Source: Escherichia phage vB_EcoM_PD205
Sequence record: ON922919
Reading direction: 5' to 3' (one strand)
Length of the DNA: 64,000 bases
The number at the start of each line of letters is the position of its first letter. Positions within the stretch are counted from its first letter, which is position 1. The notes under the pieces are model-generated. The model had not been told where the DNA came from. It did no database searches and saw only the letters and a list, made by a program, of their open reading frames with translations. Of this stretch, positions 1 through 64,000 are shown piece by piece. The position numbers and the translations under genes were made by a program.

Positions 1-178
1 GAGCATCGCTGACGAACGAAGTGAGTCAAGCATGTGTAACGTGTAAGGTGGGGTAGGGTAGTGGCTACACCGTCAACATACCGGGGGGGCTAGTTGAGTG
101 TAAGGGTGTAGCCCCAGCCACACCACTGTAGCCATACATAACTATGCTACTTTTCATACGCAAAATATGATAGCTATC

Positions 179-505
179 TTACTTATAAGCAGTTAAATAG
201 GAGGAAGGAATCTGGGAGAGGATGTAGTCATAGTAATAGCAATATGCTTCACTATAGGTAGAGTTTATAGGCATACCTATGTAGTCAAACACCCATAAAC
301 AGAAATGATTGAGTTCGTGGATGAGTGTATGTAAAGGTTCCTTGAAGATACCAATCAATACACGATTACCAGAGTAAGTAGTATACCCTTTACAACCTTC
401 CAAGTCTGGCTCATACCCTTTGAGCTTCTTGTATTTCTTAATGAAGGTATCCTGGTCGAATACTACTTCTAACTGTACCGGGTAGGGTGCTGTGTTTAGT
501 TTCAT
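179..505 (-). CDS. small hypothetical protein with HExxH (HELNH) zinc-metallopeptidase-like motif
   Basis: 108-aa ORF; LIHELNHF seen in translation; last gene of the leftward block at window start. Confidence 0.4.
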   Translation of the reverse strand: MKLNTAPYPVQLEVVFDQDTFIKKYKKLKGYEPDLEGCKGYTTYSGNRVLIGIFKEPLHTLIHELNHFCLWVFDYIGMPINSTYSEAYCYYYDYILSQIPSSYLTAYK

Positions 506-786
506 TGTCTTTCCTTATAGATTGGGGTGTTATCCTCGAAGGATAGGATGTACTTGTCTGTATTAAGATGCCAAGGACTAAAGCTACCCTGCCAGGACAT
601 AGGTGTTCCTGGCTCAAGTAGATATACTTCTGCCTTCTTATTGTATAGGAAGAGTAATCCTTGTAATTCATGCAGAGACTGCTCATCTGGAACCAAGATA
701 AGTACATCTGCGTCTAGATTAGCTATATCTTTATGACGGTAGTAGTCATCCTCAAGTACTGCTGAATAAATTTTACTGATAACCAT
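502..786 (-). CDS. small early-region protein, member of tandem paralog family
   Basis: 94 aa; shares motif VLILVPDEQSLHELQGLLFL ... LLEP with neighbouring ORFs. Confidence 0.5.
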   Translation of the reverse strand: MVISKIYSAVLEDDYYRHKDIANLDADVLILVPDEQSLHELQGLLFLYNKKAEVYLLEPGTPMSWQGSFSPWHLNTDKYILSFEDNTPIYKERQ

Positions 787-1103
787 TAGAGACTCTCGTC
801 GCTAGTTAAATATGAGGTAGAAGGATACAGGGTAATAAGTCTACCAGTTAAGGTAGTAACTACCTTAGGTTCACTGGAGGAATAGATATACACAACTACA
901 TTCTCTGGAACTTCAATGGAGGTATCTATTTTAATAAAGGTAATAGGTACACCCAACATGAGGCAGGTTCCGATGAACTCATCTGCTTTTTCGCATTGTT
1001 CGTAGTACATGGTCATAGGCGTGCTTATTCTAATCCAGTGAGATTTACCTACCCCCAGATTAAGGGGACTGGTACTACGATAACTCAAACCATAGAAGCG
1101 CAT
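786..1103 (-). CDS. small hypothetical protein, possible divergent paralog
   Basis: 105 aa; weak EKADEFIGTCLML resemblance to the family motif; tight gene packing. Confidence 0.35.
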   Translation of the reverse strand: MRFYGLSYRSTSPLNLGVGKSHWIRISTPMTMYYEQCEKADEFIGTCLMLGVPITFIKIDTSIEVPENVVVYIYSSSEPKVVTTLTGRLITLYPSTSYLTSDESL

Positions 1104-1106
1104 ACC

Positions 1107-1421
1107 TTACTTCCTTACATAGTAGTAACGGGATTCACCATCCTCATAGCGACAATCCCATTGGTAATCATCAGACACCATCATGTATGGGATAGGTTCC
1201 CCGGAGTTAAAGTTGGTATAGACAGATGGAGGAACAATACATACAACCTTACGGTCATTACCTGCTAAGAAGAGTTGACCCCTTACTTCATGGTAGTCCT
1301 CTAAAGTAGGAACCAGGATTACTTGCTGGGGGTTGCTGTCCATGACTTCTTCTAAAGTGAAGTCTCCTGCATACATAGCCCCCCTTCCAGTAAAACTAGG
1401 GATGGTCATTATGAATTTCAT
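1107..1421 (-). CDS. small early-region protein, member of tandem paralog family
   Basis: 104 aa; motif VILVPTLEDYHEVRGQLFL ... IVPP. Confidence 0.5.
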   Translation of the reverse strand: MKFIMTIPSFTGRGAMYAGDFTLEEVMDSNPQQVILVPTLEDYHEVRGQLFLAGNDRKVVCIVPPSVYTNFNSGEPIPYMMVSDDYQWDCRYEDGESRYYYVRK

Positions 1422-1785
1422 GATTGGTTCTCCCTCCTTTAGGGATAGGTCTGAAGTAAATGGAAAGTGTTTTATTAAAGACGTTATGGTCTGCTATCAT
1501 TTCCCAACCAGCTATCTTATAGAAATGTACACCAGGGAAAAATGTTTCGAAGTTTGCATACTCGGTAAGGTCATACACCTTTGGTTCAGTAAGTATCTCA
1601 GCATTAAGTTGCAGGTTGGTTAAGAAAAAAGAACCAATAATCTCGTGGGATTCGTCGCAATCAGGAAAGAATACTGATTGTCTTGGTGATAATATCTTAC
1701 TTACTACCTCAGGTTCCTCAAGATAATACGGTTCTTGTTTACGGAGTACTCCAGTAATATCAATATCAAAAGCGTAGATGCTCAT
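1396..1785 (-). CDS. small early-region protein, member of tandem paralog family
   Basis: 129 aa; motif VFFPDCDESHEIIGSFFL ... ILTEP. Confidence 0.5.
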   Translation of the reverse strand: MSIYAFDIDITGVLRKQEPYYLEEPEVVSKILSPRQSVFFPDCDESHEIIGSFFLTNLQLNAEILTEPKVYDLTEYANFETFFPGVHFYKIAGWEMIADHNVFNKTLSIYFRPIPKGGRTNHEIHNDHP

Positions 1786-1811
1786 ATTTGCATACCTCCT
1801 GAAAAAGAAAT

Positions 1812-1837
1812 GGGGTAGAGCCTCTCGACTCTACCCC
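1812..1837 (-). terminator. putative intrinsic terminator (9-bp stem GGGGTAGAG/CTCTACCCC)
   Basis: perfect 9-bp inverted repeat with 8-nt loop, preceded on + strand by an A-run (T-tract on - strand). Confidence 0.5.
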
Positions 1838-1985
1838 TTACCGTTTTCTATCACGGGTCAGTTCATCACCCTAGATACATGTGTATCGTTAGCCTACTAG
1901 GTAGGAAAGGAGCCGGGCAACCCTGACTGTAGAAGTTATTAACTCTTTACGAGTACCGCCACTGTCTACTAGGCGGCATGACTAA

Positions 1986-2276
1986 TCACATCATCACCGT
2001 CATCCGAACACTGTCTTTGCTTCGCCTGACGGAGACACTATGAGGTAATTTTGTGAAGAACACAAGAGAGGAGGGGCGTTTTTCTAAAGAGTAAGTTTCT
2101 CTTGGTTCTAAGATTTTAATGCCGGGTCGATTCTCTAAAAGCATCATCCCAGCTAATTCATGGTAGGTATTTTCATCATGTGTGATGATAATGTCATCTG
2201 AAAGAATACCAGCCTTAGTGTGGTCTAGTTCTTTGTATTCATCTTTAGAGTCATGGACTCTCATATAGATTCTCAA
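1986..2276 (-). CDS. small early-region protein, member of tandem paralog family
   Basis: 96 aa; motif IIITHDENTYHELAGMMLL ... ILEP. Confidence 0.5.
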   Translation of the reverse strand: MRIYMRVHDSKDEYKELDHTKAGILSDDIIITHDENTYHELAGMMLLENRPGIKILEPRETYSLEKRPSSLVFFTKLPHSVSVRRSKDSVRMTVMM

Positions 2277-2447
2277 AGGTTACTCCTTTTGGGAATAGGG
2301 TCATCGGAACATTACATACTATTTAGTATCATGAACTTTTTCTATATCATGACTAAAGTGTAACTGTATGGTATCGTTTCTTCAAGGGGTATATCACCCC
2401 AAGAAAAGAATCTTCTTTAATAGACATAACTTTGTAGCGAGATAAGT

Positions 2448-3137
2448 ATGAGTGAACTAACTAAGCAGCAGATTATTAATGCCTTACCTGCTAACTTCAA
2501 AAACAGTGTGACCCAAGAGTTAGTAGACACAATTAACAACATAACCCAAGACCAACTGGTTGCTGAGTCCTTCCGTGAAAACTTCATCTCCTACTCTGGT
2601 GTTATGAAGGAAGGTAAGTTTAAGACCCAGGACTACATGAATGCAGTTCAGTATGTGACTTACAAACATATGGGCTACTCAAATAAGGAAGCCTACTTCA
2701 AGACATTCCCTAACCGACAAGCAGAACTTGTTGCACGAGGAACCAGTGAGAAAGATATTAGTGCCTACGTATCTGCTTACCACAGGGGTAAGTTAGTTAA
2801 CCTCATCATGGAACAAAGTTTGGTTCCAGTGTGGATTGTGAACCAGGACAATTATCAGAAGGCAATCAACGTTCAGGTTGAACTGATGACTACAGCAGCA
2901 AGTGAGAAAGTAAGATGTGATGCAGCTAACTCTATCCTTACTCACTTAGCTAAACCGAAAGACCAGGTAACTAATATCAACCTGGACTTGAGAGAGAACT
3001 CCGGATTGACCGACCTCAGGGCAACACTTGCTGCATTAGCTGAACAGCAGATTAATGCAATCAACAGTGGTGTACCCACCAAAGAGGTTGCTGGTTCTAA
3101 ACTAGTACGTGCAGATGAGGACATTACAGATGTCTGA
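2448..3137 (+). CDS. putative terminase small subunit (N4 gp69-like by position)
   Basis: 229-aa ORF immediately upstream of and overlapping the large terminase; first gene of the rightward late block. Confidence 0.4.
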   Translation: MSELTKQQIINALPANFKNSVTQELVDTINNITQDQLVAESFRENFISYSGVMKEGKFKTQDYMNAVQYVTYKHMGYSNKEAYFKTFPNRQAELVARGTSEKDISAYVSAYHRGKLVNLIMEQSLVPVWIVNQDNYQKAINVQVELMTTAASEKVRCDAANSILTHLAKPKDQVTNINLDLRENSGLTDLRATLAALAEQQINAINSGVPTKEVAGSKLVRADEDITDV

Positions 3138-4719
3138 GTTAATTAAGCAGGAACTGGATGAATGGCTAGACCAGGTGGATTACTCCCACCTTAATTCATC
3201 TAACTATGTTCCTAGTCAGTTTGCTCTTACCTTTGCCAACTTTATTAAGTTGGTTAACGGCAAAGAGGGTGAGTCCAACAAAACACCTCCAGTTCACTTG
3301 AAGATGCTGGATAAGATGATTAGTCCGAACCAGTATGTAGTTAACCTGTGCTTCCGTGGTGCAGGTAAGACTGCTGTGTTCATGGAATACTTTACTTTGT
3401 TCCTGGCAGTGTTTGGTCACTTACCAAGTTTGGGTAAGGTAGAGGGAATGATTTACGTATCTGACTCAATGGATAACGGTGCTAAGTCTGCACGTAAGAA
3501 CATCGAGTTCCGTTACAAGAATAGTGAGTTTCTTCAGCAATGGATACCTGAAGCTACTTTTACAGATAACCTGTTAGAGTTTCGTAATGTAGAAGGGCAT
3601 CGACTAGGTGTTAAGCTGTTTGGTGCTAAGACAGGTCTTCGTGGTACGAAGATATATGGTAAACGTCCAACACTCTGCGTACTGGATGACTTGATTAGTG
3701 ATGGTGATGCTAACTCCAAGACGAGCATGGAAGCTATTAAAGACACCGTTTATAAAGGTGTGAACCATGCTCTTGACCCTACTCGTCGTAAAGTAATCTT
3801 CAACGGTACTCCCTTTAATAAGGAAGACATTATCATTGAAGCTGTTGAGTCTGGTGCATGGGATGTCAACGTATGGCCTGTATGTGAGAAGTTCCCTTGC
3901 AGTAGAGAAGAATTTCAGGGTGCATGGGATGACCGTTTCTCTTACGACTACATTAAAGCCCAATATGACATGGCAGTTAAGACTGGTAAGCTGGCAGGTT
4001 TCTATCAGGAACTTATGCTCCGTATCAGTTCTGAAGATGAGAGACTGGTTCAGGATAGTGAAATTAGATGGTATAGCAGACAGCAACTATTAAGGATGAA
4101 GTCTTGCTATAACTATTACATCACAACCGACTTTGCTACATCGGAGAAACAGACCAGTGACTACAGTGTCATATCAGTTTGGGCTTATAGTTCTAATGGA
4201 GATTGGTTCTGGGTTGATGGTGTGGCTAATCGTCAGCTTATGGATAAAAACTTTGATGACCTGTTCCGTCTGGTTCAAGAATACCAACCACAAAACGTTG
4301 GGGTCGAAATCACAGGGCAGCAAGGTGGATTCATTTCACTCCTTCAGAAGGAAATGATTAACCGTAATGTCTTCTTTAACTTTGCATCTTCTGAGGGTGG
4401 TAAGCCAGGCATCCGTCCTGTAACTTCTAAGCTGTCACGCTTTAACCTGGTAGTTCCATGGTTCAAAGCTGGTAAGATGTATTTCCCGGAAGAGTTGAGA
4501 GACTCAACTATTATGGGTCTGTTCATGGGTCAGATTAAACTAGCTACCATTAATGGAATCAAAGGCAAGGATGACTGTATTGATACTATCTCCATGCTGG
4601 GTTATCTCAATCCTTGGAAGCCGCAAGCAGGTATGACTATGGTGGATAATAAGGGTGACCCAATGTGGGATGACGAAGAAGAAGATAGTGTTAACCCACT
4701 ACGTTCATACATTGTGTGA
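3109..4719 (+). CDS. terminase large subunit
   Basis: 536 aa; Walker A-like RGAGKTA, Walker B-like CVLDDLISD, C-terminal acidic nuclease-like region; upstream of structural genes. Confidence 0.8.
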   Translation: MQMRTLQMSELIKQELDEWLDQVDYSHLNSSNYVPSQFALTFANFIKLVNGKEGESNKTPPVHLKMLDKMISPNQYVVNLCFRGAGKTAVFMEYFTLFLAVFGHLPSLGKVEGMIYVSDSMDNGAKSARKNIEFRYKNSEFLQQWIPEATFTDNLLEFRNVEGHRLGVKLFGAKTGLRGTKIYGKRPTLCVLDDLISDGDANSKTSMEAIKDTVYKGVNHALDPTRRKVIFNGTPFNKEDIIIEAVESGAWDVNVWPVCEKFPCSREEFQGAWDDRFSYDYIKAQYDMAVKTGKLAGFYQELMLRISSEDERLVQDSEIRWYSRQQLLRMKSCYNYYITTDFATSEKQTSDYSVISVWAYSSNGDWFWVDGVANRQLMDKNFDDLFRLVQEYQPQNVGVEITGQQGGFISLLQKEMINRNVFFNFASSEGGKPGIRPVTSKLSRFNLVVPWFKAGKMYFPEELRDSTIMGLFMGQIKLATINGIKGKDDCIDTISMLGYLNPWKPQAGMTMVDNKGDPMWDDEEEDSVNPLRSYIV

Positions 4720-4725
4720 GGAACC

Positions 4726-5436
4726 ATGCAAAAATTATCGGAAGTATATCGTGGCCTGGCACTAAGTACCTTGAAAGGTACTGGTGCAGTCACTGATGAC
4801 AGATTAGATATTGAACCAGATAGTAAGCCTGAGATATTAGCTGCTATTAATGAGGGACTGGTACGACTGCATAGTCGTTTCCCTCTTAGAACTAATAGCT
4901 GCATTGTGGAGATGAAGGAAGGTCGCACTGATTATCCCCTTCAATCTAAGTATGCTTACTCCAGATTTACTAAGCCTACTCTTGAGATTCAATACCCGTA
5001 TATCATGGATGGGTTCATGAAACCTTTCCAGGATGACGTTATTAAAATCTTAAATGTGTTTGATAACTCAGGGAATCGACGTAGACTGAACGACGATTCA
5101 GACCCCCATGCAATCTTCACCCCAAGACCGGATACTATTCAGTGTATGCGACCTCGACACTTCGAGGCACTTAACGTAACTTATCAAGCTAAGCACCCTG
5201 TACTTACGGGTGATGAAGAACAGGAAGTTGACTTAGCAGACACGCTAATGACAGCACTTCATAACTGGGTGGGTTATCGTTACCACACTGGTTTAAATAC
5301 TCCGGAAGCTAATGCTAAGGCAGCAGAGTATCTGCAAACGTATGAAAGCATCTGTGGTGAGGTTGTTGATTATGACCTGGCTAATGGAAGTATTTCAATT
5401 ACCGAAACTAAATTTGAACAACGAGGATGGCGATGA
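4726..5436 (+). CDS. hypothetical structural-module protein
   Basis: 236-aa ORF co-oriented and tightly packed between terminase and large tail genes. Confidence 0.4.
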   Translation: MQKLSEVYRGLALSTLKGTGAVTDDRLDIEPDSKPEILAAINEGLVRLHSRFPLRTNSCIVEMKEGRTDYPLQSKYAYSRFTKPTLEIQYPYIMDGFMKPFQDDVIKILNVFDNSGNRRRLNDDSDPHAIFTPRPDTIQCMRPRHFEALNVTYQAKHPVLTGDEEQEVDLADTLMTALHNWVGYRYHTGLNTPEANAKAAEYLQTYESICGEVVDYDLANGSISITETKFEQRGWR

Positions 5437-8141
5437 ACGCACATACCCCCTTTGATGCAAATCAGGATTGGACCAATCCTTACTGCCAGAATAGTTCCAA
5501 CGACCCAATGGTAGATGCACTACTTGGTAATGCTTACCATGTGGTTCGTACTGTGTACTGCAACCTAGGTAACCTTAAACTCATTTATGATTTCTTGAAT
5601 AAATATGGAATGGTGTTAGGTGTTCAATCAGAAACTGAACTGAAGGCCATGCCTACCAGTGCATCCTATGTACGACTGTATGGTTTTGATAATACCAATA
5701 AGAGAGTTGTTACAGACTATCTGTATGTAGATGGGGATCGTACAGGTGTAATTCCGGATGACCCTTCCGCTACTGGTTCCTGGATTTTGGTTGCTACTTC
5801 TAATTCAGATAGTGGTGGAGATGATGGTGAAGGTAAAGCATCACCACCATACATTCCATACTCATATAATAATGGTTCTGCTATCGGGGGAGAAACCACT
5901 ATTGCAGTACCTGTTGGTACGGTTGGCGTGCCAATGATTGTAATTGATGGCTATACCAACTTGGTTGGTTATGGTTTTACTTATGATGCATCTACACTAA
6001 CTGTTACCCTGGCTCAACCATTGGAACCAGGTGATGAAGTACATCTGTTCTTGACAGGTACTCCAGCAGTTCCTGATAACCCTAATGTAACTGACTGGGT
6101 TCAGATTAACTGGTTATACAATGGTGGTTATGCTTCTGGCGGTGAACAGGTAATTCAGATTCCATACACCTTCCAATCTGTGCCTGCTATTTATAAGAAT
6201 GGTGCTCGTTATTATGCTGGTCTGGTAGAGAACTCATATACTGCTGATGCTGATAACCAACGTATTCTGTTAACTGAGCCACTGGCAACTAATGACCGTC
6301 TTATCGTTACTATCGGCGGTGAGTCTGAGACATTGATTATGACTGACCGTACCATTCAGGAAGTGGCACGTTCAGCTAATGTTAAAGATACTGAAATTAT
6401 TCTGAGTACTAATACTACCCAGTACCTCAATGGTATGAAGGTTGTCTATGACGTAGTTGCTCAAAAGATTTATGGTCTGCCGACGTTACCGACCAATGTC
6501 TATATTAATTCTGTATCTAATGGTCAGTTAACTTACTCACCAGGAAGTATTACCGTAAACCTGTTACCTGTTCCAGGCTCCATGGAAGAATTTGAAAATA
6601 AACTAGCTTTGGATGTAGGAGCTTCTACTATTGGAACTGAGTCCGGTAAGACTGTCCAAGAAGAGTTGGATACTTTAGAAGAAACATCAACGATTCTTGC
6701 GAATAGTATCTATAAGCCCATACCTGTTAAATATTCCCCAAATTATTCTCAGGTAATGGTGGCATCAGTTAATCCGCAAGGTCTAGCCCAGGATGCTACT
6801 TATTGGTACATTACAGAAGATACCTCTTCTGGTGGTGCTTACACTTGTACCCTAAGTCGTATTAATAAGGTTACCAATACCAAAGAATCATTCCCAGGTA
6901 CGTTTGGTACACATGGGCAAGGCATCGGTATTCTCCCCTCTGGCGAAGTATTCATTGGAGGGGCTACTAACAGTTTTATCACAGTAATTAACTTCGCAGC
7001 AGGTACTTCTTACCAGGTAGCCTGTACTGGTTTTATGAAAGATTTTCCTTTCTGCTATGACAGTAAAACTGATTTGATTTACCAGTTACAGGATGCTGAT
7101 GGTACATCAGCTAATATTACTCGTATTGCTGTACTTAGCCGTACCGCTGGTTTTATCTCTGATAACTCTATTGACCGTAAGTTAGTCAAGCCAGGGTATC
7201 CACAAGGTATTACTACAGATGGAAGTTTTCTGTATGTTACCTGTGGTAATTCTTGGTCTGCTGCTTCTACTGGTACATGGAATGATTACTGGGCTTGCTT
7301 TAAAGTTTCCTTGACAGGACAAGTTATAGAGCGAGCAATGTTCCGTAGAACCTCTATGGGTGTTTTGGCAGGTGGTATTACAGTTACTTCTCACGAACCA
7401 CAAGCAGTATCTTGGTTTGAGGGTAAGCTGTCTTTCCTACAGTGTATTGGAAGTTCTTCAGCAACTAATGCTGTAATTTTTACTGAAGATGCTGAAGGTA
7501 GTGCAATACGTGCTGTACCAAAAAACCTTTGGGTAAGCTACTACTCCCTGGATGAACTTGGTATTAATGCTGCATCCTTAGTTGCTGGTTCTGCTCTGTC
7601 CACAATTGCAGCAGCAATGCCTGATAACTCTGATGTAACCTTCTCCCTAAGTAATGAAGCAGCATTACTTGCTGATACAGGTATTGGGTATGGTGTATGT
7701 AAGATTACTCGCGTAAATGCTAACCGAATTAATGCAGTAACTACAGAAGCCAGTTCCGGTTTAACTTCGTCGCAGGTATGTGCTGTATCATACGTTGGTA
7801 TCTACGGGTCTGTGCAAAGTGCTCCTAAGCTTTTACGTGGTGTTAAACCAGTAGCACTTGCTTATGAGGGGACTACTGTTGCAACAGCACCCTCTACAAT
7901 AACAGTTTCCGGTATTGCAAACTGTAATGAGTTGGTAATCCATATCACTCATACCAGTGGGACTAATCCAGTAACCCCACATAAATTCACAAGAGATGAG
8001 ATTAGTTATTACGTTACAAATGCTACAACTCTCTATCTTGGTGATGGTACTGGGTTTATGTCTTGCCAGTTTACATCTACCGGGTTATCCATTACAGGTG
8101 TCACTGGTTCTCCGATTGTTAGACGTGTTCTAACTATTTAA
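5427..8141 (+). CDS. large virion/tail protein (N4 gp66-like by position)
   Basis: 904 aa, Gly/Thr/Ser-rich beta-type composition typical of tail and adhesin proteins; position after terminase. Confidence 0.5.
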   Translation: MAMNAHTPFDANQDWTNPYCQNSSNDPMVDALLGNAYHVVRTVYCNLGNLKLIYDFLNKYGMVLGVQSETELKAMPTSASYVRLYGFDNTNKRVVTDYLYVDGDRTGVIPDDPSATGSWILVATSNSDSGGDDGEGKASPPYIPYSYNNGSAIGGETTIAVPVGTVGVPMIVIDGYTNLVGYGFTYDASTLTVTLAQPLEPGDEVHLFLTGTPAVPDNPNVTDWVQINWLYNGGYASGGEQVIQIPYTFQSVPAIYKNGARYYAGLVENSYTADADNQRILLTEPLATNDRLIVTIGGESETLIMTDRTIQEVARSANVKDTEIILSTNTTQYLNGMKVVYDVVAQKIYGLPTLPTNVYINSVSNGQLTYSPGSITVNLLPVPGSMEEFENKLALDVGASTIGTESGKTVQEELDTLEETSTILANSIYKPIPVKYSPNYSQVMVASVNPQGLAQDATYWYITEDTSSGGAYTCTLSRINKVTNTKESFPGTFGTHGQGIGILPSGEVFIGGATNSFITVINFAAGTSYQVACTGFMKDFPFCYDSKTDLIYQLQDADGTSANITRIAVLSRTAGFISDNSIDRKLVKPGYPQGITTDGSFLYVTCGNSWSAASTGTWNDYWACFKVSLTGQVIERAMFRRTSMGVLAGGITVTSHEPQAVSWFEGKLSFLQCIGSSSATNAVIFTEDAEGSAIRAVPKNLWVSYYSLDELGINAASLVAGSALSTIAAAMPDNSDVTFSLSNEAALLADTGIGYGVCKITRVNANRINAVTTEASSGLTSSQVCAVSYVGIYGSVQSAPKLLRGVKPVALAYEGTTVATAPSTITVSGIANCNELVIHITHTSGTNPVTPHKFTRDEISYYVTNATTLYLGDGTGFMSCQFTSTGLSITGVTGSPIVRRVLTI

Positions 8142-8145
8142 TATC

Positions 8146-8170
8146 AATTCCCCTCTTCGGAGGGGGATTC
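8146..8170 (+). terminator. stem-loop downstream of 904-aa tail gene
   Basis: CCCCTC-TTCG-GAGGGG hairpin with extended stem directly after the stop codon; weak T-tract. Confidence 0.45.
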
Positions 8171-8191
8171 TTAGAATAAAACGAGGCATAT

Positions 8192-10525
8192 ATGAAAGAC
8201 ATGTTCGCTCAAGGTGGTTCTGGTTCTGCTGGAATCAAAACCAACAAACAAGCTATAGCTAGACACTTTGGTGTTAAGCAATCTGATGTTGTTTATTTCT
8301 CTCCCGGTGTTCCTCTTACCGGATACAAAGTTATTTACGACAAAGAGTCGCAGCGTGCTTACTCATTACCTACTGACATTGGTTCTAGGGTTACTGCTGT
8401 AAGTCTTAGTACTGCTGGGGTATTGGTTCACTCTGCTGGTAATGTGGACTTGGGTGAATTGGCTGTTACTCGTGGGGAGTATGTGACCTTACCTGGTTCA
8501 TTCGATACAGGTGTAACTGTTAATACTAAGAATGAATTGGTTGTCTTTGCTGATGGTAAGTATCGCTGGGACGGGGAGCTTCCCAAAGTAGTGCCTGCTG
8601 ATTCAACTCCAGACAGCACTGGTGAGGTTAAATTAGGAGCGTGGGTTGGTGTTGGTGATGCTGCTTTGAGAGGTGATATAGCAAAATTTGATTATAAAGA
8701 TAAATCATTTGAAGACTCACTATTAAAAAGACCTTACATTTTTGAGTCAGTATCGGAAATGATTGCTGCTGATTTCACTGGCGTCAAAGATGGCGCTGTA
8801 GTTAAAACTTTAAAAAATGAATTTGGTTTAACATGTGAATCAACATGGCGAATAGCATCTTCTCAATTAGAAACCACCTATAACGTTAGCGTTTCAGGAG
8901 GCAGATACGCACAACTAGTCATTGAACCTGAAATGTCTTTTGCATCTTTCGGATTTGGTGGCAACGACATACAAAATGCGGCTGCCGTTACAGAGGGCAA
9001 CCGAGTAGCTAGGGCGAACCCTATTATGCACACACTGCGATTCCCTGCTGGTGCATTTAATATTGGAGCGTTCACTCTTGATGTGGACCGTCGTGGATTT
9101 ACTTGGGACGGGGCTGGATGGGATGGTACATACCTAACTTCTACGTCAAACGGTATATCCATGCATCATATTCTTATCGACCCTAGAAACCGTGCTAGAG
9201 ACCGAGACCATTATTACCAAACAGTTAAAGGTTTTACTATTGACGGCAATATCTCCGGCGTGGGGTCAGCCGCCGCTCAACGAACTGTGTGTTCAGCGCA
9301 CTACTCTAATATTGCGTACAAATCCGTAGGCCATATTTTGTCTAACGTTGACCTTTGTGGATTAGTAATTAATTGGAGGGGACTCACTGGAGGCAGAACT
9401 GTCGGCGCCACTAGAACCAGTAGGAGTGTGCGCGCAAGGTATAACTCCATAAAGATTGATGGATATATCGGAGGTTCCACTGATAATGCGGTGGCTCTTG
9501 AGATAAACGGCCCGATCACCACTTTGGCTGCTGCCGCAAATATCGGCGATACTACGATAACGGTGTCCTCCGCGGTTGGATTTAGCGTCCACGACATCAT
9601 CGAGATTGCTGGCGGAACACTTGACGCCAAAATAATCATCGGGATTTCCGGCAACACACTTACACTTGATAGTGGACTGAATAACGCCCACACTAACGCG
9701 GCAACTGTGAGAGTCCCTGTATTCGGCACATCGGTTACCGGAACCATAGAGGTAGGGCAGATTCAGATAGGTAACTCAAACGGCACTGAATTACGGGGCG
9801 CTTACGCAGAACAGAGTAAAATCTACATTTACGGATGGCCGAGCGCACTGGAAATCCACGGTAACACACTTGGCCAAGCTGCGCCGCAGATTCAAATTGA
9901 CCAAGTTAATCGCCTGTCAACCATCAGGATTGTTTGTAACGATACAGCGTTTCCTATAGCCGTTAACGTTGCGGAGAGAGCCACTGGTGCGGTTAATGCT
10001 AACTTAGACCTTTATAACTTCCCTGAACTTGATATTAGTCAGAACACTCGCGCTCAAAGCAGTATCCTGGTAAATGGAATTTATCCGTTTAAATCACTGC
10101 GTACTGAGCGATTCTATGATTCGTCAATAAATGACCGCGCTTTCACTAGTTTTAAATTCACTGGGTTTTCGGCAACACAAAACCCGGCGACATCGACGGA
10201 GATATTACGATTCGCACAAGACGCTGCCCTACGTGGATATGACGGTCACTCATATAGTATCAGTGCCACAATTAGACGTAACACAGGTCTTTCTGGGCTT
10301 ATAGAGCGTAAAGGACAAACATCCAATATAGGTGGCGTTATCTCAGATACGACCACAGAAGCATCAAGGACGCTCAGTAGCTATGCGTTCTTCGACCCCA
10401 CTAATGGCATGGATATTTTAATCGGCAGTAACACAGGTAGGATGGGAATTGTGCTTAAAGGGGAGCCTTCCAGTGGGCAAGCAATTAAGGCCATGATTAG
10501 TGGTGAAATTGTGAGTGTCATTTAA
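8192..10525 (+). CDS. tail fiber/tailspike-like protein (N4 gp65-like by position)
   Basis: 777 aa; repetitive Gly/Thr/Asn-rich segments suggestive of a beta-helix; followed by a strong terminator. Confidence 0.5.
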   Translation: MKDMFAQGGSGSAGIKTNKQAIARHFGVKQSDVVYFSPGVPLTGYKVIYDKESQRAYSLPTDIGSRVTAVSLSTAGVLVHSAGNVDLGELAVTRGEYVTLPGSFDTGVTVNTKNELVVFADGKYRWDGELPKVVPADSTPDSTGEVKLGAWVGVGDAALRGDIAKFDYKDKSFEDSLLKRPYIFESVSEMIAADFTGVKDGAVVKTLKNEFGLTCESTWRIASSQLETTYNVSVSGGRYAQLVIEPEMSFASFGFGGNDIQNAAAVTEGNRVARANPIMHTLRFPAGAFNIGAFTLDVDRRGFTWDGAGWDGTYLTSTSNGISMHHILIDPRNRARDRDHYYQTVKGFTIDGNISGVGSAAAQRTVCSAHYSNIAYKSVGHILSNVDLCGLVINWRGLTGGRTVGATRTSRSVRARYNSIKIDGYIGGSTDNAVALEINGPITTLAAAANIGDTTITVSSAVGFSVHDIIEIAGGTLDAKIIIGISGNTLTLDSGLNNAHTNAATVRVPVFGTSVTGTIEVGQIQIGNSNGTELRGAYAEQSKIYIYGWPSALEIHGNTLGQAAPQIQIDQVNRLSTIRIVCNDTAFPIAVNVAERATGAVNANLDLYNFPELDISQNTRAQSSILVNGIYPFKSLRTERFYDSSINDRAFTSFKFTGFSATQNPATSTEILRFAQDAALRGYDGHSYSISATIRRNTGLSGLIERKGQTSNIGGVISDTTTEASRTLSSYAFFDPTNGMDILIGSNTGRMGIVLKGEPSSGQAIKAMISGEIVSVI

Positions 10526-10537
10526 CTAGATAAAACT

Positions 10538-10562
10538 AAGGCCCCAAATGGGGCCTTTTCTT
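10538..10562 (+). terminator. intrinsic terminator
   Basis: AAGGCCCC-AAAT-GGGGCCTT hairpin followed by TTTTCTT. Confidence 0.75.
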
Positions 10563-10776
10563 ATATAGAGTTTACTGTTTGCATTACCCTAACCGATACT
10601 GCTGTTAGGATGATTACTTGCCCAAATATGTTAAACATGCCCAATTGAATACCATCTACCACGGATTGATACCAGACACTATGTCTGGATGTACCTCATC
10701 ATACTAAGTATTATCTAAGAGTCATCTTATGATATGACCCTATTGGGGATTCTAACTACACAACTACGGTAATATT

Positions 10777-11106
10777 ATGAATGAATCTGGTGAGCTGCTC
10801 CTAGTCAGACTGGAGGAACGATTGAAGACTCTGTTTGAGAACCAGACGAGAGACAGGCAGGACCGAGAGAAACTGGAGGAAACTCTGGTAGAACTACGGG
10901 ATTCAATCAACGACATAGGCAATAGACTAAAAAATGTGGAGGATAGTTTAGCTAAGAACGAACCTACTATTGAAGAGTTCATCACCATTAAGCATAAAGT
11001 TGTTGGTGCAGGAATTTTTGGTAAGTGGGTGTGGGCTGGGGCAGGTGCAATTATTGGTGTATTAGCTGCTGCAAGACGGGAGATATTCGCATGGTTCGCA
11101 GGCTGA
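10777..11106 (+). CDS. membrane-anchored coiled-coil protein (possible holin/antiholin component)
   Basis: 109 aa; charged N-terminal coiled coil and one C-terminal hydrophobic segment GAGIFGKWVWAGAGAIIGVLAAA; directly upstream of endolysin. Confidence 0.35.
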   Translation: MNESGELLLVRLEERLKTLFENQTRDRQDREKLEETLVELRDSINDIGNRLKNVEDSLAKNEPTIEEFITIKHKVVGAGIFGKWVWAGAGAIIGVLAAARREIFAWFAG

Positions 11107-11351
11107 AAAGAAAGGTAGAGTTAGTACCTAACTGGAAAAGATGCTGGAAGTGGGCATCCATTCAGATTAGTACGCTTGGGTTAATTATGTTTTCTGCCAT
11201 AGATATCATTCAACCAATGCTGACAGGATTACCTCGTCACATCCTGGAAGATATTCCCCATGGTTCCAATATTGCAATCGCACTGTTTGCCCTAAATATT
11301 GTAGGCAGATTAATACGATTCCGACCAAAGGAAGATTCACATGAAAGCTAA
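11091..11351 (+). CDS. putative holin (two transmembrane segments)
   Basis: about 87 aa from internal Met; two hydrophobic helices and charged C-terminus; immediately upstream of endolysin. Confidence 0.45.
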   Translation: MVRRLKRKVELVPNWKRCWKWASIQISTLGLIMFSAIDIIQPMLTGLPRHILEDIPHGSNIAIALFALNIVGRLIRFRPKEDSHES

Positions 11352-11976
11352 ACAGAAACTTGCTGCGAAAGGTGGTGCAGTGGGAGGAGTTGTCGCTGCT
11401 ATCCTGGGGGCAGTGTTTTATATGGAAGGGGGATACGTAAACAACCCTCGTGACCCAGGTGGAGAAACTAATCATGGCATTACCCAATCGGTAGCTAAGA
11501 CTCATAAAGAAGTTCTGGCTACTGAGTATGGTTGGGATGGTTCTATGAAAGGTTTATCTAAAGAGATGGCTGCTGAGATATACATTGATGACTACGTACT
11601 TAAGCCTAATTTCGTAGCCTTCGCTGATATATCTCCTGCTGTAACACACAAGCTGGTAGATGCTGGTGTTAACACTGGTGTAACCCGTCCTGCTAAGTGG
11701 TTGCAGCAATCTCTTAATGAAATGTCCCGTGATGGCAAAGACTACCCTAAAATACAGGTTGATGGTAAAGTCGGTACAAGTACTGTTAATGCATATAAAG
11801 CATTACAGAAAAAACGAGGCAAAGTTGCAGCATGTCAGGTAATGATTAAGTTACTCGATGCCAAACAACTGAACCACTACACCTCATTAAACATGTCAGA
11901 CTTTACGTATGGTTGGGTAGCTAACCGAATAGGCAATGTGCCACTGGAGGCATGTAATGAAGATGCTAATCTCTAA
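11341..11976 (+). CDS. endolysin, GH108-type N-acetylmuramidase with N-terminal SAR-like segment
   Basis: 211 aa; EGGYVNNPRDPGGETNHGIT matches the GH108 catalytic motif; N-terminal Gly/Ala-rich weakly hydrophobic stretch GGAVGGVVAAILGAVF. Confidence 0.75.
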   Translation: MKAKQKLAAKGGAVGGVVAAILGAVFYMEGGYVNNPRDPGGETNHGITQSVAKTHKEVLATEYGWDGSMKGLSKEMAAEIYIDDYVLKPNFVAFADISPAVTHKLVDAGVNTGVTRPAKWLQQSLNEMSRDGKDYPKIQVDGKVGTSTVNAYKALQKKRGKVAACQVMIKLLDAKQLNHYTSLNMSDFTYGWVANRIGNVPLEACNEDANL

Positions 11977-12463
11977 AGGTTGGCCTTATCTTCTGGTGGT
12001 GGTCCTAGGGGCCACCATTTACTTTTGGGGTAACTCCAATGGACAGTCCACTGTTCAAAAGAAGTGGGATGACCAAAAGGTTGAAGATCAAAAGGCACTA
12101 CAAAAATTACAGGACAAATACAATGCTCTCCAAAGAAACCATAGTTATGAAGTCGGGTTACTCACTTCCCGGTTGCAGACGGCTGAGAGTAATTATGCAA
12201 GCGAGCTTGCTCGCGTTAGCAGTGATTACGACAGCCGGATGCAACAGTCTGAAAGACGAGCATCGGTATATAAACGTCAAGCCGAAGCCGGAACCTTTGA
12301 GTGCAGAAGTCTTGCAAGCCATGCAGCCAGACTCGACAACAGTCTTGAAGAAGGCAGACGTTTGGTTGAAGAACTCAGGGCAACTGTTAGACTCCGTGAC
12401 AGCCAACTAATTGAGTTGGGTAAACAGATTCAGGCTGACCGTAAACTTTTTGAACAGGAATAA
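11936..12463 (+). CDS. i-spanin (Rz-like)
   Basis: 175 aa; N-terminal TM helix then coiled-coil-rich periplasmic domain; immediately after endolysin. Confidence 0.6.
12195..12410 (+). CDS. o-spanin (Rz1-like lipoprotein) embedded in the +1 frame of the i-spanin gene
   Basis: 72 aa from ATG at 12195; signal peptide [16 protein letters not shown] with lipobox Cys; Pro-rich mature part; wholly inside the Rz-like ORF. Confidence 0.6.
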   Translation: MQASLLALAVITTAGCNSLKDEHRYINVKPKPEPLSAEVLQAMQPDSTTVLKKADVWLKNSGQLLDSVTAN

Positions 12464-12465
12464 CT

Positions 12466-14736
12466 ATGGAACACCAAGACACTTTTAAGCCTTTACCAGA
12501 CCCGGCTCAATCAGAGAAGTTAACGGACTGGAAGAAGGAACCAAGTATCCAATTACTGAAAGGTGATTTGGAATCAGCTAAACCTGCTCACGATGCAATC
12601 ATGGCACAGATTCGTGAATGGAATGACTTGATGGAAGTTAAGGGTAAGGCTAAACCCCCAAAGGTTAAGGGTCGCTCACAAGTCCAACCTAGACTGGTTC
12701 GCCGTCAGGCAGAATGGCGTTATGCACCATTGTCTGAACCATTCCTCTCATCTAATAAACTCTTTAAGGTAACTCCTGTTACTTTTGAGGATGAGTTGGC
12801 TGCTCGTCAGAATGAATTAGTTCTTAACTACCAATTCCGTACCCAGCTTAATAAAGTAAAACTGGTGGATGATTACGTACATAGTGTCGTAGATGACGGT
12901 ACTGGTATTGCTCGTATTGGTTGGGAACGTAAGACTGTTAAGATTAAAACAGAAACCCCAGTATTCCAGCTGTATCCAATTGAGAACCAGGAACAAGCAG
13001 ATATTCTTCAGCAGGCTTTACAGCTTCAGGCAGAGAATCCCCGTGAGTATGATGAAACAATGCCGGAAGATATTAAGGAAGCTGTTAATTACTTCAATGA
13101 AACTGGAGAAGCTACTTATGCAATCCAGACTGGAGTTACTGAGGTAGAAGTAGAGAAGGCACTGGTTAACAGACCTACTGTTGAAATGCTTAATCCTAAT
13201 AACGTAGTTATTGACCCGAGTTGTAATGGGGATTTGGATAAGGCTCTATATGCAGTTATCTCATTTGAGACATGCAAAGCAGACCTCATGAAGAACAAAG
13301 ATCGTTACCATAACCTGGATAAGATTGACTGGGAAAGTTCTAGTCCTATGACTGACCCAGACCATGAAAGTAAAACACCAAGTGACTTCCAATTTAAAGA
13401 TGCACTTCGTAAGAAAGTAGTTGCTTATGAGTACTGGGGATTCTACGACATTAACGATGATGGTTCACTGGAACCGATTGTTGCTACCTGGATTGGTTCT
13501 ACTCTTATTCGTATGGAGAAGAACCCATTCCCGGATGGTAAGTTGCCTTTGGTAGTTGTTCCTTATATGCCACGTAAACGTGAACTCTTTGGTGAAGCTG
13601 ATGCTGAACTACTAGGAGATAACCAAGCAATTCTTGGTGCAACCATGCGTGGGATGATTGACCTGTTAGGTCGAAGTGCAAATGGACAGCGTGGTTATCC
13701 TAAGGGGATGTTAGATACCCTAAACCGTCGTCGATATGATGATGGACAAGACTATGAATACAACCCAATGCAGGGCAATCCTAGTCAGGCCATTATAGAA
13801 CATAAGTTCCCTGAGTTACCTCAGTCGGCAATAGTAATGACTCAGATGCAGAACCAGGAAGCAGAAGCACTAACTGGTGTTAAAGCATTCTCAGGTGGTG
13901 TAACTGGTGCAGCTTACGGAGATGTAGCTGCTGGTATTCGTGGTGCACTCGATGCAGCATCCAAACGTGAGATGGCAATCCTTCGTCGATTAGCTAAGGG
14001 TATGGCAGACATTGGTACTAAGATTTGTGCAATGAATGCTGTGTTCTTATCTGAGAAGGAAGTAGTACGTATTACTAATGAACAGTATGTAGAAATTAAC
14101 CGAGAAGACCTTAAAGGTAACTTCGATATTGAAGTTGATATTAATACTGCTGAAATTGATAACCAGAAGTCACAGGACTTGAGCTTCATGGTTCAAACAT
14201 TAGGTAATACAGTTGACCAGTCTATTACGTTATCTCTTGTAGCTAAGATTGCAGAACTCAAACGTATGCCTGACCTTGCTCATGAATTACGTACCTGGCG
14301 ACCACAACCAGACCCTATGGAAGAACAGCTTAAGCAGTTGGCAATTCAGAAAGCCCAGCTTGAGAATGAAGAGTTGAAAAGTAAAATTGCACTTAATAAT
14401 GCTAAGGCTAAAGAAGCTATTTCTAGTGGTGACCTTAAAGACCTGGATTATCTTGAACAGGAATCTGGTACTAAACATGCTCGTGATATGGAGAAACAAA
14501 AAGCACAATCACAAGGAAACCAGAACCTTCAAATAACTAAGGCGTTGACAACACCTACTAAAGAAGGTGAAACTACCCCCAACATATCTGCTGCTGTCGG
14601 ATATAACGCTTTGACTAACGGGAACTCTTTACAGGAACGTGACTTAGCTGCACAGCAAGACCCGACTTATTCACTTAGTTCCCAACATTATGACCCTAGC
14701 CAAGACCCAGCATCGGCTCTTGGTATGAACTTATAA
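12466..14736 (+). CDS. portal protein
   Basis: 756 aa; located between lysis cassette and scaffold/capsid genes as in N4-like phages. Confidence 0.65.
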
Positions 14737-14749
14737 GGCAGACCTTCAC

Positions 14750-15094
14750 ATGAGTAAAGAATCAACAATCGCAGGACTGGAACATCGACTGGAAGCTGCT
14801 AAAGGTGCAGTTGCACACGCAGAGGATGTACGTAAACTTCTGGAGAATCCACTGTTCCGTAAAGTAATCCTTCGCCAGTTCTGTGTAGAAGATTGTGCAC
14901 GTTACGTGCAGGAGTCTGGTGACCCACTGCTTGAACCTAATAACCGTGCAGATGCACTGAATATGGCCCAAGCTGCTGGTCACTTACGTCGTTGGCTCGA
15001 CCTCGCCATTCGTATGGGTGAGAATGAGGCTGACGTTATTCTACAGGTAGAAGAAGAACTCGACGCAGTTCGTGCTGAACCTGAAGACGAATAA
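14750..15094 (+). CDS. hypothetical head-module protein
   Basis: 114-aa ORF between portal and scaffold-like gene. Confidence 0.4.
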   Translation: MSKESTIAGLEHRLEAAKGAVAHAEDVRKLLENPLFRKVILRQFCVEDCARYVQESGDPLLEPNNRADALNMAQAAGHLRRWLDLAIRMGENEADVILQVEEELDAVRAEPEDE

Positions 15095-15113
15095 TTAACC
15101 GGAGATATTTCCT

Positions 15114-16334
15114 ATGACTACGGAAGCTGCAACCACAGCTTCCGACATTCTCGCAATGTCGGATGATGAGATTCTGAATATGGAAGCCCCAGCTATTATT
15201 GCTGAGGAAGATACTTCCACTCAGAACAACCCAGAAACCAACGGCGTACAGACTCCTGATGAAGAAGTTGACCCCTCTGCTGTTGAAGACCTACCAACCG
15301 AAGAAACCTCCACTGAAACTGAACCAGTTGAAGATGATTCAGCAAATTCTTTAACTTCTGATAAAGTTGATGATAAAGTTGTTGACACAGAAGTTGATAG
15401 TAACGGTAAGCCGATTACTAAAGCTGAACCTTCTACTGCTGAACCAGGCCAGGAACAGAAAGAAGAAGGCAAACAGTCTGAAGGTCTGCCTGCTGACTTC
15501 AACTATAAGGAAGGTTATGAGAAGTTGATGGCTCCTTTTAAAGCTAACGGCAAAATGATTACTCCCCGTTCACCGGAGGAGGCCATTAGCCTGATGCAGA
15601 TGGGTGCTAACTATACTCGTAAGATGCAAGAACTTCAGCCGTACCGTAAGGTAATGCTGATGTTACAGAACAACGGTTTAATGGATGAGGAAAAACTTTC
15701 TTTCCTGATTGACCTGGATAAGAAGAATCCTGAAGCCATTAAAAAGTTGTTGAAAGACTCTGGTACAGATCCTCTGGACTTTAATCCAGAAGAGGAAATT
15801 AACTACCAGGGTGGCAAACACCGTGTTACAGACACCGAAGCAGATTTTGCAACCGAAATTGACGACTTAAAGTCTACTCAAGAAGGACAAGCTACATTAG
15901 GTGTTATTAGTTCGACATGGGATGCTGCCAGTAAAGATGCTCTTTATCAGAATCGTGGCTTACTCCACACCATTCACGAACAGCGTGAGAATGGTATTTA
16001 TGACACCATTGCTAATGAAGTGAATCGTCTTCAGGTGTTAGGTCAGATTCCGGTAGGTACTCCGTTTATTCAGGCTTATAACTATGTTGGTAACCTCCTT
16101 GCACAGCAAGGAGCATTTAACCAAGTAGCTAAGCCTGAACCGGTACAAGCAGTTAAACCAGCAGTTCAGCCGGTAGTGCGTGTAGCACAACCTAAGCAGA
16201 CTCTGGCTAACAGTGAGCAAGCTAAAGCAGCTTCCCTTAATCGGGCTGCTACACGTAAAGCAACACCTATTGTAAACCCACTCGCTATGAGTGATGAAGA
16301 TTTCGCTAAACTCCCAGTACCGGGTAGTCTTTAA
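15114..16334 (+). CDS. putative scaffolding protein
   Basis: 406 aa; very acidic low-complexity N-terminus (EEDTSTQNNPETNGVQTPDEEVD...), immediately upstream of major capsid gene. Confidence 0.45.
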   Translation: MTTEAATTASDILAMSDDEILNMEAPAIIAEEDTSTQNNPETNGVQTPDEEVDPSAVEDLPTEETSTETEPVEDDSANSLTSDKVDDKVVDTEVDSNGKPITKAEPSTAEPGQEQKEEGKQSEGLPADFNYKEGYEKLMAPFKANGKMITPRSPEEAISLMQMGANYTRKMQELQPYRKVMLMLQNNGLMDEEKLSFLIDLDKKNPEAIKKLLKDSGTDPLDFNPEEEINYQGGKHRVTDTEADFATEIDDLKSTQEGQATLGVISSTWDAASKDALYQNRGLLHTIHEQRENGIYDTIANEVNRLQVLGQIPVGTPFIQAYNYVGNLLAQQGAFNQVAKPEPVQAVKPAVQPVVRVAQPKQTLANSEQAKAASLNRAATRKATPIVNPLAMSDEDFAKLPVPGSL

Positions 16335-16350
16335 ACAGGAATGAGATGAT

Positions 16351-17553
16351 ATGTTAAACTATAACGCTCCAATTGACGGTCAGAAATCTAGCATTGATGG
16401 TGCTGGCTCCGACCAGATGAATACCTATTACTGGCTGAAGAAAGCTATTATTCAGTCCCGTAAAGACCAGTATTTCATGCCTCTGGCTAACACCGTTAAC
16501 ATGCCGAAGAACTACGGTAAGACTGTTAAGGTGTATGAGTACGTTCCTCTGCTCGACGATAAGAACATTAATGACCAGGGTATTGATGCTAATGGTGCTA
16601 CCATCGTTAACGGTAACCTGTACGGTTCTTCCAAAGACGTTGGTAACATCACTTCTAAACTGCCCCTGCTGTCAGAGAACGGTGGTCGTGTTAACCGTGT
16701 AGGCTTTACTCGTCTGGCTCGTGAAGGTTCTATTCACAAGTTCGGCTTCTTCTACGAATTTACCCAAGAGTCTCTGGACTTTGATTCTGATGACCAACTG
16801 AAAGAACACCTGTCCCGTGAACTGATGAACGGTGCCGTACAGTTGACTGAAGCTGTTCTCCAGAAAGATCTGCTGGCTGCTGCTGGTACTGTACTGTATG
16901 CAGGTGCTGCTGTCTCTGATGCTACCATCACCGGTGAAGGTTCTACCCCGTCTGTAGTTTCTTATAAGAACCTGATGCGTCTTGACCAGATTCTTACTGA
17001 GAACCGTACCCCGACCCAGACTACTATCATCACTGGTTCTAAACTGACAGATACCAAAGTACTTGGTGGTACTCGTGTAATGTACGTAGGTTCTGAACTG
17101 GTTCCAGAACTGAAAGCGATGAAAGACTTGTTCGGTAACAAAGCATTCATCGAAGTTCAGCACTATGCTGATGCTGGTACTCTGATGAATGGTGAAATCG
17201 GTTGTATTGATAAGTTCCGTATTATCCAGGTTCCAGAGATGCTGCATTGGGCAGGTGCTGGTGCACAGGTTACTACTAACCCGGGTTACCGTACTTCTAT
17301 GGTATCTGGTCAGGAGCACTATGACGTGTTCCCGATGCTGGTAGTTGGTGATGACTCCTTCTCTACCATTGGCTTCCAGACTGATGGTAAGTCTGTTAAG
17401 TTCACCATCATGACTAAGATGCCGGGTAAAGAAACTGCTGACCGTAATGACCCGTATGGTGAAACTGGCTTCAGTTCTATCAAGTGGTACTATGGTATTC
17501 TGGTTAAACGTCCAGAACGTCTGGCTCTGATTAAGACTGTTGCTCCTCTGTAA
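16351..17553 (+). CDS. major capsid protein
   Basis: 400 aa; position after portal and scaffold; followed by a stem-loop. Confidence 0.7.
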
Positions 17554-17570
17554 TAGTCCGAAATAAAACA

Positions 17571-17590
17571 AGGGGGACATAAGTCCCCCT
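17571..17590 (+). terminator. stem-loop downstream of major capsid gene
   Basis: AGGGGGAC-ATAA-GTCCCCCT 8-bp hairpin; no strong T-tract. Confidence 0.45.
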
Positions 17591-17620
17591 CTTAATAAAA
17601 CTAAATGAACCACAGGAAAT

Positions 17621-18262
17621 ATGAACATGAGCATTAACGATAAACCGACCACTGACGTAGAAGTAAACGTACAGGGCAACGAAGATACCGTTAACGATAT
17701 TGCAATGCCTAGCGAACTTGAAGTTCTTAAGCAACGTGCAACGTTGATGAATATCAAGTTCTCTAACAACATTTCCGTTGAGAAGCTTCGTGAGAAGATT
17801 GAAGCTGCACAAGTAAAAGATGAACCAGTAGTAGAAGAAGCTGCTGTTAACCCACTGGGTGCTAATCAAGAAGCCGGTGTTAAGAAGATGACACTAGGTC
17901 AGAAGATTCGTGCAGAACAGACTCGACTGATTCGTGTACGTATTCAGAACCTTGACCCTAAGAAGAAAGACCTGCCGGGTGAGATTATCACCGTAGCTAA
18001 CGAATATATGGGTACTGTACGTAAGTTTGTTCCATTCGGTGAAGTGACCGACAATGGTTATCATATTCCGTACTGTATCTACGAGTTCCTTAAAGAACGT
18101 AAGTTCATCAACATTACGACTCGTAAAGGTAAGAATGGCTTACCGGATATCCGTGCAACAGAAGCGCGTGAGTTCTCCATTGAAGTGCTGCCTCCGTTGA
18201 CTGAAGCAGAACTGGCTCAACTGGCTCAAGCACAGATTGCTGCTGGTAGCCTTAACGATTAA
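17621..18262 (+). CDS. hypothetical structural protein (possible capsid decoration)
   Basis: 213-aa ORF immediately after capsid gene; terminator downstream. Confidence 0.35.
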   Translation: MNMSINDKPTTDVEVNVQGNEDTVNDIAMPSELEVLKQRATLMNIKFSNNISVEKLREKIEAAQVKDEPVVEEAAVNPLGANQEAGVKKMTLGQKIRAEQTRLIRVRIQNLDPKKKDLPGEIITVANEYMGTVRKFVPFGEVTDNGYHIPYCIYEFLKERKFINITTRKGKNGLPDIRATEAREFSIEVLPPLTEAELAQLAQAQIAAGSLND

Positions 18263-18283
18263 CGTATAAGCTACAGTTCAACA

Positions 18284-18320
18284 CGGCTCACTGGGGTAAC
18301 TCCGTGGGCCGTTTCTTTTT
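18284..18320 (+). terminator. intrinsic terminator
   Basis: long imperfect hairpin CGGCTCAC...GTGGGCCG followed by TTTCTTTTT. Confidence 0.65.
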
Positions 18321-18338
18321 GAACCAAGAGGAATAACT

Positions 18339-19175
18339 ATGTCTTGTTCTGCTGAGGTAGAAGCTAACCGACTCCTAGAAGAGTTAACTAAGGGTGATGA
18401 CTTTACCCTTCCTGATATTGATATGTCCGGCCCTGAATGGGATATCCCTGGTGGTGATGGTTCCCCAATCTTTGGTGCTATTGATAAAATATCTAATGAA
18501 TCCCTTACTACCCGTGAAGTAGGTGGTAGTGGTACGTTTGATGCATTAATGGAATCTGCACACAATCACCTTAAAGCTGAGTTTAAAGCTAACCGTATTA
18601 CAGGTGGTGAATATACCAAAGCATATATTGCTATGATGGAATCATGCATGAGCAATGCTGTACAGTTCTTACTTGGTCGTGACCAGGCATACTGGGCTGC
18701 TGCACTAGCACAGATTCAGGCAGTTACTGCTCGTGTTACATTGGCAACCTCTAAGGCTCAGTTTGTACTAGCTAAGATTCAGACACTGTCTGCTAAGAGT
18801 GAATATGCTCTTACTAAGATGAAGATTGCTACTGAGTCTGAAACATACTGTGCTGCATTGTTTAACGCCAGTCAGATGTTACCTCAACAGCTTAAGCTGG
18901 TTACTGAGCAGACCGAAGCACAACGTGCACAGACACTGGATACCCGTAGTGATGGAACCACTGTTACTGGTTCTGTAGGTAAACAGAAAGAGTTGTACTC
19001 CCAACAGATTACTTCTTATCAACGGGATGCAGAAGTTAAAGCATCTAAGCTGTTTACTGATGCATGGATTACTCAGAAGACTATTGATGAAGGCTTGAAT
19101 CCTCCTAATGGTTTCACTAACGCAAGTATTGATACCATTCTGACCAAGCTGAAGTCTAACAACGGGCTGAACTAA
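18339..19175 (+). CDS. hypothetical virion protein
   Basis: 278-aa ORF in structural block. Confidence 0.4.
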
Positions 19176-19176
19176 T

Positions 19177-21831
19177 ATGGGCTTATTCAGTGGGAAGACC
19201 AAAGTATACGTAGCATCCTCTGTCTATAACATGGCAGGGGATATACACAAACGTCCTAACTATATGAAGACTGTAGTCATTGGTAACATTGTTTCCAATA
19301 CAGGATTCACTATGGCAGACACTATCTCAGATAGTTATATGAATGGACCTGGTATTCGTATGCGACTGTTCTCCAGCTGGAGTAAGAACCACTATGATTC
19401 AGTAGTTGGTATGGCTGGTTCTTCATTAGGTGTACTGGCTAAGATTGACCCTACTGTTATAGAGGGTCAAATTACACCCCCTGCTGGAGAATCTGTTTAT
19501 GTTCAGGCAGCAGAGATTGGTTTTGCTGACTTTGAACAGTGGTGTGACCAGTATCTTTATGAGAATGCTCCAAGTCGAATCATGGAACGATTCGACATAG
19601 ACATTGATGAAGATACCAATGAAATTACTATGACCTCCTTGGATGGAGGTTCTACTATTAAATTCACACCTACTAACTTTGAACCAGGTGCTTTGTATCT
19701 CTATGCTGATTACTCTTTCTATAAATCCCCATCTACCAATCCACCAGTAGTAGGACCAACTACTGTCTATGATAATGAGGATGACTTACCATCCACTTTG
19801 TTATGGACTACCGTCTCAAGTGATACGACGGCTAACACAACCAATCTTACCAAGACGATACATACTCATTCTGTTTACTCTGATGGTAGACCGGATGAAG
19901 ATAGTACTGTCACGGAACCAAGTGTGGATAACTGGAACTCTTACGTTAAGGTTTATCGTAGAGGGTTCACAGAGAAACCTAATGATGTAACTGTGGTTGT
20001 ATCTGACAGGGTAATGACTCATAAAAAGTTTGGTGAGGTTCAATCCAGTACTACTGTAACTACCAATGTAGTTGATATAGGTGGGGGTGTTACTCGTACT
20101 GACACAATCACTACAACCACAGAGATACTGGTTCGTAAGTATTCATCCCAGACCACCCGTACTGATACTGAGATGACTGCTGTTGGTACACCCAAGATGC
20201 TTATCTATAAGCAGAACTCTGGTAACGTTGTACTGGATTCACTGTTTGAAACTGAGGCTACTGATAACCGATTCTATCCATTCATCCCAATCAGGAATGA
20301 TAAACAATGGGTAGAGAATGACCCAATCTACCCTCACTGTAAGAAGGCTCTTTATAAAGCTACTGGTGGGAAAATTGATAAGGTAGTGACAGAGCTTAAG
20401 AAGAATGATGACATAGGTGATATTCAGTACATTTATGGCACATTCGGTGTATCTCTTAACACTCCTGAAGATACTGCTAAGGAATACATCTACCGTTTCT
20501 TTCAGATGGCTACTGAAGCATTTCCACCTGACCCAACCTACCCGACTTTGGAAGCAGTTATTGCAGGTTATCAGGCAGCTAATGATGCAGTTGATGCATA
20601 TGTAGAATGGTGGAACAGGCAAGAAGGACAGATTGTTGGAACACCTCCCCCACTGCCGGAATACCCTGTAATACCTAAGCGAGAGTTTAGGGTGCATAGT
20701 AATAAGCAGTACAAGTACGACATGACTATTGGATGGAACTATGTATTTGAAACTACCCACTCAGGGCAAGCATGGTCTGGTGCTAAGCAAGGGCAACTCC
20801 GAGCCAGATATGCAGGAGATATAACCCTTACTCGTAAGAATATAAGGACAGCCTCTAATTCCGGTTCTGCTAAGAAACTTGAGGTAACGTACACATTCTA
20901 TTCAATGCAGGAGTATGAGTTACTTTGGCAGGATGGTAATGACACTTACCGTAAACTCAGAGTACTGGGCCTAAACCACAATAACAGGGTATATAAGAAT
21001 AAGTCAGTACACATTGATGTTGCTGAGGCAATGGGTGATGCAGAGGAGAGTGGATTCATTATCCCACTACACACCAACATCTACCGTTCAATGTCACTGG
21101 TTCGAAGTACCCAATTGTCTACTGCTTGTTCCTACTTAGTGATGAACTCATATAAGAAGGTTAAGCAGAAGTGGTATCAAACATCTGCCTTTAAGATTGT
21201 GGTGGTTGTAGTTGCAGTCGTTGTATCCGTATTCACTATGGGTACTGGTGGTGCAGGTATACTTGGAGCATATGGTGCAGTTGGTGCATCCTTGGGCTTT
21301 GTTGGATTAGCTGCCGTGATAGTTGGTGCTGTAGCAAATGCCATTGCTGGAATGATTCTGGTATCTATTATCACTAAAGTATCTGCCGCACTGTTCGGGG
21401 ACAAGCTGGGCTTTATCATTGCTGCTATTGCTTCAATGGTAGCTATGAATGTTGGTACTGCTATGTCTACAGGTACATCCCTGTCTACTCTAGCTGGTGA
21501 AATGATGAATGCTCAAAACATCATGCAGCTTACCAGTTCGGTTGGTAATGGTATTAGTCAGTATATTAATGCATCCACGGCTGCTACTATTCAGAAAGCA
21601 GAGAGCGTAATGCAGCAGTACAATACTGATATGATGGCAATCAATAAGCAGTATGAAGAGATGTTTGGTACTGCTGGACAGGGTGTAATTGACCCAATGC
21701 AATTCGTGTCAATGGAGTCAATGGATTCATTCCTGTCACGTACTCTTATGACTGGTTCAGATATAGCTGACTTGTCTCTAGATATGATTGGCAACTACTC
21801 TGACATGACCCTTAACACAGACCTTGTTTAA
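19177..21831 (+). CDS. large internal virion protein with glycine-zipper membrane-like segment
   Basis: 884 aa; long hydrophobic Gly/Ala/Val region (VVVVVAVVVSVFTMGTGGAGILGAYGAVGASLGFVGLAAVIVGAV...) near the C-terminus. Confidence 0.45.
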   Translation: MGLFSGKTKVYVASSVYNMAGDIHKRPNYMKTVVIGNIVSNTGFTMADTISDSYMNGPGIRMRLFSSWSKNHYDSVVGMAGSSLGVLAKIDPTVIEGQITPPAGESVYVQAAEIGFADFEQWCDQYLYENAPSRIMERFDIDIDEDTNEITMTSLDGGSTIKFTPTNFEPGALYLYADYSFYKSPSTNPPVVGPTTVYDNEDDLPSTLLWTTVSSDTTANTTNLTKTIHTHSVYSDGRPDEDSTVTEPSVDNWNSYVKVYRRGFTEKPNDVTVVVSDRVMTHKKFGEVQSSTTVTTNVVDIGGGVTRTDTITTTTEILVRKYSSQTTRTDTEMTAVGTPKMLIYKQNSGNVVLDSLFETEATDNRFYPFIPIRNDKQWVENDPIYPHCKKALYKATGGKIDKVVTELKKNDDIGDIQYIYGTFGVSLNTPEDTAKEYIYRFFQMATEAFPPDPTYPTLEAVIAGYQAANDAVDAYVEWWNRQEGQIVGTPPPLPEYPVIPKREFRVHSNKQYKYDMTIGWNYVFETTHSGQAWSGAKQGQLRARYAGDITLTRKNIRTASNSGSAKKLEVTYTFYSMQEYELLWQDGNDTYRKLRVLGLNHNNRVYKNKSVHIDVAEAMGDAEESGFIIPLHTNIYRSMSLVRSTQLSTACSYLVMNSYKKVKQKWYQTSAFKIVVVVVAVVVSVFTMGTGGAGILGAYGAVGASLGFVGLAAVIVGAVANAIAGMILVSIITKVSAALFGDKLGFIIAAIASMVAMNVGTAMSTGTSLSTLAGEMMNAQNIMQLTSSVGNGISQYINASTAATIQKAESVMQQYNTDMMAINKQYEEMFGTAGQGVIDPMQFVSMESMDSFLSRTLMTGSDIADLSLDMIGNYSDMTLNTDLV

Positions 21832-22288
21832 CAGGAGAATCCCTATGGATTTGTCATTCTTAACAGGCAACCAAACCCCACAGCCAGCTGCTATGTCTTG
21901 GATGTCTAATAACAATCAGAACTTTAATACCCCGGCTATGAACTATAATCCTGGTGCAGCTATTGGTATGGGTACTAATTTGGGAGCATCTACCCCTACT
22001 TCTTTCATGTCTGGTTCAGCTAATCAGTTGGGCATGAATGTACCCACCTTCCAGTTAGGACTAGGTGCACTTGGTTCATTAGCTAATATCTATAGTGGTT
22101 TCCAGGCTAATAAGTTAGCTAAAGACCAGTTGAACTTTGCTAAGAGTGTTACTAACACTAACCTGAATAACCAGATTAAGTCTTATAACACTGCACTAGA
22201 AGACCGTGCTCGCAGTCGTGCTGTTGCAGAAAACCGTGACCAGTCTTCAGCTGATGCTTACATTGCAGCTAATAAATTAACCCGTTAA
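21824..22288 (+). CDS. hypothetical virion protein
   Basis: 154-aa ORF, Asn/Gln/Ala-rich. Confidence 0.35.
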   Translation: MFNRRIPMDLSFLTGNQTPQPAAMSWMSNNNQNFNTPAMNYNPGAAIGMGTNLGASTPTSFMSGSANQLGMNVPTFQLGLGALGSLANIYSGFQANKLAKDQLNFAKSVTNTNLNNQIKSYNTALEDRARSRAVAENRDQSSADAYIAANKLTR

Positions 22289-22300
22289 TAGGAAACCATC

Positions 22301-24256
22301 ATGAGTCAGATAACATGGCGAAATGTTGATGCACCTAACTTCTCTGGAGTTGGTGACAGCATTCGCACATTTGGAAGCATGATTGGTAACGCCACCTCCG
22401 GCTTAAGTGACGCACTGGGTAACTTCCAGAACGCTGCCAAGCAGGAGGCTGGCAATGCCGTCATGATGAATGCTATGCAATATCAAGACCCTACTGAGTA
22501 TCGTAATGCTCTGGCATCCGGTGCATTGTTCCAGGGGGTTGACCCTTCACTCGTAAACCAACATACCCTGCAGAATCTGGATGAGCGAGCAGGTACTCTG
22601 TTGACCCAACAAGGTCAGCAGGGAATTAATGACTACAATGCTTATCGTTTTGGTCGTTTACAGAATACTGACTCTGCATTAGATAATGCTTCCCCAGCTA
22701 TTCGTTTACTGTCTGAGGCTTATCAGTCTGGTGACCAGAACCGTATTAATGCTGCATTGAGTCAGACTCGTGAGGCACTGTCTGCACTCCCTGCTGACCA
22801 ACAACTGGATATGCTGAGTCGTCTACAAGGTCAGGGTGGTCAGGCTATTAACCAAGCCCAAAACCGTTTTGACTTGGGTGTTGCTCAACGTAATGATGCT
22901 GATAGTCAGGCAGCTATGGGTGTAATGTCACAGATTACCCGTGGTGCTGAGAACCCCAACGATGCCCGTCTGTTGGCAGAAGCATATAGTAAGAATCTGT
23001 CTCCGGTTGCACAGGCACGTTTACAGGAAATGCTTGCACGAGCATACCCGGGTGTTTACGGTAACAATGTTGGTGCTACGTCTGCTCCAGGTACTGCCGG
23101 TACTCGTCAGGGTTCCCCTTATGATGTTACTTATCAGTTTGCTGGTACATCTACCCCTATTACTCAAATGAGTATTGGTGATGTAATTAAACACCAGGAT
23201 AGTATGAAGACGAACCAGGGTGCTTCACCTGTTGGTGCATTCCAGATTAACCAAGCTACTCTGAAAGACTTCGCTCCTAAAGTTCTTGGTTCAGATTGGC
23301 AAAGCCAGCCTCTTTCTCCCGAGAACCAGGATAAGATTGGTAAGGCTATCTTCGAGGCTCGCAAGAATGGTAACCTTAAAGATACCTGGGCTGCTTTACC
23401 TAACTCTACCCCAGGTGCTTATAAGGATATGACTTGGGAACAGATTAAGCCTGTTATTGCTCAAGCTGAGGTAGGGGCTGACCCACTAGCTATGGTTCAG
23501 AATAATCAAGGTAATCAGGCAGTATCTACTCTGGCTACCGGTATGATTGGTACTCGTTCTATGGAGGACAATGCTGGAAGTATTGCTCCTGATTATTTAC
23601 CTGCCTTAAATGACACCTCTACTGTTGGGGAAGTTGCTAATAGATTACTGGAGGGTGATTTTAAGGGGGCAGATAAAAAATGGGTTGTGGCTCGTATTAG
23701 TAATATCGCTCAACGTGCTAATGTATCCCCTGCTATGGCAGGTGTTGTTGTTCAACGTGCAATGACTAATGCACCAGAAAGTAATACAGGTCGTCTTATT
23801 GATTATCTAACCATAGGAAAAACCCCAGAAGCCGGTAATGGCTTGCGCCTTAATGATGCTGCTGTAGACCAAATGGTTGAGGGGTTAAAACGTGGTGAAC
23901 CCCTTGAAGCAAGTGTTCGTAACCTTGGACGTGCTCAGGCTATGCAGAACATTCAGGCAGCACAGACTGCATATGATGCTGCTGTAGCTGCACTGACAAA
24001 TACCCAGAATAAGATTGCTACTGGGCAGACAGCACTCACTGCGTTACTTCCGTCACGACAGGAACAAGTGCGTAGAGCTGCTGAAATGCTTAAAAATGCA
24101 CAAGGCCAAGTTCAGGCTGACCCACAAAACCTGGCTCCACGTAACTTTCGATCACAGGCTTCCGTAGATCGAGAGGCTGAGAAAGAAAACCAGGAGCGTG
24201 CTATACGGTATCTACGCCAAGCCCAGGGCATACCTGGGTATGTGAAAATGCCTTAA
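22301..24256 (+). CDS. large virion protein, possibly with peptidoglycan-hydrolase-like domain
   Basis: 651 aa; Gln/Ala-rich N-terminal half; central segment GAFQINQATLKDFAPKVLG; located just upstream of vRNAP. Confidence 0.35.
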   Translation: MSQITWRNVDAPNFSGVGDSIRTFGSMIGNATSGLSDALGNFQNAAKQEAGNAVMMNAMQYQDPTEYRNALASGALFQGVDPSLVNQHTLQNLDERAGTLLTQQGQQGINDYNAYRFGRLQNTDSALDNASPAIRLLSEAYQSGDQNRINAALSQTREALSALPADQQLDMLSRLQGQGGQAINQAQNRFDLGVAQRNDADSQAAMGVMSQITRGAENPNDARLLAEAYSKNLSPVAQARLQEMLARAYPGVYGNNVGATSAPGTAGTRQGSPYDVTYQFAGTSTPITQMSIGDVIKHQDSMKTNQGASPVGAFQINQATLKDFAPKVLGSDWQSQPLSPENQDKIGKAIFEARKNGNLKDTWAALPNSTPGAYKDMTWEQIKPVIAQAEVGADPLAMVQNNQGNQAVSTLATGMIGTRSMEDNAGSIAPDYLPALNDTSTVGEVANRLLEGDFKGADKKWVVARISNIAQRANVSPAMAGVVVQRAMTNAPESNTGRLIDYLTIGKTPEAGNGLRLNDAAVDQMVEGLKRGEPLEASVRNLGRAQAMQNIQAAQTAYDAAVAALTNTQNKIATGQTALTALLPSRQEQVRRAAEMLKNAQGQVQADPQNLAPRNFRSQASVDREAEKENQERAIRYLRQAQGIPGYVKMP

Positions 24257-24273
24257 AATACTTCATACTAATA

Positions 24274-24298
24274 AAAGCCCTACGGGGCTTTTTTCTTT
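24274..24298 (+). terminator. intrinsic terminator
   Basis: AAGCCC-TACG-GGGCTT hairpin followed by TTTTCTTT. Confidence 0.7.
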
Positions 24299-24341
24299 AA
24301 CTGGCTTACTGTAGAGTAAGTTACCTATATACGATATAAGT

Positions 24342-27300
24342 TTGAATAGGAAACATGCTATGTCAACATTTGACCGTCTGGCAGGTTTCGCAGACAGCAT
24401 CACTAATGCTAAGCAAGTCGATGTCTCTACTGCAACCTCCCGGAAGCAAGCTGCACAGGGGCAAAGCCCTTTCCAATTAACCCCAGATAATGCTTACAAT
24501 CTCCAGACTGGACGAGTAGGTAATCTTGGAATCGGTGCATACGAACCAGGTTCACTTCAGGCAGATTTCACTCAAGCCTCCCCCTTAGAAATCATTAATA
24601 AGTATGGTAATGAGCAAGGTCTACAGATTCTTAATAGTCGAGCTAATGCTGCTGATGCTGTACGTCAGGACTTATCTAAACAACGTACTAACGCAGAAGC
24701 ATTTGGCGATATTCTTTCTGGTGTTGGTCTTGGTGTTGCTAATACCCTTGGGGGCATTGCTGCTCTTGGCACAGGCTTGGTCAATGATAATGCCGGGGCA
24801 TCCATTGCTTCCGGGCTTGACTGGTTGAATAAAGGTGTACACAACCTACAGTCTGATGCATTGAATGCTCGTCGTAATGTAGTACAGAACCAGAACGTAA
24901 TATCTGCACAGGAGAATGATAAACTCTATAAGCAGGATATTGCTAAAGGAGAAAGTGAACTCGTTGCTTCCCTGTCTCGAATTGGTCGTGATGCTTATGA
25001 TTCTGTCACTAATACACTTGATAATGGCATGGCTGCTACAGATGGCCTGGCTGAGGGCGTTGGTTCTCTGTTTACTGGTGGTCCACTAATTCGTGGTGTA
25101 TCTGCACTCGGTAAGGTAATGGTAGGTGGTGATAAAGCTGTTAAGGGCATTACCTTAGCTGCTGAGTTAGGTTCACGTCCTGCACGGATTGCACAGTCTG
25201 CTGGGCGTATTGCTGCGCCTGCTATAGCAATTGGTGGTATGGAAGCTGGTGGTGCATACCAACAAACTGCCAATGAAATTATGGAAATGCCATTCAGTGA
25301 ACTGGCTGCTAAATCTCCTGTATACCAACAGCATATTAAAGACGGTCTGTCTCCTGAAGAAGCACGACGTCAGACTGCATCTGAAACAGGTATCACTGCT
25401 GCTGGCTTAACTGCTCCAGTTGCTGCTCTTACTGCTCCACTGGTATCCAAGTTTGAACTTAACCCACTCAAGGTAGGTTCACTGGCTGGTGCTGGTTCTA
25501 ACATGCTGCGTGAGACTGTAGAAGAAGGTATCCAGTCTGGTACTAGCCAGCTTGCACAGAACAAGGCAATTCAGGGTAATGTAGATGCTAAGCGTGATTT
25601 GCTTAAAGGCGTGGGTGAACAAACCGGTCTTGGTGCATTGTATGGCTTCGGTTCTGCTGGAGTTGCTCAAGCTCCTGGTACAACTGTTAAGGCTGCTGGT
25701 GCTGCCGTTGGTCCTGCTGTACGTACTACCCTGGCTGGTGCTTCTCTGGCTGGTAAGGCACTAGCAAAAGTAGCTTCCCCTATTACTACCATCCTGGTTC
25801 AACGTGGTGAAGAAGTTGCTAAGCGTAATGAACAAGCATCCCCTGTATCAGACGCTACAGTTAACGCTGCTGCACAGGAAGCCACTGCTCAGGCAGAACA
25901 AGCACAAGCAACTGTTCAGGAAGCAGTAGATGCAATGGATATTTCTCCTGAAGAGAAAACTGCTGCTACTCAGTATGCTGCTGATTTAACTCAGGCAATG
26001 AAGTTTGACCCTGTAGAACTGGAGCAAGCTAGTCCGACAATCCGTGAAGCTGTTTCTGGTTCTACTAACCGTGTTGAAGCTATTCAGAAGATGGCTGACC
26101 TGGTTAATACTGCTGAAGACCCTAACGTTCAAATGGAAGCTGCAATCCAGATGTATGACAACATCATGTCTATGGATAGCTTCATTAACCGTGACCCAGG
26201 TGCATTAGCTAATCTAGAACAAGGTTCTCCTGCTGCTGCAATCGTAGACCAGTTCTCCGGACTGATGGCTAACGTTCAGAATACACCGAAGGTACTCCGT
26301 GCATTCCGTGCTATCCATTCCATGATTCAGGAACAGGCAGAAGCAGGTAAACTGAAAGCCACTGAAGAAGCTAATCAAGCCCAGGCAAACAACATTGCTA
26401 TGGCTGCTGATATGTCTCCAGAAGTACTGGATGCAGATTCAGTTAACATGGTTCTGAAACACGCAAGTGAAGGTAAGATTACACTTGGGAATCGTCAGCG
26501 TGCTGCCCTGCAATCTGCTGCTGCTTTATTGCAAGGAGCACGAGAATTTGACGCTAAAGCAGAAGAACTAGGCTTACGTCCTCAAGACATTGTTAGTAAA
26601 CAGATTAAAACCGACGAATCTCGTTCTAATGAAGGTCAGTACTCTGCGTTGCAACACGCTAAACGCATTCGTTCTGCGTACAACTCTGGTAACTTCGATT
26701 TGGCTTCCGCTTATCTCGACGACTTTATGAAGTTCGCCCAGCACATGCAGAATAAGGTCGGAGCGTTGAATGAGCATCTGATTTCTGGGAATGCGGATAA
26801 GAATAAGTCTGTCCATTATCAGGCTCTTACTCCCTCGCGTGAATGGGTACGTAGTCGTACTGGCCTCGGTGTCAATCCGTATGATACCAAGTCTGTTAAG
26901 TTTGCCCAGCAAGTAGGACTGGAAGCCAAGACCGTAGCTGATATTGCTAACGCACTTGCTACGGCTTACCCGGAGCTTAATGTTTCTCATGTGAAGGTTA
27001 CCCCATTGGATTCACGTCTGGACAAGCCTGCTGCCCAGGTAGTTAAAGAGTTCCGTCAGGGCAATCTTGATGCTGCTCAATCCCAACAGACCAATGAACC
27101 AGTGAATCAGGTTGATGAAACTCCTGTTACGAAACAGGAACCAGTTACCCCTACTGTACAGACTAAACCCTCTGTTAGTGAAGCTGTTAAAACAGAACCT
27201 ACTAATAAAGAGTCTAATCCACAGACTGCAAAAGAACCTGAGAACCAGTCTGAAAAACAGGATACCATCAAGCAGTCTACTGAATCTGAAAGGGATGCTT

Positions 27301-30300
27301 ATGTAAAAGAGAATACTATTTCCCAGGATACTCTTAATAAGTACGGTGACCGTAGGGAGAGTCCGTGGCTCTTTGCAGATGGTACTGTTGTTGGTTCTAA
27401 TGGTGACCATATCAGCCTGTCTGATGTATTTGGTCATGATGGTTATCGTGATATGTCATTAGATACTGGTGCTATTCGCTCCACTTTCTACAAAGGAAGT
27501 GAGCAACCATTTGTATCATTACAACTGTTTGATAATCAAAAGCTGACTCCTGAACAATTTAATACTGTTCAATCATTCGTAGAAGCAAACAATGCACTGA
27601 TTCAGGTTGGTGTAGATACGTCTGGGCGTAATACCAATAACGTTAAGAAGGAAGAAGTATCACTGGCTCAACTGAAAGCAGACTATACCGTTGGTGGTAA
27701 ACCTCTATCGGAAATGGAAACAGTGTTCCCTGTCTATAACAATGACAAGACACCGAACCAGTTCCTGAAAGCATTTACCCTTCCGGAAGAACCTAAGTCT
27801 CGTACCATTGGTTCTGAATCTCCTTTGACCGATGTTAAGAAAGCACTATCCTCTGTTGCTCGCTTTGAGGCATTCACTCAAAAAGAAAATAACGCTCTCA
27901 CAAGTGATGTGATTAAGCGTTACCAGGACTTGTTTGATTTTGGTGAAACTCTGAAGACTACCTTGTCTGACCGTCTTGCTAAGTTCCTTGCTAATAAGAA
28001 TGTTGGTAAACGCTTTGCAGAAGGTACTGAGGCTAATCGTTGGGTAGGTGGCAAACTGCTTAACATCGTAGAGAAAGATGGAGACACCTTTAAGTTCAAT
28101 GACCAGTTGTTAGAGACTGCTGTACTTGCTGGTCTGCAATGGCGACTGACTGCTACACAGAATGCTGCCATTAAAGACATGAAAGACGTAGCTGCTATTA
28201 CTGGTGTAGAAGCATCCCTGTTACCTGAAGGTATTCTGGCTGACTTCGAGAATGCTCAGACTCTGGTGGAAGCCACTAACTCTCTGGCTCAAAAGATTGA
28301 ATCTTATTGGGGTTTGAATCGTAATCCTAATGCACCCCTGGGTTATACCAAGGGTATCCCAATGGCAATGGCTACAGAGATTCTGTCTTCTCTCATTGAG
28401 ATGGGTGAAGTTAAAGAGTCTATGCTGGATGTGTCTGAGATTGACCCAGAATCCAATAAGACTGTTGGTCTGTATACCATTGAGAAGCTGGATGATAACG
28501 ATGCCATTAACAAATTCCCTACTGCTATTGAGGAAGCTGTCCTCGTAGAACCAGTAGAGAAACTGTACCTGGGTGATGATATTCCTTCCGTGGCTCAAAC
28601 TCAGTTACGTAACCCGGCTGTCAAGAATACCCCGGAACAGAAAGCTGCTCTTAAAGCAGAACAGGCTACTGAGTTCCGTGTACATATGCCGATGGTTAAC
28701 TTCTACGAAGCATTGGGTCGTGACAACATTCTGGAACTAATGGGTGCTGGTGCTCTTACCCCAGAATTGCTGAATGTGAATACTGCTAAATCTCTGGAAG
28801 GTAAAAACCTATCCGTGTCTATGGCATATGATTCCTTGTTTGGTGTAATCAATCAGATTAAGGAACAAGAGAATGGACTGGATACACCTATCCACTATGG
28901 CTACAACATGACCCGTGTAGGTCGTATGCAGATGCTTGGTAAGAACAACCCACAATCCAGCAAGCTGGTACGTGAAGCAATCCTACCAACTTTCTCTACC
29001 ATCGACTTGAGTAATGAAAACAGCCAAACGTTCTCTGACTTCCAGCTTGGACTGGCTCAGGCATTGGGTATCAAAGTTCATAAAATGTCCCGTGAAGTTA
29101 TGTCGGATGAGCTGACTAAAGCTCTGGAAGGTAAATTGAAACCTGCCGTTGATATGATGGTTGAGTTTGATAAGTCTGGGCACTTACCTACTGATGCTGT
29201 GGATATTCTGAAGACCTCTTTGGGTAATGATAAATCATTTGTAGCTCTCATGGCTCTGATGGAGTATGCCCGTTACTTGAACAGTGATGACCGAGCCAAC
29301 TTTAATACTCCACTGTACGTTGAAGCTGATGGTGTAACCAACGGGCCAATCAACGCAATGGTATTAATGACTGGTGGTAAGTTCACTTCAGACTGGATTA
29401 AGAATACTGCTAAGGGTGGTTTGTTCTTCGGTAAAGCAGGTAAGACCATGAACGAGCATCATTCGCATGAGGACAGTGTTGACCTGTATGAAGCATCCAC
29501 TAATAGTCTACAACAGGCACTGAATGAATTACGTAGTACTTATCGTAACAACGTTCCTGTTACGAACCAGATGAAGCATCTTCAGAAGTTAATGGACCTG
29601 TTCATTAAAGACTTCAATCTTAATGAAGATGGTACTCTGGACCTGAAACGTGGTATCGCTAAAAACCCACTGACTATTACCATCTATGGCTCAGGTGCTC
29701 GTGGTATTGCAGGCAAGATGGTTAGTGCAATTACTGACACCATCTACGAACGCTTCAGTGACGTTCTACAAGCCCGTGCTGCTGACCCTAGCATTTCCCC
29801 AGCTATGGCTATGTTTGGTAAGGAGGCTGCGTCTGAGGCCGATGCTCAGGCTATGCTGGATACTTTCCTTACTTCTATGGAAGCACTGACTGGTAATGTT
29901 CCAGTTATGCGTAAAGGTGAACTGTCTATTCAACAAGCAGAGGGTGCTCTGTCTGGTAAGTTAGACCCCCAGAAGTTTACCGTATCTGGCAATGCTCTGA
30001 AGAACCTGCAAGAGAATATGCTTCACCTGTTCGTTGAACCAATGCGTACTGGTATCCGAAATACCGTTGGCGAAGGTCTGATGCACTCTACTGAGAACTT
30101 GCAGAAGGCTACTCAGATTCAATCTCTGGTATTGCAGGATATGTTCCAACAAGCAGTACAGGCTAAGCTGACAGAAAAAGAAAAAGACCCAACATGGAAG
30201 AAAGGTGATTTCTTAACACAGAAAGAACTAAATGAAATCCAGGCTTCATTATCTCCACTGGCTCCAATGATTGAGACTGGTTCTCAGACTTTCTACATTG

Positions 30301-33300
30301 CTGGTAGTGAGAATACTGATGTTGCTAACCAAGTATTGGCTACTAACTTAGATGACCGTATGCGTGTGCCAATGAGCATTTATGCTCCTTCACAGGCAGG
30401 TGTTGCAGGTATTCCATTTATGACCATCGGTACTGGTGATGGCATGATGATGCAGACCCTTTCTACTATGAAAGGTGCTCCGAAGAATACCCTGAAAATC
30501 TTTGATGGTATGAACATTGGCATTAATGACATCACTGATGCAAGCCGTAAAGCTAATGAGGCTGTATATACTTCCTGGCAGGGCAATCCTATCAAGAATG
30601 TTTATGATTCCTTTGCTAAGTTCATGAAGAATGTAGACTTCAGCAAACTGTCTGATGAAACCAAACAAGCTATCGCTAAGTCTGCTCTGGAGTATGACCA
30701 GCGTGAGGGTGCTACTGATGACCTGTTACGTGTTGGTGCTGAACAGATTGAACGTAACCTGCGTAACATTGCTTTAGGTGTAGATATTCGTCACAAGGTA
30801 ATGGACCAGGTACAAGTCACTGTTGACCAGATGGCTGCTGTAGGTGCTCCTTATGTGAACAACGGTAAAATCTCTTTGGAAGGTCTGACTGTAGACCAGC
30901 AAGTAGCTAAGCTGAACGAACTGTTTGATGCTGAATTAAACAAGCGTCGTGATGCAGTACGTGCTGCTAAAGCAGAACCAGTGAAAGAAGTACCAGCTAT
31001 GGAACAGGTTGGTCGTGTACTGAAGTCTGGTGTACGTCTGCTGTCTAATACTGCTATCGCTAAACTGGCTAAAGAGATGTCTCCTGAACAACAAGCAGTA
31101 TTAAAAGAAATACAGAAATCCCTTGCTGCCAAAGACTATAAGGTTGTTTACGGTACACCTTCTCAACTGGATGCTTATGCTATTGAGAAGAACATTACTC
31201 GCCCAGCACCGGAAGATATTGAAGCTGCTGAAGCAGGTAATGCATATGGCTGGACTAACTTTGAAGATAAGACCATCTACTTAGTTACCCCTTCCTTAGA
31301 GACTCTGGTTCATGAATTGGTACATGCTTCTACTTTTGAATCTGTACTGGCTCACTATGAGGGTACTCCTAATGAAGCAGTCCAGAACATTGAAGACCTG
31401 ATGAATCAGTTCCTTACTCTGGATGTTAAGGATGAATCCCCGGCAGTACGTGAAGCATATGCTGATGCACTGAATACCATTAATGGACACCTGTCTAATG
31501 GCTTCATTGAACCAGCGATGGCTAAAGCTGCTGCGTTGAATGAGTACATGGCATGGGGCTTAACCAACCGTGAACTGATTGGTAAGCAGAAGAAAACTAC
31601 TGCACTGAAAACTATGGTTCAGGCTGTATATGAAGCAATCAAACGTCTGGTATTCGGACGTAAGAAAGCTCCAGCTAATGCAGATGATATGTTCTCTGGC
31701 TTACTGTTTAACTCTGCTGTAGTAATGCGTGGACAAGCTCCTACTGCTGCTGTAGCCAAAGACACTACCCTGTTCCATAACAAAGCGTATGGTGAAAATA
31801 CTCGTCTGGAAGGGCTAGGGAAAACCTTTGATAAGTTGATTACTGACTACATTGGTTCAGAACCAGTACAGCAAGTAATTCGTAAAGGTAAGTTCTCTGA
31901 TGCAGTAGTGAATGCAACTAAAGTAACTCGTGATGTTCAGGCACATGGCTTCACCATGAATATGCAGGAACAGCGTCTATTTACTAACATTGTTGCTGCA
32001 CTAGCTACCGAGGCTGCTATTAACCCTGCTGCTTTGGCTCGTGCACAGGAATACTACACACATGTTACTAAGAACCTGACCGTTGAAGCATTCATGGCTG
32101 ACCCGGATAGTACTAACCCTGCTGACCGTTACTATGCACAGCAGAAGTTCGATACCATCATGGGTGCTAACAACATTGAGTTTGATGCACAAGGTCGTTC
32201 TTCCTTACTGCCTACCTTTGTTGGACTGGCAATGGTAAGTGAAGAGGTACGTAAAGTACTGGCTGATATTCCTGTTATGAAAGTAGATAAGAAATCAGGC
32301 AATACCGTTGATGCAATGCTGACTAACATCGGTACTGCTGCAATGGCTAGTCTGAATGCTCGTGTAGCAGGCGATACTAAAGCTACTAACGTACAGGAAG
32401 GTATGGATGCACTGGCTCAGACAATCATGCAGACCAGCCTTAATGCAGAATCCTTCTATGATTCCGTTGCTACTCCTACTGGTAATGCTATTGACCGTGC
32501 TAACCAGTATCTGGTGGACTCTATTGATGTACTGTCTACCCGTGCTTTGGAAGGTGCTCGTGAAGTTGCAGCTAATACCAAGAATCCATTGGTTAAAGGT
32601 GCTGCTCATGCTGCACAACTGATAGCTGCTATCGCTACAGAGAAGAATGGTTCAATCGTAGCTGAAGGTGTTATGGCTGCAATGAACCAAGGTAAAGTAT
32701 GGCAACCTTTCCATGACCTGGTTAATGACTTAACTGGTCGTACTAAGAGCAATGCTTCTGTTTATGATTTGATTAAAGCAGTACGTGCACAGGTACAGGC
32801 TGACCGTCAGCAATTCCGTGAGCATTTACCTACCACTATCGCATCTAAGTTCAGTCGTAAACTGACTAATGATGAGTGGAGAGCAATGCATACTGGTATG
32901 GGTAAGACTGACTTAGCTGTTCTGCGTGACACTATGTCTCTGGATGAAATCCGTGACCTGCTGACTGACCAGAAGATTGTTGACCGTGAGGTTAATAAAC
33001 TGGAAGCAGATTTGCAGAAACAAGCCGGACGTAACTGGCCTCTGATTAACCGTAAATCTAAGCAACTAGCTCAGTATATGATTAACGGTACGGTTGGTAA
33101 TAACCTGCTGCGTAATGCTACTGCAATTTCTCGCTTGCTGGGGGAACGTAAGACTACACGTTCTGTTGTAGATGTAGCTCAACTGGATAAATTGATTACC
33201 CTGTATGCACTGGAAGCAATGAGTAAGACTGACCGTGAGATGTTATCTTCACTGGCTCAGACAGAAATTGAAGGTATGGATTTTGCTACTTCTTATCTGG

Positions 33301-35114
33301 TTGGTCAGCGTAAAGATGAAATGGCTAAAGCTAAGTCTGATAGTCGTGCAACCTTGAACCAGTACAAAGGGTATATCCCTAGCGAGAACAAACAGGGAGT
33401 TAACCTGATTGTTGCTGAAGATAGTCAGTTCTCTGATTTGATTGAGAAATCCTATGTACGTCTGGGTACTTATCAGGGTAGTTCTGCTAACCGTGGTGCA
33501 GCACGTAGTTACTACTTTGCACCGGTACAGGCACAGGCTCCATTCTCACAGGGTATCCTACAGAACGTTCGCAATACTGCTGGTGGTGTAGACCTTGGTA
33601 CAGGCTTTACGATGGGAACCATGGTAGCTGGTCGTATCACTGACAAACCTTCCGTAGACCGTATTACTAAAGCACTGGCTCGTGGTGAACGTGGTAATGA
33701 ACCACTGCTGCCTGTATATGATGCCAATGGTAATGTGATTGCTTACGAGCAATCTATTGACCCTAATATGCTGAAGCACATTGAAGGTGAGAACCATCTT
33801 GCTCGTGCAATTGGTGTATGGCGTGGTCGTCAAGTAGAAGAAGCTAAGGCCCAGCGTTTCAACGATATTCTGATTGAGAATCTGCACAGCATGTATGAGA
33901 ACGACATTAAGATGTCTGCTTCTAATAAGTCCCAGTACGTTAACCTTCTTGGTTCTAAACTGGACCCAGTAACTGCCGATGCTCTTAAACTGATGAACAG
34001 TGAAACTCGTCAGAAAGCAGAAAGTCTGTTTGGTCCGGGTGAGTTGTGGGTACGTCGTGACATGCTTAATGATGCTTTAGGTTATCGTGCAGCTTCTGTG
34101 GGTGATGCCTGGTCTGGTAATTCTCGTTGGTCCCCAGAAACACTGGATACCTTCAAGAAAGCTATGCTTGGTGTCTTCGGTAACCGTGCCTATAAGTATG
34201 TAATGGGTGGTGAGAATCTGGTTCAAAACTTAGTTAAAGAAGCTAAGACTCTGATTGTAGTTAAATCAGTAGTCGTACCTGCTGTTAACTTCCTGGCTAA
34301 CCTTTACCAGATGGTTGCTCGTGGTGTACCTGTTAAGAATATTGCTAAGAGCATTCCACAGAAGACTGCTGAGATTAACCAGTATCTGAAATCTCGTCTG
34401 CGTCAGGTAGATGCAGAAGCAGAGTTACGTGCAGCTACTAACCCGAACCAGATTCGTAAGCTGAAGGCCGAGATTCAGTCCATCACGGATAGCCATAAGC
34501 GTTTAAGTATCTGGCCTCTGCTGGAAGCTGGCGAGTTCTCCTCAATTGCAGATGCTGGTATTGGACGTGATGACATCCTGATTACTGAAGGTAAACTTCA
34601 CGAGTACATGGATAAGCTGGCTGATAAGCTGCCTAAGTCTGTACGTAACGCAGGACGATATGCACTTATTACTAAGGATACTGCTCTGTTTCAGGGTATC
34701 CAGAAGACGGTTGAATACTCTGACTTTATCGCTAAGGCAATCATCTATGATGAACTGACTCAGCGTAAAGGTAAGACTCGTGAAGAAGCACTTGGACGTG
34801 TAACGGAAGAGTTCATTAACTATGACCGTTTGCCAGGTCGCTTCCGTGGGTATATGGAAAGTGTTGGTCTGATGTGGTTCTACAACTTTAAGATTCGTTC
34901 TGCAAAAGTTGCAGTGTCCATGATTCGTAACAACCCAGTCCATGCTGCTATGGCTATGTTGGCCCCAACTCCTACCATGTTTGGTAATGTTGGTCTGCCT
35001 ATTCAGGATAACATCTTTAGCATTGCTGCACAGGGTAACCTTGGTTACTCCTTCGGTTTCGGTCAAGGTTTACGTGCCCATAACCTTAACCCTTGGCTCA
35101 ACCTTACTAACTAA
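24342..35114 (+). CDS. virion RNA polymerase (giant N4-type vRNAP)
   Basis: single 3590-aa ORF; T7-like RNAP motif A-like YVEADGVTNGPINA and motif B-like LKRGIAKNPLTITIYGSG in the central region. Confidence 0.88.
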   Translation: MNRKHAMSTFDRLAGFADSITNAKQVDVSTATSRKQAAQGQSPFQLTPDNAYNLQTGRVGNLGIGAYEPGSLQADFTQASPLEIINKYGNEQGLQILNSRANAADAVRQDLSKQRTNAEAFGDILSGVGLGVANTLGGIAALGTGLVNDNAGASIASGLDWLNKGVHNLQSDALNARRNVVQNQNVISAQENDKLYKQDIAKGESELVASLSRIGRDAYDSVTNTLDNGMAATDGLAEGVGSLFTGGPLIRGVSALGKVMVGGDKAVKGITLAAELGSRPARIAQSAGRIAAPAIAIGGMEAGGAYQQTANEIMEMPFSELAAKSPVYQQHIKDGLSPEEARRQTASETGITAAGLTAPVAALTAPLVSKFELNPLKVGSLAGAGSNMLRETVEEGIQSGTSQLAQNKAIQGNVDAKRDLLKGVGEQTGLGALYGFGSAGVAQAPGTTVKAAGAAVGPAVRTTLAGASLAGKALAKVASPITTILVQRGEEVAKRNEQASPVSDATVNAAAQEATAQAEQAQATVQEAVDAMDISPEEKTAATQYAADLTQAMKFDPVELEQASPTIREAVSGSTNRVEAIQKMADLVNTAEDPNVQMEAAIQMYDNIMSMDSFINRDPGALANLEQGSPAAAIVDQFSGLMANVQNTPKVLRAFRAIHSMIQEQAEAGKLKATEEANQAQANNIAMAADMSPEVLDADSVNMVLKHASEGKITLGNRQRAALQSAAALLQGAREFDAKAEELGLRPQDIVSKQIKTDESRSNEGQYSALQHAKRIRSAYNSGNFDLASAYLDDFMKFAQHMQNKVGALNEHLISGNADKNKSVHYQALTPSREWVRSRTGLGVNPYDTKSVKFAQQVGLEAKTVADIANALATAYPELNVSHVKVTPLDSRLDKPAAQVVKEFRQGNLDAAQSQQTNEPVNQVDETPVTKQEPVTPTVQTKPSVSEAVKTEPTNKESNPQTAKEPENQSEKQDTIKQSTESERDAYVKENTISQDTLNKYGDRRESPWLFADGTVVGSNGDHISLSDVFGHDGYRDMSLDTGAIRSTFYKGSEQPFVSLQLFDNQKLTPEQFNTVQSFVEANNALIQVGVDTSGRNTNNVKKEEVSLAQLKADYTVGGKPLSEMETVFPVYNNDKTPNQFLKAFTLPEEPKSRTIGSESPLTDVKKALSSVARFEAFTQKENNALTSDVIKRYQDLFDFGETLKTTLSDRLAKFLANKNVGKRFAEGTEANRWVGGKLLNIVEKDGDTFKFNDQLLETAVLAGLQWRLTATQNAAIKDMKDVAAITGVEASLLPEGILADFENAQTLVEATNSLAQKIESYWGLNRNPNAPLGYTKGIPMAMATEILSSLIEMGEVKESMLDVSEIDPESNKTVGLYTIEKLDDNDAINKFPTAIEEAVLVEPVEKLYLGDDIPSVAQTQLRNPAVKNTPEQKAALKAEQATEFRVHMPMVNFYEALGRDNILELMGAGALTPELLNVNTAKSLEGKNLSVSMAYDSLFGVINQIKEQENGLDTPIHYGYNMTRVGRMQMLGKNNPQSSKLVREAILPTFSTIDLSNENSQTFSDFQLGLAQALGIKVHKMSREVMSDELTKALEGKLKPAVDMMVEFDKSGHLPTDAVDILKTSLGNDKSFVALMALMEYARYLNSDDRANFNTPLYVEADGVTNGPINAMVLMTGGKFTSDWIKNTAKGGLFFGKAGKTMNEHHSHEDSVDLYEASTNSLQQALNELRSTYRNNVPVTNQMKHLQKLMDLFIKDFNLNEDGTLDLKRGIAKNPLTITIYGSGARGIAGKMVSAITDTIYERFSDVLQARAADPSISPAMAMFGKEAASEADAQAMLDTFLTSMEALTGNVPVMRKGELSIQQAEGALSGKLDPQKFTVSGNALKNLQENMLHLFVEPMRTGIRNTVGEGLMHSTENLQKATQIQSLVLQDMFQQAVQAKLTEKEKDPTWKKGDFLTQKELNEIQASLSPLAPMIETGSQTFYIAGSENTDVANQVLATNLDDRMRVPMSIYAPSQAGVAGIPFMTIGTGDGMMMQTLSTMKGAPKNTLKIFDGMNIGINDITDASRKANEAVYTSWQGNPIKNVYDSFAKFMKNVDFSKLSDETKQAIAKSALEYDQREGATDDLLRVGAEQIERNLRNIALGVDIRHKVMDQVQVTVDQMAAVGAPYVNNGKISLEGLTVDQQVAKLNELFDAELNKRRDAVRAAKAEPVKEVPAMEQVGRVLKSGVRLLSNTAIAKLAKEMSPEQQAVLKEIQKSLAAKDYKVVYGTPSQLDAYAIEKNITRPAPEDIEAAEAGNAYGWTNFEDKTIYLVTPSLETLVHELVHASTFESVLAHYEGTPNEAVQNIEDLMNQFLTLDVKDESPAVREAYADALNTINGHLSNGFIEPAMAKAAALNEYMAWGLTNRELIGKQKKTTALKTMVQAVYEAIKRLVFGRKKAPANADDMFSGLLFNSAVVMRGQAPTAAVAKDTTLFHNKAYGENTRLEGLGKTFDKLITDYIGSEPVQQVIRKGKFSDAVVNATKVTRDVQAHGFTMNMQEQRLFTNIVAALATEAAINPAALARAQEYYTHVTKNLTVEAFMADPDSTNPADRYYAQQKFDTIMGANNIEFDAQGRSSLLPTFVGLAMVSEEVRKVLADIPVMKVDKKSGNTVDAMLTNIGTAAMASLNARVAGDTKATNVQEGMDALAQTIMQTSLNAESFYDSVATPTGNAIDRANQYLVDSIDVLSTRALEGAREVAANTKNPLVKGAAHAAQLIAAIATEKNGSIVAEGVMAAMNQGKVWQPFHDLVNDLTGRTKSNASVYDLIKAVRAQVQADRQQFREHLPTTIASKFSRKLTNDEWRAMHTGMGKTDLAVLRDTMSLDEIRDLLTDQKIVDREVNKLEADLQKQAGRNWPLINRKSKQLAQYMINGTVGNNLLRNATAISRLLGERKTTRSVVDVAQLDKLITLYALEAMSKTDREMLSSLAQTEIEGMDFATSYLVGQRKDEMAKAKSDSRATLNQYKGYIPSENKQGVNLIVAEDSQFSDLIEKSYVRLGTYQGSSANRGAARSYYFAPVQAQAPFSQGILQNVRNTAGGVDLGTGFTMGTMVAGRITDKPSVDRITKALARGERGNEPLLPVYDANGNVIAYEQSIDPNMLKHIEGENHLARAIGVWRGRQVEEAKAQRFNDILIENLHSMYENDIKMSASNKSQYVNLLGSKLDPVTADALKLMNSETRQKAESLFGPGELWVRRDMLNDALGYRAASVGDAWSGNSRWSPETLDTFKKAMLGVFGNRAYKYVMGGENLVQNLVKEAKTLIVVKSVVVPAVNFLANLYQMVARGVPVKNIAKSIPQKTAEINQYLKSRLRQVDAEAELRAATNPNQIRKLKAEIQSITDSHKRLSIWPLLEAGEFSSIADAGIGRDDILITEGKLHEYMDKLADKLPKSVRNAGRYALITKDTALFQGIQKTVEYSDFIAKAIIYDELTQRKGKTREEALGRVTEEFINYDRLPGRFRGYMESVGLMWFYNFKIRSAKVAVSMIRNNPVHAAMAMLAPTPTMFGNVGLPIQDNIFSIAAQGNLGYSFGFGQGLRAHNLNPWLNLTN

Positions 35115-35120
35115 ATGAAA

Positions 35121-35142
35121 AAGCCCCCCTAATGAGGGGCTT
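35121..35142 (+). terminator. stem-loop after vRNAP gene
   Basis: AGCCCC...GGGGCT hairpin directly after stop codon. Confidence 0.45.
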
Positions 35143-35177
35143 CTACTAATACTCATACTAGATGTGCTGTAAATGAT

Positions 35178-35411
35178 TTATTTACATTTTCCCCACATCT
35201 TAGGTTTACGCCCCTCGCTTGGAAATTTACCAGTCTCTTTAATCTTCCGTAATGTTTCCTCTGATGGGAACCACAGGAATGAGAAGTAAAGTTTCTTGGC
35301 TACGTAACGAGTTACTCCCAGTTTCTCTGAGATTTCATCGAATGAATATGTACGAACAGTATTGTTGAGAATGGCCTCACGAACAACAGTGGTAATAGAT
35401 ACTTGTGTCAT
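35178..35411 (-). CDS. small HTH-like DNA-binding protein
   Basis: 77 aa; segment FDEISEKLGVTRYVAKKL resembles a helix-turn-helix. Confidence 0.35.
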   Translation of the reverse strand: MTQVSITTVVREAILNNTVRTYSFDEISEKLGVTRYVAKKLYFSFLWFPSEETLRKIKETGKFPSEGRKPKMWGKCK

Positions 35412-35431
35412 GTGTATTTCCTATAAATGAG

Positions 35432-35465
35432 AAAGCCCTCACTAGGAGGGCTTGTTTTGTTTTGG
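35432..35465 (+). terminator. hairpin with T-tract (possible bidirectional terminator)
   Basis: AGCCCTC-ACTAG-GAGGGCT followed by TTGTTTTGTTTTGG. Confidence 0.5.
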
Positions 35466-35534
35466 CTTATAGAGCCTTACTACTTTGTCGGGTAGTTCAG
35501 TACCTTTCGGTAAAAACTACCTTACACCTTTGAA

Positions 35535-35927
35535 TCAGATTGTACAACCACCACCATCACAGGTATTGTTTTCTGCAAAGGAAGCCAGAGCTTTAGCAGT
35601 CTCTTCTTTCTCATGCAGTGCCTGACGTAGCAGGTAACCCTCTAATTCCCAAATCTTATTGAATGCATTTTCATATGCATACTGACGACCTTTTTGCTCA
35701 TCATAGATAGTCGGGTCTACACAAGCAGATACGCCTTCAACTTTGAATCCATTTTCCAGGATGATAATGCAATGGGTTACCAGACCCAGGTTAGCCAAAT
35801 CATCTGCTGGGATTGCTGAAGGGTCAACGAATGCAGACTTCACTGCGTCAGCACCATTAAAATAGTAGACGCTCTTAATCTTAGCTTCGATTGCTTCTTT
35901 ACTTACTGTTGCCATTATTAGCCTCAT
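35535..35927 (-). CDS. hypothetical protein
   Basis: 130-aa ORF; C-terminal Cys-rich tail (NNTCDGGGCTI). Confidence 0.4.
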   Translation of the reverse strand: MRLIMATVSKEAIEAKIKSVYYFNGADAVKSAFVDPSAIPADDLANLGLVTHCIIILENGFKVEGVSACVDPTIYDEQKGRQYAYENAFNKIWELEGYLLRQALHEKEETAKALASFAENNTCDGGGCTI

Positions 35928-35984
35928 AGAGTGGTTTGAGTTTGTACTTAAACATGATTGTGCTTACTAATACTCAAATAAAAA

Positions 35985-36004
35985 AGTCCCTCCGAAGAGG
36001 GACT
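35985..36004 (-). terminator. intrinsic terminator
   Basis: AGTCCCTC-CGAA-GAGGGACT 8-bp hairpin preceded on + strand by AAAAAA (T-tract on - strand). Confidence 0.6.
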
Positions 36005-37018
36005 TAGTAGCTTTAACGCAGCTAACGAGGCTTGTATGAGTGCTGGGATTTGCAACTCCCAGCATATCCCCACCGTTTTAGCTGACGGCAAACAGAGATT
36101 GATAGTCTCAGAGGATACTTTACTCAGGCTAGGATTTAAGGAGTTCCTATTCTCCAGCGAAATTCCCGTCGAGGGGAATAACAATACAATAGCAGCCACT
36201 GGACTGTCTTACCAGTGTTGTCTTTAGAGTGCAATGCAATCAGGACTATGTTACTGCTAAATAGGTTGAGTCATGCCAGACTTTAACTGGCTCCTTCTTC
36301 GCAATCCTTACATACCCCTACATAATTATTGCGTTAAGCTTTTTTGTTTAAGTTTAAGTGAAGGCGTTCTTGCTGACTCATAATAGGGTGGGCGTTTGAC
36401 GAATGACTAGTTCGTTACTACCCGTTTGCCATAAGTACCTGGCGACTTTGGTTTGAGGTGGGAGTCCGATTCCTGTACAGCCTTACCGTTCACACATTGG
36501 CAGCGTATCTAGAATAGCACTTCCAGCAACTGGATTTAACTGTTACACCTCAAATCTGGTAGGGGCGTCCAGAAGTCTCATCTGGTACTTACGCTGTCGT
36601 ATGGTTACGACTTACCCCCATAGTTAGTTGCTCGGATCACCCCCTTGACTAAAGTGACCTTTGAGGGGCTACGCTACACTATGTGTTTCATCCCATTACA
36701 GAGAATCATCAGGCGTATTAGTTGGTCACCCCGGATACCTACTTGCCGAGCATTGGTATCGTATGGCTCGTCCAATTAGAAGTAGCACTGTTGCAGTCGT
36801 CACTGCTCATAGGTAAGGATTCGAACCTTACAATACCATTGGTTTGCAACGTCGCTGTACCATTTCGCGTTCTATGCAATGCTACTTTGAATTGGTTACC
36901 AGTGAGGGATTCGAACCCCCGGTTGGAGTCTATAGCTTACCGCAGCAGCCCTCCAATCTAGCGGTGTCACACTTAGTCCAAACTTGAACATGTCAAGCCA
37001 TCTCGTGCAACTGGTAAT

Positions 37019-37084
37019 TGGTTCCGGCGTCTGGACTCGAACCAGAACACTCATGCCGTGCACGACACTAGTACCTACACCGGA
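37019..37084 (-). tRNA. tRNA-like element (short, identity unresolved)
   Basis: on - strand: 7-bp acceptor stem TCCGGTG/CGCCGGA, T-arm TCTGG-TTCGAGT-CCAGA, encoded 3-prime ACCA; only ~29 nt between acceptor and T-arm, so D/anticodon arms are not canonical. Confidence 0.35.
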
Positions 37085-37258
37085 ATAAATTGCCAGGGAT
37101 TCCACCTGGCTCCATCTGTTTTTATAGTCACTCAGATATCGTCTGGACTTGCTGTGGAGTGACGCACCATCTCACTCTTGAATGTTAACCCATTCCCAGC
37201 CCCACAACACACTCTACGGTTAAGATTATCGCGTGTGTTGTATGGTCTTGCTGGTCAC

Positions 37259-37337
37259 AACAGGTAAGAGCATTTAACAGAAGATAGGTCTGATTGCCTC
37301 GGATAATTTCTCAGTAGCCTAAATGCTCTTACCTGTT
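37259..37337. repeat. 17-bp perfect inverted repeat (long hairpin, 45-nt loop)
   Basis: AACAGGTAAGAGCATTT at 37259-37275 and its exact reverse complement at 37321-37337. Confidence 0.8.
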
Positions 37338-37610
37338 GGTTCCCCGTTTCTAATACACGGACGGGGACACTCCATGGTCGTTTGATAATCAGGACGACTC
37401 ACTCCTGACTGACGCTTGGCTTATTAGGCTGCCATCAGAACAACATCATCGTTTGCATTTATGTTATTGGTTCGTTTCTAAAAAACCGCATAATCGCTTA
37501 CGAAAACTATCAAAGAGTACACTAGCACAGGTAGCTACCCTGCCGTCTTCTCTATTTACACCGGCTACAGTGTAAACCTCCGCACGTTAGCCTAATGTAC
37601 TCATTGATAG

Positions 37611-37680
37611 GATGTCAGTAGGTCGGGGGCTGGATTCGAACCAGCGAGAGAAGTAGCGACCATCTGCACATGCCTACGTG
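37611..37680 (-). tRNA. putative tRNA gene (anticodon unresolved)
   Basis: on - strand: 7-bp acceptor stem GTCGGGG/CCCCGAC, D-stem GCAC/GTGC with GG in loop, T-arm GCTGG-TTCGAAT-CCAGC; anticodon stem imperfect by hand folding. Confidence 0.45.
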
Positions 37681-38510
37681 CTACCCCGACCATTATAATA
37701 GGAGGGAGGGGACGAGTCCTCCCTTTATACCCTATATTGCATGTAAGACCTAACAATTCGATGCTGTAGGTAGCTATGCTATCCGACATTTAACCCAGCC
37801 CATATAGGGGCTTATGTGATTAAAATGCTCAACATTGAGCGGTTAGTTTGATAAGGGATCTGAAGCCTTATCCCAAAGATACTAACCTTTGGGATATAGC
37901 CTATCATTCAGAAATGGCCCCTATAGGGAGAGGCCATTGATTAACCCGAATGTTGCTTTACATTTGCTGTGATAACCTATTCTTAAAATAGTCTACCTGA
38001 CGGATGGGCATAAACCCTAGCGTCAGTGCCATACGGCAAAGATTAAGTTAAGAAAGGTTATGATAGGAGTTCCTATCTCAAAGGATTCTGACAGAACCCT
38101 TCACGATATTAACTACTCTTTTTCAATGCTTCAACTTCACCCTCTTTATACCAAGCATACGGTATTAAGATTTTGCAGCCTTATGAATCAATGTGGAATG
38201 CTTTGTTTCCTTCAGCAGGTTCTCCACCCATGAAAGAACTAACCTTTCCATTGAGCCAGTGAATAGTAAATTTGTTCATATTAACCCCGGTTGAACCAAT
38301 GGACTTCGGAGAGTATTAAAGCCCACTGGTTCGGTTGTTGTTATTCTGGCGGCTTGTCACCACCGTGTTTACCACTGCATTTCCACAGGATAATGACAGT
38401 GATGATAAAAGCTATGTATGGAGCCGACACGTCTATAATCCTGACCAGTAGTAGCATCAGGACTATAAACACTACCACACCTAGCAGCAGCTTCTGAGCC
38501 ACCTACCAGA

Positions 38511-38990
38511 TTAACTACGTTTCAGGCCAGCGAACAGTGAAGGCTTCGCAGCAGGTTTCTCTGCTGGTTCTTCAGCCTTAACTTCCTCCTGCACAACTTC
38601 TTCTTGTGCTTCTGGTTCAGCTACTGCTTCTTCAGGTTCCGGCGTAGAACTCTCGTTCTGACCACCAACTGAGGTCGGGGCATCTACTTTCGGTCCCAGA
38701 GGTGCTCCCTCCTTTACTGATTCAGTAACAACTTGCTCACCAACCTCAGGTTCTGAGGTTGAGTCAACAGGACGATGTTTGGCTTCTTGTGGATTCTTAC
38801 GAGGACGGCGGGTCTTCTTCTCTACCAAGGGTGGAGTGTCATCACTATGACCGACCTCTTCATTGATACCAATAGTGGCAGTACCATCTGCATTCACCAG
38901 GATATTAATGTCCCCGGCAAGATTAACTTGTTCATTTACATAAGCTTCAATAGCAGCTTCTACTTCAGACTGGTTCAGAACGATTTGCAT
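38511..38990 (-). CDS. hypothetical acidic low-complexity protein
   Basis: 159-aa ORF, Glu/Pro/Ala-rich C-terminal half. Confidence 0.4.
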   Translation of the reverse strand: MQIVLNQSEVEAAIEAYVNEQVNLAGDINILVNADGTATIGINEEVGHSDDTPPLVEKKTRRPRKNPQEAKHRPVDSTSEPEVGEQVVTESVKEGAPLGPKVDAPTSVGGQNESSTPEPEEAVAEPEAQEEVVQEEVKAEEPAEKPAAKPSLFAGLKRS

Positions 38991-38991
38991 A

Positions 38992-39546
38992 TTATGCCTT
39001 TATTAATTTAATGAGATTCTGGAAAGCTGGTAGATTTACCCCAGCGTGGATTGCACCGATTGCATCAGCTAAGTGCTCATTCTTATTCAGAAGTTTACCT
39101 TTCTTATCCGTGAGCCAGTTGGCTTCAGGATAGATAGCATGAGCAGCACGAATCATCGTGTCTTTGGATGCAGTTTTATCACCGACCAGTGCAAGTTTGT
39201 TTTCAATTGGGGATACTTCAAAGATTGGGCAACCCAATGCACGGAATGCACCGATTAATCCTACGCATACACCATAGGACTTCATACCATTAGCAGACTG
39301 AGAGCCTACTGGTACTTCTACGAATACTGCTTTAGCAGACCGTAACCATTCCTCACAACCAAGAAACAAATCATGGGCAGCTTGTATATCTTTGGAGTTG
39401 GTTCGAACTTGTTTGTTGTGGTCAACTTCAGTTTGAATCAGTTTAAGTTCGACCTGCTCGAAGACACCGGATTCAATGTCCAGCATCCCACGAGCTAATC
39501 CCCAATTGCGGAGGCTAATGTCTGCACCGACAATTGGGATTTTCAT
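38992..39546 (-). CDS. possible RuvC/YqgF-like Holliday-junction resolvase
   Basis: 184 aa; N-terminus MKIPIVGADISLRNWG resembles the first strand and acidic residue of RNase-H-fold resolvases. Confidence 0.3.
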   Translation of the reverse strand: MKIPIVGADISLRNWGLARGMLDIESGVFEQVELKLIQTEVDHNKQVRTNSKDIQAAHDLFLGCEEWLRSAKAVFVEVPVGSQSANGMKSYGVCVGLIGAFRALGCPIFEVSPIENKLALVGDKTASKDTMIRAAHAIYPEANWLTDKKGKLLNKNEHLADAIGAIHAGVNLPAFQNLIKLIKA

Positions 39547-40349
39547 TAACGCTTACCGAACAGTGATTTACCACCAGCTGGAGTAGTACCTGTGCCAGCA
39601 CCTGCACCTGGTTTAGGAGGCAAACCACCTTTACTATTACCACCAGTAGAACCCTTGGTCTTATCACGGGTTTTGCCTTTGTTCTTCTCTAACCATGCTG
39701 CGTAGAATACAGCTAGTTCTGGGGTCAGTTCTTTCTCAGCCTTCTCTGCTTCCTGAGCCTCGACGACTGTGACCAACAGCTCCGGATGAAACACTTTCTG
39801 AATCTCGTTTACTTCACGAGTTTCACCGGAGTCAACATAACCGTTGTCACCCTTAACCTGCTTGGATTCCAGAACCTTTTCCAGAGCGAAGGTAACAGTC
39901 TGTCCTACCAGGTCAACTGGAACCATGACGGATTTATTAACTTCTGCTTTAGCATCGAAGTCATAGACTTTGACAATCTTCTCTTCGAAGTCTGCTTCAG
40001 GCAGTTCAGTACCAGTAGCCATCAGCATCATGTCGTTAATGACAGTGTAGCCAGGCAGGAAGTATTCTTTACCGTTCTTCTCGTAAGTCGGCTTGTTGCC
40101 TTTAGCATTACCAGAAGTGAAGTACACCTGAGCACGGAACTCACCGGCAGGTACGCCGTCAGAGTTTTTCAGGTCTTCAATAATTAACTGCATCCAGTCT
40201 GCACCAGAATCAGCTTTGCCTACATAGGCTACTTTTACAGTACCGGTGTAGATATCGGATTCTTTTGCACCGAATCCACCACCACCAAGGGAGTCTTTAA
40301 CAGCTTCAACGTTTTTGGTTTTTTCTTTCAGATTACTGAACAATGACAT
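39546..40349 (-). CDS. putative single-stranded DNA-binding protein (N4 gp45-like by size and position)
   Basis: 267 aa; Gly-rich flexible C-terminal tail; adjacent to replication genes. Confidence 0.35.
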   Translation of the reverse strand: MSLFSNLKEKTKNVEAVKDSLGGGGFGAKESDIYTGTVKVAYVGKADSGADWMQLIIEDLKNSDGVPAGEFRAQVYFTSGNAKGNKPTYEKNGKEYFLPGYTVINDMMLMATGTELPEADFEEKIVKVYDFDAKAEVNKSVMVPVDLVGQTVTFALEKVLESKQVKGDNGYVDSGETREVNEIQKVFHPELLVTVVEAQEAEKAEKELTPELAVFYAAWLEKNKGKTRDKTKGSTGGNSKGGLPPKPGAGAGTGTTPAGGKSLFGKR

Positions 40350-40388
40350 ATGATTTTCCTAATAAGTGATTAACAACCAGGCAAACGC

Positions 40389-41141
40389 TTAAGCGTAGTA
40401 TTCAGCCAGGTGGTCTAAGAGTTTCTGGGCATCGTTATCAATGTAAGTCTCGGACTTATCGAACATACCCATTGGGGAACGAAGTCGTTTACCAACAGAC
40501 TTCTTGGTTGGACGGGTCTGGAATACGTGCTTATACCCTAAGTCACGTTCTTCTTCCGTAATTTCTAACATCTTGTTCCCATACTTCTCCAGTTCTTTAA
40601 TATCTACGCGTTCTGCATAAACTACTGTAGAGAAGTAGGCTTCAAGCCCATTATTCTTCAGAGAGCCTTTCACTGGGATGAATGTTTTCATCACACCAGC
40701 AGCTTCATCCAGTTCGTCTTTAGCATGAGCAGTAATGATTACTGGCTTACCAAACTTAACGACTTTTTGTTGCAGCAGTATTTTAAAGAACTGTGCAAAG
40801 TCACCCCATGCTTTCTGCGTATTTGCAGAAGGCAGAACATACTGGGATTCCAGCATATCCATCATGAAGGTTGCTGAGTCAATGATGATACCATCAACAT
40901 CGTCTGCCATTTCTCCACCAGGAGATGCAACATCAAATGCTTCCCAAATCTGGTATGGGTCTTCAATGTTGTAGGTATTGAATTTGTTACGGAAAGGCAG
41001 ACGTTTACCTGCTTCAGTATTCAGATAGAGCCAGCGTTCCTGGTTCCGGATGTTACGCAGTGATGCTGATTTACCACTCGCTGAGAATCCTGCAATCAGG
41101 ATTAGCTGAGTGTTCATATCATTGGGAATTACTTCGGACAT
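40389..41141 (-). CDS. P-loop NTPase
   Basis: 250 aa; Walker A GFSASGKS near N-terminus, hydrophobic-Asp Walker B-like IIIDSA. Confidence 0.5.
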   Translation of the reverse strand: MSEVIPNDMNTQLILIAGFSASGKSASLRNIRNQERWLYLNTEAGKRLPFRNKFNTYNIEDPYQIWEAFDVASPGGEMADDVDGIIIDSATFMMDMLESQYVLPSANTQKAWGDFAQFFKILLQQKVVKFGKPVIITAHAKDELDEAAGVMKTFIPVKGSLKNNGLEAYFSTVVYAERVDIKELEKYGNKMLEITEEERDLGYKHVFQTRPTKKSVGKRLRSPMGMFDKSETYIDNDAQKLLDHLAEYYA

Positions 41142-41197
41142 TATTTTTCCTCATTTAATTTAGGAGTCCTTCAAACCAAAGAAAGACTCCTGTTTGC

Positions 41198-43408
41198 TTA
41201 CTTGCCAGCGAAGCGTTTAGCCACGGTGACCATTACGGTTGCATTCAATTCATCATCTGGTAATGGATTAGTCAGTTTCTTATTGAATGAGTGGACGGCT
41301 TGCTGTACTTGGGCAAAGTCCCAACCACTGTCAACCAATGCCAGTGCGTACTTAATCATTTGATTATTACGATTACCGGTAGCAATACGACTAGCGAACC
41401 AACGCTCCAGATTATCCAACGACTGTACTTCCTTCATCTGGTTCCGGAACTGCTCGTTCTTACTAGTACGAGGAATAAAATCACGCACGTCCAACAGATT
41501 TGCTTCAAGATTGTAATGATAGGAACCAGTCTCGCAGGACATCCACTTCTTGGCTCGTTGGTTAGCAGATTCATCTGTTTCGAACGGTAGCCAAGACATG
41601 ACGTTATTCATGAACTCTTTGTATTCCTCAGTGTCGAGGTGTAATTCATAGTTCATTGGAATAATCAGTCGGAATCGGTTCTCTTCATCAGAATGGCGTT
41701 TAGTGGTATAGGTCATGAACTTATATTCCTTCATCAGTTCATGGCACGTATGCAGAGGTACTCCACCATCACAGTCAATAACAATCATGTTAAATCCTGG
41801 AATAACGTTCTCTTCAGAACGATGCCCATTCTTCATGTGATGGTTTACCCAATGCATACCTGGAGCTTGGGTTAATACATGCAACTGGTCGAACGGTACA
41901 CGTTCACCAATGTAGTCATAAGCAAAGCTATCACTATATGCCACTATCATCTCATTGATGTCAGTCTCTTTCAGAGTCTCACCACGGAAGAACTCAATAC
42001 CTTCGTTGAAGGTTTTCTTAATGATGATATGCTGTTTGTAGCCCCATGCTGTAGCAAGAGTCATCATCTCATTACGAGCTGCATTGCCACTCTTATAGAA
42101 CGGTAACGACTCCACCAAGTCAGCATGAGTTACTTCTTTACCTACAGAAGCAATGTACTTAGCCAGCTTCACATAAGCCTTCTCGCGATTGAGGATTGTC
42201 TGAAATGCTGCCCCAGATTCCTCTACGAGCAGGATTGCTTGTTTAAGGTGAGACATTTCAATGAATGAACTCTGGTCAACAAACGCCAGTGCTCCAGCCA
42301 GCTTAAGAGCTTTGAAGTAACGGTGGGAAATTTCGGCCTTACGAATTTCTTCGTGGTCAGCCATAGCTTCTGCTTGTTTCTCACAATCAATCTTGTAAGT
42401 AATCAGAGCAATACCCACAGCATCTTCCACAACCATCTTAAAGCCAAACAGGTTTGGGTCAGCCAAACTATGGAAGTGGTTGGCCCACTTGCCAAGAGAC
42501 TGTACGTTATCCTGCTTAATCAGGTTACGGTAGATTTCTTCTGGAGACATTGTTGCATGTGCTCGCTTGTCTAAATGCCCAATCGCAAACAGACATCGAC
42601 GTGCATACCCTGTATCCAGAAAGTCATAGAACTGATCTTCGGTCTGACCACCATCCAGTAACTTACTTGGCGTACCAAATAACAACAGGTTAGCTGGAGT
42701 CTTACCATCCAGTTCTTCACCACGAACACTTTCAGCAGTGTTCTTGGTTAACTTCTGCTTAACCTTACCCTGGTCATATAATTCCAGGAACAGGGTTAAT
42801 ACATCTGTGTTAGCCAACAGGTTTGAACCAATTTCATCAATCTGAAGGTTGATTGAACCACACCCAGCCATTAACAGTTTATGCCGTAGTTGTTTAACTG
42901 CTGGTGGAGTACCTGAGTCAAACGTAAACGGATATGCCCCAGCACGCTTATACTCTGCTTCAACTTTATCAAACTCATCATTCTGGTCTGTACCTTGTCG
43001 AGCAGCACGTTCGTTAGCAATCTTCCATAAACGGTCATTTGCAATGACGGGCATGGTGTCTTCCATAAAACGTTTACGGAAGCCAGTCATAAACCCGTCT
43101 TCAATAATATTTACCGAGTGACCTTTACCGAAGCCAGACGTTGCTAATGCCATAGCGTAAATGTTGACTGGTAAGTCACCACGGTCTTTAGTGACAATGG
43201 TTGCACCCATGCAGGATGCCATTTTAGCCAGGAAGTAGGCTACTTCGACACGGAAGAATCCTCTGTCGTTGTTTTGTGTCTTGTTACACAGCACGTCTAC
43301 AATTTCTTCAATTGCAGGGTGGTGAGTGACTCCGGTCAGGTCAATACTCATGATGGAAAATATCTCTCTCTTTGTTTGCAAATGGTTGCGACAGGGCAGT
43401 ATAGACAA
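41198..43408 (-). CDS. putative DNA primase-like replication protein
   Basis: 736 aa; DxD-containing segment NMIVIDCDGG; position in replication module. Confidence 0.4.
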   Translation of the reverse strand: MSILPCRNHLQTKREIFSIMSIDLTGVTHHPAIEEIVDVLCNKTQNNDRGFFRVEVAYFLAKMASCMGATIVTKDRGDLPVNIYAMALATSGFGKGHSVNIIEDGFMTGFRKRFMEDTMPVIANDRLWKIANERAARQGTDQNDEFDKVEAEYKRAGAYPFTFDSGTPPAVKQLRHKLLMAGCGSINLQIDEIGSNLLANTDVLTLFLELYDQGKVKQKLTKNTAESVRGEELDGKTPANLLLFGTPSKLLDGGQTEDQFYDFLDTGYARRCLFAIGHLDKRAHATMSPEEIYRNLIKQDNVQSLGKWANHFHSLADPNLFGFKMVVEDAVGIALITYKIDCEKQAEAMADHEEIRKAEISHRYFKALKLAGALAFVDQSSFIEMSHLKQAILLVEESGAAFQTILNREKAYVKLAKYIASVGKEVTHADLVESLPFYKSGNAARNEMMTLATAWGYKQHIIIKKTFNEGIEFFRGETLKETDINEMIVAYSDSFAYDYIGERVPFDQLHVLTQAPGMHWVNHHMKNGHRSEENVIPGFNMIVIDCDGGVPLHTCHELMKEYKFMTYTTKRHSDEENRFRLIIPMNYELHLDTEEYKEFMNNVMSWLPFETDESANQRAKKWMSCETGSYHYNLEANLLDVRDFIPRTSKNEQFRNQMKEVQSLDNLERWFASRIATGNRNNQMIKYALALVDSGWDFAQVQQAVHSFNKKLTNPLPDDELNATVMVTVAKRFAGK

Positions 43409-44328
43409 CGCTTAACCTGTCCCTCCACGACCTTGATAGCACCCTTGCCACCTTTTTCAGCCATGAAGATACGAGCAGATGCCATATCGTCAAAGTTTTT
43501 GGTACTTCTGGCTCCAGGTACATCTACCTTAGAAGCATCAGAGAAGTATTTGAATTGTGGCTCTGTTCGCCACAACTCCTCGTCAGTACATTCAGGAATT
43601 TCCTCTTCAGGAGCATTCCAGTACTTTTCAATGAGGTGAATCTTCTCTTCTACCCAACGTTCAGTCTTATCGACAGATAGCAACGGAATATCCTTATGCA
43701 TAATACGATTAGCAGGATAGTTCGGATTGCTATTAGCCATGTGCTTCATGAAGTCAGTGAAGATGTAGTTAATACGAATTACATCCTCAGTAATGATGTC
43801 GTTGTGAATCCAACGATACAAGCTGCCTTGCATCTTGTGTTCATCATCACGGGAACCAGCAACCCAGGAATAGGTTGAGGTAGACTTAAAGTCCTGCAAC
43901 AGACCTTCTGTTACGATGTCAAACTTACCACCGATAGTCCAACCCTTAACTACCCTGGTTCCACGTTGTTCAATGTAGATTGGGATAAGGTCAGGGTTAG
44001 CATCAAAGTCTGCTTTGGTTGGGTTAATGACTACTGCATCAATTACTCGCTGAGGATAACCTAGCTTCTTCAATGCAGTCTTGTGGCCCAGCTTCCAGGC
44101 TTTCTCGATAGAATCATGTAAACCAGTACCCATTGATGTGGAGACGAAATCCATAACATCAATTGACTGGTCACTTAAATCTACACGATGTTTCATGACG
44201 ATTTGCTTAATGGGCTTAAGCAATGTAGTAACAGACAGATACTTAGGATTGTCTACGTAATCATACTCATCATGTAATAGCCATACAGCCAGAGCCAGTG
44301 AGACATCATGATTGTTGGTTATCTTCAT
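43348..44328 (-). CDS. putative Cas4/RecB-family (PD-(D/E)XK) nuclease with Cys cluster
   Basis: 326 aa; C-terminal C-x2-C-x5-C (CLYCPVATIC); D..E..K-like segment FDIVTEGLLQDFK. Confidence 0.4.
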   Translation of the reverse strand: MKITNNHDVSLALAVWLLHDEYDYVDNPKYLSVTTLLKPIKQIVMKHRVDLSDQSIDVMDFVSTSMGTGLHDSIEKAWKLGHKTALKKLGYPQRVIDAVVINPTKADFDANPDLIPIYIEQRGTRVVKGWTIGGKFDIVTEGLLQDFKSTSTYSWVAGSRDDEHKMQGSLYRWIHNDIITEDVIRINYIFTDFMKHMANSNPNYPANRIMHKDIPLLSVDKTERWVEEKIHLIEKYWNAPEEEIPECTDEELWRTEPQFKYFSDASKVDVPGARSTKNFDDMASARIFMAEKGGKGAIKVVEGQVKRCLYCPVATICKQRERYFPS

Positions 44329-44590
44329 TATAAGCCTTTTTCAATATGCGATTGGCATAGTGCACAATCTTCTCTGAGTCGTACACCGAAGAATTACCAG
44401 GTTTACCATTACCCATACGGGCAGCAGCATTTCGCCATAGAGCTTTAAAGGCACAACCTTCATCGAAGGTCATGCCCAGTGCTTGGATAATATCCTCACA
44501 CTCTGCTTGGTATGGTTCTTGCTCTTTCCGCTGAGGGTGCTTAACTGACACTACATACCAGTTATTCAATCCACCGGAGAGCTTAGTCAT
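44306..44590 (-). CDS. hypothetical protein
   Basis: 94-aa ORF, co-oriented, tightly packed. Confidence 0.35.
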   Translation of the reverse strand: MTKLSGGLNNWYVVSVKHPQRKEQEPYQAECEDIIQALGMTFDEGCAFKALWRNAAARMGNGKPGNSSVYDSEKIVHYANRILKKAYNEDNQQS

Positions 44591-44895
44591 TATTCCCCCT
44601 TGGGGATCATGTTTGCCTGGAACTCTGGTTCAGACATCAGACCCAGGTTGCTGAGAGACAGATAAACAATGTCTTTCAAATCAACCGAAGTGTCGAAACG
44701 TTGGTCCAGACTAATCTTCAGGGAATGATTGGCACGAGCCAAATCTTTGTAGGTCACATAAGGTTCATCAGTGAGCAACATTGTGTTCATGGTAAGCAGG
44801 GAACCATCATCCACTTTAGGAAGTTGGAATACTACCTGTGCTGCTACCATCCAATGATATTTTTTGACTACAGTTTCTTTAGTACTTTTGGTCAT
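44590..44895 (-). CDS. hypothetical protein
   Basis: 101-aa ORF, start overlaps upstream stop. Confidence 0.35.
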   Translation of the reverse strand: MTKSTKETVVKKYHWMVAAQVVFQLPKVDDGSLLTMNTMLLTDEPYVTYKDLARANHSLKISLDQRFDTSVDLKDIVYLSLSNLGLMSEPEFQANMIPKGE

Positions 44896-45722
44896 GCGAA
44901 TGCCTTTTGAATTATTTGATGAACTTCTTCTGGGGTAGCGTGATTTGGAATTTCAATCTCGTTAGCCCACGTTGGGTAGAACAAGGATAGTTCCCCACCC
45001 AAGCCAACTTCTGGATGAGCAATATCGGGATGGTCTTGCCAGTTAACGGCCTCAACCAAGTGCTTGTTCGTGAACTGCAAGGTATCCATGTTGTCACGAA
45101 TCATGAAGTACTGAGCATCGTGAATGTGAATACTAGGACGTATATCTAACCTGAACTCACTGGCTCTGACTTTACGCATAAATTCTGAACCAGCACGATT
45201 ATTTAGTAGACACCAGCTTTGCCCTAAAGCATTACCAGCAGTTCTGCCTTCTGCTTCTGCTTCATACGGAGTCTTACATGTCCCACGTAATACTTGAGCC
45301 AGTAAAGGAGTACGCACTCTCAAACCGAATGCGGCAGTAACATAACCAGTTTTGGCAGCTTCGTCTAGTTTAGCCTGAACCCACATGTCGCTAACTACAT
45401 AGAGGTCGTGATAACGTTTCTCTGTAGTCTTAGCCTTCTCTTCAGAGAAGCCACAGTTTTTCATTAAGCCCATATATGTACCACCATAAGTAAGCAAGAA
45501 GGTTGGAGCCTTCGAGTCACTACGTAATGATTTGTACTTATGCTGGATGGAGTTAATGGATTCTACCGTGTCTTCTATGTCTGGCATCTGCTCACCAAAG
45601 TAAGCATATGCACGGAGACTGTGTCCATCATAGCCCGTTGAACTACCTACCTTTTTTACAGATTGAATCTTTTTGCCAGTGAAATCATGAGTTGATTTTG
45701 GCAAGTTGTCGAATTGCGACAT
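44892..45722 (-). CDS. DNA polymerase family A, C-terminal fragment (fingers/palm, motifs B and C)
   Basis: 276 aa; motif B-like RSDSKAPTFLLTYGGTY (R..K...F..YG) and HD motif IHIHDAQ; own RBS GAGGAGG upstream of ATG. Confidence 0.75.
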   Translation of the reverse strand: MSQFDNLPKSTHDFTGKKIQSVKKVGSSTGYDGHSLRAYAYFGEQMPDIEDTVESINSIQHKYKSLRSDSKAPTFLLTYGGTYMGLMKNCGFSEEKAKTTEKRYHDLYVVSDMWVQAKLDEAAKTGYVTAAFGLRVRTPLLAQVLRGTCKTPYEAEAEGRTAGNALGQSWCLLNNRAGSEFMRKVRASEFRLDIRPSIHIHDAQYFMIRDNMDTLQFTNKHLVEAVNWQDHPDIAHPEVGLGGELSLFYPTWANEIEIPNHATPEEVHQIIQKAFA

Positions 45723-46227
45723 CTCTGCGGTTCCTCCTCATAACCTCATCCCACTTATGACGGATACCGAGTCTGTCAGCAGTGGTTCTGAGCATTTTAT
45801 GCAGTGTTTCTGCACGTCTGCCTATTTCTTGGGCGAGTTCACCTACTTGCTTACCTTCCAGTACTTCAAATAGGTACTTCTCCTTGTCATTTGCAGACAT
45901 ATATCCAGGACGTAATCCTGTTCGCAGGGCGTGTTCTGAATTTTGGGATGCTGTACACCATTCCAGATTATCCTTATGGGGATTCTGTTTATTCCCATCC
46001 AGATGATTTACATACTTGTATCCATATGGATTGGGAATAAAGTGTTTAGCTACCAGAATATGAACCAATTCCTGTTGGTGCGTACCATCCCCTTTCGCTA
46101 AACCAACCTTAAGATACCCATTAGGATTTACTGTTGGTTTAAGCGGGGAATTGTTAGCAAGATTGGTGATGGAACCATCCTCTGAAATTAGATAACGGTT
46201 CTCAAAGTAGGCTATTGGTATAGGCAT
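45685..46227 (-). CDS. HNH homing endonuclease inserted between the two DNA polymerase halves
   Basis: about 180 aa from Met at 46227 (RBS GGAGAGG); NUMOD-like IAYFENRYLISEDGSITNL, HNH core with H..N..N (VNHLDGNKQNPHKDNLEWCTASQN), C-terminal HTH-like tail. Confidence 0.7.
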   Translation of the reverse strand: MPIPIAYFENRYLISEDGSITNLANNSPLKPTVNPNGYLKVGLAKGDGTHQQELVHILVAKHFIPNPYGYKYVNHLDGNKQNPHKDNLEWCTASQNSEHALRTGLRPGYMSANDKEKYLFEVLEGKQVGELAQEIGRRAETLHKMLRTTADRLGIRHKWDEVMRRNRRDVAIRQLAKINS

Positions 46228-48166
46228 TATAAAATTCCTCTCCGGTAAATGTTTTCCCATCATAAACAATTGTATCATCATCTCGGATATGATGGTCAAC
46301 TCCATCGATAGTAACGCTATACACAATTACCCCCATGTACACTTTGAGCTTCTGTGGGTCTTTAGTAGTTAGTGCAGAGATTCTGTCTTCCAGCGAGGCG
46401 AAATCCAAGCCGCAAAATATCCAGCCTGGAGGAGCTTCGAAGCATTTCTTAATCTTCTTGGCATATTTAGAGCCGGATGGAATTGTTTGTAGATTTGGCT
46501 CTGAAGCCGATAGCCTACCGGAGACTGTGCCTCCCAGATTGAGGTTACCGAACAGGTAGTGCCAGCCATCCGGTCCCGGTTGGGCATTCCGGAAAGCTGG
46601 TATAAAGCTAGTGATAATCTTATCCACGAGCTTATAGTCGATAAGTGCATTGAGCAGTTCCTTAACATCTTCACTTTGCGTATGTGTACGCAGTGCTTTA
46701 ATAGTGTCACCGTCAGTAGCAGGTTGCTTGCTCTTAGTAAGACCAAGAACTGGTAAGCCAATATAATCAAATAACAGCTTCTGTAGCTGCGGTCCGGAGT
46801 TAGGGTTAAACTCGATGTCACAATCAGCAAGTGTTACTTGTTTCTTCTTGAGCTTAGCATTCTTATCGTCTACCCATTCCTGACGAAGCATCAGGGTGAA
46901 GTTCTTCATGAGCTTAGACTCACGAATAGTTTTCAGAGCCTGGTTCCTGTCAGTTTCCATCTCTTTAGCTACTTGGTTAACGGTATCCATATTCATGGGC
47001 ATACCGGTTAACTGCATCTGGATAATATCTTCACAAGCTGGCTTAAAGATGTTGTTGTAAACATCCAATTGGTCATCAGCAACGAGAGTATCCCAGTGCT
47101 TCTCATAAGTGTACCACGTACATAAACCATCAATGAGGTTGTAACGTAACAGTTGCTCATTAGGAATAAGACGAATGTCTTTAATATCATCCTGAGCATA
47201 GTTACCAGCATACTCCTGAGCCTGGTCTTTCAGACTAAGGTGATTACCAGCACAACTGTTAGTAGCCAGGTAGGTGATTAACTTAGTGCAATCCCAGTTA
47301 CGCAGCATGATTTCCATGCCATGTAGTAAACCTTCTGTATCAATCAGGTTATCCATGAATAACTGATAGATAAGCACATACACGTCATAGCTAATGTTGT
47401 GATACATCTGCCGTTGGGTGTACTTAATGAAGAACTCACGTAGAAGATTTCGAACAATATCATTTCTGTTGATACGCCCATAAGGTGCTTCAGTAGCTCC
47501 AGGTATCGGCTCGTAGTCCACATTAAAGGCTATGCCTTGTGTCTTACTCCAACAGAATGTAATTGTTCCTATACCGGCGTTATAGTGCTTTAAACCGAAT
47601 GCTTCAATGTCTATAGCCAGTGGCTTATTCATCTCAAGCAACTGGTCTAGCCAGGCTTTAATCTTTTCTGGGGTATCCGGGTAGGCTTCAAACTCAATGA
47701 TTCCTTGACCTGGTTCAGCATACTGCCCACGTATGTGGTTAAGTAATGCATCCATACCCTGAGCAATCTTGGATTTCACTACAGGAGGATCATAAAAGAC
47801 CTGCCTGTAGCTAGGTGCATAGATAACTTTCTGCTTACCCCATACTGAGTCACAAACATAGCCGAGGTTAGCCTCTGCTTTTGCTTCTTTAGTCAGTATT
47901 TTAAAGTAATCAGAATCGGTACAGATTATGTATTGAGTTTCTGCATCATCCAGTACTTGTTGCAGTTCCTGCTGTATGAACTCCTTAATCTCCCTTGCAG
48001 GAGTCTTCTTCTTGCCGGGGGCAGAATGAAGTTCAATGAAGATGAAATCTTCCATGCTTAGGTCATTGGGCAGCAGGTAGGTTTTAATCATCTCCTCCCT
48101 TCGGATTTGATGACCGAGGATAGCAATGGGGTACTTACCCGTATCTTGAGAGGTGATGTAACGCAT
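46202..48166 (-). CDS. DNA polymerase family A, N-terminal fragment (3-5 exonuclease plus polymerase motif A)
   Basis: 654 aa; Exo I LAIDIEAFG, Exo II YHNISYDVYVL, motif A CGLDFASLEDRISAL near the C-terminus. Confidence 0.8.
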   Translation of the reverse strand: MRYITSQDTGKYPIAILGHQIRREEMIKTYLLPNDLSMEDFIFIELHSAPGKKKTPAREIKEFIQQELQQVLDDAETQYIICTDSDYFKILTKEAKAEANLGYVCDSVWGKQKVIYAPSYRQVFYDPPVVKSKIAQGMDALLNHIRGQYAEPGQGIIEFEAYPDTPEKIKAWLDQLLEMNKPLAIDIEAFGLKHYNAGIGTITFCWSKTQGIAFNVDYEPIPGATEAPYGRINRNDIVRNLLREFFIKYTQRQMYHNISYDVYVLIYQLFMDNLIDTEGLLHGMEIMLRNWDCTKLITYLATNSCAGNHLSLKDQAQEYAGNYAQDDIKDIRLIPNEQLLRYNLIDGLCTWYTYEKHWDTLVADDQLDVYNNIFKPACEDIIQMQLTGMPMNMDTVNQVAKEMETDRNQALKTIRESKLMKNFTLMLRQEWVDDKNAKLKKKQVTLADCDIEFNPNSGPQLQKLLFDYIGLPVLGLTKSKQPATDGDTIKALRTHTQSEDVKELLNALIDYKLVDKIITSFIPAFRNAQPGPDGWHYLFGNLNLGGTVSGRLSASEPNLQTIPSGSKYAKKIKKCFEAPPGWIFCGLDFASLEDRISALTTKDPQKLKVYMGVIVYSVTIDGVDHHIRDDDTIVYDGKTFTGEEFYNAYTNSLL

Positions 48167-48175
48167 AGCTTTACC

Positions 48176-48706
48176 TTAGAAAATCAGATGGGAAGCTGCA
48201 TAATACTCAATAGAAGGCAGAATCTTCTCATACTGTTTTATTGCCATGGGATCACCAGCAAGTGTCCAGGCTGCTTCACGAGTACGTGGCAGTTCCTTGT
48301 ACTTACCAGTTTGGTCTTGGGCTACCAGGCATTCAGGTAAAGCATCACGTACATCCTGATAGGACATACAACCACGAACCAGGCGATATACAGTCTGGTT
48401 CACAAGGTGTACTTCCATAATCAGGCGACTGGAGGCTTTCAGATACTTGTCCATTGCAGGCCAAAGTTCTGGATTAAGTGTTAATCGTTCACCGTAGGTT
48501 GGAGGTCTGGCAGCATTAGAACGCTGATAGAACTCCCCTTGATAAAGAAATCCAGCCGATATATCAATACCATTGATACGGTCGTTCTTATCAATGATAC
48601 CGTTTAACACACTATCAAGACGAACCAGTTCTGCTAAGAACAGGTGTTTGACTATCTCACTGCTATTGGCAACCTGACCAATAGTCGCTGAACCAATCTG
48701 AGGCAT
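48176..48706 (-). CDS. hypothetical protein
   Basis: 176-aa ORF between helicase and polymerase genes. Confidence 0.4.
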   Translation of the reverse strand: MPQIGSATIGQVANSSEIVKHLFLAELVRLDSVLNGIIDKNDRINGIDISAGFLYQGEFYQRSNAARPPTYGERLTLNPELWPAMDKYLKASSRLIMEVHLVNQTVYRLVRGCMSYQDVRDALPECLVAQDQTGKYKELPRTREAAWTLAGDPMAIKQYEKILPSIEYYAASHLIF

Positions 48707-48716
48707 ATATCCTCCC

Positions 48717-50027
48717 TTAGAAAGTTAGACCACCATACTTACTGGCAAGATTGCCATAAAACACTACTCGCTTACGGGCACGAGACACAGCGACGTAAAG
48801 CAGACGAGCAACCATATCCGGTTGGCGACAGCTTGAGAGGTCATCTGCATCAATGAAGATTGTGTCGTAAGTAGAGCCTTGTGATTTATGGACAGTACAT
48901 GCATGAGTAGCACGTAGGTCTGGAATGGTTTCTTTAAGACGGAAGTAAGGTTCCCAGTTCTTCTCCTTACCTAGCCACTTAACCAAACGGTTGAAGTATT
49001 CTGGGTCGGTAGGTACTGGGACTTCACTTACAATACCACCATAGCCAAGGTCCAGAGTACTATCACGGACTTCCAGTTCCAGGTCACCTGTAACCTGAAT
49101 CATGCGAGTACTGCTATCCTGGTCGATGAGTTTTACGTCTTGCTCGATAGACAGACGGTCTTCCACACCTAAGCGAACAGCAGAGTTAGAAACTAACTGT
49201 TCACCGATGGAGTACTCACCCACGTAACCATTGGCTTCACGAATGTAGTTATTGTAATTAATAACCTGGTCATTTGTGTAAGCAACAATACGGCTGTTGG
49301 TGGGTTGAGTGAAGTGACTGAGAACCAGTTTCTCCATCTCTTCCCCCTGTACCCAGTCAATAATGCCTGGGATACACTTAATAGGCAGGAAACCTGTCTT
49401 ACCTTCCACCGTATCACGTAATTGTTGGTTCAATGCTTTGAGTTCAGGTACATCGGTACGCATCTGTTCAGTCAGATAGTGTGTTGGGATATTACCTGCA
49501 TATACCGGAGACTTATTCTCTTTAACAGGCAGAAGCTGAGAAGCATCACCTACGAATACCAGCTTACACTGGTGAGTACCTTCACGAGCATACTTAAGTA
49601 ACTGACGGTCAATCATGGATGCTTCATCTACGAAGATGATTTTGTTCTTCTTAATATTGAATGATTTGGACGGTACGACATTAGCCTCACCAGTCTTAAA
49701 GTCATTCTTAACAATCAATCCCTGGAAGGAATGATAGGTAGACGTTGGACGTCCAGTAGCCTGAGCCAGAACTTCAGCAGCTTTGTTCGTGGTCGCAGTC
49801 ATAACAACTTCGTTATACAGGGGCTTGGTTCCCATAAGGGAGCAAGTTTCCATATATGCAGGCATTGTGTCGTCAATGAGGTGCGACATCAGGAATGTCT
49901 TGCCAGTTCCCCCAGGGCCACTAATATTGAATTCGGTAGCATTAGGGTTGAGCAGGAAGTCGAAGAACTCCTTCGCAACCGCTTCTTGCCCCTTGTTCAG
50001 TGGGGCTTTGGTAGGTTTGGAAAACAT
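48717..50027 (-). CDS. SF1 DNA helicase (Dda/RecD-like)
   Basis: 436 aa; Walker A GPGGTGKTF, Walker B IIFVDEASMI. Confidence 0.7.
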   Translation of the reverse strand: MFSKPTKAPLNKGQEAVAKEFFDFLLNPNATEFNISGPGGTGKTFLMSHLIDDTMPAYMETCSLMGTKPLYNEVVMTATTNKAAEVLAQATGRPTSTYHSFQGLIVKNDFKTGEANVVPSKSFNIKKNKIIFVDEASMIDRQLLKYAREGTHQCKLVFVGDASQLLPVKENKSPVYAGNIPTHYLTEQMRTDVPELKALNQQLRDTVEGKTGFLPIKCIPGIIDWVQGEEMEKLVLSHFTQPTNSRIVAYTNDQVINYNNYIREANGYVGEYSIGEQLVSNSAVRLGVEDRLSIEQDVKLIDQDSSTRMIQVTGDLELEVRDSTLDLGYGGIVSEVPVPTDPEYFNRLVKWLGKEKNWEPYFRLKETIPDLRATHACTVHKSQGSTYDTIFIDADDLSSCRQPDMVARLLYVAVSRARKRVVFYGNLASKYGGLTF

Positions 50028-50060
50028 TAAAATCTCCAGTAAAAAACTCTCCGTAGAGGG

Positions 50061-50528
50061 TTAGATGTAAGGGGTTAAATCCGGGGGAGTGTAGTCTTTC
50101 CCTTTCATAACTTTCATATTCTCATTGAAGACAGGTTCCCCATCTTCAAACTTAGAATAGTTTGAGCGATTAACTTCAGCCAATGCTCCAGGGACATTCA
50201 TCCCAAGGAAAGTACCGACGCCAGTTGCTGTAACAATCTGGTCTGCCAGTGAATCCAGCAAAGCCAAGCGATTGCTATTTGCTGGGAAGATGGCCATGTG
50301 GTCTGCTTTCATCAGCAGAGATAATTTACCCAAAGCAGCCTGTGCATCGGCTAACACTTGCATACTATCCTCGCAGGATGGGGTCAACTCATCTAACATT
50401 TCACATACTTCTTCCAGATGACAACCAATCTGGGTACTAATGTTCTTACTTGTTGGATTTGCTACTGCTTTCCGGAACCAGGCTTCCGTATTTGCCAGCG
50501 TACAAACGGATGAACTTGTCATGCTCAC
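50061..50528 (-). CDS. possible MazG-like nucleotide pyrophosphohydrolase
   Basis: 155 aa; acidic helix HLEEVCEMLDEL resembles the EExxE..D metal-binding motif. Confidence 0.3.
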   Translation of the reverse strand: MSMTSSSVCTLANTEAWFRKAVANPTSKNISTQIGCHLEEVCEMLDELTPSCEDSMQVLADAQAALGKLSLLMKADHMAIFPANSNRLALLDSLADQIVTATGVGTFLGMNVPGALAEVNRSNYSKFEDGEPVFNENMKVMKGKDYTPPDLTPYI

Positions 50529-50841
50529 TCTCTTGGTTAAGGTGGCGATTATTATATGCCTCCAGAATCAAGTCTCTTACATATGAGCGAATCTCATAAG
50601 CAGGACCAACTTGTTCTGACAGCCAATCAGCCACATGGGTTGGTAAAGGTCGTAATACGTTTTCCATGAACGTCCGACGTGTGTCGGCTGGTTCAATGTT
50701 TAGAGAACGCAATCGCAAAGTGACTGTGGTTGGGTGAACCCCCAACGTCTTAGCGATAGTTGCGAGGGACAGACCAACAGCATTCATACGAATGATGTCT
50801 TCATCAGTTGCTTTGCGATTACTTCTGAATACTTTAGACAT
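50446..50841 (-). CDS. HTH DNA-binding protein
   Basis: 131 aa; VGLSLATIAKTLGVHPTTVTLRL is a typical helix-turn-helix. Confidence 0.45.
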   Translation of the reverse strand: MSKVFRSNRKATDEDIIRMNAVGLSLATIAKTLGVHPTTVTLRLRSLNIEPADTRRTFMENVLRPLPTHVADWLSEQVGPAYEIRSYVRDLILEAYNNRHLNQESEHDKFIRLYAGKYGSLVPESSSKSNK

Positions 50842-50903
50842 AGCTTATTTCCTCTTCAAAGATAGCCTCACTTTATTATAAGTGAGGCTATTTGAACAGG
50901 CTA

Positions 50904-52952
50904 TTACTTAAGGTGGTGCTTCAGCTTATCAATAGCTTTACACTCTTCTTCAGTAAGACCCATAGCAGCATATGACTTCTTAGCTGCACGTTTCAGGTCA
51001 TGAATGGAGTGGGCTTTCTGATAATCGGACATACCACTATCTGCTAGGTAACCTCTGATGATGTTGGCATTAGTGCTATTAATAGCTGGCTTAGATTTAG
51101 TAGGTTTAACTGTCTTATCCTGCTTAACAGCTTTAGGTTTACCAATAGGCTTAGCTGTATAGGTTGCACGTACATCAGCAATCTTAGCTACTACATCATT
51201 ACCCACATCGAATAAAGCCCAAGGCTTACGAGCTTTACCACGCAGTTCTACCAGAAGGTCAGCAGCAGCTAATTTATCTTCTGGTGTTGTTGCATTAAGG
51301 AACTCTTTTACTAGTTCCTGGATTTGTTCTTTCACAGTAGGAGCCTTCTTAATAACAGGTTTAAGGTCAGTAGCCTTCACTGGTTCAGCAGCTACAGCTT
51401 CATTCAGTGACTCTTCCATATTCAGTGCTTCTTTACTAGCAACTGTACGAAATTGTTCTACGGAACCAGACGTGAGATTAGTGTATTTGAGGTTAGTACC
51501 ATAATGACCACCAACCATAATAAGTGTGGTAGGTGAACTATGATTCCCAACGATGGCATCATTAAGTAACTTCTTACCTACTTCTGTCTTAGACAGGTAG
51601 ATACCGTTGTTAACGTTATTACGTTCCTCTTCTGGTAGTTCAGCAATAATATGATATGCAGATACACGCATCTTATCGGTGCTGTACTCAGGAACAGCAA
51701 ATACATCTTCTGGTGCTACTTTACCAAGGATAGTTACATCACCACCGAAGCTACGGATATAGCTCATAGATGCTACATGTAGACCATTAGAGCAGTCCTG
51801 ACGACGGTCAGGGTCTACCAGGTCTTCACGCACCTGCACTTTACAGCCTACCCATTGACGAATGTTACCTGAGTGACAGTCAACGAATACACGCTTACCA
51901 CCATTTACCTCTTTATAGTTCAGACGTTTCAGGAACAGGATTGAACCATCATCAGCAATAGGTAGCTCAGCAGTCTCCATGAATTTCATCAGGTCTTCTA
52001 CTGAGTGCAGACGGTCTTTAATAACCGGAGCCAGACGCTCAAGGAACTTAGTAAAGCCCTTGTAGTCTTTCAGCTGGGCAGACTGACGTAAGTGACGATG
52101 CAGGTTTTCAACTCCCGGGATAACCCCATTGTTGGTAACAGCAACAACCACTTCATCTTCTTTCACATCAGTGTGGAAATTAGCATCATCAGTACTGATA
52201 GCCCCCAATGCAGCCAGCTTCTCGGAAGCAGCAGCCAGCTTATCCTGGTTCGTAGTTTTAGCTACTTCCACATAGGGTAGTGGCGTTTCATCACGACTGG
52301 TAAATACAATGTGTACTCCTTTGATGTGTTTAGCTTGCTTAGCAAACTCACCCATTTCATCATCGGATACTGCACGAATTGCAATGGGCCATTCTTGTGC
52401 AAGAGTACGGTTGGTATGATCATAACCACAACGTAGCACGTCATTGATAAAACGAACCAGTGCAGGATGGTTATGGTCTTTGTCCCAACCAGTAACCCAC
52501 ATCAGGTTGTCACGTTTGTCATAACAACCGTCTGCTACCGTTACTTCTGGTTCATTAGCCTGTACAGCCAGGAAGGTATCCATAGCTTTAGATACTAATG
52601 TCTTAGTAGGATTGCCTAGCTTAATATCTGAGACGATTTGGGCAGGTTGAACACCTGTACCATCCTGGAAGAACTCTTTGAGTTTCGCTTTAGTTACCTT
52701 GAAGAAACGTACGAATCCGTTAGTGTTCTTCTCTGCTTCCAGATATTCAGTACGCAGGCTTACTTCTGGTGCAATGTTTACTTCTATCCGGTCTTTGGTA
52801 GTTCCCAGACCTTTGGTTTGTGCTTCGGATACAATACGAGCAACTCGTGGGTCGCTCTGTGGATATACAATTGTGGAGCCATCAGGCTTCCACAGTGTAA
52901 GGTTACGACTGTCAACTGCCAGTGCGATGATAGAAATCAGTTCGATTTTCAT
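50904..52952 (-). CDS. large hypothetical protein, rIIB-like by position only
   Basis: 682-aa ORF immediately downstream of the GHKL-ATPase (rIIA-like) gene. Confidence 0.3.
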   Translation of the reverse strand: MKIELISIIALAVDSRNLTLWKPDGSTIVYPQSDPRVARIVSEAQTKGLGTTKDRIEVNIAPEVSLRTEYLEAEKNTNGFVRFFKVTKAKLKEFFQDGTGVQPAQIVSDIKLGNPTKTLVSKAMDTFLAVQANEPEVTVADGCYDKRDNLMWVTGWDKDHNHPALVRFINDVLRCGYDHTNRTLAQEWPIAIRAVSDDEMGEFAKQAKHIKGVHIVFTSRDETPLPYVEVAKTTNQDKLAAASEKLAALGAISTDDANFHTDVKEDEVVVAVTNNGVIPGVENLHRHLRQSAQLKDYKGFTKFLERLAPVIKDRLHSVEDLMKFMETAELPIADDGSILFLKRLNYKEVNGGKRVFVDCHSGNIRQWVGCKVQVREDLVDPDRRQDCSNGLHVASMSYIRSFGGDVTILGKVAPEDVFAVPEYSTDKMRVSAYHIIAELPEEERNNVNNGIYLSKTEVGKKLLNDAIVGNHSSPTTLIMVGGHYGTNLKYTNLTSGSVEQFRTVASKEALNMEESLNEAVAAEPVKATDLKPVIKKAPTVKEQIQELVKEFLNATTPEDKLAAADLLVELRGKARKPWALFDVGNDVVAKIADVRATYTAKPIGKPKAVKQDKTVKPTKSKPAINSTNANIIRGYLADSGMSDYQKAHSIHDLKRAAKKSYAAMGLTEEECKAIDKLKHHLK

Positions 52953-52956
52953 CAGA

Positions 52957-55521
52957 TTAGTTACCTTTCAGTTTATTTAGACGATTACGGTAGAGGGACT
53001 TAAACCCAGGAATATCCTCTGGATTCTTCTTGAGGTGTTTGACTAAACTGCCTAAGTCCAGCGTCTGTAGGATGTCATTTTTATTCCAGCTATAACTGAA
53101 TAATTCTTTGTAATCATTAAATACTTTAAAGTACTTATGGTTACGGGGATTAACCAGTTTTACATATGGCTCTAAGTCATCAACTGACTTAATACAACCC
53201 ATTTCAACAAGTTTTTCTTTGTTGTCGTGTGGTCGATTTCGTAAAAAGTCATATGCCCATTCATACTCTGGTTTGAAAATCAGATTCTGTAAGGGTTTGA
53301 AGGTTAGACCCAGTATGTCGAGGATTTCCCAATACTCTCTGTCATCCAGTCCTACGTATTCCAGAATACCAATACGGTGTTCAGTAACATATTTCTTGAA
53401 GCCTTTGCTGGTAATAACAGGCATCAATTCGTTAAAGCGAACATCATCAATGTGGATAGCACCACGACGCTTAGCCTTGTTAGCTTCGATTTGATTACGG
53501 CAGACAACAGTCTCTGCTTTCATCTCATCAGATAACTCATACCATTTCCACATGGTTCCAATACTGGCAGTTACTGGGCTACCTGAACCAACCTGATTGG
53601 CTAGTACGTAGTACTTAGGTTGCTCTACTTCAATGAAACCATACTTTTCATGGCGACTTGGGTCAGCAAATTCCTTCTGAATATACGGCTTGGGTTCCCA
53701 ATCTCCATTTTCATTCCGTACCTGGGTAGCACCAAGAACTGCATTCAATGAAATCAGAGCATTAGTTTTACCCCCTGCTTTGGTTTTATTGGTAGCTATC
53801 GTTTTAGCCCGTTTCTCAGCAGCTATCTTAGCCTGCTCTCTACGGAAGTTAGTTGGTTTGTCCCACTCATTGTATTGAGTAAGGTCAATTACCCGATAAC
53901 CCATAGCAGTGAACTTAGCTACAGCTTCTTCTGCTGCACCCTTCTTAGGACCAACGACGTGAACAAAAGCTGTACGCTCCAGGTCACCTCGGTTGTATTC
54001 AGGGAAGTATGAGAAAGAGTCTGCACAATCAGATAAACGTCGGGTAACTACAACGTTCTTGGTAGTAAATATGCCAATACTCTGATGGGAGTTAAGATAC
54101 GTCTTAAAGTAGTAAGTAAGATTACTCTTTACCAGATCTACAGTGTTACCTTGATTCATTATGTAACCAGACCACCTAACACCAGAAGCTTTTAAAGCAG
54201 CAAGCTGGGGTAAATGTAGATGACGGTATACTAAATCCTGAAATAATAATGCACTGTCTGTACGAGTATGCTTAAGAGCACGCATAGCCTTACCATACAG
54301 TTTCTTAAGACCTGCATACTCAGGGCGAGCTAATAACGCCTTATTGGATAGGTTACGCCAGTGTTTGATGTGATGCTTACGTTGCTTAGCCCATAAACTG
54401 GAGGACATATAACGTTGAACAATTGGGTCTGTAACAGCACTTAGGAATGATGGATATTCCCAAAAGCGAGTAGAGGATTTGGAGGCGTATTCTTCAGCTT
54501 GCTTAATAGCTTCAGGAATCTTAGCCTTAATCTCTTTCTCCATACGGTCTACTAAATCTACGCATAGAGTAGTAATACCATCGTCGGTTAACTTCTGGTT
54601 AGACAGTGTTTCACGACTAGGAGCAATAGCTAGAGTATCCGGTGCAGCCTGAACTACTAAATTAGATGCTCCAATAATATTCATGAAGTTGAGGATAAGA
54701 CCTACAGCTTCTTCACTAGCTGGACTGGATACTATTGGGTACATTACGTTACCATAACGAACGAATATGTTACTGTTACCCATATAACCCTGATACCAGC
54801 TATCAGACATATCATATGAACCGGGTTCAAATGACATACCTAGCGTATTCAGTAGAGTGTAGTCACCTTGCTGAATACTATTTCCTGCTTCTGTTTTAAC
54901 TAGTTTAGGAATGCTAAGTTCAGCTTTAATCTCACCGTTAAATACGATTGATGTGATGTAATGCACGAAGGTATTTACGTCATGCTTACCTAACTGGAAT
55001 TTAACTTCCAGACCAGATTCCTCAGTAGGAATATTGGTAACAATAGGAACAATGCCAGGCTTACCATCATTCTCAATCGCAGCCTTAGCTACGTTATATA
55101 CTGACATCTTTCCTTGGTTCCATGAAGTAACCTGAAAGCTATCTGTATAAGCGAATGGAGATTTACACCCCAGACCAAAGCCACCAGTAACACTACTGTT
55201 GGACTTCTTAGTAGATGCACCATAGACACCATAAATGGAACCAATGAGTTCATCCGGGATTCCATTACCATAGTCACGGAAGGTAATAAAGTTGTCTGTA
55301 TCAATGGTGATACGAATAGGAGTATCAGTCTTACCTGCTTCAATATGAGCATCCCAACTATTACAGATAGTTTCACGAACTACTGCCAAAGTGGGATTGT
55401 TATACAGGGAAGTACTTAATACATGAAAGAATGCCGGGTCATCAGAGATGCCAAAGGCAATTGTTTCTTTGCCACCCAGTGTCGCTGAGGTAGCTATTTC
55501 GTTGGTATCTGCAACTAACAT
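52957..55521 (-). CDS. GHKL-family ATPase protein, rIIA-like
   Basis: 854 aa; N box ETICNSWDA, G1 box RDYGNGI, G2 box GGFGLGCKS in N-terminal 120 aa. Confidence 0.55.
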   Translation of the reverse strand: MLVADTNEIATSATLGGKETIAFGISDDPAFFHVLSTSLYNNPTLAVVRETICNSWDAHIEAGKTDTPIRITIDTDNFITFRDYGNGIPDELIGSIYGVYGASTKKSNSSVTGGFGLGCKSPFAYTDSFQVTSWNQGKMSVYNVAKAAIENDGKPGIVPIVTNIPTEESGLEVKFQLGKHDVNTFVHYITSIVFNGEIKAELSIPKLVKTEAGNSIQQGDYTLLNTLGMSFEPGSYDMSDSWYQGYMGNSNIFVRYGNVMYPIVSSPASEEAVGLILNFMNIIGASNLVVQAAPDTLAIAPSRETLSNQKLTDDGITTLCVDLVDRMEKEIKAKIPEAIKQAEEYASKSSTRFWEYPSFLSAVTDPIVQRYMSSSLWAKQRKHHIKHWRNLSNKALLARPEYAGLKKLYGKAMRALKHTRTDSALLFQDLVYRHLHLPQLAALKASGVRWSGYIMNQGNTVDLVKSNLTYYFKTYLNSHQSIGIFTTKNVVVTRRLSDCADSFSYFPEYNRGDLERTAFVHVVGPKKGAAEEAVAKFTAMGYRVIDLTQYNEWDKPTNFRREQAKIAAEKRAKTIATNKTKAGGKTNALISLNAVLGATQVRNENGDWEPKPYIQKEFADPSRHEKYGFIEVEQPKYYVLANQVGSGSPVTASIGTMWKWYELSDEMKAETVVCRNQIEANKAKRRGAIHIDDVRFNELMPVITSKGFKKYVTEHRIGILEYVGLDDREYWEILDILGLTFKPLQNLIFKPEYEWAYDFLRNRPHDNKEKLVEMGCIKSVDDLEPYVKLVNPRNHKYFKVFNDYKELFSYSWNKNDILQTLDLGSLVKHLKKNPEDIPGFKSLYRNRLNKLKGN

Positions 55522-55564
55522 TTATTTACTCTCCAGATTAAATGTTGCTTCTTGGTTATGACTA

Positions 55565-55816
55565 TTAAGAATCTAATGCTGATTTACAGGATTCAAAGAT
55601 TACTTTACGTAATTCCCGTTCTTTTTCTGGTTCCTCATGAGGACTGTAACCAAAAGGACTGTTTTGCATAAAACTAGCCAGAATTAGTAAATCTTCTTCA
55701 GATAGACCATCAATAGTGATGGAGTATTGGTTTTTGCTTTTTACTGTAGCGTTAGCCATTTCGTTTCCCCGCCATTGCTTGTAATACAAACACAGCCATA
55801 TCTGATGCCATGTCAT
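55565..55816 (-). CDS. hypothetical protein
   Basis: 83-aa ORF. Confidence 0.3.
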   Translation of the reverse strand: MTWHQIWLCLYYKQWRGNEMANATVKSKNQYSITIDGLSEEDLLILASFMQNSPFGYSPHEEPEKERELRKVIFESCKSALDS

Positions 55817-56126
55817 CTGTTATATCGTTGACCGTCCCATAAGGAAGTGGGCCGTTCTCTTCCCAGTTATCTAATGTGTTTTGTACTTCAGCTAAACCAG
55901 CCTGAATCATTTCCTTACTTGGCTCCAGCCATAACTTGCGTTCCTCTGCCAGTGCAGCGATGCACATACATAGAGAGGCAATGTTTGCTGGACAAGCAGC
56001 AATATCACCGGTTACTGCAATCTCACTAAGTGGAACAGCCTTACCGGTTTTACTATGAATTACTTCAGGATTAATCATGGATTTGCTCCAGGTTATGGGC
56101 AGGGATAGGGAAGCATGGATAGTCAC
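55752..56126 (-). CDS. hypothetical protein
   Basis: 124-aa ORF. Confidence 0.3.
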   Translation of the reverse strand: MTIHASLSLPITWSKSMINPEVIHSKTGKAVPLSEIAVTGDIAACPANIASLCMCIAALAEERKLWLEPSKEMIQAGLAEVQNTLDNWEENGPLPYGTVNDITDDMASDMAVFVLQAMAGKRNG

Positions 56127-56283
56127 CTGTAGGGTCCAGTGTTACTGATACATGCAATGTATTTGTCATTTGGGTTAGCATCTGAGCAGCATTGAAATCA
56201 TCCTGAATACAGGCATATACAATGTCACCCTTCTCACCCTCACACATTACAGGTGTGTCTTTAATACGGTATTTAGCAGGCAT
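56071..56283 (-). CDS. hypothetical protein
   Basis: 70-aa ORF directly after a terminator. Confidence 0.3.
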   Translation of the reverse strand: MPAKYRIKDTPVMCEGEKGDIVYACIQDDFNAAQMLTQMTNTLHVSVTLDPTGDYPCFPIPAHNLEQIHD

Positions 56284-56312
56284 AAACCCTCCTAAAAGAG
56301 TTAATTGAAACC

Positions 56313-56339
56313 AAAAAAAGACCTCCCGGAGGAGGTCTT
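56313..56339 (-). terminator. intrinsic terminator
   Basis: AGACCTCC-CGGA-GGAGGTCT hairpin preceded on + strand by AAAAAAA. Confidence 0.75.
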
Positions 56340-56343
56340 AGGT

Positions 56344-56583
56344 TTACTTACGATTTTGTTCTACAAATCGTATCATTTGTTTTTTTACTTCTTCTTGCTC
56401 ACGAATCGCTTCGTAGTCGCGAGCAATATAGTAAATACACCATAAACCAACCTCACTTACGAAGAACAGAATACTAGCTTGAAAGAACTGCATATCTGTT
56501 TCTAATGTAAAGGCGACTTTGTATGCGAAGATTAATGTGAGTAGGGCACTAGTTAGCATTGCGTACAGAGCTAGTTTTTTCAT
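56344..56583 (-). CDS. small membrane protein (two TM helices)
   Basis: 79 aa with two hydrophobic segments. Confidence 0.4.
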   Translation of the reverse strand: MKKLALYAMLTSALLTLIFAYKVAFTLETDMQFFQASILFFVSEVGLWCIYYIARDYEAIREQEEVKKQMIRFVEQNRK

Positions 56584-57524
56584 TCAGTAATAGTCTCACC
56601 AGGAATTAATTTACGGAATTGGATAAAGTGAAGCAGGTTACCTGAATACAGATTCCCTTCTTTATCCATGGATGTAACACCTTGTTCCCATGTAACTGGG
56701 TTCATGTTATTCACATATTTCTCACCAAGGTTCATAGGTGTAGCTTGATGTTCCGTTGGAGAAGCATGAATAGGTTGGTTTTCTACTAACTTAGCAAATA
56801 AGACAAGGTCTTCTTCGATAGTAGATGGGCGTCCTTCAAAGTTGTTATAGGAAGCACGAGCACAACGTGCAGCACTTACTTTGAGAAGTAAGCTATACAC
56901 TTCTGTACTACTTGGCTCATCACGAGTAATTCGCCGATGTTTGTAGAAATTGTAAGCAGCACTACGATCAGGAAAGCCAATGTAAGGTAGATGCCACTCA
57001 CCCAGGGACAGCTTAGATGGAACACTTTCATTCTGAGCCTTACGCATTGCTTGAGCTAGTTCACGAATTTCTGGTTGTGCATCTTTGTGGTCACGCAGTC
57101 CATAGAAGTTAGCCCAGCTAGTTGAAGTTACCACTACACGGATATGTGTGAATGGTTCCAGAATACGGTTAACAATCTGCTTATGTACTTGCCCACGACG
57201 AAGGATTTCAGCATAGATAGCTGCACTTGTAGCAGCTTGTTGCCATGCAAATGTAGCGTCTACAATCTCCAAAGGAGTGAGTTCTTCCTCTGCTTGCATA
57301 CCTTTCTGGTTCTTCCCCCAGTAACTAGGCATCACTGGTTCATTACGAACCTGTTCAATTAGCTTAGAGGTGGGAATAGCACGACTGCTTGAGGCATTAC
57401 GGTTAAATACACGGTGAGTCATGAACTCACTGTGAATGAATCGGGGATAAACCAGTTCAAAGGTTGTGATACGGGTTCCTGTTTCTGGATGAACGGAATC
57501 TGCAATTACTGATGCCTTAATCAT
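56580..57524 (-). CDS. possible flavin-dependent thymidylate synthase (ThyX-like)
   Basis: 314 aa; segment THRVFNRNASSSR loosely fits the ThyX RHR...S...S.R signature. Confidence 0.3.
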   Translation of the reverse strand: MIKASVIADSVHPETGTRITTFELVYPRFIHSEFMTHRVFNRNASSSRAIPTSKLIEQVRNEPVMPSYWGKNQKGMQAEEELTPLEIVDATFAWQQAATSAAIYAEILRRGQVHKQIVNRILEPFTHIRVVVTSTSWANFYGLRDHKDAQPEIRELAQAMRKAQNESVPSKLSLGEWHLPYIGFPDRSAAYNFYKHRRITRDEPSSTEVYSLLLKVSAARCARASYNNFEGRPSTIEEDLVLFAKLVENQPIHASPTEHQATPMNLGEKYVNNMNPVTWEQGVTSMDKEGNLYSGNLLHFIQFRKLIPGETITE

Positions 57525-57967
57525 TAGAATGACCTTAGATAGTTGGTGATACCACTTCTCGTCTCTGTGATTCTCTTAACCTGAACATATACCAGCTTAA
57601 ACTCACTACGAGGTAGTTCTTGTAATACTGCTACACCTTCAGTAAGAGCCACAGAACACGCTACAGCGGTTTCTTTTTTAAAGGAGTACAAGTCTTCATA
57701 CATGAGGGCTTCATACTCTTTACGGAGCATACAGAGAGCATTTCTTGCCTTATCACTTACTTCTCGTGAACCAGCAGACATAGCTAAGCTGTATATGATA
57801 AAGACTTGTTCGAAAACAAAGTCCAGTAATCTATCAGGGTTGTTAGTCCCCATAAATAATTTTGTTATGTAGGAACGGGCTTTACGGTTGAGTTCATACT
57901 CATCCTCTATACCTTTATTATACAGAACAGGATTTCGTTCCCTTTTTCTTAGGAATGGGATACGCAT
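57524..57967 (-). CDS. hypothetical protein
   Basis: 147-aa ORF, start overlaps upstream stop. Confidence 0.35.
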   Translation of the reverse strand: MRIPFLRKRERNPVLYNKGIEDEYELNRKARSYITKLFMGTNNPDRLLDFVFEQVFIIYSLAMSAGSREVSDKARNALCMLRKEYEALMYEDLYSFKKETAVACSVALTEGVAVLQELPRSEFKLVYVQVKRITETRSGITNYLRSF

Positions 57968-58347
57968 TAGTATTTACTACCTCTTCTATACCAGGGGTAG
58001 TGGTGGGTAGTGCTCTTACCTTTGAACACATCCTTAGTACGAGGATTCTTTTGTATTTGAGCCAGATAAAGTTGCGTATCATCCTTACATGGGTTAAGCC
58101 AGAACTTATCTATGATTCGGTCTACCTTAGATTTCAGATGTGGTTCTGGAGGAATGTATGAAGGAAAAGGTCTGGTAGTAGTCCATTTTTTCTGAATAAG
58201 AGTCTGCATTGTTGCATAAAGATCTAATTCAATTTCACTCGCCACTTGGTCATGGATAGTTTTACCCAAAGCAAGCATTGCAGTTTGTTCTAGTTTACTT
58301 AAGTCCAGCCCATACAAGATAGACTTACCATTTTGTCTGTTTGTCAT
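57967..58347 (-). CDS. hypothetical protein
   Basis: 126-aa ORF. Confidence 0.35.
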   Translation of the reverse strand: MTNRQNGKSILYGLDLSKLEQTAMLALGKTIHDQVASEIELDLYATMQTLIQKKWTTTRPFPSYIPPEPHLKSKVDRIIDKFWLNPCKDDTQLYLAQIQKNPRTKDVFKGKSTTHHYPWYRRGSKY

Positions 58348-58363
58348 AAGAGTACCTGTAATT

Positions 58364-58390
58364 AAAAAAGCCCACGGGTTAGGTGGGCTT
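58364..58390 (-). terminator. intrinsic terminator
   Basis: AAGCCCAC...GTGGGCTT hairpin preceded on + strand by AAAAAA. Confidence 0.6.
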
Positions 58391-58462
58391 GGGTTAGGAG
58401 ATGGATAAGCAATGAGCTGGAAGTATCTTCCAGTAATAGCCTCGTGAGACTATTACGGTTAA

Positions 58463-58741
58463 CTACTCTGCTTTACTGCCACCATTGGTTTGAACAACAG
58501 TTACATTCGTAACCTGGTTCTGACCTTTGTTGGACAGTGCCCAAATAAGTGCTACTACCCAGAATACTAGTGACCAGCCTAATACGATATTGAGCACACC
58601 AATACCCCACTTAGAGGCATGGCCTCGTGCAAAAGCAATGATAGTAGGGATAAGGTATACAGCTAATACAAACAACATAACAAGGATTGCTGCTAAAGAT
58701 TCCATGATGGTTCCTATGTGGGGTTGAGTTAGTTTCTTCAC
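58463..58741 (-). CDS. superinfection-immunity-like small membrane protein
   Basis: 92 aa; two TM helices; AFARGHASKWGIGVLNIVLGWSLVFWVVALIWAL resembles the Imm_superinfect family signature. Confidence 0.45.
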   Translation of the reverse strand: MKKLTQPHIGTIMESLAAILVMLFVLAVYLIPTIIAFARGHASKWGIGVLNIVLGWSLVFWVVALIWALSNKGQNQVTNVTVVQTNGGSKAE

Positions 58742-58778
58742 AAATAGCCCAACTATGCTGGGCTATTTAGGCAGCTAC

Positions 58779-58988
58779 TTACTCAGCATCTTTGCTTGCA
58801 GGAGCAAGAGCTTTCTTCAGGTAATTACGTACCGAACGATAGGTTTCTTTGGTGTCCATAGTACTATCATTTACGAATGTGATACGTGCACAATCAGACA
58901 GTGGAATTTGTTCCACTCCTACTACATTTGCAGCATTAATGGTTACACGTACATCTGAGGTTGCATGAGTTACTTGAAATACTGACAT
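58779..58988 (-). CDS. hypothetical protein
   Basis: 69-aa ORF. Confidence 0.3.
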   Translation of the reverse strand: MSVFQVTHATSDVRVTINAANVVGVEQIPLSDCARITFVNDSTMDTKETYRSVRNYLKKALAPASKDAE

Positions 58989-58997
58989 GTTGTTTCC

Positions 58998-59504
58998 TTA
59001 TTTACTGCTTCTTGCAGCTATTGGTTTGTTTTCCTGGTTCTGATACTTGCCATTGTAATTAGCAGGTTCCTGAACCAGATGAAATAATACTTGAGCTATC
59101 CCAGAACCAGCCGGGATATGCAATTTCTTACGACCATGATAAACCAGTTCAAGAGTCAAATACCCTTTCCATCCTGGTTCTATTACGGTATTGAATACAG
59201 ATAATGCACGTCTTGCCCATGTAGACTTATCGTGAACGATAGCTACACAGGATGGGGACATGTTGAACTTCTCAATTGCTGAAGCCAATGTGAATTTACC
59301 GAGATGGCGTGATACTTTGTTTCCATCAACGACCTTCACTATTGGAATCAACCCAAATAAGCGATAGAAGGTGATATCTTGTTTGATACGAATATCGTAA
59401 CCGGCTTCGCCCAATCCATAGCTTACACCATGCTCGGATATCTTACGGTCTGGGACATCCAGCAACTGAGATGAACGATATAGAGAATTACCGTTAACAA
59501 CCAT
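58998..59504 (-). CDS. dCTP deaminase/dUTPase-superfamily protein
   Basis: 168 aa; VIEPGWKGYLTLELV matches the family D-P-G-x-x-G-x-x-T-L-E-L signature. Confidence 0.5.
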   Translation of the reverse strand: MVVNGNSLYRSSQLLDVPDRKISEHGVSYGLGEAGYDIRIKQDITFYRLFGLIPIVKVVDGNKVSRHLGKFTLASAIEKFNMSPSCVAIVHDKSTWARRALSVFNTVIEPGWKGYLTLELVYHGRKKLHIPAGSGIAQVLFHLVQEPANYNGKYQNQENKPIAARSSK

Positions 59505-60679
59505 TATTTCATTCCTTTAGGGATATGAACTACCTCCCCAAAAGGTATGGTAGCATTAGGATTATTCAGAACACACCAGATGATAGGGATATCAAATGGC
59601 AATTCTTCCATTGGACGAACATACATATCGGAGAATATGATTGCAGCGGTTGGCTTATTTTTAATAATCCATTCGCGTACTGGTTCCAGGTTTGTACCAC
59701 CACGACCAGTAATCTTAATCTCTTCGAATGTATCTTCTTCAGTGATGTCTATCTCTTCTTGAATAACATCGTCGAAGGTAATTAGTGACATCTTCCTAGG
59801 ATTGAACTGGCTCTTAACGTAGGCAACCTCTGAGTTAAAACGCAGAGAGTCAGCACTACTAATAGAACCAGATACATCCTCAAAGTAGGCTAAGTGCCGT
59901 AAGCGTCCTTCATCATCTTCCAGTGATGGTAGATAGATATCAGTGTAACGACGGTTAGGTCTGGCCCACGTATAGTGTGTGTCATCAATGTCGGTAAAGA
60001 AGTTCATCAGAACTTCCTGCCATGGAACCACTGGTTTAAGGAATTGGGTAATAACCTCTTCTATACGTCCAGCACCTTTACCAGGCATCTGTCCACCAGC
60101 CATCTTCTGGCTCTGCATTGCACGTACTACGTTGTTGACAACAGCACCCTGGGACTGACCCGAAGTGGGGGATTTCATGTCGCCAGCAAGACCTGCTCCA
60201 GCACCCCCCGACGGCTTCTGCCTTTTCTGAGGGTTCTTCATCAGGTCATCGTAGATGTCTTCTTCGACCCAATCCTTATATTGAGGGTCTTTGCAAATGC
60301 CTTTGTCAATACCAGTGAACTTGTAACCATCTTCCTCTAACTGAAGGTTAATGAAGTGGTCACATGCCTGGTTCCAAACTTCCGGGTCACGGCTTCCACG
60401 ACGGATGTCATGTAGATATGCTACATGCCAGAGTTCGTGCATTAATACTGTTTCTCTTGCATCTGGACACATCCAGATAAAGAAATCAGGATTGAAATGG
60501 AGTTCTATCCCATCAGTACATGCAGTGGGACAATCTTCACGTTTCCATGAGAATTTAAGACTACACAGTAATGAACCAAAGAAGGCTGCGCTGCGTCCGA
60601 GAAACGCCTGCGCCTGAATACGGTCATACTCACGCATGAGTTGTTCATCACTAAGTGTGTGCTGAGGAAATTGGTTCAT
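59504..60679 (-). CDS. vWA-like protein with HExxH metallopeptidase-like motif (partner of AAA+ ATPase)
   Basis: 391 aa; HELWHVAYLH motif; translationally coupled downstream of MoxR-like ATPase. Confidence 0.45.
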   Translation of the reverse strand: MNQFPQHTLSDEQLMREYDRIQAQAFLGRSAAFFGSLLCSLKFSWKREDCPTACTDGIELHFNPDFFIWMCPDARETVLMHELWHVAYLHDIRRGSRDPEVWNQACDHFINLQLEEDGYKFTGIDKGICKDPQYKDWVEEDIYDDLMKNPQKRQKPSGGAGAGLAGDMKSPTSGQSQGAVVNNVVRAMQSQKMAGGQMPGKGAGRIEEVITQFLKPVVPWQEVLMNFFTDIDDTHYTWARPNRRYTDIYLPSLEDDEGRLRHLAYFEDVSGSISSADSLRFNSEVAYVKSQFNPRKMSLITFDDVIQEEIDITEEDTFEEIKITGRGGTNLEPVREWIIKNKPTAAIIFSDMYVRPMEELPFDIPIIWCVLNNPNATIPFGEVVHIPKGMK

Positions 60680-60686
60680 GTTGTGA

Positions 60687-61739
60687 TTATCCGTGAATAT
60701 AGCGAGAGATATTAGCAGCAGCCTTACGCCATTCAGGGGTAGCCTGAAGTTCTGGTAATGCTCTGCCTACTGTACGGAAGTACAGAATCTTATGGGTGAA
60801 CGTTTTAAAGCGTTCGATGTACTGAAGAACATCAACAAAGTTCTCTTCAGTAGTTTTGTTAGCCAGATGGTTAACGGTAGCCCAGCACAGGTTGTTATCT
60901 TCTGGTAGTGCACAGCCAAGTGGGTCTTTTACTACCTTCTCAATCGTAATGATACGATTATATACCTGGGTGAACTGAACAAATTCTGTAGCTTTACCAG
61001 CAGTAACGTGTCCTGCGTAGTAAAGAGAATCTTCATCAGGCAGAGCACCTTCTGGTAAGTTCTTGAGGTCTTTATTAACAAAGTCCCAAGTACGAGGACA
61101 ACAGAACGTTTTGTTCTTATGTGCTGGATCGAAGTCATGCAGATAACCTGGATTAGCATGTAAGAATGCAACCAGACGTTCATCCCATTGCTGAGGAATC
61201 ATTACGTCTTCAACAAAGATGTCGAAGTTAAGTTCCATTTCAAAGTGAACCACACGAGACTGCATTGCAGTACCCAGTGGGTTAACAATGGCACGGTCAG
61301 TGGCTTTGTTACCAGCACAGACAATCATCACATTAGGATGAAGTTTTTTCTGACCAGTCATGCGGTCGAGAATCAGTTTGTATGCAGCAGCTACTACCTC
61401 TTTCTTAGCTGAGTTGAACTCATCAAGGAACAGGAGCCAGCCGTTATAACCCTTTGGTACTTCATCCCCTTCAATAGGGAATAAGTCAGCGAATGGAATA
61501 AACTCTGCATGGTCACCATTACGGAATGGTAAACCAGACAGGTCTTCCGGAGCAGAAGTAGACAGACGATGGTCTATCAGCTTCATACCAAATTCTTCTG
61601 CAATAGAACGAATGATTGCAGATTTACCCATACCTGGGGATGAAGTCAGGAACGGTACGTTACCTGCTTTCAGGGCACGGATAATAAAGTTACGAGCTTG
61701 ACGTGAATTACATACAGTCAAGGAGTCAATGCTTGCCAT
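60687..61739 (-). CDS. MoxR-like AAA+ ATPase
   Basis: 350 aa; Walker A SSPGMGKSAI, Walker B LLFLDEFN. Confidence 0.6.
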   Translation of the reverse strand: MASIDSLTVCNSRQARNFIIRALKAGNVPFLTSSPGMGKSAIIRSIAEEFGMKLIDHRLSTSAPEDLSGLPFRNGDHAEFIPFADLFPIEGDEVPKGYNGWLLFLDEFNSAKKEVVAAAYKLILDRMTGQKKLHPNVMIVCAGNKATDRAIVNPLGTAMQSRVVHFEMELNFDIFVEDVMIPQQWDERLVAFLHANPGYLHDFDPAHKNKTFCCPRTWDFVNKDLKNLPEGALPDEDSLYYAGHVTAGKATEFVQFTQVYNRIITIEKVVKDPLGCALPEDNNLCWATVNHLANKTTEENFVDVLQYIERFKTFTHKILYFRTVGRALPELQATPEWRKAAANISRYIHG

Positions 61740-61773
61740 TTACTTACTCTCCTAAAGCTAATGGAATTACTGA

Positions 61774-62103
61774 TTAAGATTTAGTGCAGGGATATGCCTT
61801 GTGTACTGAGTACACAACAATTTGAGATGTATTCTTCATCTTGAGGATTGCAGAATCATAAATAACTACTTTGGCAATCTTAGGCAGAATGACTGAATAC
61901 TTAATACCTTCGGGAACACAGTTATTTGTACTCTCGATGTAAGAGATCATACTGCCCATGAAGAATCCTTGTCCGAACTCATCACGAGTGTCATCCAGGT
62001 AAGCTTGAGCACCTTCCAGAATTGGTTCTGGTTCAATTGCTTGTGCATTTGGAACCAAAACTATCAGTGCAGCTACTGCAATACCTTTAAGTAGAGTTTT
62101 CAT
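61774..62103 (-). CDS. small secreted/periplasmic protein
   Basis: 109 aa; signal peptide MKTLLKGIAVAALIVLVPNAQA; two Cys in mature part. Confidence 0.45.
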   Translation of the reverse strand: MKTLLKGIAVAALIVLVPNAQAIEPEPILEGAQAYLDDTRDEFGQGFFMGSMISYIESTNNCVPEGIKYSVILPKIAKVVIYDSAILKMKNTSQIVVYSVHKAYPCTKS

Positions 62104-62289
62104 TTAGTTACCTTTCATTTCGTTGAGTTGAAGTACACCGATAGGGGTTAATGACCACCCAAGACCAGTATTGAACTGTATTAAGCCCAGCTTCTTAAGA
62201 GACTGTGCTGTTTTGTTGTTACGGTTGCTGGTGGCAGAACCACCTTGAACCATACGAAGGAAGATTGCTTGGGACTGGGTAAGTTTCAT
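62104..62289 (-). CDS. hypothetical protein
   Basis: 61-aa ORF. Confidence 0.3.
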   Translation of the reverse strand: MKLTQSQAIFLRMVQGGSATSNRNNKTAQSLKKLGLIQFNTGLGWSLTPIGVLQLNEMKGN

Positions 62290-62474
62290 TTCTTCTCCGG
62301 TACGAACTGCATTACACAGTTTTGATTACGAGGGATATTAAGTTCACATTCATGCTTGAGGGTTTGTGTTACAGAGTTTGGAGCAGAACCAAAGTAGTTA
62401 TTAGAAATAGCTACAAATCCTGCACCTATTAAACCACCCAGTAAGAATGAGAAAAATGCAATCTCTTTATACAT
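62286..62474 (-). CDS. small membrane protein
   Basis: 62 aa; N-terminal TM helix IAFFSFLLGGLIGAGFVAI. Confidence 0.35.
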   Translation of the reverse strand: MYKEIAFFSFLLGGLIGAGFVAISNNYFGSAPNSVTQTLKHECELNIPRNQNCVMQFVPEKK

Positions 62475-62499
62475 TTCTTGGCTCCAGGATGTTTAAGTC

Positions 62500-62530
62500 A
62501 AAAAAAGACCTCCCTTCGATGGGGAGGTCA
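62500..62530 (-). terminator. intrinsic terminator
   Basis: GACCTCCC...GGGAGGTC hairpin preceded on + strand by AAAAAAA. Confidence 0.7.
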
Positions 62531-62581
62531 AAGTCTTGAGGGTTTCATTTCAGGGTTTATAACCCCAAACAAAGAATACCC

Positions 62582-63415
62582 TTATTCTGCAACAGTAACA
62601 GGGATGGTCACATCGACCGTACCATTGGTAACTACTACAGAAGTAGCATCACCAGCAGTCACTGGTTTAACCGTCAGTACGTTACCAGTAATGGTAGCTG
62701 TAGCACGCCCAGAATCTGGGGCTGTCTTAATAGATAAAGTACCAGCAGAAGAACCAACGGGCATAGCAGCAATTGTTACGGACTTACCATTAGTAGTATC
62801 GGCAGCAACAGATAGAGACAGTGAAGCAGGAGTAGCTACTAGTGAGCTTGCTTCATAGTAACCTACAGCCAGCAGCGACGTATCTTCTACCGTGGTTCCA
62901 TTAGCGTCAGTAACAATCACTTTATAAGTACCAGCAGAAGCAGCTGTTACATCATTAAGAGTCAATGATGCAGTAGCAGCGGATGGGTTAGTACTGGAGC
63001 TAATATCAGCGAATGCTGCACCAGCGGTATCAGCTTTGAATTGCCATTTATAAGTAAATGGTGCTTTACCGCCTGCTACATCAACATGCCAGTTAATATC
63101 TTCACCTTCGATAGCAGAGACTACACGAGGCAGTTTGGTAGCAATGGTCAATCGTGGAGTAGCCTTCATATCAATAGAGATAGACTGCATATCCACGATG
63201 TTATTAGGCCAGAATCCTTCTTCAGCAGGATTTTTAGCAGAGCGTTTATACAGCAGATCACGAACACCGTGATAGATAACTAAGCTATCAGGGTAAGTGG
63301 CATCTGGGTGCTCAAAGGTTCCTACTTCTACGGAACCACCTGGAATAGAACCACTGGCATCCAGTACAGTTGCAACATTAGTGGTTTTGTTAAAACCTAC
63401 TTTCAAAGTTGGCAT
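62582..63415 (-). CDS. Ig-like domain protein
   Basis: about 278 aa from Met at 63415 (RBS GAGGA); Ig-like repeats with patterns such as GTYKVIVTDANGT and TVKPVTAGDATSVVVTNG. Confidence 0.5.
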   Translation of the reverse strand: MPTLKVGFNKTTNVATVLDASGSIPGGSVEVGTFEHPDATYPDSLVIYHGVRDLLYKRSAKNPAEEGFWPNNIVDMQSISIDMKATPRLTIATKLPRVVSAIEGEDINWHVDVAGGKAPFTYKWQFKADTAGAAFADISSSTNPSAATASLTLNDVTAASAGTYKVIVTDANGTTVEDTSLLAVGYYEASSLVATPASLSLSVAADTTNGKSVTIAAMPVGSSAGTLSIKTAPDSGRATATITGNVLTVKPVTAGDATSVVVTNGTVDVTIPVTVAE

Positions 63416-63461
63416 ATCAATTTCCTCATAAGTAAATAGCAGGATTAGTATACATGACATG

Positions 63462-63491
63462 TAAAAAAATAAACCCTCCGTTAAGAGGGTT
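63462..63491 (-). terminator. intrinsic terminator
   Basis: AACCCTC-CGTTAA-GAGGGTT hairpin preceded on + strand by AAAAAAA. Confidence 0.6.
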
Positions 63492-63705
63492 AGTTGTTTA
63501 CACAGTAGATAGCAAAAGCTATCCATCCTGCCATTACAAAGCAGCCTAGTGAGTATGCTCCATAGTAGTAATAAGCAAACTTAGATTTGTGGGCATGAAC
63601 TATTGTAGACAGAACCAGTACAGATAAAACTATCAGTATTAGCTGAGAGATTACTTCAAAAGGGATTAGCATAGTTATTACCTCCAAGCAAAAAATATGC
63701 CTCAC
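63490..63705 (-). CDS. small membrane protein
   Basis: 71 aa; two hydrophobic helices. Confidence 0.35.
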   Translation of the reverse strand: MRHIFCLEVITMLIPFEVISQLILIVLSVLVLSTIVHAHKSKFAYYYYGAYSLGCFVMAGWIAFAIYCVNN

Positions 63706-63729
63706 TCCCGAAGGAATGAGGCTAGTTTA

Positions 63730-63996
63730 TTAACTTAATGCATAATCTGTTTCAAGGATGTCTTGCCACAGGCTGTCATCCAGCTTACCAGCAGAGAACT
63801 CTTGCCCCAGTACTTGTGACAGAATGAAGCCCAGCAAGTCACTCTTGGCAATGTCAGATAGAATCTGATTGTACTGACGACGCAGGTCATTACCGTAGTT
63901 AGGATGGCAACGGAAGCAGTCATGTACAGTCATTACAGGGAAAGGTTTCTTAGGCATAGTATTGAGCATAGCCAGGATTACATCTGTATCTACCAA
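63730..63996 (-). CDS. hypothetical protein
   Basis: 88-aa ORF at window edge. Confidence 0.3.
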   Translation of the reverse strand: MVDTDVILAMLNTMPKKPFPVMTVHDCFRCHPNYGNDLRRQYNQILSDIAKSDLLGFILSQVLGQEFSAGKLDDSLWQDILETDYALS

Positions 63997-64000
63997 TGCA

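Follow-up and report, generated by a model that had tools for sequence, protein, structure and literature searches.

Two adjacent genes of Escherichia phage vB_EcoM_PD205 probably encode a two-component, ATP-driven module for protein remodelling and cleavage, orthologous to gp24 and gp25 of phage N4. The window that we analysed, a stretch of 64,000 nucleotides (ON922919), comes from a G7C-like coliphage (Gamaleyavirus, N4-like) and has ~95% DNA identity to deposited genomes. The evidence concerns the gene structure, domain identity, conserved sites, folds and orthology of the two proteins, as well as their pairing across phages and plasmids. The preliminary description had reported a 350-aa ATPase with a Walker A motif, followed directly after only 7 nt by a 391-aa partner with a HELWH motif; both ORFs were found at these sizes (the first including LTSSPGMGKSAII, the second LMHELWHVAYLH) and the 7-nt gap was read in the spacer between them. 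It had not given the strand, which is the minus strand for both genes. The locus comprises the following features:

62507..62529, minus strand: strong terminator-like hairpin, upstream, at the start of the transcription unit
61747..61753, minus strand: Shine-Dalgarno sequence AGGAGAG, read 7 nt 5' of the ATPase ATG
60687..61739, minus strand: AAA+ ATPase gene (MoxR/dynein/midasin-clade motor), 350 aa, N4 gp24 ortholog
60680..60686, minus strand: intergenic spacer, 7 nt between the ATPase TAA and the cofactor ATG
59504..60679, minus strand: cofactor gene (zincin-like domain, flexible linker, vWA domain), 391 aa, N4 gp25 ortholog
58998..59504, minus strand: dCTP deaminase gene, outside the core pair, its ATG overlapping the cofactor stop (TAATG)
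58368..58390, minus strand: strong terminator-like hairpin, downstream, at the end of the transcription unit

The ATPase gene has a good Shine-Dalgarno sequence, and no clear ribosome-binding site for the cofactor gene was read in the 7-nt spacer. Given this spacer devoid of a Shine-Dalgarno sequence and the TAATG stop/start overlap, the ATPase, cofactor and dCTP deaminase genes are probably translationally coupled. The whole unit, of ~4.1 kb, contains three small ORFs, the ATPase, the cofactor, the dCTP deaminase, a 69-aa ORF and an Imm-like protein. The pair is located on the same strand as RNAP2, dCTP deaminase, ThyX and rIIA/B, within the middle (replication-phase) gene block that also holds dCTP deaminase and ThyX. 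Neither ORF is a product of chance, since both have PHROG matches (1e-132 and 1e-143), Pfam matches (see below) and numerous homologous protein clusters (1716 and 1075), and both are under purifying selection, as deduced from the large excess of synonymous over nonsynonymous codon differences with phage 24-32N (52 against 14 in the ATPase, 66 against 13 in the cofactor). The antisense and alternative-frame ORFs within the region lack family support, bar one database artefact.

Sequence comparison identifies the pair as the G7C-like version of N4 gp24/gp25, and as such it is already known. The window proteins are identical to those of N4 at 62% of positions over 350 aa and at 60% over 379 aa. 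N4 has the same order of ATPase, cofactor and dCTP deaminase, likewise among its middle genes, although 167 nt separate the ATPase and cofactor genes there instead of the 7 nt in the window. In N4, both genes are transcribed as middle genes, and a comparison of 25 N4-like phages counts them among 14 core genes (PMC4193335).

The cofactor is covered over its whole length by two Pfam domains, DUF2201_N (PF13203; 3.7e-56, 191.2 bits against a cut-off of 23.2) and DUF2201 (PF09967; 6.8e-34, 117.1 bits against a cut-off of 26.4), in the order characteristic of the 'VWA-like domain-containing protein'. The domain search for a DUF2201-like protein proposed in the preliminary description thus placed both domains above their gathering thresholds, and its view of the 391-aa protein as a vWA/HExxH protein is borne out by a vWA fold, a complete MIDAS and an invariant HExxH. 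Conservation of these sites was examined in two alignments, one of 25 N4-like sequences and the other of nine very distant phage and plasmid homologs (22-46% identity), and the HExxH motif, D107 and the MIDAS residues are invariant in both:

59921..60631, minus strand: DUF2201_N putative metallopeptidase domain, residues 17-253 (Pfam)
60425..60439, minus strand: HExxH motif H81-E-L-W-H85, with H81, E82 and H85 invariant
60359..60361, minus strand: D107 of the 'NxAxDxxxN' motif, invariant, candidate third metal ligand
59522..59893, minus strand: vWA domain, residues 263-386
59864..59878, minus strand: MIDAS motif D268-V-S270-G-S272, invariant in both alignments
59693-59695, minus strand: MIDAS-completing T329, invariant in both alignments
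59627-59629, minus strand: MIDAS-completing D351, invariant in both alignments

In the structural model, the HExxH motif is carried by a helix (residues 72-87) that follows two strands (53-55 and 59-62). A profile built from eight distant N-domains weakly matched M48/HtpX and minigluzincin chains (E 0.005-0.01) over the strand and the HExxH helix. We tentatively read the N-domain as zincin-like, with a putative peptidase activity suggested by the HExxH motif; the nearly invariant H90 is an alternative candidate for the third metal ligand. Residues ~150-260 are modelled with low confidence as a Gly/Ser-rich linker plus helices (pLDDT <50 at residues 157-164 and 201-252). The C-terminal domain adopts a vWA fold with a complete MIDAS (DxSxS...T...D), and its fold matches include the NorD vWA and midasin MIDAS domains and, among the top ones, the CLCA1 vWA domain. 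A sequence search of the PDB with the cofactor retrieved no real match.

The ATPase retains the complete AAA+ catalytic set of Walker A, Walker B, sensor-1, arginine finger and probable sensor-2, also in distant homologs. Its features, with invariance assessed in 25 homologs, are:

61620..61637, minus strand: Walker A/P-loop P35-G-M-G-K-S40, with P35, G38, K39 and S40 invariant
61443..61562, minus strand: helix-2 region with inserted beta-hairpin, residues ~60-99 (AF2 secondary structure)
61419..61424, minus strand: Walker B D106-E107, invariant
61308..61310, minus strand: sensor-1 asparagine N144, invariant
61254..61256, minus strand: arginine finger R162, invariant
61092..61094, minus strand: probable sensor-2 arginine R216 of the 'CPRTW' motif, invariant

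Among the distant homologs, those of the cyanomyovirus S-TIM5, Burkholderia and Synechocystis keep R162 as well as a 'PR[ST]W' motif in the sensor-2 region, where R216 is the probable sensor-2 residue. The AF2 model predicts that a beta-hairpin is inserted into helix 2 of the AAA+ core: elements H64-68, E70-74 and E77-81 come after strand 2 and precede the Walker B strand (100-106), and this region bears an invariant S62-x-P64-x-D66-x-x-G69-x-P71 motif in the 25 homologs. Some relatives carry a group I intron inside the ATPase gene, at the helix-2 region. Against Pfam AAA_5 the window ATPase scores 17.3 bits (cut-off 22), and its full-length homologs of S-TIM5, Burkholderia and Synechocystis reach 25.0-25.7 bits, above the cut-off. 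Midasin, which falls within the AAA_5 family, was the sole and weak (2.5e-4) match of the ATPase in a PDB sequence search; by fold comparison, the closest solved structures are CbbQ and NorQ and the closest relatives belong to the MoxR clade. As PDB sequence matches are weak for the ATPase and absent for the cofactor, the classification is founded on predicted folds. The MoxR-like AAA+ identity proposed in the preliminary description agrees with the intact catalytic set, the helix-2 hairpin of the model, the MoxR-clade structural relatives and the linked vWA gene. The ATPase probably forms a hexameric ring.

Pairs of this kind had been said to be known in bacteria and some N4-like phages, which is indeed the case, both for the N4 orthologs and for plasmid pairs. 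Across 79 related viral loci, the ATPase gene lies upstream of the cofactor gene on the same strand in 78, the sole exception ending at a contig edge; dCTP deaminase is encoded downstream in 63 (median gap 17 nt) and ThyX in 48. In 12 related loci, further ORFs separate the ATPase gene from the cofactor gene; they encode small, lineage-specific proteins, plus one ORF that is RtcB-like by sequence motif, and no conserved third partner is among them. The genes upstream of the DUF2201 gene in AlexBoehm (annotated as 'anti-sigma factor') and Callisto were considered and are not ATPase homologs. The pair recurs with a full-length ATPase homolog in S-TIM5, flanked by Hsp20 and a 'virion structural protein and packaging' gene and with ThyX nearby. 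With such an ATPase it is also present in rV5-like phages, with the genes ~4 kb apart, on the Synechocystis plasmid pSYSA, among toxin-antitoxin and defence genes, and on plasmids of Burkholderia (beside type IV secretion genes), Cupriavidus and Variovorax. In jumbo phages, K64-1 and SE_PL among them, tblastn located the two proteins as well. The cofactor profile matches 21,698 cluster representatives. A search of genome contigs retrieved six loci, all of N4-like sequence, and no cellular DUF2201 homologs, which were reached through the plasmid tblastn. The betaproteobacterial plasmid cassettes contain a third conserved gene that has no homolog within the window, so that the phage system may rely on a factor from the host or from an unlinked gene.

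Several known systems offer a guide to how such a pair could operate. CbbQ/CbbO (Rubisco activase) and NorQ/NorD (nitric-oxide reductase maturation) belong to the CGN subfamily of MoxR proteins and have vWA cofactors, and the chaperone/co-chaperone logic of MoxR-vWA pairs has been reviewed (PMC7159879). Midasin (Rea1/Mdn1), of the AAA_5 family, has a MIDAS domain that is a structural match of the cofactor vWA and grips an acidic residue while the AAA ring pulls; it differs in that six AAA modules are fused in one giant eukaryotic chain, without a peptidase, which acts in ribosome biogenesis. The self-cleaving CLCA proteins, like the cofactor, combine an HExxH zincin followed by a vWA domain in one polypeptide (PMC3650047), although they are eukaryotic, secreted and devoid of an AAA+ partner; the likeness is one of architecture only. 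The MoxR-vWA ternary conflict systems (VMAP, iSTAND, FtsH, beta-propeller; Kaur et al. 2020, PMC7159879), which have been proposed to act by thresholding or remodelling when bacteria are in conflict with invading elements, have the MoxR + vWA core in common with the window pair, but their hallmarks are a third component and effector domains, both of which the pair lacks. The one link to these systems is a sub-threshold match to bpX6 in the neighbouring 69-aa ORF (16.6 against 27 bits). An NCBIfam scan of both proteins gave nothing significant, and PADLOC returned sub-significant hits for the ATPase (DolB 0.0059, IetA 0.066) and none for the cofactor; therefore, the pair is neither a recognised defence system nor a named bacterial equivalog. 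An AAA+/vWA chelatase such as BchI/BchD or CobS/CobT was also considered and set aside, as neither a vWA subunit whose N-domain is AAA-like nor a separate H/N subunit for binding metal or porphyrin was encountered.

In the mechanism that we propose, the 350-aa MoxR-clade ATPase would act as a ring, probably hexameric, with the 391-aa protein as its cofactor. The cofactor would dock onto the ring, perhaps via its flexible linker, and the MIDAS metal site of its vWA domain would grip an acidic residue of the client, as the MIDAS domains of CbbO, NorD and midasin do. ATP hydrolysis would then pull or remodel the client, and the N-terminal zincin-like HExxH domain might subsequently cut it, or cut the cofactor itself. 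Because the genes appear translationally coupled and lie in the middle block with dCTP deaminase and ThyX, the expected client would be a host or replication-phase protein rather than a virion protein. In this scheme, we infer that the two proteins are physically coupled and that the N-domain acts as a peptidase, and likewise which kind of client is handled and when; the literature that we searched contained no functional study of DUF2201, N4 gp24/gp25 or the Schitoviridae MoxR family. A more specific proposal, which we hold to be possible though unlikely, is that the pair represents a distinct two-component AAA+ protease of mobile elements that, soon after entry, would seize and cut particular host proteins, such as defence or stress-response factors, and so help the element to become established. 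Expression before the late genes, the plasmid neighbours and the invariance of both active sites across elements are compatible with such a protease, which would embrace N4-like, rV5-like, jumbo and cyano-phages together with conjugative and other plasmids.

A role in virion assembly or maturation, with the pair acting as a chaperone-protease that assembles and processes structural proteins, also appears unlikely, but it has a published antecedent. In 2021, Iyer et al. described a MoxR + metallopeptidase-vWA pair in group 2.2 jumbo phages and proposed a virion role for it, by analogy with tail development by p618/p892 of Acidianus two-tailed virus (PMC7824862). The jumbo-phage pair is homologous to that of the window and follows the same two-gene logic, in which the vWA co-chaperone carries a metallopeptidase at its N-terminus, although it is distant (~25-29% identity). 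The archaeal virus pair p618 (MoxR)/p892 (vWA), the sole viral MoxR-vWA pair studied experimentally and a precedent cited in two further papers (PMC7159879, PMC3893208), belongs to the RavA subfamily; p892 forms tail-growth filaments and has no peptidase domain, and we saw no detectable sequence relationship between p618/p892 and the window pair. Gene neighbourhoods lend the virion role some support, as the S-TIM5 pair adjoins the structural and packaging gene and the gp24/gp25 homologs of roseophage RPP1 have virion-protein genes close by (PMC4193335). However, N4 gp24/gp25 are middle rather than late genes, the window pair is co-transcribed and apparently translationally coupled with dCTP deaminase in a replication/nucleotide-metabolism block, and homologous cassettes occur on plasmids, which make no virions. 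The middle-gene and nucleotide-metabolism context and the plasmid homologs point to a role more general or earlier than that proposed for the jumbo phages.

We regard as quite unlikely that the pair is an enzyme-activating or metal-inserting chaperone of the NorQ/NorD, CbbQ/CbbO, CoxD/CoxE or chelatase type, in which the HExxH motif would hold a metal without cutting and the client would be a metabolic enzyme to be matured or reactivated, for example a neighbouring enzyme of nucleotide metabolism. CbbQ and NorQ being the closest solved ATPase structures, and the NorD vWA figuring among the vWA matches, would fit such a chaperone, as would the recurrent dCTP deaminase and ThyX neighbours, the latter also near the S-TIM5 pair. 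This link with nucleotide metabolism is nevertheless absent in the rV5-like phages and in all the plasmid contexts examined; moreover, both alignments keep the HExxH glutamate throughout, the residue that serves zincin peptidases as general base, and the N-domain has sequence similarity only to peptidases. To our knowledge, CbbO, NorD, CoxE and the chelatase D subunits have no zincin-like N-domain. The 'HNH endonuclease' label that PHROG 1314 and many RefSeq records, including N4 gp25, attach to the 391-aa protein is supported by the database label alone and is wrong, and such an activity is almost inconceivable, for Pfam detected no HNH or other nuclease domain in the cofactor at E values up to 0.01 and the fold is that of a vWA protein. 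Genuine HNH homing endonucleases do exist in some relatives, inside the group I intron of the ATPase gene, and their proximity to the cofactor gene makes them a plausible source of the mislabel.

The window adds nothing beyond deposited genomes, but the widespread 'HNH endonuclease' annotation of the cofactor protein should be corrected. N4-like phages are used in phage therapy, and gp24/gp25 are among the very few genes common to all of them; the same module is scattered across phages and plasmids that are not related. Identification of its client would account for a central step in the infection cycle of Schitoviridae and would add a protease-bearing variant to the repertoire of MoxR-vWA chaperones.

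The two genes constitute a known module that is also found in other phages and on bacterial plasmids. The preliminary description, which took them for a MoxR-like ATPase coupled to a vWA/HExxH protein with an unclear role in infection, had read them correctly, since they are orthologs of N4 gp24 (62% identity to the ATPase) and gp25 (60% identity to its partner, here called the cofactor) and have been described before. As in N4, where gp26 (dCTP deaminase) comes next after gp25, a dCTP deaminase gene follows the cofactor gene. A 2009 study of roseophages listed gp24 as “putative ATPase, AAA superfamily” and gp25 as “vWFA super-family” (PMC2784036), and 25 N4-like phages share a core of 14 genes that includes both, which are described as middle genes of N4 (PMC4193335). 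We found no experimental work on this module in the literature searched, where subscription journals were thinly covered, so that this absence is no proof, and the window gives no fresh handle on the role of gp24/gp25.

The phage is a G7C-like coliphage (Gamaleyavirus, Schitoviridae), and the 3.2 kb around the pair share 92-95% DNA identity with 55 deposited phage genomes, including vB_EcoP-ZQ2, St11Ph5, ECBP1, and pSb-1. Sizes, motifs, and spacing had all been reported accurately, with only the strand (minus) left unstated. The pair lies in a unit of ~4.1 kb with the following landmarks:

62529-62507, minus strand, terminator-like hairpin at one end of the unit
60687..61739, minus strand, ATPase ORF, 350 aa
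59504..60679, minus strand, cofactor ORF, 391 aa
58390-58368, minus strand, terminator-like hairpin at the other end of the unit

This unit contains three small ORFs, the ATPase, the cofactor, the dCTP deaminase, a 69-aa ORF, and a T4 Imm-like membrane protein. ATPase and cofactor are obligately linked and probably translationally coupled. Their ORFs are separated by 7 nt; the ATPase gene has a good Shine-Dalgarno sequence (AGGAGAG), inspection of the sequence revealed none ahead of the cofactor gene, and the stop codon of the latter overlaps the dCTP deaminase ATG (TAATG).

Several neighbors deserve mention. The Imm-like superinfection-immunity protein (58463-58741, minus strand; Pfam Imm_superinfect, 8.9e-17) is encoded within the same terminator-bounded unit. 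The 69-aa ORF just downstream of the dCTP deaminase (58779-58988, minus strand), which just 8 of the 79 related loci share, has a sub-threshold match to Pfam bpX6 (E 0.0074, 16.6 bits vs a cut-off of 27), a domain of MoxR-vWA-beta-propeller ternary systems; the match is probably due to chance, though curious so near a MoxR-vWA pair. Directly upstream of the ATPase gene, a 109-aa ORF (61774-62103, minus strand) restricted to close relatives (7/79 loci) carries a typical signal peptide at its N terminus (MKTLLKGIAVAALIVLVPNAQA); it is labeled “tai4 protein” (type VI amidase immunity protein) in phage 24-32N, has no Pfam match, and falls in PHROG 11132, of no known function. A Hoc-like Ig-domain head-decoration gene (62582-63526, minus strand, as listed from an upstream ATG) lies between RNAP2 and the ATPase unit, a structural gene inside the early/middle-strand block. 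Its true start is probably at ~63415, because the PHROG profile aligns from residue 38 onward (MPTLKVG...).

Sequence profiles gave only a generic assignment for the ATPase: Pfam AAA scored 27.1 bits and AAA_5 17.3 bits, under its 22-bit cut-off, PHROG 1297 (“ATPase”) matched at 1e-132, and the top PDB sequence match was midasin (2.5e-4). The protein is a MoxR-like AAA+ motor with an intact catalytic set. Across 25 homologs (51-89% identity), Walker A (P35, G38, K39, S40), Walker B (D106, E107), the sensor-1 N144, the Arg finger R162, and R216, the arginine of “CPRTW” and probably sensor-2, are invariant, and codon changes relative to phage 24-32N are 52 synonymous and 14 nonsynonymous. An out-of-frame 83-aa ORF inside the gene (60932-61183, minus strand) matches positions 185-266 of PHROG 16335 (“ATPase”; E 1e-36). 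We rejected it as an overlapping gene and consider it a database artefact. The genuine ATPase covers positions 1-186 of this profile with its residues 1-187, and frameshifted gene models evidently went into that PHROG, the 268-aa Uz-1 entry P0183 possibly among them.

Some relatives within Gamaleyavirus (PW8, pSb-1, Bp4) have an ATPase gene split by an insert of ~870 nt that encodes an HNH homing endonuclease (in PW8, locus L014, 3031-3898, minus strand). Three more IMG/VR loci (L024, L030, L058) have an interrupted gene, and ZC03 and JA-1 also have split ATPase genes with an HNH gene. The insertion follows codon L67 within the invariant SxPxDxxGxP motif (61537-61542 in the window, codons L67|S68, where the gene has no intron), with T as the last base of exon 1 and G as the last base of the insert. 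Rfam Intron_gpI scores 25.6 bits (E 4e-4, under the gathering score), and the insert is probably a group I intron.

The cofactor combines a zincin-like HExxH N-domain with a C-terminal vWA domain (DUF2201_N and DUF2201). Among 25 N4-like sequences, H81, E82, H85, D107, and all five MIDAS residues (D268, S270, S272, T329, D351) are invariant. The same holds in an alignment of nine very remote members (22-61% identity), which come from N4, a Mesorhizobium element, plasmids of Burkholderia, Synechocystis, and Rhodococcus, cyanophage S-TIM5, and one rV5-like and one jumbo phage. Such invariance, even among distant members, indicates that the HExxH and MIDAS sites are kept by selection; codon changes relative to phage 24-32N are 66 synonymous and 13 nonsynonymous. 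A profile built from just the N-domain matches M48/HtpX peptidases and minigluzincins (MJ1213) over the strand and HExxH helix (E 0.005-0.01). The name “HNH endonuclease” of PHROG 1314, which has spread into many RefSeq annotations of DUF2201 cofactors, including N4 gp25, is wrong, as Pfam and fold searches detected no nuclease domain; the true HNH genes of the neighboring intron are a possible source of this mislabel.

A tblastn search retrieved 729 phage records for the cofactor and 828 for the ATPase, among them Schitoviridae, rV5-like Vequintavirinae, jumbo phages, cyanophage S-TIM5, and roseophage CRP-7. In 78 of 79 related IMG/VR loci (38-98% identity) the ATPase gene is upstream on the same strand, the sole exception ending at a contig edge, with a median gap of 82 nt. 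A dCTP deaminase follows the cofactor in 63 of these loci, and 48 have ThyX in the flank. In S-TIM5, Hsp20 is followed by the MoxR-like ATPase and the cofactor, with ThyX a few genes later; the S-TIM5 ATPase is 30% identical over its full length, C-terminal domain included. One related viral contig (L062) has a 480-aa ORF (6538-7980) inserted between the two genes, which we judge to be RtcB-like from its “HHGSRGFG” stretch, and other lineages have small conserved ORFs there (families of ~60-70 and ~120 aa).

The cofactor family is large and ordinary, comprising mobile-element and bacterial proteins: when 1.84 billion cluster representatives were searched with its profile, 21,698 relatives scored at E <=1e-3 and 5,256 at E <=1e-30. 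The cofactor is present on 94 plasmids. On the Synechocystis plasmid pSYSA, its gene comes after that of a “MoxR family ATPase” amid toxin-antitoxin and DUF262 genes. Burkholderia, Cupriavidus, and Variovorax plasmids (L011, L095, L097) carry a three-gene cassette of ATPase, a ~300-aa protein conserved among the three (28-59% identity) without Pfam match, and cofactor, which in Burkholderia pBMC401 sits immediately upstream of a type IV secretion operon; the window has no homolog of the additional cassette gene. Two bacterial contigs are also noteworthy. A 727-kb Mesorhizobium yinganensis contig (L004) contains the N4-like block ATPase, cofactor (45% identity), dCTP deaminase, and ThyX, and a 297-kb Roseococcus MAG contig (L003) contains a cofactor 50% identical, preceded by an ATPase-sized ORF. 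This suggests integrated or domesticated N4-like elements, with misassembly or binning error as the alternative; N4-like phages are regarded as strictly lytic and integrated elements would be unusual.

In MoxR-vWA systems, the vWA MIDAS grips a client at an acidic residue or peptide, and ATP-driven force is delivered by the AAA+ ring. By analogy, the phage pair would capture a client through the cofactor MIDAS site and remodel it with ATP, and the zincin site would cleave the client or the cofactor itself. A sub-stoichiometric adaptor, of the kind present in the 6:1 CbbQO and NorQD complexes, would be consistent with the weak ribosome-binding site of the cofactor gene. We are highly confident in the identities of the parts, and moderately so in this capture, remodeling, and cleavage. 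MoxR-vWA systems (CbbQO, NorQD, RavA-ViaA, midasin) have been reviewed (PMC7159879, PMC3893208). NorQD/CbbQO-like enzyme maturation is suggested by the structural neighbors and by the synteny with dCTP deaminase and ThyX, but that gene order is confined to certain lineages, and the invariance of the HExxH glutamate speaks for catalysis. A role in virion assembly and processing (Iyer et al. 2021) is possible and has a precedent in Acidianus two-tailed virus (p618/p892), but fits poorly with middle-phase timing and with the plasmid homologs. Pfam and PADLOC scans did not support membership in a MoxR-vWA ternary conflict system or any PADLOC system.

Within the capture-and-cleavage reading, any particular client is doubtful. 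A further, improbable reading is that of a two-component AAA+ protease shared across mobile elements and serving host takeover or counter-defence. We favor a host or replication-phase protein as client over a virion protein because of the middle-phase expression, the coupling to nucleotide-metabolism genes, and the presence of the module on virion-less plasmids.
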